Shown: positions 1-32,000 of the stretch, in pieces
Layout of the letters: every line of letters begins with the position of its first letter
How positions within the stretch are numbered: the stretch's first letter is position 1
Assembly (NCBI GenBank): GCA_944386365.1
Contig: CALXAT010000004.1
Span: forward strand, 56,715-88,714
Source: an uncultured Clostridia bacterium
GTDB lineage: Bacteria > Bacillota > Clostridia > TANB77 > CAG-508
DNA length: 32,000 bases
Direction of reading: 5' to 3'
Position numbers and translations under genes: made by a program
Notes under the pieces: generated by a model
What the model saw: only the letters and a program-made list of their open reading frames with translations
Told to the model about the DNA's origin: nothing
Database searches by the model: none

Positions 1-743
1 AAAAATTAATAGAAACATATAAAGAAAAAAAGATTAATTTTGATGATAAATCTTTATATAAAAAAGAAAATAAAAAAAATATATTTAAAAATAAAAGAGA
101 TATGCCCATATTAGAGGATTTATATAATATTTTAAAAAAAGATAAAAAAACTGAAAAATTTTCTATAAAATTAATTCCATTTGTCAAAGGTTCAATGAAA
201 TTTTTTAATAATTATACAAATATAGAATTAAAAAATGAATTAATTATTGCAGATATATATGAATTAGGTGAGGAAAATTTAAAATATGGTATGTATTTAT
301 TTACAGATATTTTTTGGGATAAAATTAAAGAAAATAGAAAAGAAAAAAAAGCAATATATTTAGATGAAATTTGGAGGTTAATAGGTGTAACTTCTAATAA
401 AAATGTAGCCAGTTTTATATATAAAATATTTAAGACGATAAGAAAATATGGAGGAAGTAGTGTTGCTATAACGCAAGATATTTCTGATTTATTTAGTTTA
501 GAAAATGGAATTTATGGAAAAAGTATTTTAAACAATTCTAGTATAAAAACATTTTTTGCATTAGAAGAAGAAAATATAAAAGTATTATCAGAATATGCAA
601 ATTTGTCAGAAAAAGAAAAAATAGAAATTAAATCACTAAAAAGAGGAGAGTGTTTAATGTTTGTAGGAGAAGATCATATATTAACAAAAATTGAATGCTC
701 AGATGATGAATATGAAATTATAAAAGGAGAAAAAAATGACTAA
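1..743 (+). CDS. VirB4/TcpF-like conjugative type IV secretion ATPase, C-terminal part (5' end lies left of the window)
   Basis: The frame of ORF 102..743 stays open back to nt 3, so the gene is cut by the window edge. The translation has a VirB4/TrsE-type Walker B block (AIYLDEIWRLIG) and a downstream RKYGGSSVAITQDISD block. Stop TAA is at 741-743. Confidence 0.75.
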   Translation, partial: KLIETYKEKKINFDDKSLYKKENKKNIFKNKRDMPILEDLYNILKKDKKTEKFSIKLIPFVKGSMKFFNNYTNIELKNELIIADIYELGEENLKYGMYLFTDIFWDKIKENRKEKKAIYLDEIWRLIGVTSNKNVASFIYKIFKTIRKYGGSSVAITQDISDLFSLENGIYGKSILNNSSIKTFFALEEENIKVLSEYANLSEKEKIEIKSLKRGECLMFVGEDHILTKIECSDDEYEIIKGEKND

Positions 744-1773
744 AATATTAACAGCCATAAATGACCAAAAAATACTAAAAAAAATAATAAAAAATAAAAT
801 AACAGAAAATAAAAATATTTTATATAAAGAAGCAATTATTGATATATTAAAAAAAAATAAAAATATAGATTTAATAATTATTAGTGAAAAAATTCCTGGA
901 GATATAAATTTAATAAAATTAATAAAAAAAATAAAACAAATTAATAAAAAAATAAAAATAATTATAATTTTAGAAAATAAAAAAATGAAAAAAGAATTAA
1001 TAAAAATAAATATAAAAAATATTTATTATAATAATATTTTTAGCGTTTATAAACTAATAAAAAAATTAAAAGTAAGAAAAGGTTATCATATTACTGAAAA
1101 TTTATTTATTAATCACAATATAAATAAATTAAAAAATATATTTAATTATCAAAATAAAAAAACAGAAAAGAATGAAAACAACATAATATGTATATTTGGA
1201 GAAAATAAAATAGATAAAAAGATAATAGAATTAATTATAATAAAAAAATTATTAATAAAAAATAAAAATATAATAATTATGAATTTTAAATTAAATAATA
1301 AAAGAGAAAAAAATAGGAAAATAATTAAAATAAAAAAAATAAAGAATAAATATAATTTAAAGTTAAAAATAAAAAATATTAATGAAATAAAAATAAAAGA
1401 AAAAGTGATAAATAATAAAATAAAAAAAATAATAAATATTAATAATATATTAAAAAATAAAAATAAAATGATTAAAATAAAAATATTAAAAAATATAATA
1501 AAAAAATATAGTAAAAATAAATATTATATAGTAATTAATATACAATTTTCGTATAAAAATATAAATAAAATACCTTTGCAAAGCAAATATATAAATATAA
1601 TAAATTTAGAAAATAATAAAAAAAATTTATTAAAATTAAATAAATATAAAAAAGAAAATAAAAATGCATATTTAATATTAAATAATTATATTAAAAATAA
1701 TTTATCAAGATATTTTTATAAAATATTATTAAAAAATAAATTTAAAAAAATAAAAATTATTAATTTAATTTAA
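736..1773 (+). CDS. Ultra-low-complexity K/I/N-rich protein (345 aa); possibly a pseudo-receiver plus degenerate ParA/MinD-like fold (CpaE/TadZ-like)
   Basis: AAGGAG lies 6 nt upstream of the ATG. There is an 8-nt ATGACTAA overlap with the upstream ATPase gene. The frame is open for 345 codons in ~10% GC DNA, where TAA should occur about every ten codons. The N-terminus (KILTAIND...IDLIIISEKIPGDINLIKLIKKIK...IKIIIIL) resembles a receiver lacking the acceptor Asp. IICIFGENKIDKK sits where a deviant Walker A would be. The fold assignment is weak. Confidence 0.5.
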   Translation: MTKILTAINDQKILKKIIKNKITENKNILYKEAIIDILKKNKNIDLIIISEKIPGDINLIKLIKKIKQINKKIKIIIILENKKMKKELIKINIKNIYYNNIFSVYKLIKKLKVRKGYHITENLFINHNINKLKNIFNYQNKKTEKNENNIICIFGENKIDKKIIELIIIKKLLIKNKNIIIMNFKLNNKREKNRKIIKIKKIKNKYNLKLKIKNINEIKIKEKVINNKIKKIININNILKNKNKMIKIKILKNIIKKYSKNKYYIVINIQFSYKNINKIPLQSKYINIINLENNKKNLLKLNKYKKENKNAYLILNNYIKNNLSRYFYKILLKNKFKKIKIINLI

Positions 1774-1798
1774 CAAATAAAATAATTATTAATAAAAA

Positions 1799-2637
1799 AA
1801 ATAAAAATAAAAAAATAATAATAAAATAATAATAAAATAATAATAAATATATAAAATGTAAAAAACTATAAAAATATTTTTATAAATATAAGACATAAAA
1901 AATATTAATAAAAAAAGAATATAATGAACGAAAAAGTATTATTGTAAAATATCATTTATACAAATGGTAAAAAATGTAAAATAGAAAAAGAAAAAGTTCA
2001 TTTAAAAAAAATGGAAAATATAAAGGTAAACATAAATAAAAAAGATATAATTCAAAAAAATTATATAAATTTATAAAATTAAAACTAATAGAAATTTAAA
2101 AATGTAAGTTTACAAATATAAGAAGATTAATTAAAAACAAAAGAGATAAATAAAAATATAAAAAATGAAAATACTCCAAAAAAGAAAAGAAAATGCTACG
2201 CAAATAAAGAAAAAGTAAAAATGAAAGAATAAAGTATATTGAAAAAGCCAATAAATACAAAGTAAACATAAAATTGAAATAAAATTAAAGAAAAATAAAT
2301 GAAAAGAAAAGAATTTTGAAAAAAGGCTGAATAGTGAATTTTATATGTTAGAATATAAGAAATAAAAAAATTATTGAAACATATAAAGAAAAAATAAAAA
2401 TTGTAAAAATTAAAATGATTAATAAATAATTTAAAAATAAAATATTAATAATTAATTTTATAAACAATAAAGATAAATAAAAAATTAAATAATACTATTA
2501 ATATAAAAAATAAATATAATTAATAAATATTATTTAAAATATTTATTAAATAAAAAAAATAAAATAATTAAAAAAATAAATATAAAATATAATATAAAAA
2601 ATAATATAAAAATTAAAAAGTAAATTTAATAAATAAA
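1799..2637. repeat. Repeat unit 1 (full length, ~839 nt)
   Basis: Boundaries are approximate and set relative to the anchor at 1964. Block 2026-2152 is almost identical to 4275-4400 in unit 4 (2 substitutions plus a 1-nt indel by hand alignment). Confidence 0.6.
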
Positions 2638-3172
2638 AAAATAATAATAATAAATAATAATGCTAAAAAATATAATAATAAAATAATAATAAAAATATAT
2701 AATGTAAAAAATTTATTAAAGTATTTTATAAAAAATAAAAAATATTAATAAAAAAATATATAATGAACGAAAAAGTATTATATAAAATACTATTTATATA
2801 AAATGGTAAAAAAAAAATTTAAAATTATATAAATTTAAAGAAAGAATCTTAATAAGAATAACAGAAAGAAGGTTTATAGTTATGATAACATTAATAAAAA
2901 AGAAAAGAAATAAATAAAAATAAACCCAAAGATGAAGGGAAAAGAAATTTGAAAGAAGGTGAATAAAAAAATTTATATGTAAGAATATAAGAAATAAAAA
3001 ATTACCTAAGATATAAAACTTGGAGAAATCTTATGAAGATTAAAATGAGAAATAAATTATTTATAAAGTATTTTTATAAGTAATAAAAGACAAATAAAAA
3101 AAATGAAAATAAATATTAATAAAAAAAATTCTAATTAATAATAAATAAATTATAAAAAAATAATATATAAAT
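2638..3172. repeat. Repeat unit 2 (short, ~535 nt; lacks the middle block with gctacgcaa)
   Basis: The anchor at 2803 to tatatgt at 2974 spans 171 nt, versus 375-378 nt in units 1 and 3. Block 2974-3059 matches 3713-3798 at 79 of 86 positions. Confidence 0.6.
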
Positions 3173-4047
3173 ATTATAAATAAAAAAGCAATAATAAATA
3201 ATTATAAAAATAAAATAATAATAAATATATAAAATGTAAAAAATCTATTAAAATATTTTTATAAAATATAAGAGATAAAAAATATTAACAAAAAAATAAT
3301 GAATAAAAAAGTATTAATATAAATGCTATTTATACAAATGGTAAAAAGTGTAAAAGAAAAAAATAAAAAAATTTAAAAAAATAAATCAAAGAAACAAAAG
3401 TTAACATAAATAAAGAAGAAAAAATTTTAAAAAAAGTATTTAAATTTAAAAGGAGAATTTTTATAAAAATTGCAAAAGGAAAGTTTACCGTTACAATAAA
3501 ATTAATAAAAAAGAAAAGAGATAAATAAAAAGATGAAAGATAAAAATAGAAAAAAAGAGAAAAGGAAAAGCTACGCAATTAAAGAAGAATTAAAAGTAAA
3601 AGAATAAAGTATAAGGAAAATTAAACAAACATAAAGTAAACATAAGACAAAAATAAAATTGAACTCCAAAATGCAGGTAAAGAAATTTTGAAAGAAGGTT
3701 GATTGAAAATTTTATATGTAAAAATATAAGAAATAAAAAATTACCTAAGATACAAAATCTAGATAAATCTTATGAAGATTAAAATAAGAAATAAATTAAT
3801 TACAAATGAATACTAATAATTAATTTTATAAATAATAAAATGAATAAAATAATGCAATATTAATAATATAAAAAATAAATCACGAAAAAATGTATATAAA
3901 AAAATATTAATTAAATGAAATTAATTATAAAAAAAAGAAATAATTTAAATTTAAAAATAAATATAATATAAAATATAAAAATTAAAAAATAAAATAATAA
4001 AAAAACTGTTTAAAATAAAAATATATTATAAATTTATAAAAAAATAA
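3173..4047. repeat. Repeat unit 3 (full length, ~875 nt)
   Basis: Anchors are at 3338, 3570 and 3713. It shares the 3' block with unit 2 and the middle block (aagtttac..ataaaattaataaaaaagaaaagagataaataaaaa) with units 2 and 5. Confidence 0.6.
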
Positions 4048-4921
4048 AAGAAATAATAAAGATAATAAAATATAATATTAAAATAATGATAAATATAAAA
4101 AATGAAAAAAGCTATAAAAATATTTTTATAAAATATAAGAGAGAAAAATATTAACAAAAAATAAAAAATATAATGAACAAAAAAATATTATTATAAAATA
4201 GTTTTCATATAAATGGTAAAAAGTATAAAGTAGAAAAAGAAAAAATTCATTAAAAAAAAATTGAAAATATAAAGGTAAACATAAATAAAAAAGATATAAT
4301 TCAAAAAAATTATATAAATTTATAAAATTAAAACTAATAAAAATTTAAAAATATAAGTTTACAAATATAAGAAGATTAATTAAAACAAAAGAGATAAATA
4401 GAAAAATAAATGATGAAAATACTAAAAAAAAGGAAAAGGAAATGCTACGCAATAAAAGGAAAAGTAAAAACGAAAGAATAAAGTAGAAGAAAAAAATAAA
4501 TAAGTACTAAGTAAACATAAGACAAAAATAATATTAAAATTAAATAAATGAAAAGATTAAATGAAAAAGTTGAAATGAAAAAATACAAAATCAATAATGT
4601 GACTATTAGAAAGTAATCATATAAAAAATTTTTAGAGAAAGTTAAAAAGGAAAATGAAAATTTAAATATATAAATAAACAAATTGAACGTAATAATAATA
4701 GTAATAAAAAATAAATTAAACAGATAATAAATATAATAAAAATAATCAAAAAATAAATAATATAATAATGATTAATTTAATCAAATAAAAAAAGAAAAAT
4801 AAAAATATATTTAAAATGCAAAATTTATAGTATAAAAAATATTTACTCAAATATAAGTATAAGATAAAAGATTTTATTAAATAAAAAATATATAAATAAA
4901 AATTATATTTTTTTAAATATA
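4048..4921. repeat. Repeat unit 4 (~874 nt; 5' two-thirds like unit 1, different 3' block)
   Basis: Anchors are at 4213 and 4444. Block 4275-4400 is near-identical to unit 1. The tatatgt..ttacctaagata block is replaced by unrelated sequence (4540-4690). Confidence 0.6.
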
Positions 4922-5560
4922 TAATTAATTATATAAAAAATGATAAAAATAAAAAAATATAAATAAATATTATAAAAAATAATAAAAGTAATTTAAAATA
5001 AAAAACAATAAATATCGATAAGAAATATATATAAAATAAAAAATACATAATAAGCAAATATTAAGATAATTTTCAACAAACATAAAATGGTAAAAAATGT
5101 AATATTATAAAAAGAAAAATGTTATAAAAAAATAAAAGTAGACATAAATCGAAAAGAAGAATTTTCAGAATAATTGTTTATTTTTGGAAAGCAAGAATTA
5201 ATAAATATCAAAAAGCGGAAGTTTACGTTTATAATAAAATTGATGAAAAATAAGAGAGAAAATAAAAGATTTAAATATAAAAATGAGATAAAAATAAAGA
5301 AGAAAAAACTACGTAAATAAGGAAAAAATAAAAATAAGATTATTATATAAAAATAAAAAGAGCATATAAAAGTAGTGTACATAAAATAGAAATAAAATTT
5401 TTAAAAGTAAAGTATAAACGAGGATACAATTATTTATGAATAAAAGTAAAACATATAAATATGTGAAAGAAACAAAATTTATCTAAAGAAAAAATGCGGA
5501 TAATATATAAGTGAAAATAAATAATTATATAAAGAATCTGATAAAATGATTTTATTGATA
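4922..5560. repeat. Repeat unit 5 (most diverged, terminal copy)
   Basis: The anchor at 5087 and actacgtaa at 5308 keep the same spacing as other units (222 vs 231-232 nt). The segment cggaagtttacgtttataataaaattgatgaaaaataagagagaaaataaaag parallels unit 3. Similarity fades after ~5550. Confidence 0.45.
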
Positions 5561-5736
5561 TAAAAAAATGTAATCAAAAAAAGTCAGAATAATTAGATAT
5601 AAAAATTAAAATTAAAAATGAAAATAAATAAAATATTGAATAAAAAAATAATTAAATTAGAAGTAATTATTAAAAAAATTAAATTTAATAAAGAAAGGAG
5701 AGTATAATATAAAAATTATATTATACAATAAATTAT

Positions 5737-6456
5737 ATGGAAATAAATAAAATAGAAAATGAAGTAAATTTAAATAATGAAATAAATAGAAGTAATGAAC
5801 AAAAAAGTTTTTTAGAAACTACTCTAGGAAAAACAATAAATACAGCAATAGATATAGGAATACGAGCCTTATTACCAGATTTTGTAGATGAACAGATTAT
5901 TAATATAAAAGATAATTTATTAAACTATGGTTTAAAAGAGGGTATAGCAAAAACAATTAATGATGCTATAGATACAGGGAAGAGTGCAATAGGAATATTT
6001 ACAGGAAATTTCGAAAATGTTTCACAAATGCAAACTGCAGTTAAATCAGGAGGATTAATTGATGGAATTTCTTCTTTATTAGATACAGTTGTTGATAAAG
6101 TGAATCAAAAAGGATTGATCAATTATAATATTGCAAGTACGATTAAACAAGGTAAGGATGTTATATTAAATAGTATAGAAAGTAATATCGAAGATAAATT
6201 TAAAGAACAAAATATAGAAGTAGAAAATATAGAAAAATATATAAATAAATGGAAAGAAAACTTTAATAATAAGAATTTTAAAGGTATGGAACAGCAATAT
6301 AATAAAATAGAAAAAATATTAAATAATTTGGTACCTTTAGAAAAGATAATAAATCAAGCAAGAACAATTGAAAATCTACATAATTTAATAAAAAATAATG
6401 GGCAAGATTTTAATTTAAACCAAGAACAATTAGCATTAGCTGAAAAATTAATTTAA
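5737..6456 (+). CDS. Hypothetical protein, predicted all-helical, no signal peptide or TM segment (239 aa)
   Basis: A clean ORF with normal amino-acid complexity, in contrast to the flanking tract. It is followed by a weak hairpin (gggaa-ataaa-ttccc, ~6519-6536). I recognise no family motif. Confidence 0.6.
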   Translation: MEINKIENEVNLNNEINRSNEQKSFLETTLGKTINTAIDIGIRALLPDFVDEQIINIKDNLLNYGLKEGIAKTINDAIDTGKSAIGIFTGNFENVSQMQTAVKSGGLIDGISSLLDTVVDKVNQKGLINYNIASTIKQGKDVILNSIESNIEDKFKEQNIEVENIEKYINKWKENFNNKNFKGMEQQYNKIEKILNNLVPLEKIINQARTIENLHNLIKNNGQDFNLNQEQLALAEKLI

Positions 6457-6542
6457 ATAAAATGATATAAAAATTTTAAATATTTTTTTTCATTTATATA
6501 ATTTTATTCAAAAAAAAGAGGGAAATAAATTCCCCCGTTAAT

Positions 6543-6881
6543 TTATAATTTTCTATTTTCACTTTTTAAGAATGTATTAATAGAACAAGTAAATTCATAA
6601 ATAAAATTCAAACCTTCTTTAGAACAATCGTTTAAAATTCGATTAATTTTATTTATTGTTGTATTTGTCTTATTATTACCAAATAAAATATAATCGGTAG
6701 AAACACCAGTGAAGTTAACAATTTTAGTTAATGTTTTTATACTTAATGATCTTTCACCACGCTCGATTTGTCCTAAAAAGACACTTGATATATCAATCAT
6801 TTCTGAAAATTTTTCTCTATTCATATTTAAGCCTTCACGTATTTCTCTAATTCTTTCCCCAACTTTATAATCTTCTTGCAT
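6543..6881 (-). CDS. XRE/Cro-CI family helix-turn-helix transcriptional regulator
   Basis: The N-terminal HTH_3 signature is GERIREIREGLNMNREKFSEMIDISSVFLGQIERGERSLSIKTLTKIVNFTGVSTDYILFG. RBS GAGGTG lies upstream of the ATG. Confidence 0.85.
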   Translation of the reverse strand: MQEDYKVGERIREIREGLNMNREKFSEMIDISSVFLGQIERGERSLSIKTLTKIVNFTGVSTDYILFGNNKTNTTINKINRILNDCSKEGLNFIYEFTCSINTFLKSENRKL

Positions 6882-7448
6882 AATGTCACCTCAATAAAAA
6901 TATTATTTACATTATATTACAAAAAAGTTCGAAAACCGACTGACCGAAAGCATATGAAGAAAGTATGCAAAAAGCAATTGTTAACAAAAACAACATTAGA
7001 TATTATTATACAATATTTTATAAATAATAAGTAAATTATAGAAAATAAATCTATAAATTATGGCCAAGGGTGGTGGAAAAAGGAATTAAAATTTAGTAAA
7101 ATAAAATTATTAAAAAATGAATAGAAGAAAAGACGTCAAAGGAAGAAATAACAGGTTTAGAAAAAGAATAAATTAAAGATTTAAAGATATAAGATAAAAA
7201 TAAATCCATTAAAAAAGAATTTCAAAATGGGTTTATTTTATGTTTTTAAAGTAAAAAAAAATAGCATAAAAGATAATAGAAAGTAGTGATAAAATAGAAT
7301 TTGGTTAAAAGATGGAATTATTACAAAAGAAAAAAATACAGAAAAGTTATTTTAAAAGATATAATAAATAAAAAAATATAAAAAAGTATAAAAAAAAATT
7401 TACAATCAATAATAAATAATAAAATAGGATAATTAGGAGATGAATGTA

Positions 7449-7739
7449 ATGAATTTAAAAAATTCTAGAAAAAAAGATATGATAAATATGGTATATCAAG
7501 CACAAACAGAGAAAATTGATGAAATACTAAAGAAAACAGATAAAAAAGTAGAAGATGAATTAGAAAAAATAGAAATTGAAAGAATCATTGAAGATTCCAA
7601 TTGTAAAAAAGAGCTAAGAGATATGTTACGAAAAATAGAAGATAATTACAATATGAAGGTGACAGAATATAATAAGGAGATGTATAAACAGGGATTTATT
7701 GATGGAGTCAATTTAATATTAAATTGTTTAAAAGAATAG
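7449..7739 (+). CDS. Small hypothetical protein (96-99 aa), charged and helical
   Basis: The ORF in the track starts at 7440, but AGGAG abuts that ATG. The in-frame ATG at 7449 has 9-nt spacing. It lies on the opposite strand to the XRE gene, about 560 nt away. Confidence 0.55.
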   Translation: MNLKNSRKKDMINMVYQAQTEKIDEILKKTDKKVEDELEKIEIERIIEDSNCKKELRDMLRKIEDNYNMKVTEYNKEMYKQGFIDGVNLILNCLKE

Positions 7740-7784
7740 AAAGATGAAAATATTTATTTCCCTAGGTTTTTTTAAGGATTTTAC

Positions 7785-7813
7785 TTGCAAAATAAGGTTT
7801 GTTTTAGTATAAT
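7785..7813 (+). promoter_or_regulatory. Sigma-A type promoter candidate for gyrA
   Basis: TTGCAA (7785-7790), a 17-nt spacer, then TATAAT (7808-7813), ~37 nt upstream of the gyrA ATG. Confidence 0.45.
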
Positions 7814-7849
7814 ACAAAGGTAGAAATATAAAGGAAGAGAGGGAAAACA

Positions 7850-10306
7850 ATGGAAGAAAGACAAGAAAGAAGAGACGGAAAAATAATTGAAAAAGACATC
7901 GAAAAAGAGATGAGAGAAGCTTATATAGACTATGCCATGAGTGTTATTGTTTCTCGTGCACTTCCAGATGTAAGAGATGGTTTAAAACCAGTACATAGAA
8001 GAATTTTATATGCTATGCATGAAGATGGTATTACATCAGATAAACCATATAGGAAGTGTGCTAATACAGTAGGTTCTGTTTTAGGTAGATATCATCCACA
8101 TGGAGACAGTTCTGTATATGATGCGATGGTTAGATTAGCACAAGATTTCTCAATGAGATATCCACTAATTGATGGACATGGTAACTTCGGTTCTGTAGAT
8201 GGTGACGGTGCAGCAGCTATGAGGTATACAGAAGCAAGAATGTCTAAAATTGCAGAATATATGCTAACAGATATTGAGAAAAATACGGTTGATTTTATGC
8301 CTAACTATGATGATAGATTACAAGAACCAACTGTTTTGCCAGCAAGGATACCAGCATTACTTGCAAATGGGTCTTCAGGTATTGCCGTAGGTATGGCAAC
8401 CAATATACCACCACATAATTTAACAGAATTAATTGATGGAATTATTAAAATTATAGATGAGGATGAAGTAACAGATGAAGATCTAATGACAGTAATAAAA
8501 GGACCAGATTTTCCAACAGAAGGAATTATTTTAGGATTAGAGGGAATTAAAAAAGCATATACAACAGGTAGAGGAAAGATTACTTTAAGAGCGGAAACAG
8601 AAATAGAAGAAATGAGCGGTAATAGACAAAGAATTATTGTTTCTTCATTACCATATCAAGTAAATAAAGCAAACTTAATAAAAACAATATCAGACTTATC
8701 AAAAGAGAAAAAAATAGAAGGAATTTCAGAATGTAGAGATGAGTCAGATAGAATTGATAAAGTAAGAGTGGTTATTGAATTAAAAAGAGATGCAAATCCA
8801 CAAGTTGTATTAAATCAATTATTTAAACATACACAAATGCAAACAACATTTGGTATTATCATGCTAGCATTAGTAAATGGAGTACCAAAGATTTTAACAT
8901 TAAGACAATGTTTAGATTGCTATATTGATCATAGAAAAGATGTTATCTTAAGGAGAACGCAATTTGATTTAGATAAAGCTTTAGCTAGAGCACATATTTT
9001 AGAGGGATTAAAAATTGCGTTAGATAATATTGATGAAGTTATCGAAATTATTAGAAATTCTTATGATGATGCAAAAGAAAGATTAATGCAAAGATTTGGT
9101 TTATCAGATATTCAAGCACAAGCAATTTTGGATATGAGATTAAAAACATTATCAGGGTTGCAAAGAGAAAAAATTGAAGAAGAATATAATCAATTAATGG
9201 AATTAATTGCACACTTAAGAGATATTTTAAATAGTGAAAGATTAGTTTTTGACATTATCAAAGAAGAGTTACTAGAAATTAAAGATAAATTTGGTGATGA
9301 AAGAAAAACGAAAATTGTGGCAGCAGAAGGCGAAATTGATGTAGAAGATTTAATTAAAGAAGAACAAACAGTTGTAGCCCTAACATATTTTGGATATATA
9401 AAAAGAATGCCAATTAATACATATAAGAGCCAAAAACGTGGAGGAAAGGGAATAACAGGTATTGCGACAAGAGAAGAAGATTTTGTAAAACAAATCTTTA
9501 CAGCTTCAACACATGATATGATTCTTTTCTTTACCAATAAAGGCAAATTATATCATTTAAGGGGATATGAAATACCAGAAGCAGGAAGAACTGCAAAAGG
9601 TACAGCAATTGTAAATTTATTAAGTTTAGATCCAGGAGAAAAAGTTTCAGCGGTTATACCAATTCAAAATTTTGCAGAAGGAAAATATTTATTAATGGCT
9701 ACAAAGAAAGGATTAATAAAGAAAACAGCATTGAAAGAATATGATTCTACTAGAAAAACAGGATTACAAGGTATTGCTTTAAAAGAGGATGATGAATTAA
9801 TTGGTGTAAGGTTGACAGATGGACAAGATAATGTTGTTTTAGTTACTAGAAACGGTTTATGTATTACATTTGATGAAAAAGATGTAAGACCAATGGGTAG
9901 AGTTTCTCAAGGCGTTATTGGAATTAGGCTTGATGAAGATGATGAAGTCATAGGAATGGAATCTGTTATTACTGGAGGAAAAGCAACACTACTTGCAATT
10001 ACGGAAAATGGTTTTGGAAAAAGAACGGAATTAGATGAATATAGAGTACAAAAAAGAGGAGGAAGAGGTGTAATTACTTATAAAATTACACCTAAAACAG
10101 GAAAACTAGTTGGTGTTAGAATTGCAGCAGAAGAAGATGATGTAATGTTAATTACAGATACTGGAACCATCATTAGAATTAATGTAAAAGATATTAGTAT
10201 TTTGGGAAGATCAACACAAGGTGTTACATTAATGAGAACAAGCGATGGTGGAAAAGTGGTTAGTATGGAGATTTTAACGCCTGAGCTTAATGAAGTAGAA
10301 GGATAA
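7850..10306 (+). CDS. gyrA: DNA gyrase subunit A
   Basis: 818 aa. The N-terminus has AYIDYAMSVIVSRALPDVRDGLKPVHRRILYAM, a QRDR-like GRYHPHGDSSVYDAMVRLAQ and the catalytic-Tyr region AAMRYTEARM. The GyrA-box QKRGGKGITG marks it as GyrA rather than ParC. Confidence 0.97.
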   Translation: MEERQERRDGKIIEKDIEKEMREAYIDYAMSVIVSRALPDVRDGLKPVHRRILYAMHEDGITSDKPYRKCANTVGSVLGRYHPHGDSSVYDAMVRLAQDFSMRYPLIDGHGNFGSVDGDGAAAMRYTEARMSKIAEYMLTDIEKNTVDFMPNYDDRLQEPTVLPARIPALLANGSSGIAVGMATNIPPHNLTELIDGIIKIIDEDEVTDEDLMTVIKGPDFPTEGIILGLEGIKKAYTTGRGKITLRAETEIEEMSGNRQRIIVSSLPYQVNKANLIKTISDLSKEKKIEGISECRDESDRIDKVRVVIELKRDANPQVVLNQLFKHTQMQTTFGIIMLALVNGVPKILTLRQCLDCYIDHRKDVILRRTQFDLDKALARAHILEGLKIALDNIDEVIEIIRNSYDDAKERLMQRFGLSDIQAQAILDMRLKTLSGLQREKIEEEYNQLMELIAHLRDILNSERLVFDIIKEELLEIKDKFGDERKTKIVAAEGEIDVEDLIKEEQTVVALTYFGYIKRMPINTYKSQKRGGKGITGIATREEDFVKQIFTASTHDMILFFTNKGKLYHLRGYEIPEAGRTAKGTAIVNLLSLDPGEKVSAVIPIQNFAEGKYLLMATKKGLIKKTALKEYDSTRKTGLQGIALKEDDELIGVRLTDGQDNVVLVTRNGLCITFDEKDVRPMGRVSQGVIGIRLDEDDEVIGMESVITGGKATLLAITENGFGKRTELDEYRVQKRGGRGVITYKITPKTGKLVGVRIAAEEDDVMLITDTGTIIRINVKDISILGRSTQGVTLMRTSDGGKVVSMEILTPELNEVEG

Positions 10307-10316
10307 AGATATAAAT

Positions 10317-10358
10317 AAAAAATCCTTTTAAGAAATTTTCTTAAAAGGATTTTTTTTG
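10317..10358. terminator. Bidirectional rho-independent terminator between gyrA and the convergent dnaI-like gene
   Basis: A near-perfect long hairpin, aaaaatccttttaagaaa / tttcttaaaaggattttt, flanked by A and T runs. Confidence 0.8.
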
Positions 10359-10393
10359 TCATTATTAGATTGAAAAGTTATATAAGGATATAC

Positions 10394-11398
10394 TTATCTT
10401 GTCTTGAAACGTATATCATCTCCAAAGAAGCAATAAATATCATAATATCCAGCAATTCTAGAACCAATTCTTTCTTCATATTTATTAAAAATCTCATTAA
10501 TATTTAAATTTGTAGAAATAATGGTTTTTGTAATTTTATGATTCAAATTTAAAATTCTGGTATTAATAATAGTAAACAATTCACTTAATTTCATACTATT
10601 TAATGTTTCAGTTCCTAAATCATCAATAATTAGCAAATCGGTTTCTAAGACAGATTTATTAATATCTTCTAAATTAGATTTTTGTTTATTTAATTTATAG
10701 TCTATTATATTTTCAAGTAAAACAGGAGCTGTTTGATAAAGCACCGTTTTTCCCGATTTTAGTATTTCATTTGCAATACAATTAGAAAGAAATGTTTTTC
10801 CAAGACCTGTATTTCCTGTAAATAATAAATTCTTATAATTAGGGTTATCAAAATTTTGAACAAATTCTAAACATTTATCTTTTATTTTCCTAATATTTTC
10901 TCTAGGCGAAATAGGAAACTTATATTTATTAGGATTTACTTCATCAGAAAAAAGCAATTCATTAAAAGTAGAAAAGTTTTCCTTGTCCAAATTAGACATA
11001 TTGGATTTATTAAAAGAAATATCTAGAAGCCTTTGCTTTAAACAGCTACACATTTCTGTTTTGTAATTATCTTTTTGAATATATCCCGTATCTTTACATA
11101 AAGAACATTCATAATGTGGCATTAAATATTCAGAAGATATTTTATTTTTTTTCAAAATTTCTTGTTTTTCTTTTTTTAAAGAATTAATTTTATCAGTGAG
11201 TAATGATAAGGATTCATATTTTTTATTTAAAATATCTCTTGTAGTAGAAATAGCACAAGTGTTAATTTCATTTTCGATATTTCGTAATCTTGGAATTTTA
11301 TCATATAAAGATTCTTTTCTTTCTTCAGCAGCAATTTCTTCTCTTACTTTTTTTTGCTCATATTCTTTTAATAAAGAATTCAATATTTCATTAGCCAA
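10394..11398 (-). CDS. dnaI: DnaI/DnaC-like replicative helicase loader (AAA+ ATPase with N-terminal zinc-binding motif)
   Basis: Walker A is GNTGLGKTFL and Walker B is LLIIDDLG. The Cys cluster is ECSLCKDTGY...MCSC. The likely start is TTG at 11398, with AAGGAGG 6 nt upstream; the track's ATG at 11428 has no RBS. It overlaps the stop of the upstream DnaD-domain gene by 8 nt. Confidence 0.8.
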   Translation of the reverse strand: MANEILNSLLKEYEQKKVREEIAAEERKESLYDKIPRLRNIENEINTCAISTTRDILNKKYESLSLLTDKINSLKKEKQEILKKNKISSEYLMPHYECSLCKDTGYIQKDNYKTEMCSCLKQRLLDISFNKSNMSNLDKENFSTFNELLFSDEVNPNKYKFPISPRENIRKIKDKCLEFVQNFDNPNYKNLLFTGNTGLGKTFLSNCIANEILKSGKTVLYQTAPVLLENIIDYKLNKQKSNLEDINKSVLETDLLIIDDLGTETLNSMKLSELFTIINTRILNLNHKITKTIISTNLNINEIFNKYEERIGSRIAGYYDIYCFFGDDIRFKTR

Positions 11399-12377
11399 TT
11401 TTATCCTCCTTGTTTGATTGATTTGCATATAAAAAGTCTAAATTTTCATATTTCCTTTGTTCATAATTTACTTTTTCTACTTGCTGTTTTAGATTTTTTG
11501 TATCTTTATTTAATTTTTTCCTTTGCTCAATAAAAGCATTGACTTCAGAAGGTGTTTTTAGGTTTCTGTCATGCCAATCTGTAATAATGGTATTAATATA
11601 TTCAAAAGTAGGAGATTGTTTTAAAGTTGTACGTTTTAAAGCAATTTCAATAATATCCATATCATAGCCAAAATTTAAAACCCAGTTTTCAATATAGGCT
11701 TCTTCATATTGCGTTAAATTGCCATGTTTACCTAATTTTTTAGAAATAGATTTTTTTAAAGAATTTAATTTTTCTTGTTTTTCATAATATTTATCTAAAT
11801 CATTCCAAGTTTTAATTTTATTAGAAGCCCAAGCTTCCGCAACAGTTTGAACATAATTTCTATGCATAGCACTTCTATTATAGCAATAATCAAAAAGAGC
11901 AATCATAACTTGTTCATCAAAATTATATTTTCTAAACCAAATGTCAATGTCATTATACCAAGAAGGACTCATAATACCTTGGAAATACATATTGTTGATA
12001 TGTTCAATTGCTTTGGCTCTAGATTGATTTTTAGCAGTTTGAGCAACTTTTTCTTTAGAAACTGTTAGATTAGGTGTATATAATTCATGAAGTGTTGCTT
12101 CTTGTAAGTCTACAATAACATATCCTGTAGATTTTTTTGTAATTAATTTATTTTCTTCTAGAAATTTAAGACCTTCACTAATGGATTTTAAAGGTATATT
12201 TAACTTCTTTGATAGATCATTTAATTTTATATCTTTATTATATTTTGAAAGAAATAAGATATATAAATAAATTTTCAAATAATCTCCAGGAATTTGAGAT
12301 AAATAATCTGAAAAAAATATATCTGGTATTGATGTTTCGGAAAATAAAAGTGTTTTATCGTTTTGTTCTAATTTCAT
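11391..12377 (-). CDS. DnaD-domain replication initiation / primosome protein (B. subtilis DnaB/DnaD-like)
   Basis: It has an N-terminal winged-helix-like region and a C-terminal DnaD-type block (IMSPSWYNDIDIWFRKYNFDEQVMIALFDYC). It is translationally coupled to the DnaI-like gene, as in Firmicute dnaB-dnaI operons. The ATG at 12377 has a better RBS (AAAGGACGG) than the track's 12422. Confidence 0.7.
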   Translation of the reverse strand: MKLEQNDKTLLFSETSIPDIFFSDYLSQIPGDYLKIYLYILFLSKYNKDIKLNDLSKKLNIPLKSISEGLKFLEENKLITKKSTGYVIVDLQEATLHELYTPNLTVSKEKVAQTAKNQSRAKAIEHINNMYFQGIMSPSWYNDIDIWFRKYNFDEQVMIALFDYCYNRSAMHRNYVQTVAEAWASNKIKTWNDLDKYYEKQEKLNSLKKSISKKLGKHGNLTQYEEAYIENWVLNFGYDMDIIEIALKRTTLKQSPTFEYINTIITDWHDRNLKTPSEVNAFIEQRKKLNKDTKNLKQQVEKVNYEQRKYENLDFLYANQSNKEDKIG

Positions 12378-12472
12378 TTTTTTATCCGTCCTTTCTAAGC
12401 TCAAACTAAGAAATTGTTTCATTACAAAAGCCCTATATCTTTTTATATAAATTTCGTTATTTGGTAATACAA

Positions 12473-12501
12473 ATTATATCTTTTTTAGACAAAAAATTCA
12501 A
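12473..12501 (-). promoter_or_regulatory. Sigma-A promoter candidate for the DnaD-domain/dnaI operon
   Basis: On the minus strand: TTGAAT (12501-12496), a 17-nt spacer, then TATAAT (12478-12473). Confidence 0.4.
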
Positions 12502-12538
12502 GGTGAATTTTTTAAAATTAAAAGGAATTGTTTTAAAA

Positions 12539-12835
12539 CTACCTGTATGTATTTGTTTTAGTATAAAAAAATATTTTTTGTTTGAAAATAAATTTAAGCA
12601 TATAGGTAAAAATATAAATAATATTTTCTCCATGAATACCAGAAATACTAAGCAAGAAAATAGGAAAACAGAAAAGAATAAATATAACGACTTTTATATT
12701 GATATCCTGAATTAAAAGATGTAATAGTAAAAAAACAAATAATGCCCAAAGAATATTAATAATTGCTACAGAATAATCAATAACACCCAATATTTTATTT
12801 TTAAATGTATAATTTTGTGGAAAAATAAATTTCAA
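12539..12835 (-). CDS. TcpE/PrgI/VirB3-like small conjugal-transfer membrane protein
   Basis: 98 aa with two TM helices after an N-terminal YTFKNKILG motif. The TTG start has AAGGAG 8 nt upstream. It sits directly downstream of the VirB6-like gene. Confidence 0.5.
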   Translation of the reverse strand: MKFIFPQNYTFKNKILGVIDYSVAIINILWALFVFLLLHLLIQDINIKVVIFILFCFPIFLLSISGIHGENIIYIFTYMLKFIFKQKIFFYTKTNTYR

Positions 12836-12877
12836 AAAATCATCTCCTTAAATTCGTATAATAAAAAAATTATAATT

Positions 12878-13753
12878 TTATTTAAAATTTGTAAAACTTT
12901 TCACAGATTGTGTAATGGTTGTGGAAACACCACCAATAAAATCACGTACTAAAGAATTTGCTTTAATCAAACCATACATACCACCTACATAAATAAATTT
13001 ATTGAATAAATCAGTACTCGAAAAATCTACAGAAAACATTAAAAGTAAAATAATAGATACAATAATTTGAATAAAAAGAAGGGAAAATAAATTTTTAATC
13101 CAAGCTTTAAAGAACCAACTAGTATTAGAAAGAGTTAAAGATAAAAACGCAAAAGGTGTAATTAGTACAAAAACTTTTACTAAAACATATCTTAGGGAAT
13201 AGGTAAAAACCAAGTTTAATAAAGAAATGGATAAAGTACCTTTAATTAATCCATCAATTGAAAAAATGTTCAAAGAAGAAGTATTAACAGAAATAGTTGT
13301 ATTTATATTTGTAATTAAAGAAGAAAAGCAAATACTTTTATGAAATAAATCTTCTCCAATGCTACGAATGAATAATGAAATATTAGATATTAAATCGATA
13401 AATAGTTGAATAATAAAAAATGAGGCATTCATACAAATGGCATAAAGCATCATCTTGATGAAAAAACTAGAAGGTTTATCAATTTTATCATAAGTTAAGT
13501 GTGATAATAAATATTTAATACTGTAATATAATATAAACGCAAATAAAAGTGTATTGGCAATTAATAAAATACCACTAGAAGTGGAAGTTCCTAAAATATC
13601 CTGAAAATATTTATCGTTTAAAATATCAGAATTAATAAATGTAAGTTCATCTAATAAAGCGTATAAATTATTATCTATAGAACTAAAAATATTTTCAAAG
13701 ATTGTATTAATTGTATCAATAATTACTTGAGTAATATTTTGGGATTGTTCCAT
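12878..13753 (-). CDS. Polytopic membrane protein, VirB6/TrbL/TcpH-like T4SS channel component
   Basis: 291 aa with about 6 hydrophobic helices. AGGAGG lies upstream of the ATG. The call rests on synteny between the pilin-like and VirB3-like genes; no diagnostic motif was seen. Confidence 0.5.
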   Translation of the reverse strand: MEQSQNITQVIIDTINTIFENIFSSIDNNLYALLDELTFINSDILNDKYFQDILGTSTSSGILLIANTLLFAFILYYSIKYLLSHLTYDKIDKPSSFFIKMMLYAICMNASFFIIQLFIDLISNISLFIRSIGEDLFHKSICFSSLITNINTTISVNTSSLNIFSIDGLIKGTLSISLLNLVFTYSLRYVLVKVFVLITPFAFLSLTLSNTSWFFKAWIKNLFSLLFIQIIVSIILLLMFSVDFSSTDLFNKFIYVGGMYGLIKANSLVRDFIGGVSTTITQSVKSFTNFK

Positions 13754-13761
13754 AAAACCTC

Positions 13762-14133
13762 CTATCCAACTAAAGATTTTATTGCAGATAAAATTAAATC
13801 AATTGCTAATATGAAGGCATATGAAAAAAGAGAACCTTTTATTAGTTTTTTACCTGTTCGTATTTTTTCTTCATCACCAAAACTAAATTTTTTCATAAAT
13901 ACACCAGTACCAACAGCGACTGCAGCAGCCGGTGTAGAAATTTTTAATATCCAACCTTCAATATCTTCAAAAGCAGAATTAATGGTGGTAATTAACTTAG
14001 GATCGCCTAAAGCAAGAGAATAAGAAGAGCTAAAGAATATAAGTAAAATAAATAAAGTAAAAGTAAAGGATAAGTAGAAGAATATATATTTAGGTGTTAA
14101 ATAATTTTTTGTGTTTATTTTTTTTATTTTCAT
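13762..14133 (-). CDS. Small secreted/membrane protein, VirB2/TrbC pilin-like
   Basis: 123 aa with an N-terminal signal/TM segment ending SYSLALG, then two further hydrophobic helices (STPAAAVAVGTGVF, SLFSYAFILAIDLILSAI). AAAGGAG lies 7 nt upstream of the ATG. The start overlaps the coupling-protein 3' end by 44 nt. Confidence 0.4.
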   Translation of the reverse strand: MKIKKINTKNYLTPKYIFFYLSFTFTLFILLIFFSSSYSLALGDPKLITTINSAFEDIEGWILKISTPAAAVAVGTGVFMKKFSFGDEEKIRTGKKLIKGSLFSYAFILAIDLILSAIKSLVG

Positions 14134-15841
14134 AAATAAACTCCTTTCTATTTTTAAAATATGGAATCATTTGCAGTTTGCAAGGGGGATAAATTTTATT
14201 ACCATCTGATAAAAAACATAATGCTGAAAAAGTTTCCAGTTGTTGTGTAAAATAGTTTGATTCATAAATGTAATCGTTTTGAATATAGGTACTAATAGAT
14301 TCTGAAATATTAGAGTTTTCAGAATTTAAAGTGTTTGTAATATAACTGTACTTTGTTTCTTTTGCATTTTCTGAAAAACTTTGTGAAGTTCTTTTCTTTT
14401 CCTCTTTCCCTAATTGTTTTTGTGCTTCTTCAATAGTAAAAATATCATCTGTTCGAAACCAAATTTTATTAATCAAATTTTGTACAATAACCTTTACGAA
14501 AGAATCATCTTTTAAAGTATTTTTTAAAGAAGAATAACTTTGCGTACTAATAATATTGATACATTTGGCTTCTCTACTTAAAGAAAAAAATTCTGCATCT
14601 GTTTTACTGGCATATTTATCATATTCATCACAAATAAAAGCAGTAGGAATCACTGTTTTATTAGATAGATTAGACAATATTTCAGATTGAAAATCTAGTT
14701 TTAAATATGTGGCAATCATTTTAGAAAGAATACTATATTCAGAAATATTCATATTTAAAACAACAATTTTTCCTTTTTGGATAACTTCTTCAAATCCTGT
14801 AAAAGTGAGTTTTTCTTTGGAAGAACAGAAACAGGACATAACATCATAATCAGAAACAAAGGTATTGGTTATTCTTGTTATTTCAGAAATTAAAATGGCT
14901 TTTGTTCTTTGATCTAAAGTTTCAAATTCTTTTTGAAAAAAATCTAAACAAGAATTTAGTTCATAAATTTCACGAGAATTTAATTTTGAAGATATAAATA
15001 AATTTTTCAAGATTGGAATTTTTTCTTTGTAATATTGAGGAATGGTTATTATTTTATGCAATTCTAAAAAAGTTACATATCCATTGTTATAAAATCGACA
15101 AAGTTTAATACATTCTGTTAACACCTGTTCAGCTTTATCTAACCAATAAGATTCAGAATTATTTTCAGAAAATAATAGAAGTATTGTTTTTAAGCGATTA
15201 GCCAATACTTGAGGTTTCAAATGAGGTTTGTGTAAAGGATTGTAATGAATATTAGAGTGCAATTCAATAACAACTAAATCGGAAGATAAACCATATTTTT
15301 CACAAAATTTTCTAACTTGTGCATAATAATTTCCTTTTACATCTAAAATGAGCATAGCAATTTTTTTATTTTTATGTGTAGAATTGAATTGAAGAAGCTG
15401 TTCTGTAAAAGGATACATAGCGGAAGAAGTTTTTCCAGAACCAATTGTACCCGTAATTAAAAAATTTTGATAAAGTCCACTTTCAGGAATATATAGATTT
15501 GTTTTTGAAATTTTATCAAAACCAATACACATTTTTAATGAATTAGAAATAGATGATGTATGAGGATTCTCATTAGTTTGTATTAATTCTGTCTGAATTT
15601 TTTTTGACTTAAAAAATTTTTCTAAAATCTTAGAAATGAAGAAATTTAGTAAAACAATGTTGGAAAAAGTATAACATAATACATGTGTAATTTTTAAATA
15701 TTTCCATAAAATTGGATTTTTAGAACAAATATCAAATGGTTTAAGTCCATATGGAATAATTAATTCTTCAGCAGTATATATAGAATAAAAAAACTTCAAG
15801 TGAAGAAAAATAAATATTGTTGTTAAAGCGATTGTTAGCAA
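14090..15841 (-). CDS. Type IV coupling protein (VirD4/TraG/TcpA family)
   Basis: Two N-terminal TM helices. Walker A is GTIGSGKTSS, with LILDVKGN and Walker B FICDEYDKY, then a IISTQSYSSL block. The track start is TTG at 15841. An in-frame ATT at 15853 lies 10 nt after AGGAGG and would give MKRFLLTI... Confidence 0.8.
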   Translation of the reverse strand: MLTIALTTIFIFLHLKFFYSIYTAEELIIPYGLKPFDICSKNPILWKYLKITHVLCYTFSNIVLLNFFISKILEKFFKSKKIQTELIQTNENPHTSSISNSLKMCIGFDKISKTNLYIPESGLYQNFLITGTIGSGKTSSAMYPFTEQLLQFNSTHKNKKIAMLILDVKGNYYAQVRKFCEKYGLSSDLVVIELHSNIHYNPLHKPHLKPQVLANRLKTILLLFSENNSESYWLDKAEQVLTECIKLCRFYNNGYVTFLELHKIITIPQYYKEKIPILKNLFISSKLNSREIYELNSCLDFFQKEFETLDQRTKAILISEITRITNTFVSDYDVMSCFCSSKEKLTFTGFEEVIQKGKIVVLNMNISEYSILSKMIATYLKLDFQSEILSNLSNKTVIPTAFICDEYDKYASKTDAEFFSLSREAKCINIISTQSYSSLKNTLKDDSFVKVIVQNLINKIWFRTDDIFTIEEAQKQLGKEEKKRTSQSFSENAKETKYSYITNTLNSENSNISESISTYIQNDYIYESNYFTQQLETFSALCFLSDGNKIYPPCKLQMIPYFKNRKEFIYENKKNKHKKLFNT

Positions 15842-16167
15842 AAAACGTTTAATAAATTAATGACCTCCTTTTTCTGTGTATTTTTGTTTAAGTTTTAGTT
15901 TTGAACCTTGTTGATTATGAAAAATTTTGATATCAAAAAATGTATAAATTGAATATAAACTAATAAAAAGATGAATAATAAGGGATATAAAAAAGAAATC
16001 TAATTTTGTAAAAATGATATCACCGCCTTACAATTTTTTCCATAATACAATATTTTTTCAAATTTGTCTATACTTTTTGTAAAATTTATGATAAAATTTT
16101 ATATACAATGAAATTAAAGTTCTTATGATAGAAAATTTAATTAAAATATAGAGAGGGAGGAAACGCA

Positions 16168-16359
16168 ATGAAATTTAATAAAGATACAAGAATAGGAGAA
16201 CTTTTAGAAAATGCTCCTGAAAAAGCAGAAATATTACTAGATGCTGGAATGCATTGTATAGGATGTCCTGCATCTCAAATGGAAACATTAGAGGAAGCTT
16301 GTGATGTTCATGGAATTGATGTAGAAGATGTATTAGAAAAATTAAATGCAGAACAATAA
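16168..16359 (+). CDS. DUF1858-type small redox-disulfide protein (hybrid-cluster-protein-associated family)
   Basis: 63 aa with the family signature TRIGELLENAPEKAEILLDAGMHCIGCPASQMETLEEAC. A strong RBS, GGGAGG, is present. Confidence 0.75.
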   Translation: MKFNKDTRIGELLENAPEKAEILLDAGMHCIGCPASQMETLEEACDVHGIDVEDVLEKLNAEQ

Positions 16360-16449
16360 ATAGAAAAAGTGAAAAATTTGTGAAACAGGATAAAAAAATA
16401 GATATACAGCAAAAAAACAAAAAAATTTCACAAATTTTTCATAAATCTA

Positions 16450-16478
16450 TTGACAACTGAAGAAAAATATTGTAAACT
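16450..16478 (+). promoter_or_regulatory. Sigma-A promoter candidate for the tRNA operon
   Basis: TTGACA (16450-16455), a 17-nt spacer, then TAAACT (16473-16478), ~30 nt upstream of tRNA-Lys. Confidence 0.5.
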
Positions 16479-16507
16479 ATAAAAGCGTTGTAGTTAACGT
16501 GCAATAT

Positions 16508-16583
16508 GGGCTATTAGCTCAGGTGGTAGAGCACTTGACTTTTAATCAAGTTGTCCCGCGTTCGAGTCGCGGATAGCTCACCA
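16508..16583 (+). tRNA. tRNA-Lys (anticodon UUU), CCA encoded
   Basis: Hand-folded cloverleaf. The acceptor is gggctat/atagctc, the anticodon loop is cTTTTaa and the T-arm is gcg-ttcgagt-cgc. Confidence 0.9.
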
Positions 16584-16617
16584 AAAAAGAACTAAATGTA
16601 AATTTAGTTCTTTATAT

Positions 16618-16692
16618 GGCCCCGTGGTCAAGCGGTTAAGACATCGCCCTTTCACGGCGGAGACATGGGTTCGATTCCCGTCGGGGTCACCA
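16618..16692 (+). tRNA. tRNA-Glu (anticodon UUC), CCA encoded
   Basis: The acceptor is ggccccg/cggggtc. The anticodon stem-loop is tcgcc-cTTTCac-ggcgg. The T-loop is ggttcgattcc. Confidence 0.9.
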
Positions 16693-16698
16693 AATTTT

Positions 16699-16775
16699 GC
16701 CACTTTAGCTCAGCTGGCCAGAGCATCGCACTTGTAATGCGAGGGTCCCCAGTTCGAATCTGGGAAGTGGCTCCA
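16699..16775 (+). tRNA. tRNA-Thr (anticodon UGU), CCA encoded
   Basis: The acceptor is gccactt/aagtggc. The anticodon stem-loop is tcgca-cTTGTaa-tgcga. The T-loop is agttcgaatct. Confidence 0.9.
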
Positions 16776-16936
16776 TTAAAGGTCATTCGTTTTGAGGGAA
16801 GCTCTTGATGATTGGCTTTTTTTTTGTATCTAAAAATAAAAAAATAATAGTCTATATTTTTTAATCTTTTTGTGATAATGTATAAAGTATAAAATATAAA
16901 ATTCAAAATTAAATAAAATGAAAGGAAAATATTAAG

Positions 16937-18622
16937 ATGAAAAATAAATTAAATCCATATAAACACATCTTAATTATTTTTATAGTAGCATTCATTACAT
17001 CAATTCCACTATTTTGGAAAGATTTAAATATCTATTATGATGATGGAATCCAACATATTGCTAGAGCATATGCTACCTATCTATCCATTATAAATGGTGA
17101 ACATACAGAGGTTTTATCTAGTTTAGCCAATGGATTTGGATATAGTTGGGATTTATTTTATGGGCCATTATCCACTATTTTGATTCTAATTGGAAAAAGT
17201 ATAACAACTACTTTTGTTGGAGGATATAAATTAACACTGTTCATAGGACTTTTCTTTTCTCGGTATAACGATGTATTGGTTTGTAAGCCAATTGACTAAA
17301 AGTAAGAAGATTGGAACGCTTGCAGCTATTTTGTATATGTTAATGCCATATCATTTAAATGATATGTATATAAGAAATGCTTTGGGAGAATTTTTAAGTT
17401 ATATATTTATTCCACTTGTATTTCTAGGAATTTGTAAGATATTTCAAAAGGAAAAAGGGGATTGGGTTTTATGTTTAGGAGCTGTTCGGATTAATCCTTA
17501 CCCATAATTTGATGACTTTTGTTACAGCAATTATGGCATTTATATATGTATGTATAAATATATTGAAACTAAAAGATAAGGAAATTTTAAAAAGATTAGG
17601 AATAAATATTGCATGTATTCTTTGTATTACAGCTTTCTTTTGGATTCCTATGCTTGAAACATATTCTTTCGCAGAATACGATGTATATCAAAAAGATGCA
17701 ATGGCAACAAAAGAATCTTTCTATGAAAGTGGGTTAGATGTAAAAGCATTAGTATTTACAGAAAGTAATGCAACATATGTATTTGAAATAGGAATACCAA
17801 TTTTAATTATGTTCTTTTTATCTATCTTTTCGATAAAAAAAGTAATAAAAAGTAAATATAAAAAAGAATATATTATGTTTTTAGTTTTAGGAGTATTGTG
17901 TGCAGTTATAACCATAAAGCAATTTCCATGGGGACCATTCGAAAAAATATTTCAAATTCTTCAATTTAAATGGAGAATGTTGTTACTTTCTAACTTTTTT
18001 TTAGCAATTGTATGTGGTATTAATGTAGGTGTATTAATAAAGAATTTTAATCTGAAAGATGTTTTAGTGATTTCTGTTATTTCACTTTTATATATTATGA
18101 TTTTAGTACCATATATACCAAAAAATGAAACGATTGAAGAAATTGATAAATATACAATTGGAGAAGTGACAAAGAACAAACGAGAAGTTATTACGGGAAT
18201 GGGAAGAGGAGAATATTTGCCTGTAAATACGAACAATCATAGAGACTATATTACAACAAGAGAAAATACAATATATATCCTAAAAGGTATGCGGGAGTGC
18301 TAAAGATATAACTAAAAATGGTGAAAAGTTGACTTGTCAAATAACTGTATTAGAAAATGAAACTATTTTTGAATTTCCATATATATACTATCCTGGATAT
18401 AAAGTAACAATGAATGGAGAAGAAATACAAAATTTTGAAAGTGAAAATGGATTTTTAGCCATATCTTTACCAGAAATTTCAAATGCACAAATTTGTATAG
18501 AATATGTAGGGACAAAAGCAATGTTTATTGCAAAGATAATTTCTGTGATAGGTGTTATATTCATGATCATGTATTTGCTATTTACAAAAGAGAATGATAA
18601 AATGAAAATAGATAAAAAATAG
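16937..18622 (+). pseudogene. GT-C-fold polytopic membrane glycosyltransferase-like gene (YfhO / PTPS-related membrane protein type) disrupted by three +1 frame changes
   Basis: Four consecutive ORFs (16937-17299, 17271-17507, 17509-18303, 18329-18622) read as one continuous membrane protein if the frame is corrected near ~17265, ~17485 and ~18290. An N-terminal YYDDGIQHIARA loop motif is followed by many TM helices. Confidence 0.7.
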
Positions 18623-18636
18623 AAAGAGGTAGAAAT

Positions 18637-19368
18637 ATGGAAAGAGTTGCAATCGTAACAGGTGGATCAAGAGGAATTGGAAGAGCAATCGTAGAGAGGC
18701 TAGCGCAAAAAGGAATAAAAGTAATTGCCAATTATAATAAATCACAAGAAAAAGCAATAGAATTAAAAGAAAAATTAGAAAAAGAAAATATAATAATTGA
18801 CATATTTCAAGCAGATGTATCTAAAAGAGCGGAAGTAAAAAAAATGATTGACTATGTAATTAAAAAATATGGTAAAATTGACATACTAATTAATAATGCA
18901 GGTATTAATCAAGAAAAAATGTTTCAAGACATTACAGATGAAGATTGGGATAATGTCATGAAAGTTAATTTATATTCTGTTTTTTGTACAACACAAGAAA
19001 CAATAAAATATATGTTGAAACAAAAAGAAGGATGCATTATAAATATTTCATCCATTTATGGTATCAATGGAGGTTCTTGTGCAGTAGCATATTCTGCTAC
19101 AAAAGCCGGAATTGATGGAATAACAAAAGCATTGGCTAAAGAAGTAGGACCATCCAATATAAGAGTAAATTCAATAGCACCAGGATGTATGAATACAGAT
19201 ATGAATGCTTATCTAACAAAAGAAGAATGGGAAGAAATAAAAAAAGAAACACCTCTTGAAAAAATAGGAGAGGGAATTGATATTGCAAAGTGTGTAGAGT
19301 GGTTAATAGAAGATAACTTTACAACAGGTCAAGTAATCTCGATAAATGGAGGATTTGTTATTACATAA
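18637..19368 (+). CDS. Short-chain dehydrogenase/reductase, FabG-like 3-oxoacyl reductase
   Basis: Motifs are TGGSRGIGRA (NAD(P) binding), NNAG and S...YSATKAG (the catalytic YxxxK). Length is 243 aa. Confidence 0.85.
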   Translation: MERVAIVTGGSRGIGRAIVERLAQKGIKVIANYNKSQEKAIELKEKLEKENIIIDIFQADVSKRAEVKKMIDYVIKKYGKIDILINNAGINQEKMFQDITDEDWDNVMKVNLYSVFCTTQETIKYMLKQKEGCIINISSIYGINGGSCAVAYSATKAGIDGITKALAKEVGPSNIRVNSIAPGCMNTDMNAYLTKEEWEEIKKETPLEKIGEGIDIAKCVEWLIEDNFTTGQVISINGGFVIT

Positions 19369-19373
19369 AAAGA

Positions 19374-19398
19374 AAGAGTACATTTTGTACTCTTTTTT
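19374..19398. terminator. Bidirectional terminator between the SDR gene and the convergent CBM-like gene
   Basis: Hairpin aagagtac-atttt-gtactctt, followed by a T run and preceded by an A run. Confidence 0.7.
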
Positions 19399-19403
19399 AT
19401 ATA

Positions 19404-19880
19404 TTATTCTTCATTATTATTTGTTACTTTTTTCTTGTAATTTCCAGAAATGATTTTTGGAAGATATGTAATAAGTTTATAAACGGCTAAACGAATTTTT
19501 TTACTCCATAAGTGAACTTTTCTTAATTTTCTAGCAGAACCCAATGAAACAGGTTCATCTTCTAAAACTAATAATTCTGTTGGAAGTTTTTCTAATTTGA
19601 ATATATAATTTTGACCATTGTTGTTATCCCAATTGTTATTTTCATCTTTAAAACAGAAATTAAATGTATCACCTTCACCTAAAGTTATTTCAGCTTGGAA
19701 TCCTAAATCTGTTTTTTCCATAGCTACATCATTTATATTATCCCAATTATTTCCAAAACCATAATGAATAGATACTTCATTAGAAGCATCTTGAAACAAT
19801 TTTCCTGTATATGAAATTTTAACTTTTGTATTTTCAACTAATTTATCAGTATTAAAAAATATATTCTTTGTTAATTCCAT
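19404..19880 (-). CDS. CBM25/CBM53-like starch/glycogen-binding domain protein with a basic C-terminal tail, no signal peptide
   Basis: The pattern VSIHYGFGNNWDNINDVAM...FNFCFKDENNNWDNNNGQNYIF matches the W..(x)..WDNN.G.NY signature of CBM25/53 modules. The start is taken as the ATG at 19880 (AAGGAGAG 9 nt upstream) rather than the track's 19946. Confidence 0.55.
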   Translation of the reverse strand: MELTKNIFFNTDKLVENTKVKISYTGKLFQDASNEVSIHYGFGNNWDNINDVAMEKTDLGFQAEITLGEGDTFNFCFKDENNNWDNNNGQNYIFKLEKLPTELLVLEDEPVSLGSARKLRKVHLWSKKIRLAVYKLITYLPKIISGNYKKKVTNNNEE

Positions 19881-20084
19881 TTTTTTAATCTCTCCTTGTT
19901 TATCTTTTGCTAGCAACATTATAATATTAAATCTTACATTGTTCAAGTATTTTTTCTAAAAATAAACAAAATATCAAAAATGTAATCAATTTGTAACTAT
20001 TTTGTAACAAATCTATGAATTTGGAAAAGCTAGTTTGAATAAGATATATAGGGAAAATATAAGGAGGAAAAGTAGTAATCTATA

Positions 20085-20113
20085 TTGTCAAAAAAGTGAG
20101 AATATGATAATAT
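20085..20113 (+). promoter_or_regulatory. Promoter candidate for the VanW-family gene
   Basis: TTGTCA (20085-20090), a 17-nt spacer ending in TGA, then TAATAT (20108-20113), which resembles an extended -10. Confidence 0.35.
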
Positions 20114-20144
20114 TTAAGTAGAATATAAAAAGGGGAAAGATATT

Positions 20145-22121
20145 ATGAAAGAAGATTTAATGGAGGACATAGAGATGGATCCAAAAGAAGAAAAAAAAGA
20201 AGAAACCGTAGAAACCGTAGAAAATATACAAGAGGAAAAAAAAGATAAATTACACGAAAAAGAAAATGTAACAAGAGAAGAAAAAAAGAAAGAAAATAAA
20301 ACAGAAAAAGAAGATAATGAAAATCCAGAAGAAAAAGGTAAATCTAAAAAAGAAAAAAGAAATAAAAAACTATCTAAAGAAAAGAAAGAGAAACCTAATA
20401 AAAATAAAAAGTTAAAAAACGGAGAGACAAAACCTAAAAAAAATACATTAAAGAAAATAATTATTTCTATCATTATTGTTGCAATTGTAGCATTGATATT
20501 TTCAACAGTTTTTGCATTAACCAATATTAATAATGAAAAAATTATAAGTGGTGTAACAATAAAGGGAATTGATGTTTCAGGATTAACAAAAGAAGAGGCG
20601 AGTGCAAAATTAGAAACAACCTATTCAGAAAAATTAGAACAAAATATTGAATTAAAATATGAAGATTTTGAATCAGAGTTAAACCCTACACTTATGGAAG
20701 TAAAATATGATATAGATACAGCTGTTAATGAAGCATATACATTAGGAAGAAATGGAAATATATTTGTTAATAATTATAATATTTTAGGTACATTAATAGG
20801 AAAAAGAGATATAGATGTAAATATGTCAATGAATGAAGAAACAACAAAGCAAACAATTAATGATATTGGAACAAATTTACCAGGATTATTAATAGAACCT
20901 AGTTATAGTATAGAAGATGATAAATTAATCATAACGAGAGGAAAAGAAGGAATTGTCGTAAACACAGATGCATTATTATCAGAAGTAAAAAATATATTAA
21001 ATACAATTGATTTAAATGACAATGTTATAGAAATTCCTGTAGAAACGAAAACACCTGAAGATATAGATATAGACAAAATACATAGTGAGATATATAAAGA
21101 AGCACAAGATGCTTATTATACAAAAGATCCATTTACAGTATATCCAGAAGTGGAAGGTGTGGATTTTGATGTAGAAAAAGCAAAAGAAATGATTGCAGCA
21201 GAAGAAAAAGATGAATATATAATTGATTTAGTTATAACAAAACCAAATGTAACAATAGACCAAATAGGCACAGAAGCATTTCCAGATCAATTATCAACTT
21301 TTACTACTAGATATGATGCTAGTGACAAAGATAGAACAACAAATTTAGTTTTAGCATGTCAAAAACTAAATGGAAAAGTGATAAAACCAGGAGAAACATT
21401 TTCATATAATGCAACTTTAGGACCAAGAACGTATGCAGCAGGTTATAGAAATGCAAAAGTATATGAAAGTGGTCAAGTGGTAGATGGAATTGGAGGCGGA
21501 ATCTGCCAAATTTCCTCAACATTATATAATGCGGCTTTAATGTCTGATATGGAAATTGTAGAAAGAAGAAATCATCAATTTGTTACCTCTTATGTAGGAG
21601 CAGGAAGAGATGCAACAGTTGTTTATGGTTCAACAGATTTTAAATTTAAAAACACAAGAACCTATCCGATAAGAATTGTAGCTTCTGCAAAAAGTGGAAT
21701 TGCAACAATTTCTATATTTGGAATAAAAGAAGCAGATAGAGAATATACCTATTCATTTAGTACAAAAACAATATCCACAATACCGTATACAACAAAATAT
21801 GTAGAAGATTCAAGTTTGGCTCCAGGAAAAGAAGTTGTGAAACAAAAAGGTGCAAACGGACTTGTAACAGAAACATATATGACGAAAAGATTAAATGGAA
21901 AAGTGGTTTCAACAAAATTGCTTTCAAAAGATACCTATAGTGCAATGCAAAAAATTATAAATAGAGGAAAAGCAACTACATCTAATACAAACCAAACATC
22001 TTCTAATAATACAACTACTACCACAACTACTACAACGAAAACCGAAAAAGAAGAAACTACAACTTCAAAAGAAACAGAGCAAACACAAAATGAGGAACAG
22101 CAAACGGAAACAACTGAATAA
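20145..22121 (+). CDS. VanW-family protein with G5 domain (YoaR-like), membrane anchored
   Basis: The VanW core is GETFSYNATLGPRT...GGGICQISSTLYNAAL...ERRNHQF. The G5-like block is SSLAPGKEVVKQKGANGLVTETY. A single TM helix (IIISIIIVAIVALIFSTVFAL) follows a ~100-aa K/E-rich N-terminus, and the C-terminus is T/E/Q-rich. Confidence 0.85.
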   Translation: MKEDLMEDIEMDPKEEKKEETVETVENIQEEKKDKLHEKENVTREEKKKENKTEKEDNENPEEKGKSKKEKRNKKLSKEKKEKPNKNKKLKNGETKPKKNTLKKIIISIIIVAIVALIFSTVFALTNINNEKIISGVTIKGIDVSGLTKEEASAKLETTYSEKLEQNIELKYEDFESELNPTLMEVKYDIDTAVNEAYTLGRNGNIFVNNYNILGTLIGKRDIDVNMSMNEETTKQTINDIGTNLPGLLIEPSYSIEDDKLIITRGKEGIVVNTDALLSEVKNILNTIDLNDNVIEIPVETKTPEDIDIDKIHSEIYKEAQDAYYTKDPFTVYPEVEGVDFDVEKAKEMIAAEEKDEYIIDLVITKPNVTIDQIGTEAFPDQLSTFTTRYDASDKDRTTNLVLACQKLNGKVIKPGETFSYNATLGPRTYAAGYRNAKVYESGQVVDGIGGGICQISSTLYNAALMSDMEIVERRNHQFVTSYVGAGRDATVVYGSTDFKFKNTRTYPIRIVASAKSGIATISIFGIKEADREYTYSFSTKTISTIPYTTKYVEDSSLAPGKEVVKQKGANGLVTETYMTKRLNGKVVSTKLLSKDTYSAMQKIINRGKATTSNTNQTSSNNTTTTTTTTTKTEKEETTTSKETEQTQNEEQQTETTE

Positions 22122-22152
22122 ATAAAAGTTTAAATAAAATAGAATAACTTTA

Positions 22153-22179
22153 AAATCCATCTCTTAGAGATGGATTTTT
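22153..22179 (+). terminator. Rho-independent terminator of the VanW-family gene
   Basis: Hairpin aaatccatctc-tta-gagatggattt, followed by TT. Confidence 0.75.
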
Positions 22180-22183
22180 AGTA

Positions 22184-22211
22184 TTGACAAAAGCAAAAAA
22201 TGTAGTATAAT
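22184..22211 (+). promoter_or_regulatory. Promoter candidate for tRNA-Lys(CUU)
   Basis: TTGACA (22184-22189), a 16-nt spacer, then TATAAT (22206-22211), 22 nt upstream of the tRNA. Confidence 0.55.
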
Positions 22212-22233
22212 AATAAATGTCCAATATAAAAAT

Positions 22234-22309
22234 GCGCCATTAGCTCAGTTGGTAGAGCAGCAGACTCTTAATCTGATGGTCGGAGGTTCGATCCCTCTAT
22301 GGCGCACCA
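22234..22309 (+). tRNA. tRNA-Lys (anticodon CUU), CCA encoded
   Basis: The acceptor is gcgccat/atggcgc. The anticodon loop is cTCTTaa. The T-arm is ggagg-ttcgatc-cctct. Confidence 0.9.
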
Positions 22310-22393
22310 TTACAGTATAAAAGAATCTAATGATTTGGACATTAGATTTATTTTTTTGTTTTTAAATATAAATTATGTAAATTTTTAAAAGGG

Positions 22394-23353
22394 GTGAGGG
22401 ATTTGCTAAAAATATATAATACAGATATGGAAACAAACAAATTAGAGGAAATTAAAGAATTTAAAAAAGGAAGCTGGATTAATTTAGTTAATCCCTCCGA
22501 AAATGAAATAAAAAAAGTATGTGAGAGTATAAATATTCAAGAAGATTTTATAAGAGATGCATTAGATTATGAAGAAAAAGCAAGAATTGATACAGAAGAG
22601 GATGATAATACCATTCTATTTGTAGTAGATGTTCCAGTAATAGAGAAAAATGAAGATAATGATATTTATTCTACAATGCCATTGGGAATGATTGTCGTAA
22701 GAGATGATTTTTTTATAACAGTATCTTTAAGAAAAAATAAAGTAATAGAAGATTTTGAGAAAAGAAAAATAAAGAATTTTCAAACATACAAAAAAACAAG
22801 ATTTATTTTTCAAATTTTTTACTTAAATTCATCATATTTCTTAAATTACTTAAAACAAATTAATAAAGAAACAGAAATTGCAGAATATATCTTAAAAAAT
22901 TCTATGAAAAATAAAGAATTATTAAAATTATTAAGCTTAGAAAAAGGTTTGGTGTATTTTGCAACTTCATTAAAATCAAATGAAATTGTCATGGAAAAAA
23001 CAATGAGAGGAAAAATTGTAAAATTATATGATGATGATGAAGATATACTAGAAGATGCTATTATTGAAAATAGACAGGCGATAGAAATGGCTCAAATTTA
23101 TACAAATATTTTAAATGGAACCATGGATGCGTATGCTTCTATCATATCTAATAATTTAAATGGCGTTATGAAATTTTTAACTTCTATTACGATTGTATTA
23201 GCTATACCAACCATGATATCTAGTTTTTGGGGAATGAATGTAAAATTACCATTTGAGAATAGTAATATAGGGTTTATTATTATGATAGCCATATCGGTTA
23301 TATTAACATTAATCGTAACATGGTGGTTAAAAAGAAAAGATATGCTGAATTAA
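22394..23353 (+). CDS. corA: CorA-family magnesium/cobalt transporter
   Basis: A C-terminal GMN motif (FWGMNVKLPF) lies between two TM helices. The track start is GTG at 22394. TTG at 22403, with GGGGTGAGG upstream, is an equally plausible start. Confidence 0.85.
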   Translation: MRDLLKIYNTDMETNKLEEIKEFKKGSWINLVNPSENEIKKVCESINIQEDFIRDALDYEEKARIDTEEDDNTILFVVDVPVIEKNEDNDIYSTMPLGMIVVRDDFFITVSLRKNKVIEDFEKRKIKNFQTYKKTRFIFQIFYLNSSYFLNYLKQINKETEIAEYILKNSMKNKELLKLLSLEKGLVYFATSLKSNEIVMEKTMRGKIVKLYDDDEDILEDAIIENRQAIEMAQIYTNILNGTMDAYASIISNNLNGVMKFLTSITIVLAIPTMISSFWGMNVKLPFENSNIGFIIMIAISVILTLIVTWWLKRKDMLN

Positions 23354-23355
23354 AA

Positions 23356-23382
23356 AAATGTCCTAATTTTAGGGCATTTTTA
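23356..23382. terminator. Bidirectional terminator between corA and the convergent CapA-family gene
   Basis: Hairpin aaatgtcct / agggcattt (one G-U pair), flanked by A and T runs. Confidence 0.6.
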
Positions 23383-23411
23383 ATTTTATATATTGCTAAT
23401 ATAAGCACAAA

Positions 23412-24698
23412 TTAATTCGCATTTAAAATTTTAGAAATCGTATTTAATTCTTTTTGCAAAGTTGTATACATAGATTCTCCAATTGAGGTATCTATACTTT
23501 GTTCATACAAAGAAATTACTTTTTTAATATCTAATAATTTCATTTTTTTAGTAGTAGCTGAAGAATTCTTATACATATATATCGGTATATAATCAACGGC
23601 ATCGATTGTAATAGTATTATCCGTATGTTTTGTAATTTGTAAATTTAGAATAATAGAAGATCGAGTATTAGCAGCATTTTGATCACTAATAAAATTTCCT
23701 AAAGAATATATAATAAATCCATCTTGCGTAGATCCATCTTCTAATGTAACGGTTCTTTTTTCCATCTTTTGTAAAACATGAGGATGGGTACCTAAAATAA
23801 TATTAACACCATTTTGAAAAAGAAAATCTGCTAACTCATTTTGAGAATCATTAGGAATAGTGCTATATTCTGTTCCCCAATGAAGGGAGGCAACGATTAT
23901 ATCTGCATTTTGAGATTTTGCAGATTCTATATCACTTTTTATTACATCTTTATCAATTAAATTAATACAAAATGTTTTATCTCCTGGAATTTTGATTCCA
24001 TTTGTTCCATAAGCATAATTTAAAAAAGCTATTTTTATACCTTTTACATATTTAAATAAAATAGTATTTCTTTCTTCTTGGGTTTTGTAGGTTCCTACAT
24101 GAGAAATGTCTGCAGAGTTTAAAATGTCAATCGTTCTTGATAATCCATCAAATCCATAATCTAAGCTATGATTTCCTGCAGTAGAAATAACATCAACACC
24201 CAGTTTTTTTAGATTATAGGCTAGCGTATCAGGCGTATTAAATCTTGGATAATTACTATATCCTTTATCTTTGCCTGCAAAAGTAGTTTCTAAATTGGCA
24301 ATCGTAATATTAGAATTTTTTATATAATATGCAATATCATCAAATACATAAGAAAAATCATATTCACCAGTATCTGAATTATAGGCATCAATATATTGTG
24401 TATTATGGCACATAATATCTCCAATAGCAGTTAGATTAAAAGTAGTGTCTGTATCAGTGTTTTCTAAAGTGCTTGAATTTTCAGAAGTTGTTGTATTCTC
24501 AACAGAATTTAAAGAAGCAAGATATTGCTCAGTAATAGAATGATACGTATACCAATTATGGAATATATTAAAAATCATGACAATCAAAAATAAAATTAAC
24601 AATATTAAGACGATTTTTAATAAAGTTTTTGGTATTTTTTTAGTATCATCATGCATATGATGATTTAATTTTCTAATATTTCTTCTATTTTTTCCCAA
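23412..24698 (-). CDS. capA: CapA-family (PGA_cap) membrane-anchored metallophosphoesterase-like protein
   Basis: Motifs are AIGDIMCH, ANLETT, GNHSLDYG, LHWGTEY and GTHPHVLQ. An N-terminal TM anchor is present. The TTG start has AGGAGG 8 nt upstream. Confidence 0.8.
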   Translation of the reverse strand: MGKNRRNIRKLNHHMHDDTKKIPKTLLKIVLILLILFLIVMIFNIFHNWYTYHSITEQYLASLNSVENTTTSENSSTLENTDTDTTFNLTAIGDIMCHNTQYIDAYNSDTGEYDFSYVFDDIAYYIKNSNITIANLETTFAGKDKGYSNYPRFNTPDTLAYNLKKLGVDVISTAGNHSLDYGFDGLSRTIDILNSADISHVGTYKTQEERNTILFKYVKGIKIAFLNYAYGTNGIKIPGDKTFCINLIDKDVIKSDIESAKSQNADIIVASLHWGTEYSTIPNDSQNELADFLFQNGVNIILGTHPHVLQKMEKRTVTLEDGSTQDGFIIYSLGNFISDQNAANTRSSIILNLQITKHTDNTITIDAVDYIPIYMYKNSSATTKKMKLLDIKKVISLYEQSIDTSIGESMYTTLQKELNTISKILNAN

Positions 24699-24820
24699 AT
24701 ATTTATCCTCCTAATATGTTTTACTACAAATTATCATAAAAAATGAAAAAATTCAATAATTGTATAAATAAAAGAAGAAAAGGTTAAAATAATATAAAAT
24801 AATGAAAAGGAGGAAGTTAA

Positions 24821-25009
24821 ATGAAAATAATAGATAAAATTGCATTAGTCTTAATTATAATTGGTGCTATCAATTGGGGATTAATTGCATTATTTGAATT
24901 AGATTTAGTAGCCTTATTATTTGGAGAAATGTCAGTATTGTCAAGAATTGTATATGGACTAGTTGGTTTGTCTGGATTATGGGGTATTAAATTATTATTT
25001 GATGATTAA
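24821..25009 (+). CDS. DUF378 small membrane protein
   Basis: 62 aa and two TM helices, with the characteristic IGAINWGLIALF motif. A strong RBS, AGGAGG, is present. Confidence 0.8.
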   Translation: MKIIDKIALVLIIIGAINWGLIALFELDLVALLFGEMSVLSRIVYGLVGLSGLWGIKLLFDD

Positions 25010-25016
25010 CCATAAT

Positions 25017-25045
25017 TTGTTATTATGTTAAATTTATGGTATAAT
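25017..25045 (+). promoter_or_regulatory. Near-consensus extended -10 promoter for the lipoprotein gene
   Basis: TTGTTA (25017-25022), a 17-nt spacer ending in TGG, then TATAAT (25040-25045). Confidence 0.5.
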
Positions 25046-25093
25046 ATAAGTGTATTATCATGTATAGAATAAAGAGAAAAGGAGGATAATAAC

Positions 25094-25549
25094 ATGATGA
25101 AACGGAGCATATTACTTATAATGATACTTCTAATTGGAGTATTTGGCATGACAGGATGTGGTAGCTCTAAAAAGGAGTTGAAAGCAGAATTAAAGGAAGT
25201 TCAGCAAGAAAAGCGAGATATTCAAAACCAGCTAGATGATGCCAATGATCAGTGTCAACAGCTCGAAGTTGAAAATGCTCAGTTAAAGCAATCAACTGGA
25301 GACAGTGCAGACCAATATTTGTCAGCAAAATTTTATCAGGATGGAAACTTCTATCGGGTGTCAGATCCTGAGTTTGAGTTCTATTCTGACAGAAATTGTG
25401 AAAACAGTATTGGGAGTGATATCCGGATAATTTCACCTGTTGTTGACGAAACAACGCTGAAGAACGGATTGACGGTCTGTACAGTCTTATCTGAGCAGGG
25501 ATATATCTACTCGGTATCTTGGCCGGATTTGGTCATTGCAAACGATTAA
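25094..25549 (+). CDS. Lipoprotein with coiled-coil segment (151 aa)
   Basis: The signal peptide plus lipobox is LIGVFGMTG-C. A heptad-like stretch, ELKAELKEVQQEKRDIQNQLDDANDQCQQLEVENAQLKQ, follows. GC is clearly above its neighbours (a hand-counted line gave ~40%). Confidence 0.75.
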   Translation: MMKRSILLIMILLIGVFGMTGCGSSKKELKAELKEVQQEKRDIQNQLDDANDQCQQLEVENAQLKQSTGDSADQYLSAKFYQDGNFYRVSDPEFEFYSDRNCENSIGSDIRIISPVVDETTLKNGLTVCTVLSEQGYIYSVSWPDLVIAND

Positions 25550-25584
25550 AACTTTTAGGAACAACAATTTTCTCAAGGAATGGG

Positions 25585-25608
25585 GGAGTTCGTAATGAAC
25601 TCCTTTTT
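25585..25608 (+). terminator. Rho-independent terminator of the lipoprotein gene
   Basis: Hairpin ggagttc-gtaat-gaactcc, followed by TTTTT. Confidence 0.75.
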
Positions 25609-25707
25609 CCGTATGTGAAATTCTTGAAAAATATATAAAAATAGTATATAATACCAAAGATAAAATAAGAAAAGTTAAAAGTCTTAAAGAAAGGAATGAA
25701 GGAATAC

Positions 25708-27291
25708 ATGCTAAGTGCAAACGGAGTGACTGTCAGATTTGGAAAGAGAGTACTTTTCGAAGATGTCAATATAAAATTTGGAAAAGGAAATTGCTATGGG
25801 ATTATAGGAGCAAATGGAGCAGGAAAATCTACCTTTTTAAAAGTGCTATCAGGAGAGATAGAGCCAAGCAAAGGTGATGTGAGTTTGGATAAAGGAGAAA
25901 GATTATCAGTTCTAAAACAAGACCACTTTGCTTTTGAAGACTATACGGTTATGGACACCGTTATTATGGGAAATAAAGAATTATATGATATTATGAAAGA
26001 AAAAGAAGCAATTTATGCAAAACCAGATTTTTCAGAAGAAGATGGTATGAAAGCAGCAAAGCTAGAGGAAAGATTTGCAGAATTAGATGGCTGGAATGCA
26101 GAATCAGATGCAGCAATTTTATTAAATGATTTAGGGATTATTCCAGATAACCACTATAAATACATGAAAGAAATTGAAGCTAAAGAAAAAGTAAAAGTAT
26201 TACTAGCACAAAGTTTATTTGGTAATCCAGATGTTTTATTATTAGATGAGCCAACTAACGACTTAGATATGAAAAGTATTAATTGGTTACAAGATTTCTT
26301 AATGGATTTTGAAAATACGGTTATTGTTGTATCACATGATAGATATTTCTTAAATAAAGTATGTACACATATTGCCGATGTTGACTTTGGAAAAATAAAA
26401 GTATATCCAGGAAACTATGATTTCTGGTATGAATCAAGTCAATTAGCATTAAAACAAGCAAGAGAACAAAATAAGAAAAAAGAAGAAAAGATAAAAGAAT
26501 TACAAGATTTTATTGCAAGATTTAGTGCAAATGCTTCAAAATCAAAACAAGCAACTTCTAGAAAGAAAACATTAGAAAAAATAGAATTAGAAGAAATTAA
26601 ACCATCTAATCGAAAATATCCATATATTGATTTTAAACCAGATAGAGAACCTGGAAGAGAAATTTTACAGGTAAAAAATATTTCTAAAACAATTGATGGA
26701 GTGAAATTATTAGACAATGTTTCATTTGATGTAAAACAAGGAAATAAAATTGCTTTTTTAGCAGACAATGAATTAGCAAAAACCGTTTTATTCCAAATTA
26801 TAGAAGGGGAAATAGAACCAGATGAAGGTGAATTAGTTTGGGGAACAACAATTACAAAGTCATATTTCCCTAAGGATAACAACTATTTATTTGAAACAGA
26901 TGAAAATATAACAGAGTGGCTTAGAAAATATTCAAAAGACCCAGATGAAACTTATGTAAGAAGCTTTTTAGGAAGAATGCTATTTTCAGGAGATGAAGCT
27001 TTAAAACAGGTAAAAGTATTATCTGGAGGAGAAAAAGTAAGATGTGTTTTATCAAAAATGATGTTATCAGGAGCAAATTTCTTAATATTTGATGAGCCAA
27101 CAAACCATTTAGACATGGAAAGTATTACTTCGTTAAATGAAGGGATGAAACGATTTATAGGAAATATTTTATTTACATCACATGACCATGAATTAACACA
27201 AACAGTTGCTAATAGAATAATTGATATAAAAGAAAATGGAAAAATAATAGATAGAGAAATTACCTATAATGAATATTTAGGCGTAGAATAA
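25708..27291 (+). CDS. ybiT: ABC-F family ATPase, YbiT-like (two ABC domains, no TM domain)
   Basis: The N-terminus MLSANGVTVRFGKRVLFEDVNIKFGKGNCYGIIGANGAGKSTFLKVLSGEIEP closely parallels E. coli YbiT as I recall it. A second signature/Walker B, LSGGEKVRC...LIFDEPTNHLD, is present. The ATG at 25708 has a properly spaced GAAGGA, unlike the track's 25696. Confidence 0.85.
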   Translation: MLSANGVTVRFGKRVLFEDVNIKFGKGNCYGIIGANGAGKSTFLKVLSGEIEPSKGDVSLDKGERLSVLKQDHFAFEDYTVMDTVIMGNKELYDIMKEKEAIYAKPDFSEEDGMKAAKLEERFAELDGWNAESDAAILLNDLGIIPDNHYKYMKEIEAKEKVKVLLAQSLFGNPDVLLLDEPTNDLDMKSINWLQDFLMDFENTVIVVSHDRYFLNKVCTHIADVDFGKIKVYPGNYDFWYESSQLALKQAREQNKKKEEKIKELQDFIARFSANASKSKQATSRKKTLEKIELEEIKPSNRKYPYIDFKPDREPGREILQVKNISKTIDGVKLLDNVSFDVKQGNKIAFLADNELAKTVLFQIIEGEIEPDEGELVWGTTITKSYFPKDNNYLFETDENITEWLRKYSKDPDETYVRSFLGRMLFSGDEALKQVKVLSGGEKVRCVLSKMMLSGANFLIFDEPTNHLDMESITSLNEGMKRFIGNILFTSHDHELTQTVANRIIDIKENGKIIDREITYNEYLGVE

Positions 27292-27360
27292 ATAAAGAAA
27301 TAAATGCATTTACAATCATTCTACTTAAAATGTAATATTAGAAAGGAATGAGATGAGGAT

Positions 27361-27852
27361 ATGGAAAGAGTAGATAAAATAAATTATTATCTAGATATTG
27401 CAGAAAGCGTAGCAGAGCGAGGAACTTGTCTTAGAAATAATTATGGTAGTATTATTGTAAAAAATGATGAGATTATTTCAACAGGTTATACAGGAGCTCC
27501 AAGAGGAAGAAAAAATTGTATTGATTTGGGATATTGTACAAGACAAAAATATGAAATGCCAAGTGGAAAAGGATATGAAAGATGCAGGTCTGTACATAGT
27601 GAACAAAATGCGATTATCAGTGCTGCAAGAAAAGATATGATAGGTTCTACACTATATTTAGTAGGAATAAATAAACGAAATGGAGAATATGTAAAAGATA
27701 ATGAGCCATGTTCATTTTGTAAAAGAATGATTATTAATGCTGGAATTGAAAAGGTAGTTATGAGGGATACAAAAAAAGAATATAGAGTACAAGAAGTCGA
27801 TAATTGGATAAAACAAGATGATACGATTTTTAAAGAGGAGAATGAGAAATAA
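27361..27852 (+). CDS. comEB: Deoxycytidylate (dCMP) deaminase, ComEB type
   Basis: The cytidine/deoxycytidylate deaminase zinc motifs are HSEQNAI and PCSFCKRMIINAG. Confidence 0.85.
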   Translation: MERVDKINYYLDIAESVAERGTCLRNNYGSIIVKNDEIISTGYTGAPRGRKNCIDLGYCTRQKYEMPSGKGYERCRSVHSEQNAIISAARKDMIGSTLYLVGINKRNGEYVKDNEPCSFCKRMIINAGIEKVVMRDTKKEYRVQEVDNWIKQDDTIFKEENEK

Positions 27853-27893
27853 AAATAATATTTCAAATAAGTGAAGTAAAAAAGAAATAAGAA

Positions 27894-27928
27894 AAAGGAT
27901 TCTGTCTGAATTTCAGACAGAATCCTTT
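27894..27928. terminator. Bidirectional terminator between dCMP deaminase and the convergent decarboxylase gene
   Basis: A 17-bp perfect hairpin, aaaggattctgtctgaa-t-ttcagacagaatccttt. Confidence 0.8.
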
Positions 27929-28008
27929 AGTTTGGAGGGATTACAAGCTAAAACAAATTAAAATGATAATAACACAAAATTAAACAGTTACACAATTTAA
28001 AGTTTTAT

Positions 28009-29271
28009 TTATTTCCATCTTTCATTGCCAGTTTCCGGATCAATTCGGAAAGTAGCAAAGTAATCTGCTGGTTTTTCAGCCCTCTTGATAAGTTTGAAAC
28101 TGCCATCGGTCTTTTTGAGGTACTCGGCGCAATGGAGCTTACCATTATAATGGTAGCCCATGCTAGAACCATGTGCACCAGCATCGCAGATAACTAAAAT
28201 ATCTCCGGTTTTGATTTCAGGAAGTTTACGGTCAATTGCAAACTTATCATTGTTCTCACAGAGTGAGCCTGTAACGTCATAAATATGGTCACAAGGCCAG
28301 TCTTCTTTACCAAGGACAATAATGTGGTGATAAGCACCATACATTGCTGGACGCATAAGATTAGCTGCACAAGCATCACATCCGATATATTCCTTATAGA
28401 TGTGTTTTTCATGCAAAACCCGAGTTACCAACTGTCCATATGGTGCCAACATATATCTACCTAATTCTGTGTAGATAGCTGGCTCCATACCAGCAGGAGT
28501 CAAGATAGACTCATATTGCTGCTTTACGCCTTCAGAAATAGCATAAATATCATTTGGCGTTTCATCTGGATGATACGCCACACCAATGCCACCTGACAAG
28601 TTGATAAAGGAAATATTAACATCAAGCTTTTCTTTTAATTCTACTGCTAATGTGAATAGTTCTTTTGCCAACTTAGGGTAATATGCATTGGTTAATGTAT
28701 TACTTGCTAAAAAGGCATGCAGACCAAAGTTTTTTACACCTTCCGATTTTAAAATCCGGTAGGCCTCAAAAATTTGCTCGCGTGTCATACCATACTTGGC
28801 ATCACCCGGTGTTCCCATACAATTGGGTCCAACTTCGAAGTTGCCACCAGAATTATACCGACAACAGATAGTTTCCGGGATTCCAGCACATTCTTTTAAA
28901 AAGGAAATGTGTGTAATATCATCTAAATTGATGATGGCTCCGAGTTTCTTAGCATGGACATACTCCTTTGCAGGAGTAACATTTGACGAGAACATAATAG
29001 GTGCTTTTAAAGCACTAGCAATTGTCAGCTCTGTGTCTGATGAACAATCACAGCCACAACCCATGTCAACTAAGATTTTAACAATGTCTGGAATAGGATT
29101 TGCTTTTACAGCAAAATACTCGCGGAACCCTTTGTTCCATGAAAATGCATCCATAACCTGTTTGGCATTTTCCAGTATTGCTTTTTCGTCATAGACGTAA
29201 AAAGGCGAAGATGCCGCTGACAGATTTTTAGCATCCTTTAAAGTGATAATACTTGTTTTTTCTTGTTTCAT
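28009..29271 (-). CDS. PLP-dependent group IV (Orn/DAP/Arg) decarboxylase, diaminopimelate-decarboxylase-like
   Basis: Motifs are YFAVKAN (PLP lysine), LSGGIGVAY, ELGRYM and GSLCENNDKF. The start is taken as the ATG at 29271 (GGAAGGAGA upstream) rather than the track's 29376. GC is ~45% by hand count, far above the neighbours. Confidence 0.8.
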   Translation of the reverse strand: MKQEKTSIITLKDAKNLSAASSPFYVYDEKAILENAKQVMDAFSWNKGFREYFAVKANPIPDIVKILVDMGCGCDCSSDTELTIASALKAPIMFSSNVTPAKEYVHAKKLGAIINLDDITHISFLKECAGIPETICCRYNSGGNFEVGPNCMGTPGDAKYGMTREQIFEAYRILKSEGVKNFGLHAFLASNTLTNAYYPKLAKELFTLAVELKEKLDVNISFINLSGGIGVAYHPDETPNDIYAISEGVKQQYESILTPAGMEPAIYTELGRYMLAPYGQLVTRVLHEKHIYKEYIGCDACAANLMRPAMYGAYHHIIVLGKEDWPCDHIYDVTGSLCENNDKFAIDRKLPEIKTGDILVICDAGAHGSSMGYHYNGKLHCAEYLKKTDGSFKLIKRAEKPADYFATFRIDPETGNERWK

Positions 29272-29516
29272 AATGTCTCCTTCCTCTTGAAACCCTCCAT
29301 TTTGCAAATTTACTTGTAACAACAATAGTATATCATGATTAATGGGAATGTTCAAGTTATGTAAAGTAGTAAACAAATATATAATATAATACTAATGAAA
29401 GTATTTGAAATATTTGAAAAAAGTGATATACTAGAAAAGTAATTTTTATTTAATATAAATAATAAAGAAATCTTTGAATAATTCAAAATATTTTAAACGA
29501 AAGGAAAGATAAAATA

Positions 29517-31700
29517 ATGGATAAAATTATTAATACAATTGCAGAAGAATTAAATATAAAGCCAAAACAAGTAGAGGCAACAATTAAACTAATTGATGAG
29601 GGGAATACAATTCCCTTCATTGCACGTTATAGAAAAGAAGTAACAGGTGGATTAAGCGATGAAATCCTTAGGGATTTAGGTGAAAGACTAAATTACTTAA
29701 GAAATTTAGAACAAAGAAAAGAAGAGGTTGTCAAGTCAATTGATGAACAAGGAAAACTAACAGATGAAATTTTACAAGCAATAGCTGTTTGTAAGACATT
29801 GGCAGAGGTAGAAGATATTTATAGACCATATAAACAGAAAAAGAAAACAAGAGCAACTGTTGCAAAAGCAAAGGGATTAGAACCGTTAGCTATGATTATT
29901 ATGGAACAGAAAGAAACAAAACCAATTTTAGAAATAGCAAAAGAATATGTCAATATAGAGACTTTATCAGAAGAAGATAAAAAGAATAAAGATAAAGTGA
30001 TTGCTAGTCCAGAGGATGCCGTACAAGGTGCTTTAGATATTATTGCAGAAGATATTTCAGATAATAGTAAATATAGAAAACAAATTAAAAGAATTTGCTA
30101 TAGAGAAGCGGTGATTCAAACTAAAGCAGCAAAACCAGAGGAAAAATCAAATTATGAAATGTATTATGACTATCAAGAAGCTATAAAATACATACCAAGT
30201 CATAGAATTTTGGCTATCAATCGTGGAGAAAAAGAAGATTTTTTAAAAGTGAAAATTGAAAAACCAGAAGAAAAAATATTAGCATATATAGAAAGAGATA
30301 TTCTAAAAGGTGAAACACAATTTACAGAAATGTTAAAAGAAACAATAGCAGATAGTTTTAAAAGATTAATTGAGCCATCGATTGATAGGGAGATTCGATC
30401 AGACTTAACAGAAAAAGCAGAAGACAAAGCCATTAGGGTATTTGGTAAAAATTCAAAACAATTACTTTTAGGTGCACCAATTAAAGGAAAAACAGTCATG
30501 GGATTTGACCCTGCATATAGAACAGGATGTAAAATTGCGATTATTGATGAAACAGGAAAATTATTAGATTATACAACAGTATATCCAACAGAGCCCCAAA
30601 ATGATGTAGAAGGTGCAAAAAAAGAATTATTAAAATTAATTGACAAAGATAAGGTAGATATGATTGCCATTGGAAATGGAACTGCATCAAGAGAATCAGA
30701 AATGTTTGTAGCAGATATGATAAAAGAAGCTTCAAGAGATGTACACTATGTAATTGTTAGTGAAGCAGGTGCTTCCGTATATTCTGCATCAAAATTAGCA
30801 ACAGAAGAATATCCAGATATTAATGTTTCTATAAGAGGCGCTATCTCTATTGCAAGACGTTTACAAGATCCATTAGCAGAATTGGTTAAAATAGATCCAA
30901 AAGCTATTGGTGTTGGACAATATCAACATGATGTTAATCAGAAAAAATTACAAGAAAGTTTGACAGGCGTTGTTGAAGATAGTGTTAATAAAGTAGGGGT
31001 TGATGTCAATACAGCTACACCATCATTACTTTCTTATGTTTCAGGAATCAATAATACGATTGCGAAAAATATTGTAAAGTATAGAGATGAAAATGGAAAA
31101 TTAAAAAATAGAAAACAATTATTAAAAGTTCCAAAACTAGGAAAAGTGGCATTTGAACAATGTGCAGGATTTTTAAGAATATTTGATGGAGATAATCCAT
31201 TAGAAATTACAGCTGTTCACCCAGAAAGTTATGAAGCAACAGAAAAATTATTAAAGCAACTTGGATTTGATAAAAATGATTTAAAAGATAAAGAAAAATT
31301 GGAAAAATTAAGAATGAAATTAAAAAGTGTGAATGTAGCAGAAATGGCCAAAGAACTAAATATTGGTGAAATGACATTAACAGATATCATTGAAGAATTA
31401 TCAAAACCAGGAAGAGACCCTCGTGAAGATATGCCAAAACCAATCTTAAGAAGTGATGTATTAAAAATAGATGACTTAAAAGAAGGCATGGTTTTAACAG
31501 GAACCGTAAGAAATGTTATTGACTTTGGAGCATTTGTGGATATTGGTGTAAAACATGATGGACTAGTTCATATTTCAGAAATGAGTGATAAATTTATAAA
31601 AAATCCATCAGATGTTGTTTCTGTAGGAGATATTGTAAAGGTAAAAGTAATCAAAATAGATAAAGAAAGACAAAAAGTAGGACTTTCTATGAAAGTTTAA
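29517..31700 (+). CDS. tex: Tex-like transcription accessory protein (YqgF/HhH/S1 domains)
   Basis: The N-terminus has IAEELNIKPKQVEATIKLIDEGNTIPFIARYRKE. A YqgF-like core (GFDPAYRTGCKIAIID) and a C-terminal S1 domain (GTVRNVIDFGAFVDIGVKHDGLVHISE) are present. Confidence 0.95.
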   Translation: MDKIINTIAEELNIKPKQVEATIKLIDEGNTIPFIARYRKEVTGGLSDEILRDLGERLNYLRNLEQRKEEVVKSIDEQGKLTDEILQAIAVCKTLAEVEDIYRPYKQKKKTRATVAKAKGLEPLAMIIMEQKETKPILEIAKEYVNIETLSEEDKKNKDKVIASPEDAVQGALDIIAEDISDNSKYRKQIKRICYREAVIQTKAAKPEEKSNYEMYYDYQEAIKYIPSHRILAINRGEKEDFLKVKIEKPEEKILAYIERDILKGETQFTEMLKETIADSFKRLIEPSIDREIRSDLTEKAEDKAIRVFGKNSKQLLLGAPIKGKTVMGFDPAYRTGCKIAIIDETGKLLDYTTVYPTEPQNDVEGAKKELLKLIDKDKVDMIAIGNGTASRESEMFVADMIKEASRDVHYVIVSEAGASVYSASKLATEEYPDINVSIRGAISIARRLQDPLAELVKIDPKAIGVGQYQHDVNQKKLQESLTGVVEDSVNKVGVDVNTATPSLLSYVSGINNTIAKNIVKYRDENGKLKNRKQLLKVPKLGKVAFEQCAGFLRIFDGDNPLEITAVHPESYEATEKLLKQLGFDKNDLKDKEKLEKLRMKLKSVNVAEMAKELNIGEMTLTDIIEELSKPGRDPREDMPKPILRSDVLKIDDLKEGMVLTGTVRNVIDFGAFVDIGVKHDGLVHISEMSDKFIKNPSDVVSVGDIVKVKVIKIDKERQKVGLSMKV

Positions 31701-31798
31701 AATGTCTTTTTGAGGACGTTTCTGTTGGAGATATTTTATGGAAAAGGCAGAAAGTGTAATTTTTAGGATATAGAAAAAATCAGAAAAAAGGGAAAGGT

Positions 31799-32000
31799 AT
31801 GAAATTAAAAAAGAAAACAAAAATAGTTATAATTGTAATGATAGTGCTTATAATAATTCTAGCAGTTGTTATGGTAATAAATTATTATAAGAAAATAAAT
31901 AGTAATATTACAGAAGATAATGGAATTGAATTTATAAATAATAAAGTGATCATTTTTTTTAATAATGATGTAGAAGCAGAAAGATGCAGGCAAATTATTG
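31799..32000 (+). CDS. Membrane-anchored hypothetical protein, N-terminal part (continues beyond the window)
   Basis: The ATG at 31799 follows GGGAAAGG. The translation is MKLKKKTKIVIIVMIVLIIILAVVMVI... and the frame is open to the window edge. The gene is not in the ORF track because it is truncated. Confidence 0.5.
   Translation, partial: MKLKKKTKIVIIVMIVLIIILAVVMVINYYKKINSNITEDNGIEFINNKVIIFFNNDVEAERCRQII

Follow-up and report, generated by a model that had tools for sequence, protein, structure and literature searches.

Positions 736–1773 of the window (the whole stretch of 32,000 nt analysed here) are, judged from comparison with their orthologues, a real, functional gene under purifying selection. 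The predicted structure of its product, P0001, confirms the two-domain architecture of TadZ/CpaE. The overall explanation that we favour, with rather more confidence than doubt, is that P0001 is a dead TadZ/CpaE-like protein that would act as a nucleotide-independent scaffold, docking or positioning the VirB4-like motor of a chromosomal T4SS-like gene set.

An open frame in extremely AT-rich DNA

736..1773, + strand: P0001 gene, from the ATG start to the stop codon (included), for a 345-aa TadZ/CpaE-like pseudo-ATPase
724..729, + strand: Shine–Dalgarno AAGGAG, separated by 6 nt from the ATG at 736, as seen in the sequence itself
3..743, + strand: 3′ part of the VirB4-like ATPase gene (full gene G000:C4:55742-57457, 571 aa)
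736..743, + strand: ATGACTAA, the 8-nt overlap of the P0001 start with the stop of the VirB4-like gene (TAA at 741–743), an arrangement typical of translational coupling

The GC content of 736..1773 is 8.1% (A 62%, T 30%, G 5.2%, C 2.9%), the lowest among all ORFs of at least 200 codons in the whole 1.78-Mb genome (next 18.6%, median 28.3%). Lysine (87 residues), isoleucine (82) and asparagine (60) make up 66% of P0001, so that its description in the initial annotation as an almost pure K/I/N protein holds as an observation; with L, Y and F, the share of the six amino acids with A/T-only codons reaches 83%. The frame has no internal stop, while the other two + strand frames contain 78 and 59 across the same positions and the − strand frames 32, 12 and 23. 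The random rate had been put at about one stop per ten codons; computed from the base composition it is 0.134 per codon, or about 1 in 7.5, with a probability of about 2.5e-22 that 345 codons stay open. In 5-kb sequences simulated with first- and second-order Markov models the longest open run had a mean of 48–52 codons and a maximum of 97, which bears out the claim of a 345-codon frame maintained in DNA of roughly 10% GC. Likewise, as had been noted for the next 4 kb, no + strand ORF of at least 60 aa is present in the adjacent 1774–5736, and the longest stop-free run on that strand is 48 codons.

The properly spaced AAGGAG and the overlap with the VirB4-like gene are both present as annotated. 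The start/stop overlap also occurs in relatives (8 nt in locus L006, 26 nt in L005 and L008), and the P0001 gene is very probably translated through coupling to the upstream VirB4-like ATPase gene. A promoter and terminator scan of 600–2600, uninformative in such composition, gave 25 promoter-like sites against 27.6 in shuffled sequences, and 0 terminators.

Predicted domains and lost catalytic motifs

736..1080, + strand: pseudo-receiver (atypical receiver), residues 1–115, from the AlphaFold2 model, VIA, Foldseek and the family profile
883–885, + strand: Ser50 at the phospho-acceptor position, from the profile alignment to Spo0F
1081..1170, + strand: low-confidence linker, residues 116–145, of varying length among relatives
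1171..1770, + strand: MinD/ParA-type (SIMIBI-class) domain, residues 146–345, without nucleotide-binding motifs
1198..1224, + strand: Walker A remnant G155-E-N-K-I-D-K-K-I163, column for column with GxxxxGK[ST] of longer relatives
1282..1290, + strand: switch-I-like remnant N183-F-K185 (D-x-D in intact relatives)
1525..1539, + strand: Walker B remnant Y-I-V-I-N268 (hhhhD in intact relatives)

P0001 itself gave no match in Pfam, NCBIfam or PHROGs, and because these direct family scans were empty its identification came through relatives. The AlphaFold2 (AF2) model has an overall pLDDT of 82.4; ten-residue blocks lie at 83–97 over residues 1–110, and values fall below 50 at residues 118–131 and 136–145 of the linker, the same region in which the alignment has gaps.

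The receiver domain aligns with CheY in VIA (Z 13.0, rmsd 2.2 Å, 113 residues) and with Spo0F in Foldseek (TM 0.72–0.78), and the Pfam Response_reg score (PF00072) is sub-threshold at 20.9 bits versus a cutoff of 30.2. In the family profile, DxxxxS-EKIPG is aligned to DLVLLD54-MKIPG of Spo0F; the acceptor column among the 81 family members holds S in 59, N in 18 and D in 1. The catalytic receiver positions in P0001 are S50, N9/D10, L79/E80 and Y98/N99. An acceptor Asp, an acidic pair after β1 and a Lys after β5 were sought in P0001 and are absent, and from these residues the receiver-like domain is predicted to be one that cannot be phosphorylated. The pseudo-receiver with Ser as acceptor, which the initial annotation had suggested from the residue pattern, is thus upheld.

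Modelled alone, the C-domain has a pLDDT of 82.8 and a pTM of 0.79. Its top match in VIA is TadZ of Eubacterium rectale (3fkq_A; Z 11.0, rmsd 3.9 Å, 177 residues), next MinD (4v02, Z 10.4), and then Get3, BcsQ, MipZ and ParA; across TadZ, MinD, BcsQ, MipZ, ParA, FleN and McdA, Z is 9.2–11.0 over 160–177 residues, as in a SIMIBI-class fold. Foldseek ranks 3fkq first for the whole model (4.2e-5) and returns the same families for the C-domain alone, with weak E values of 0.03–0.1 (best 0.03). Searched against the PDB, the family profile matches the Borrelia ParA-type PF-32 (3k9g) at 1.9e-14 and MinD at 5e-12. The P-loop-intact relatives P0104, P0105 and P0119 pass Pfam CbiA (PF01656; 34.9–38.1 bits versus 25.4) and AAA_31 (PF13614; about 35 bits versus 27); since P0001 has no Pfam match of its own, its ParA/MinD homology is transitive. 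The CpaE/TadZ architecture had been proposed together with a structure-prediction and profile check for receiver and ParA-like folds, and that check recovered both folds, with 3fkq ranking first whether the whole model or only the C-domain is compared.

Nucleotide-binding motifs were compared in an alignment (A2) of 36 P-loop-less (‘dead’) rows and 45 intact rows. The subclade of P0001 conserves G-E/K-N/D-K-I-D/N-K-K-I where longer relatives keep GxxxxGK[ST], in agreement with the ParA/MinD-like domain and degenerate P-loop (GENKIDKK) of the initial annotation. At the Walker A columns, G, K and S/T stand in 45/45 intact rows, whereas the 36 dead rows carry D or N for the motif Gly and K for the Ser/Thr; the position of the GK[ST] lysine (K161) is K in 25/36 and R in 5/36 dead rows. 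The switch-I columns are N (33/36) and K (29/36) in dead rows versus D (34/45) and D (23/45) in intact ones, and the Walker B column is N (32/36) versus D (34/45) or E (8/45). A deviant Walker A (xKGGxxGK[ST]) and a Walker B Asp were sought in P0001 and are absent. Most replacements (Asp to Asn, Gly to Asp/Asn, Ser/Thr to Lys) are of the G-to-A type and run in the same direction as the local A/T mutation pressure; as aligned, the replaced motifs are conserved in the dead rows and not random. Given that Walker A, switch I and Walker B are all replaced, P0001 cannot work as an ATP switch.

Selection and the question of decay

More than 100 orthologues (283–385 aa, 50–73% identity) keep the frame, start and stop. 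The eight loci of the subclade that were followed along their whole length have frames of 337–385 codons with the same start and end. Calculated by NG86, as for the neighbouring genes, dN/dS in the P0001 family is 0.44–0.63, with bootstrap upper limits of 0.62–0.87, all below 1; NG86 tends to underestimate dS in such biased DNA, so that omega should be overestimated and the result is conservative. The earlier suggestion that the frame is selected, and the dN/dS below 1 named as its check, are both sustained. By domain, omega is 0.28–0.47 for the N-domain versus 0.34–0.61 for the C-domain, and the N-domain is by these estimates the most constrained part of P0001. Selection on P0001 is relaxed, its dN being 4–6 times that of the VirB4-like gene, and in the alignment P0001 is missing the C-terminal tail of longer relatives. 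Stops or frameshifts in orthologous loci had been named as evidence that would count against the frame: it is open in the orthologues above, but family matches in a few genomes of the order (G167, G163, G073) have many internal stops and the frame at locus L033 is only 79 aa. Gene loss may be ongoing in some lineages of the order.

These observations bear on the alternative that the gene is in late decay, having no function of its own after the ATPase motif loss, with a frame still open through recency of that loss or a need for operon read-through. Such decay would fit the higher omega of P0001 (neighbouring genes 0.03–0.13), the loss of every catalytic residue, a GC content down to the level of the adjoining non-coding DNA (8.1% versus 11.6%) and the truncated or stop-ridden copies in some genomes. 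However, with a random codon being a stop at a rate of 0.134, a frame under no selection would close almost at once, and the orthologues at 60–73% identity all have 337–385 codons with conserved ends. Conservation extends to the replaced motifs (I159 in 33/36, K162 in 30/36, N183 in 33/36 and N268 in 32/36 rows), omega of at least 1 is excluded by bootstrap, and AF2 folds P0001 with confidence. Late decay is therefore considered improbable.

Marginally less probable again is that P0001 remains a nucleotide- or ligand-regulated switch acting through a non-canonical site, and controls how active the VirB4-like ATPase is, not where it sits. The lysine of GK[ST] kept as K161, the retained fold and the tight coupling of the gene to VirB4 are compatible with a switch, but the P-loop Gly, the Mg-binding Ser/Thr, both switch-I Asp and the Walker B Asp have all been replaced. 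To our knowledge, no SIMIBI NTPase binds nucleotide without these residues.

Genomic context and distribution

14090–15841, − strand: coupling protein (T4CP) gene, part of the T4SS context in the window
13762–14133, − strand: pilin-like gene, part of the same T4SS context

The neighbours of the P0001 gene are the VirB4-like ATPase gene and p239. The best NCBIfam match of the VirB4-like protein is NF045971 (CD1110 family VirB4-like conjugal transfer ATPases; 6.3e-84), at a score of 282.6 bits that is below the family cutoff of 325; in Pfam it matches P-loop_TraG, AAA_10 and DUF87. It is 72–95% identical over 33 species, its Walker A FGTSGAGKS is intact, and its gene has a dN/dS of 0.05–0.09. 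A complex prediction for the VirB4-like protein with P0001, made without controls, gave a score of 0.20 (mark 0.32), which counts neither for nor against an interaction.

The P0001 gene lies within the gyrB–gyrA cluster, which is found in all 47 related species loci, and the P0001-family and VirB4-like genes are adjacent in 47/47 of these species-level loci. The family profile has matches in 198/201 sampled genomes of the order and in 32/32 genera; the N-domain profile matches 9/10 other sampled genomes of its own order versus 1/289 scored outside the order. The P0001-family gene is fixed beside VirB4 throughout the order. The gene is located about 10 kb from dnaA; its contig also encodes a canonical Soj, upstream of dnaA, and contig C12 a MinD. 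No Tad locus was found in the genome, in which the only T2SSE-family genes are a pair on contig C3 with lengths (553 and 378 aa) that fit PilB and PilT. At Rfam gathering thresholds the window contains only four tRNAs, all away from the P0001 region.

The repeat array behind the gene

Locus L044 belongs to the subclade of P0001 and encodes the same dead protein, but there the gap to the next gene is only 373 bp and holds no array, and seven other P-loop-less lineages have gaps of at most 107 bp; these cases rule out the array as an obligate partner of the dead protein. AT-rich spacers of 0–2.6 kb are also found behind P-loop-intact versions. Where the gap reaches 3.5 kb or more, the version in front of it is always P-loop-less, and this is seen in two lineages separate from each other, the window's subclade and L046. 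The array units share the islands AAGTTTAC and AACATAA across species. A tblastn search of p239, P0001, VirB4 and other neighbours against the array gave no match, so the array does not represent decayed copies of adjacent genes. No consensus pairs emerged when 20 array units, each about 200 nt long and taken from five species, were folded together with RNAalifold. Comparing AT-rich spacers between species by blastn yielded identities of about 65% over kilobases; these matches were discarded, as composition alone gives that value.

The initial annotation had placed a docking- or partition-type function beside the large repeat array. Docking is plausible, but partition with the array is poorly supported. 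That P0001 is a partition-type or DNA-anchoring protein, with the neighbouring 4-kb array as a centromere-like site near oriC, would draw on its ParA-type domain, its very basic character (net charge about +71 from residue counts), its proximity to dnaA, and the long gaps and shared islands described above. ParA-type partition, however, needs ATP-dependent dimerisation and DNA binding, and the ATP site of P0001 is gone; the short gaps at L044 and in the seven further P-loop-less lineages, the AT-rich gaps of up to 2.6 kb in intact lineages, and the canonical Soj and MinD already present add to the case against it, leaving partition very unlikely. A DNA-anchored docking platform near oriC, in which P0001 would rest with its very basic, ATP-independent MinD-like body on the repeat units and keep hold of the VirB4-like motor through its receiver-like domain, is offered on the basis that arrays of at least 3.5 kb occur only behind dead versions and that the islands are conserved between species; we regard it as just as long a shot. 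If true, it would tie the domesticated T4SS-like machine to the replication origin.

Proposed role and significance

TadZ marks the site of Tad secretion ATPase assembly. On the scaffold reading that we prefer, and by analogy with TadZ, P0001 would function independently of nucleotide, its conserved receiver-like domain and MinD-like body together docking or positioning the VirB4-like motor. It would do so by binding to T4SS parts, be it the VirB4-like ATPase or others, and the motor served would be that of the chromosomal T4SS-like genes around gyrA, which are inherited vertically.

In its model, P0001 appears to keep its fold despite drawing 83% of its residues from six amino acids. It may be described as a natural reduced-alphabet protein (K, I, N, L, Y and F), encoded at 8% GC in a 28% GC genome, in which two classical folds are apparently held under purifying selection; as such it offers a natural test of the minimal sequence information for receiver and P-loop NTPase folds. 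Additionally, it illustrates the erosion of catalytic residues by mutation bias once catalysis can be dispensed with. Here, a TadZ-type module for positioning would have been recruited to another machine: a T4SS-like gene set centred on VirB4 and fixed in the chromosome, which is part of the core of an order of uncultured gut Clostridia whose genomes are small. The partner of P0001, once known, would be a handle on the role of this domesticated machine.

Comparison with known systems

P0001 shares with TadZ/CpaE its domain order, an atypical receiver lacking the acceptor Asp and then a MinD/ParA-type domain, and a gene that adjoins a secretion ATPase gene. The structural match, 3fkq, is given as the TadZ structure of Eubacterium rectale (Xu et al. 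2012, as cited in PMC4234268 and PMC11217815). P0001 differs in that its partner gene is VirB4-like (T4SS) and not TadA/CpaF, with no Tad/Flp pilus locus; in that TadZ has an ATP-binding deviant Walker A, whereas P0001 has GENKIDKKI and the motifs are completely lost in its subclade; and in the 8% GC of its gene. No curated TadZ/CpaE model of Pfam or NCBIfam matched P0001, no TadZ model is among the 25 most often matched of the 44 Pfam families hit by N-domains, and relatives reach only a sub-threshold CpaE_hom_Actino (22.5 bits versus 154).

With MinD/ParA/Soj proteins (Aquifex MinD 4v02/4v03, Borrelia PF-32 3k9g) the fold of the C-domain is shared (Z 9–10.4; profile 1.9e-14 to 5e-12). P0001 differs from them by its extra receiver-like domain and by having no Walker A, switch I or Walker B, and a ParB or MinE-type partner is not evident near its gene. 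VirC1 of Agrobacterium, a ParA-like ATPase, brings the transfer intermediate to the polar T4SS and resembles the proposed role of P0001 as a ParA-family spatial or recruitment factor for a T4SS; it is, however, an active ATPase without a receiver domain, in a conjugative, relaxase-dependent system.

A full-text literature search found no paper describing a TadZ-type module paired with a VirB4-centred T4SS-like gene set. A TadZ-like receiver domain in a non-Tad secretion system is known from TsfV of the T7SSf (PMC11217815), which likewise combines an atypical receiver with an ATPase-type domain at a secretion locus of Gram-positive bacteria; its ATPase domain is AAA+ and not MinD/ParA-type, and the secretion system is a different one. 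The closest described context for the P0001 cluster, in a different phylum, is the chromosomal, mostly relaxase-less T4SS of the MPF-FATA type in Patescibacteria; the text describing it nowhere mentions TadZ, CpaE or MinD, and thus no such partner is described for it (PMC12102498). That T4SS is virB4-centred, lies near dnaA in some lineages, is inherited within classes and has been proposed to be co-opted for non-conjugative roles (PMC12102498).

Gene order at the locus

The TadZ-like gene lies in a fixed chromosomal context, dnaA – dnaN – recF – gyrB – AT-rich spacer with a TrsD/TraC-like gene – VirB4-like ATPase – TadZ-like gene – 4-kb array – p239 – Xre regulator (reverse strand) – 99-aa gene – gyrA, with GC skew changing direction at dnaA. 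Features in and beside the window, which spans G000:C4:56715–88714, are as follows.

736–1773, forward: TadZ-like gene, 345 codons, 8.1 % GC
1774–5736: array, 4 kb, ~11 % GC, five units
5737–6456: p239, 239 aa, all-helical, no family match
10394–11428, reverse: DnaI/IstB-type gene, beyond gyrA
11391–12422, reverse: DnaD/DnaB_2-type gene
between the pilin-like and DnaD/DnaB_2-type genes in reverse-strand reading order, reverse: 291-aa gene
13762–14133, reverse: pilin-like gene, beyond gyrA
14090–15841, reverse: T4SS coupling protein, beyond gyrA
G000:C4:55050–55646 (contig CALXAT010000004.1; L003:8051–8647 in the source genome's own locus), just upstream of the window: TrsD/TraC-like gene, intact, N-terminal portion of a split VirB4

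The order is identical in 47 of 47 species-level loci from genome collections. These gut loci (chicken, rabbit, mouse and human) are recorded under the names uncultured Clostridia bacterium or uncultured Clostridium sp., and one of them is Clostridium sp. CAG:343. Of 201 genomes sampled across the order TANB77, 198 match the family profile, and all 32 of 32 genera are represented; in a class-wide sample, the N-domain profile matches 9 of 10 other TANB77 genomes, vs 1 of 289 scored outside the order. p239 is present in nearly all loci (49–84 % identity), always downstream of the TadZ-like gene, and may be an additional partner.

Beyond gyrA, replication genes are interspersed with T4SS-type ones on the reverse strand at 10394–15841, and this arrangement has the same order in two other loci (L004 and L005). 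The TrsD/TraC-like gene shares 55 % identity with L008:7608–8204 and contains no stops; its head lacks ATG, GTG and TTG, which is why listed ORFs include no more than an 87-aa fragment of it. The gene probably starts at another start codon.

Open frame and base composition

The frame that the initial annotation had read as translated is open throughout, with no internal stops vs 78 and 59 in the other two forward frames. From base composition, stops are expected at 0.134 per codon, and the longest open run in Markov simulations (5 kb) was at most 97 codons. As had been stated, the 4 kb downstream hold no forward-strand ORF of 60 aa; the longest forward open run there is 48 codons. The proposed translation signals are likewise in place: AAGGAG at 724–729, ATG at 736 and a ATGACTAA overlap with the upstream gene.

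Within the source genome (1.78 Mb, 28 % GC, 29 contigs, completeness rating 100 %), this gene has the lowest GC of all long ORFs (next 18.6 %, median 28.3 %), and 1-kb windows below 13 % GC are confined genome-wide to its locus. In every lineage the TadZ-like gene (7–17 % GC) is far richer in A+T than the VirB4-like gene (21–26 %). The dnaN–recF spacer (L003:3154–3931) and the gyrB–VirB4 spacer (L003:6965–8743) are also of 10–13 % GC. Source-genome DNA without coding constraint seems to lie near 10 % GC, which may be a mutational equilibrium toward which the TadZ-like gene may have drifted.

Conservation and selection

A search of 5.8 billion proteins returned more than 100 relatives of the product P0001 (283–385 aa, 50–73 % identity along their full length), none of them a named protein, and an exhaustive HMMER search gave 286 representatives at E ≤ 0.001. 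The frame is conserved over 337–385 codons in eight related-species loci, which share the N-terminus M-x-K/N-I-I/L-T-A-I and the C-terminal end …KIKIIN. Measured against the window's copy (NG86), dN/dS is below 1, as expected for a selected frame, at 0.44–0.63 (bootstrap upper limits 0.62–0.87); values are 0.05–0.09 for the VirB4-like gene, 0.03–0.04 for gyrB and 0.11–0.13 for p239. dS is 0.31–0.47 for the TadZ-like gene and 0.5–0.77 for the VirB4-like gene; because composition limits synonymous change in the former, its true omega is probably nearer 0.3. Constraint is strongest in the N-terminal domain. That the gene is a decaying relic would suit its high dN/dS among these neighbours, and is unlikely given the conserved frame and a selection that is relaxed but real.

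In three genomes of the order (G167, G163, G073) the family match contains many stops, and in two loci (L033, L037) the frame spans only 79–213 aa; such copies may stem from assembly errors or from pseudogenisation that occurred independently in each case.

Fold and lost nucleotide-binding motifs

The predicted architecture, a pseudo-receiver followed by a ParA/MinD-like domain with a degenerate P-loop as in TadZ/CpaE, proved correct. The AlphaFold2 model of P0001, built from the family alignment (pLDDT 82.4), has as its best Foldseek match the two-domain TadZ of Eubacterium rectale (3fkq), with receiver domains next. Modelled residues 1–115 superpose on CheY-type receivers (Z 13.0, rmsd 2.2 Å, 113 residues). 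The acceptor column holds Ser50 in P0001 (S in 59, N in 18 and D in 1 of 81 family members), and the acidic pair and β5 Lys of receivers are also absent. Modelled alone (pLDDT 82.8, pTM 0.79), the C-domain is closest to 3fkq_A (Z 11.0), followed by MinD, Get3, BcsQ, MipZ and ParA (Z 9–10.4), all within about one Z unit; its Foldseek E-value is weak (0.03). The family profile (81 members) matches Borrelia ParA-type PF-32 (3k9g, 1.9e-14), MinD (5e-12) and also Soj in the PDB.

Longer family members (360–525 aa) have the first ~110 residues in common with P0001, then an intact GxxxxGK[ST], and score above the CbiA and AAA_31 cutoffs of Pfam (ParA/MinD families). Motif columns were compared between 36 P-loop-less rows (P0001 and 35 others) and 45 intact rows. 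Walker A reads G-E/K-N/D-K-I-D/N-K-K-I in the former, vs G, K and S/T each in 45/45; the switch I Asp pair has become N (33/36) and K (29/36), vs D in 34/45 and 23/45; and the Walker B Asp has become N (32/36), vs D in 34/45 and E in 8/45. These replacements would be those expected from G-to-A mutation pressure, and the replacement residues are themselves conserved. A rival reading, a non-canonical switch, is judged quite improbable with every nucleotide-binding motif lost.

Downstream array

Across species, the gap between the TadZ-like gene and p239 varies from -32 to 4839 bp. Arrays of at least 3.5 kb occur behind P-loop-less versions only, both in the window's subclade and in L046, an independent lineage with its own array (period ~650 bp). 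The gap is only 373 bp in L044, which is closely related and has the same P-loop-less protein, and at most 107 bp in seven other P-loop-less lineages; P-loop-intact lineages have AT-rich spacers of up to 2.6 kb. This variation shows that the array is not an obligate partner of the TadZ-like protein, and a joint role of the two in partition, for all that long arrays accompany P-loop-less versions, is very improbable.

Each of the five units in the window's array carries the island AAGTTTAC (sites at 2106, 3481, 4355 and 5219), with AACATAA ~170 nt further on. Both islands are common to the arrays of four species, occurring five times each with a period of 600–700 bp in the other three (L011, L013, L024). 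RNAalifold found no consensus RNA structure in a 200-nt array core, and an origin as decayed copies of neighbouring genes was ruled out.

Proposed role and comparison with known systems

By analogy with TadZ, it is proposed that the TadZ-like protein would serve as a docking or positioning subunit of a VirB4-centred machine, and that in the window's subclade it may have turned ATP-independent. The role is suggested by putative coupled translation, order-wide adjacency to the VirB4-like gene and stronger constraint on the receiver-like domain. The source genome contains no Tad locus; its sole T2SSE-family genes, PilB- and PilT-like, are on a different contig, and it also encodes Soj and MinD proteins of the ordinary type.

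One study presents TadZ as a protein that the Tad machinery cannot do without and that is implicated in placing this machinery at the cell pole (PMC11217815), and another reports the polar localisation domain of TadZ as mapped (PMC4234268). Full-text literature searches found no description of a TadZ-type protein paired with a VirB4-type ATPase, and a study of chromosomally encoded T4SS in Patescibacteria mentions neither TadZ, CpaE nor MinD (PMC12102498). The receiver plus MinD/ParA-type architecture is itself already known; new are a VirB4-type instead of a Tad-type ATPase as partner, the fixed chromosomal site adjoining oriC, the conserved loss of all nucleotide-binding motifs and the extreme base composition of the gene.

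Follow-up and report, generated by a model that had tools for sequence, protein, structure and literature searches.

In this study we describe an array of five direct, non-coding repeat units on the + strand (positions 1774..5736) of the window, by which we mean the whole 32,000-nucleotide stretch of uncultured Clostridia DNA analysed here. The array is real, it is turning over within a conserved syntenic slot, and short boxes in its units are conserved together with the spacing between them. We suggest, with somewhat less than even confidence, that the tract is an array of cis-acting sites, possibly centromere-like and with predicted protein binding, set in neutrally evolving filler.

Results

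The tract has 11.6% GC overall and 2-21% per 150-nt window, with a base make-up of A 0.616, T 0.268, G 0.083 and C 0.034, which agrees with an earlier note on this DNA that had described it as about 10% GC and A-skewed (62% A as measured). That note had also reported no long + strand ORF, and indeed stops occur throughout all three + frames, the longest stop-free run being 48 codons. An assembly artefact is excluded and the tract is real sequence, since positions 1-7800 of the window are 100% identical across five independent metagenome assemblies from two projects, a second strain, 34 substitutions and 14 indels away, has its tract organised in the same way, and homologous arrays occur in related species (3.9-4.3 kb in the second strain and relatives). 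Searches of Rfam (E<=5), of plasmids by blastn and of the literature matched the tract to no described family, as the earlier note had supposed.

Alignment divides the tract into units of 532-875 nt each, in a register whose boundaries are arbitrary: unit 1 (1820..2665), the short and degenerate unit 2 (2666..3197), unit 3 (3198..4067), unit 4 (4068..4940) and unit 5 (4941..5736), which is the most diverged. The earlier view of the tract as non-random tandem repeats is thereby upheld, and nearly all of the sequence facts behind it hold on recheck. The anchor AAATGGTAAAAA lies at 1962..1973, with further + strand copies at 2801, 3336, 4211 and 5085 (five matches by pattern count against 0.16 expected by chance in 32 kb); the spacings first given for it (839, 535, 875 and 874 nt) stand, but its start coordinates had been placed 2 nt too high. 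A second landmark was rightly assigned to four units, as GCTACGCAA at 2195, 3570 and 4444 and as ACTACGTAA at 5308, with an offset of 223-234 nt past the anchor instead of the 222-232 nt reported, and a 28-mer recurs at 2342, 2974 and 3713 just as described. Unit 2 keeps the anchor; it was said to lack one block of ~205 nt, and in fact ~340 nt are missing from it in two blocks.

The mosaic identity between units, which had been put down to unit exchange, is likewise real. Block 2026..2152 differs from 4275-4400 (both + strand) by 2 substitutions and one 1-nt indel, a near-identity that indicates recent exchange between units 1 and 4, and blocks 2974-3059 and 3713-3798 match at 79/86 positions, all as first reported. 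Units cluster by species, with identities of 0.64-0.89 within species versus 0.62-0.70 between species, and the two strains differ by 0.86% substitutions in the tract (plus the 14 indels) versus 0-0.28% in the flanking genes. Homology to the units was sought in the VirB4 gene, the XRE region and the upstream spacer, and the sole sequence in common is one 29-nt motif, the unit-start motif TGTAAAAAACTATAAAAATATTTTTATAA (1857..1885, + strand), of which a 27/29 copy lies outside the window between gyrB and the VirB4 operon promoter (L001:1717-1745). Comparison of the units with the downstream gene p239 gave one weak local match of 26.3 bits, the control maximum being 23.7.

Four of the five units contain a module of ~170 nt, composed of AAGTTTAC (box B), ~80 nt, CTACGYAAAnAAGGAAAAAA (box C), 58 nt and AGTAAACATAAnnnAAAATAAA (box A). 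Module 1 spans 2106..2284 (nhmmer E 4e-17), with box B AAGTTTAC at 2106-2113, box C CTACGCAAATAAAGAAAAAG at 2196-2215 and box A AGTAAACATAA...AAATAAAAT at 2261-2284; module 3 spans 3481..3658 (nhmmer E 1e-18; B 3481-3488, C 3571-3590, A 3635-3658). Modules 4 (4355..4533; B 4355-4362, C 4445-4464, A 4510-4533) and 5 (5219..5398; B 5219-5226, C CTACGTAA 5309-5328) were also found by nhmmer, the latter with the box A variant GTGTACATAA at 5375-5384. All of these lie on the + strand. Unit 2 gave no module match, having a decayed box B (GGTTTAT, 2871-2877) and neither C nor A box. An extra upstream A-type box, found only in the window species and in L008, is present as GTAAACATAA at 2026..2035, with more + strand copies at 3400-3409 (a GTTAAC variant), 4275-4284 and 5138-5147 (a GTAGAC variant).

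Across six species, GTTTA is present in 27/27 modules and GT..ACATAA in 27/27, while the C box is kept in 5/6 species; box A follows box C at a distance of 64-67 nt, most often 66, and follows box B at 139-154 nt. In alignments that are anchored on the boxes themselves, the G/C positions of the boxes are kept in 26-27 of 27 modules, as compared to a G/C retention of 4-24% at 4-fold sites in the same species pairs, where overall identity is 57-69%. On this comparison we hold that box sequences and spacing are under purifying selection, well beyond the neutral benchmark, and since the boxes are conserved while the rest decays, the tract probably holds candidate binding sites and is not pure junk. 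Within +/-10 kb the modules occur on the + strand only and in this slot only. Real modules scored 22-76 bits with nhmmer, with the exception of two extra copies in L013 and L014 (14.6 and 19.1 bits), and reversed-sequence controls reached at most 6.7 bits. A metagenome scan used too loose a pattern, and all of its 120 matches are attributable to chance. Viral contigs yielded 47 matches to box B ... box A, about half of them with one common spacing; in L228, the match examined, both strings fall in a phage structural gene with neither the C box nor other similarity, and we read the viral matches as chance.

Upstream of the tract lies the 3' part of a VirB4-like conjugal-transfer ATPase gene (1..743, + strand; Pfam P-loop_TraG/AAA_10), which starts upstream of the window and is 571 aa at full length (the full gene is in L001). 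A full-length relative matches NCBIfam conju_CD1110 (E 5e-84), which supports the earlier reading of the gene beside the tract as a VirB4-type T4SS ATPase. It is followed by p345 (736..1773, + strand), which has a receiver-like N-terminal domain and then a degenerate ParA/MinD-like domain, and which is open over 345 codons with no in-frame stops, at 4-14% GC. Its orthologue in L017 matches AAA_31, CbiA, ParA and the PHROG ParA-like family; in the window protein both Walker A (GENKIDKK) and Walker B are degenerate and the SLHII motif is lost. Downstream, p239 (5737..6456, + strand) encodes a conserved helical protein with 4873 homologues, none of them named, for which a domain search gave no Pfam, NCBIfam, PHROG or PDB match and the AlphaFold model (pLDDT 45.7) is unusable. 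An XRE-family HTH regulator gene (6543..6881, - strand) is present in some array-bearing species only, and DnaB_2 and DnaC-like genes lie ~5 kb off on the other strand.

The slot between the ParA/MinD-like gene and the 239-aa gene is variable and sits inside a conjugative-element remnant, which is itself located between gyrB and gyrA with gene order kept in about 50 species-level genomes. The tract is outside any currently mobile element: what the earlier note took for one is a remnant that has become fixed at this site and is passed on vertically. The best-matching plasmid has no ParA-like gene in its VirB4 neighbourhood and is uninformative here. Array size varies from 0 to 4.8 kb across species, and in species without the array p239 lies directly 3' of the ParA-like gene. 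The array is dispensable, being absent from many related species, one of which also lacks the ParA-like gene.

Discussion

We propose that the array is lineage-specific and comprises two kinds of sequence. About 80% of it would be AT-only filler that drifts at the neutral rate or faster and is reshuffled through unequal crossing-over and gene conversion, processes that could account for units being mosaic, for their homogenisation within species and for unit numbers that vary. The module in each full unit, by comparison, would be under purifying selection, neither translated nor a folded RNA, and would work as DNA, as a putative repeated assembly site for a protein complex whose members might come from the ParA-like, p239 and VirB4 remnant between gyrB and gyrA. 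Presumably such an array was born by tandem duplication of the 3' end of the ParA-like gene plus the downstream region, as the tandem duplication visible in sister lineages suggests, and would persist because useful sites stay while the remainder decays towards about 3% GC. The setting speaks for this account as well: a ParA/MinD-family gene stands immediately 5' of the array, with p239 next to it in species without arrays, and at least 16 distant species have regularly spaced GTTTACATAT sites in the same slot, the first of them inside the SLHII codons of the ParA-like gene; units there whose flanks have lost their likeness to the gene still retain GTTTACATAT. Action at the DNA level, protein binding, a link to partition and an origin from the ParA-like gene in this clade are what we infer here. 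Among the roles that the earlier note had listed, the conservation pattern suggests that an iteron- or centromere-type maintenance region fits closest.

A close parallel might be found in the F sopC and P1 parS centromere arrays. As in those systems, a putative array of cis-acting sites adjoins a ParA-family ATPase gene (p345, whose L017 orthologue matches ParA), the distant clade has a copy of the site within or beside the par gene, and the repeats are species-specific and fast-evolving. Partition centromeres such as sopC and parS, however, consist of short, contiguous repeats of 11-43 bp beside parA genes, whereas here single boxes of 8-22 nt, occurring once or twice per 600-1100-nt unit, are spread over a 170-nt module and the modules stand 600-1100 nt apart. 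The locus here is also chromosomal, and no ParB, ParG or ParR-type gene is recognisable in it. Several points weigh against our preferred account: p239 offers no recognisable domain and no usable model as a candidate binding protein, centromere repeats are not single sites 600-900 nt apart, Walker A is degenerate in the ParA-like protein of the window clade, many related species do without the array, and the case for conservation leans on alignments anchored on the boxes. An iteron-type origin proper was set aside, since no cluster of 17-22-bp direct repeats next to a rep gene was found. If the boxes are indeed binding sites, the locus would show how a gene fragment becomes a cis-acting repeat as it loses coding content and decays to about 3% GC, and this would hint at a function for the conjugation-derived set of split VirB4, ParA-like protein and p239, which roughly 80 species-level gut genomes have kept between gyrB and gyrA. 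In a fuller version that we ourselves consider doubtful, the three-box module would be an undescribed chromosomal cis element, born from a parA-like 3' end and amplified into AT-saturated tandem arrays at gyrB-gyrA, which the domesticated conjugation-derived set may use for segregation or domain organisation (centromere-like, or via SMC/Xer) across uncultured, low-GC Clostridia of the gut, a widespread clade.

Alternatively, the modules might act at the level of RNA, for instance as an unstructured "box-type" small RNA gene or as a repeated cis element in a long p345-p239 transcript that is recognised by an RNA-binding protein or an RNase. Every module is co-oriented with the flanking operon, a uniform orientation that an RNA-level element would be expected to show and that counts to this extent against DNA sites; with no terminator separating p345 from p239, transcription could plausibly read through, and box C has a purine-rich AAGGAAAAAA stretch. 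Nevertheless, we think an RNA-level role rather doubtful. Folding of the units gave z-scores of -0.07 and +0.13 on the two strands, the consensus structure amounts to a 6-bp GUUUAC/GUAAAC pairing with no covarying pairs, Rfam returned no match, whether at its gathering threshold or with the limit relaxed to E<=5, and the tract holds 47 promoter-like sites versus 52.9 expected and no terminator-like sites. The folding, covariation, promoter and terminator scans thus leave the earlier suggestion of tandem non-coding RNA genes unsupported, and a structured ncRNA family was set aside on the same Rfam, folding and covariation results. The E. coli long direct repeats (LDR: ldr/rdl), which carry type I toxin-antitoxin genes, are alike in being tandem direct repeats of ~0.5 kb in a chromosome; unlike them, the units here lack a conserved small hydrophobic ORF and show no sign of an antisense RNA. 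Type I toxin-antitoxin repeats were rejected because shuffling the sequence yields minus-strand ORFs just as long.

A further possibility is that the ParA-like gene, or its 3' part, was duplicated in tandem and that the tract is what neutral decay has left of the copies, without function and with the boxes being relics or alignment artefacts. Distant relatives lend this some weight. In four of them (L056, L032, L075 and L035) copies of the ParA-like gene of the species itself occupy the slot, at z-scores of 15-250, and in two others (L034 and L037) there are weak copies with z-scores of about 5; some distant-relative copies keep ORFs that match the C-terminal half of the gene. Filler at 2-3% GC, fast turnover between strains and an array size that falls to nothing in some species are also what debris would show. 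We nevertheless consider plain debris unlikely for the window clade, given that neutral G/C retention is far below that of the boxes, that box spacing is fixed to +/-1-2 nt in an indel-rich tract, and that decay is not uniform along the unit in the 27 modules. Nor would gene conversion from the ParA-like gene uphold the boxes, since the window-clade gene no longer has the motif. The decayed tandem gene family that the earlier note entertained truly describes the slot in L056, L032, L075 and L035 and cannot account for the invariant boxes of the window. That note had also taken intact genes in syntenic relatives as the mark of pseudogene debris, and this is borne out by half: ParA-gene copies are present there, but the window-clade units are not evolving as plain debris.

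No homology to the ParA-like gene was seen in the units of the window, L008, L010, L013 or L019, in tests that were powerless, their positive control having failed between clades; an origin from this gene is accordingly not demonstrable for the window clade, which counts against that part of the site-array account. In lenient blastn of the units against the gene, reversed-sequence controls scored equally high; composition-aware Smith-Waterman alignment of the window units gave z = -0.1; a ParA-like protein profile, with and without null2 correction, gave no signal; and BLOSUM Smith-Waterman alignment to the protein gave P = 0.29-0.99 against shuffles. A distant-clade 3'-end profile found no match in the window with nhmmer and missed the true orthologue too, which is why we regard these tests as lacking power. 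The first version of an anchored pairwise test was circular, and with box B masked its signal was no better than that of an unrelated gene region. Tandem pseudogene or silent-cassette arrays resemble the distant relatives' slot in their partial gene copies, mosaic identity and gene conversion, and the window array in its concerted evolution. They differ in that the powerless tests above showed no parent-gene homology in the window clade and in that its units are far beyond coding capacity, with only short non-coding boxes conserved; antigenic variation would make no sense here, as the parent protein is a cytoplasmic ATPase.

It might also be proposed that the boxes are half-sites for a Xer-type or other recombinase that makes the units and keeps their register, which would suit the single site per unit, the concerted evolution and the variable unit number. 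The distant-clade AGTTTACATAT matches at 10/11 nt the reverse complement of the right-hand B. subtilis dif arm (11 nt), which we take to be the XerD-binding arm, and the window's box A matches the same arm at 9/11 nt. The B. subtilis dif sequence is ACTTCCTAGAATATATATTATGTAAACT (PMC3025954), and XerD-bound dif-like XDS sites have been described (PMC11840125). With XDS the array shares short, oriented motifs like a dif half-site in multiple copies (9-10 of 11 nt), without a partner XerC arm; it differs from them in lying at gyrB-gyrA and not at the terminus, and in having two other conserved boxes per module. We find site-specific recombination decidedly unlikely, as neither an XerC arm nor a 6-bp central region stands beside any box, the window has no recombinase gene, and the gyrB-gyrA locus is normally near the origin. 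AGTTTACATAT is equally what results when the S-L-H-I of the ParA-like gene is written in AT-rich codons, and its likeness to dif may therefore be coincidence. A full dif/XerCD site, which requires two 11-bp arms and a 6-bp centre, was rejected, there being one arm-like half and no conserved partner.

Several other classes were set aside. Integron attC sites have the core consensus RYYYAAC/GTTRRRY, which GTTTAC/GTAAAC do not fit, and the window has no integrase gene; an invertible promoter switch is at odds with the same orientation of all 27 modules, and a DGR template repeat with the lack of a reverse transcriptase. A MITE with 6-bp terminal repeats, DnaA boxes, Ter sites and sporulation-sigma or sigma-70 promoters at the boxes were dismissed by inspection.

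Finally, the tract gave no coding signal any more than one of RNA structure, and small proteins on either strand, or their rescue via slippage or stop-codon recoding, are scarcely credible: lysine-rich-protein-like frames do run over 40-60 codons in single units and minus-strand ORFs of 57-86 aa exist, but all three stop codons occur in each + frame, none is consistently open across 9 copies, stop counts favour no common ancestral + frame, minus-strand ORF length is at chance (observed maximum 108 vs shuffle mean 107), a search of 5.8 billion proteins with the longest relative ORF returned no homologue, and the flanking genes use the standard code.

In practice, repeats of ~4 kb at 12% GC next to gyrA/gyrB are likely to break contigs and to cause mis-binning of this clade in gut metagenomes. 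The filler, at 2-3% GC versus about 27% genome-wide, also provides a clean natural gauge of these genomes' mutational equilibrium.

Structure of the repeat tract

The tract at window 1774-5736 (+), between the ParA/MinD-like gene p345 (736-1773) and the gene for the conserved 239-aa protein p239 (5737-6456), consists of 61.6% A, 26.8% T, 8.3% G and 3.4% C, with a GC content of 2%-21% per 150 nt. The repeat of five units described in the earlier note is genuine: the 12-mer AAATGGTAAAAA was found five times on the + strand (1962, 2801, 3336, 4211 and 5085) as compared to 0.16 expected. The spacing reported for this anchor was exact, its positions being 2 nt lower than first given, and the remaining landmarks and both quoted block identities were reproduced exactly. 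Five-way alignment and sliding identities also confirm the proposed mosaic identity among units; across one block identity is 96-100% for units 1 and 4 as compared to 60-80% for units 1 and 3, and in another units 2 and 3 are the closest pair. Unit 2, thought to lack a single block, lacks two (~340 nt in total by the five-way alignment). Window 1-7800 is identical across five independent assemblies from two projects, which excludes the tract being an assembly artefact.

A three-box module and its possible function

The first DNA relatives of the window units came from L008 only; short motifs then connected L007, L013 and L014, plus a single copy in L010, and loci fetched via relatives of p239, three of them taken from the many p239 relatives with 82-90% identity, supplied a second strain (L207) and two further species (L208/L210 and L211). 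Arrays of this unit family span ~3.9-4.3 kb at 11-12% GC and hold four to seven direct units. The tract total is steady at 3.9-4.3 kb in the window, L207, L008, L208, L210 and L211, and across those same tracts the units number 4 to 7 and are each ~600 to 1150 nt long.

When aligned, 27 modules drawn from six species define a ~170-nt element in which box B (AAGTTTAC) has GTTTA in 27/27 modules, box A (AGTAAACATAAnnnAAAATAAA) has GT..ACATAA, again in 27/27, and box C, (A/G)CTACGYAAAnAAGGAAAAAA, lies between them in five of the six species. Boxes C and A are 64-67 nt apart, mostly 66, and boxes B and A 139-154 nt apart (106-133 nt in L013 and L014). Matches to the module profile in the close clade fall on the + strand only and in the p345-p239 slot only, scoring 22-76 bits, bar two extra copies (L013 and L014) at 14.6 and 19.1, with reversed-sequence controls reaching 6.7 bits at best; window unit 2 has no match to the profile. 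A metagenome scan returned chance matches only, the pattern being too loose. A scan of viral contigs gave 47 matches, about half with one common spacing; the one match examined is a phage structural gene carrying boxes B and A by chance, without box C.

We tentatively favour the reading that the module is a putative DNA-level nucleoprotein site linked to the ParA-like and p239 genes. An element acting at the RNA level seems rather unlikely: the module's consensus does offer one pairing, GUUUAC/GUAAAC, alone and invariant, and its folding energies are no different from those of shuffled sequences on either strand, no Rfam family matches it even at E<=5, and a scan revealed no enrichment of promoter-like sites and no terminator-like sites.

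That the units are functionless debris is a reading to which we give little credence. In benchmark pairs (the window species against L008, L007, L009, L012, L013, L208 and L211) identity at 4-fold degenerate sites is 57-69%, with G or C kept at such sites in just 4-24% of cases, and between two strains the tract differs by 0.86% substitutions and 14 indels (maximum 37 nt) as compared to 0-0.28% substitutions and zero indels in the flanking genes. The filler, the AT-rich remainder of each unit outside the boxes, is thus evolving no more slowly than neutral sites do. Unlike the filler, the G/C positions of the boxes and the distances between boxes are kept, and for this combination we see no neutral explanation.

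Recombinase sites would be a still more doubtful interpretation. We take the right-hand arm of Bacillus subtilis dif to be the XerD-binding arm. The distant-clade motif AGTTTACATAT matches 10/11 nt of the reverse complement of this arm, and window box A matches it at 9/11 nt (dif sequence: PMC3025954); dif-like XerD sites (XDS) have been described (PMC11840125). Unlike dif, the second arm is absent here, and the likeness is therefore a lead only. A coding role can scarcely be entertained, as stops occur throughout all three + frames of the tract, none of the + frames stays open consistently, minus-strand ORFs are no longer than expected by chance and the longest ORF from a relative found no homologue, whereas p345, directly upstream, is open over 345 codons despite 4-14% GC.

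Origin of the arrays

The data fit a picture with two components, in which tandem duplication seeds arrays within a permissive slot and the bulk of each unit then decays toward mutational equilibrium, with a short oriented module being kept by selection. In sister lineages the seed is visibly the p345 3' region; in the window clade it is untraceable. In L056, L032 and L075 the slot holds tandem or single copies of the species' own p345 (z = 73-250 vs shuffles), and some such copies keep ORFs resembling the p345 C-terminal half; homology of the slot to its own p345 has z = 15 in L035 and z ~5 in L034 and L037. In the window and close relatives every test for homology of units to p345 was negative, in tests of low power; a profile of distant-clade p345 3' ends misses even the true orthologue in the window clade, so these negatives carry little weight. 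Units group by species, which fits ongoing unequal exchange. The slot evidently accepts insertions, since in other species it contains Rpn/YhgA-like (PD-(D/E)XK transposase-like) genes (L043:4579-5481 and L078:12793-13833, and also L070).

Arrays in at least 16 species of a distant clade carry one GTTTACATAT per unit, evenly spaced; L034, for instance, has seven sites ~650 nt apart. The first copy forms the S-L-H-I codons of p345's conserved SLHII motif, and GTTTACATAT persists in units whose flanks have lost p345 resemblance. Sites also occur in AT-rich tracts between the gyrB and VirB4 genes of L025, L035 and L072, and the L072 tracts indicate that distant-clade arrays are not confined to the p345-p239 slot. 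L072 has two 178-aa ORFs of equal length (1087-1623 and 6547-7083), of which one (the first) matches the VirB4 N-terminal domain and the other is probably its duplicate, each preceding an AT-rich tract with regularly spaced GTTTACATAT sites.

Locus context

On longer contigs the gene order is gyrB, a small ORF matching the VirB4 N-terminal domain, a VirB4-like ATPase (571 aa; NCBIfam conju_CD1110, E 5e-84), p345, the tract, p239, a minus-strand XRE regulator, a 99-aa ORF and gyrA. We compared 80 related loci with the ATPase gene, from species-representative genomes labelled uncultured Clostridia or Clostridium sp. CAG:343 and CAG:575; the same order is kept wherever the contig is long enough, with the ATPase gene and p239 both present in 53 of the loci. 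The locus is therefore a vertically inherited conjugative-element remnant, not currently mobile, in place of the mobile element first supposed. Among relatives the ATPase-to-p239 distance runs from 25 nt (without p345) up to 5.9 kb, and the tract, once p345 is subtracted, from almost nil to ~4.8 kb.

Beyond gyrA lie a coupling-protein gene and DnaC/DnaD-like genes, in the window all on the minus strand: DnaC/IstB-like (10394-11428), DnaB_2 (11391-12422), two unknown ORFs (12878-13753 and 13762-14133) and a VirD4-like coupling protein (14090-15841). Conjugation and replication remnants thus continue past gyrA (window 10394-15841), which places gyrA inside the remnant. In one same-species assembly an IS110-family transposase gene sits downstream of DnaB_2 (L001:17426-18709), at the position of the window's two unknown ORFs (12878-14133); this is a strain-level rearrangement.

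Wherever its two parts could be found in a relative, the VirB4-like ATPase is divided between an N-terminal ORF (~180-200 aa) and an ATPase ORF (~570 aa). The corresponding region of the window species is L001:2590-5007, partly upstream of the window and overlapping window 1-743; here the N-terminal ORF lacks any ATG, GTG or TTG near its Shine-Dalgarno sequence and the gene call is an 87-aa piece only. Also upstream of the window, at L001:1717-1745, the unit-start motif TGTAAAAAACTATAAAAATATTTTTATAA recurs with 27/29 matches between gyrB and the promoter of the VirB4 operon; a degenerate CTAGGCAA ... GTAAAC pair, ~68 nt apart, immediately precedes a good TTGACA-17-TAAAAT promoter.

The p345 of relatives with higher GC fuses a receiver-like domain to a ParA/MinD-type ATPase. 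The window-clade protein has a degenerate Walker A motif (GENKIDKK, where the family consensus reads GEKKSGKST) and has lost the SLHII strand motif; p345 is an ORF maintained while its catalytic motifs decay. For p239 there are 4873 homologues, none named, and structure prediction gave an unusable model. The sole Shine-Dalgarno-like sequence ahead of p239 within window 5690-5740, AAAGGAGAG, is ~35 nt before the ATG at 5737, and in L010 such a sequence is 7 nt before the start, which suggests that the p239 leader carries an insertion or that translation starts in an unusual way. A GC-containing hairpin (gagggaaataaattccccc, window 6507-6535) separating the convergent p239 and XRE genes looks like a putative bidirectional terminator.
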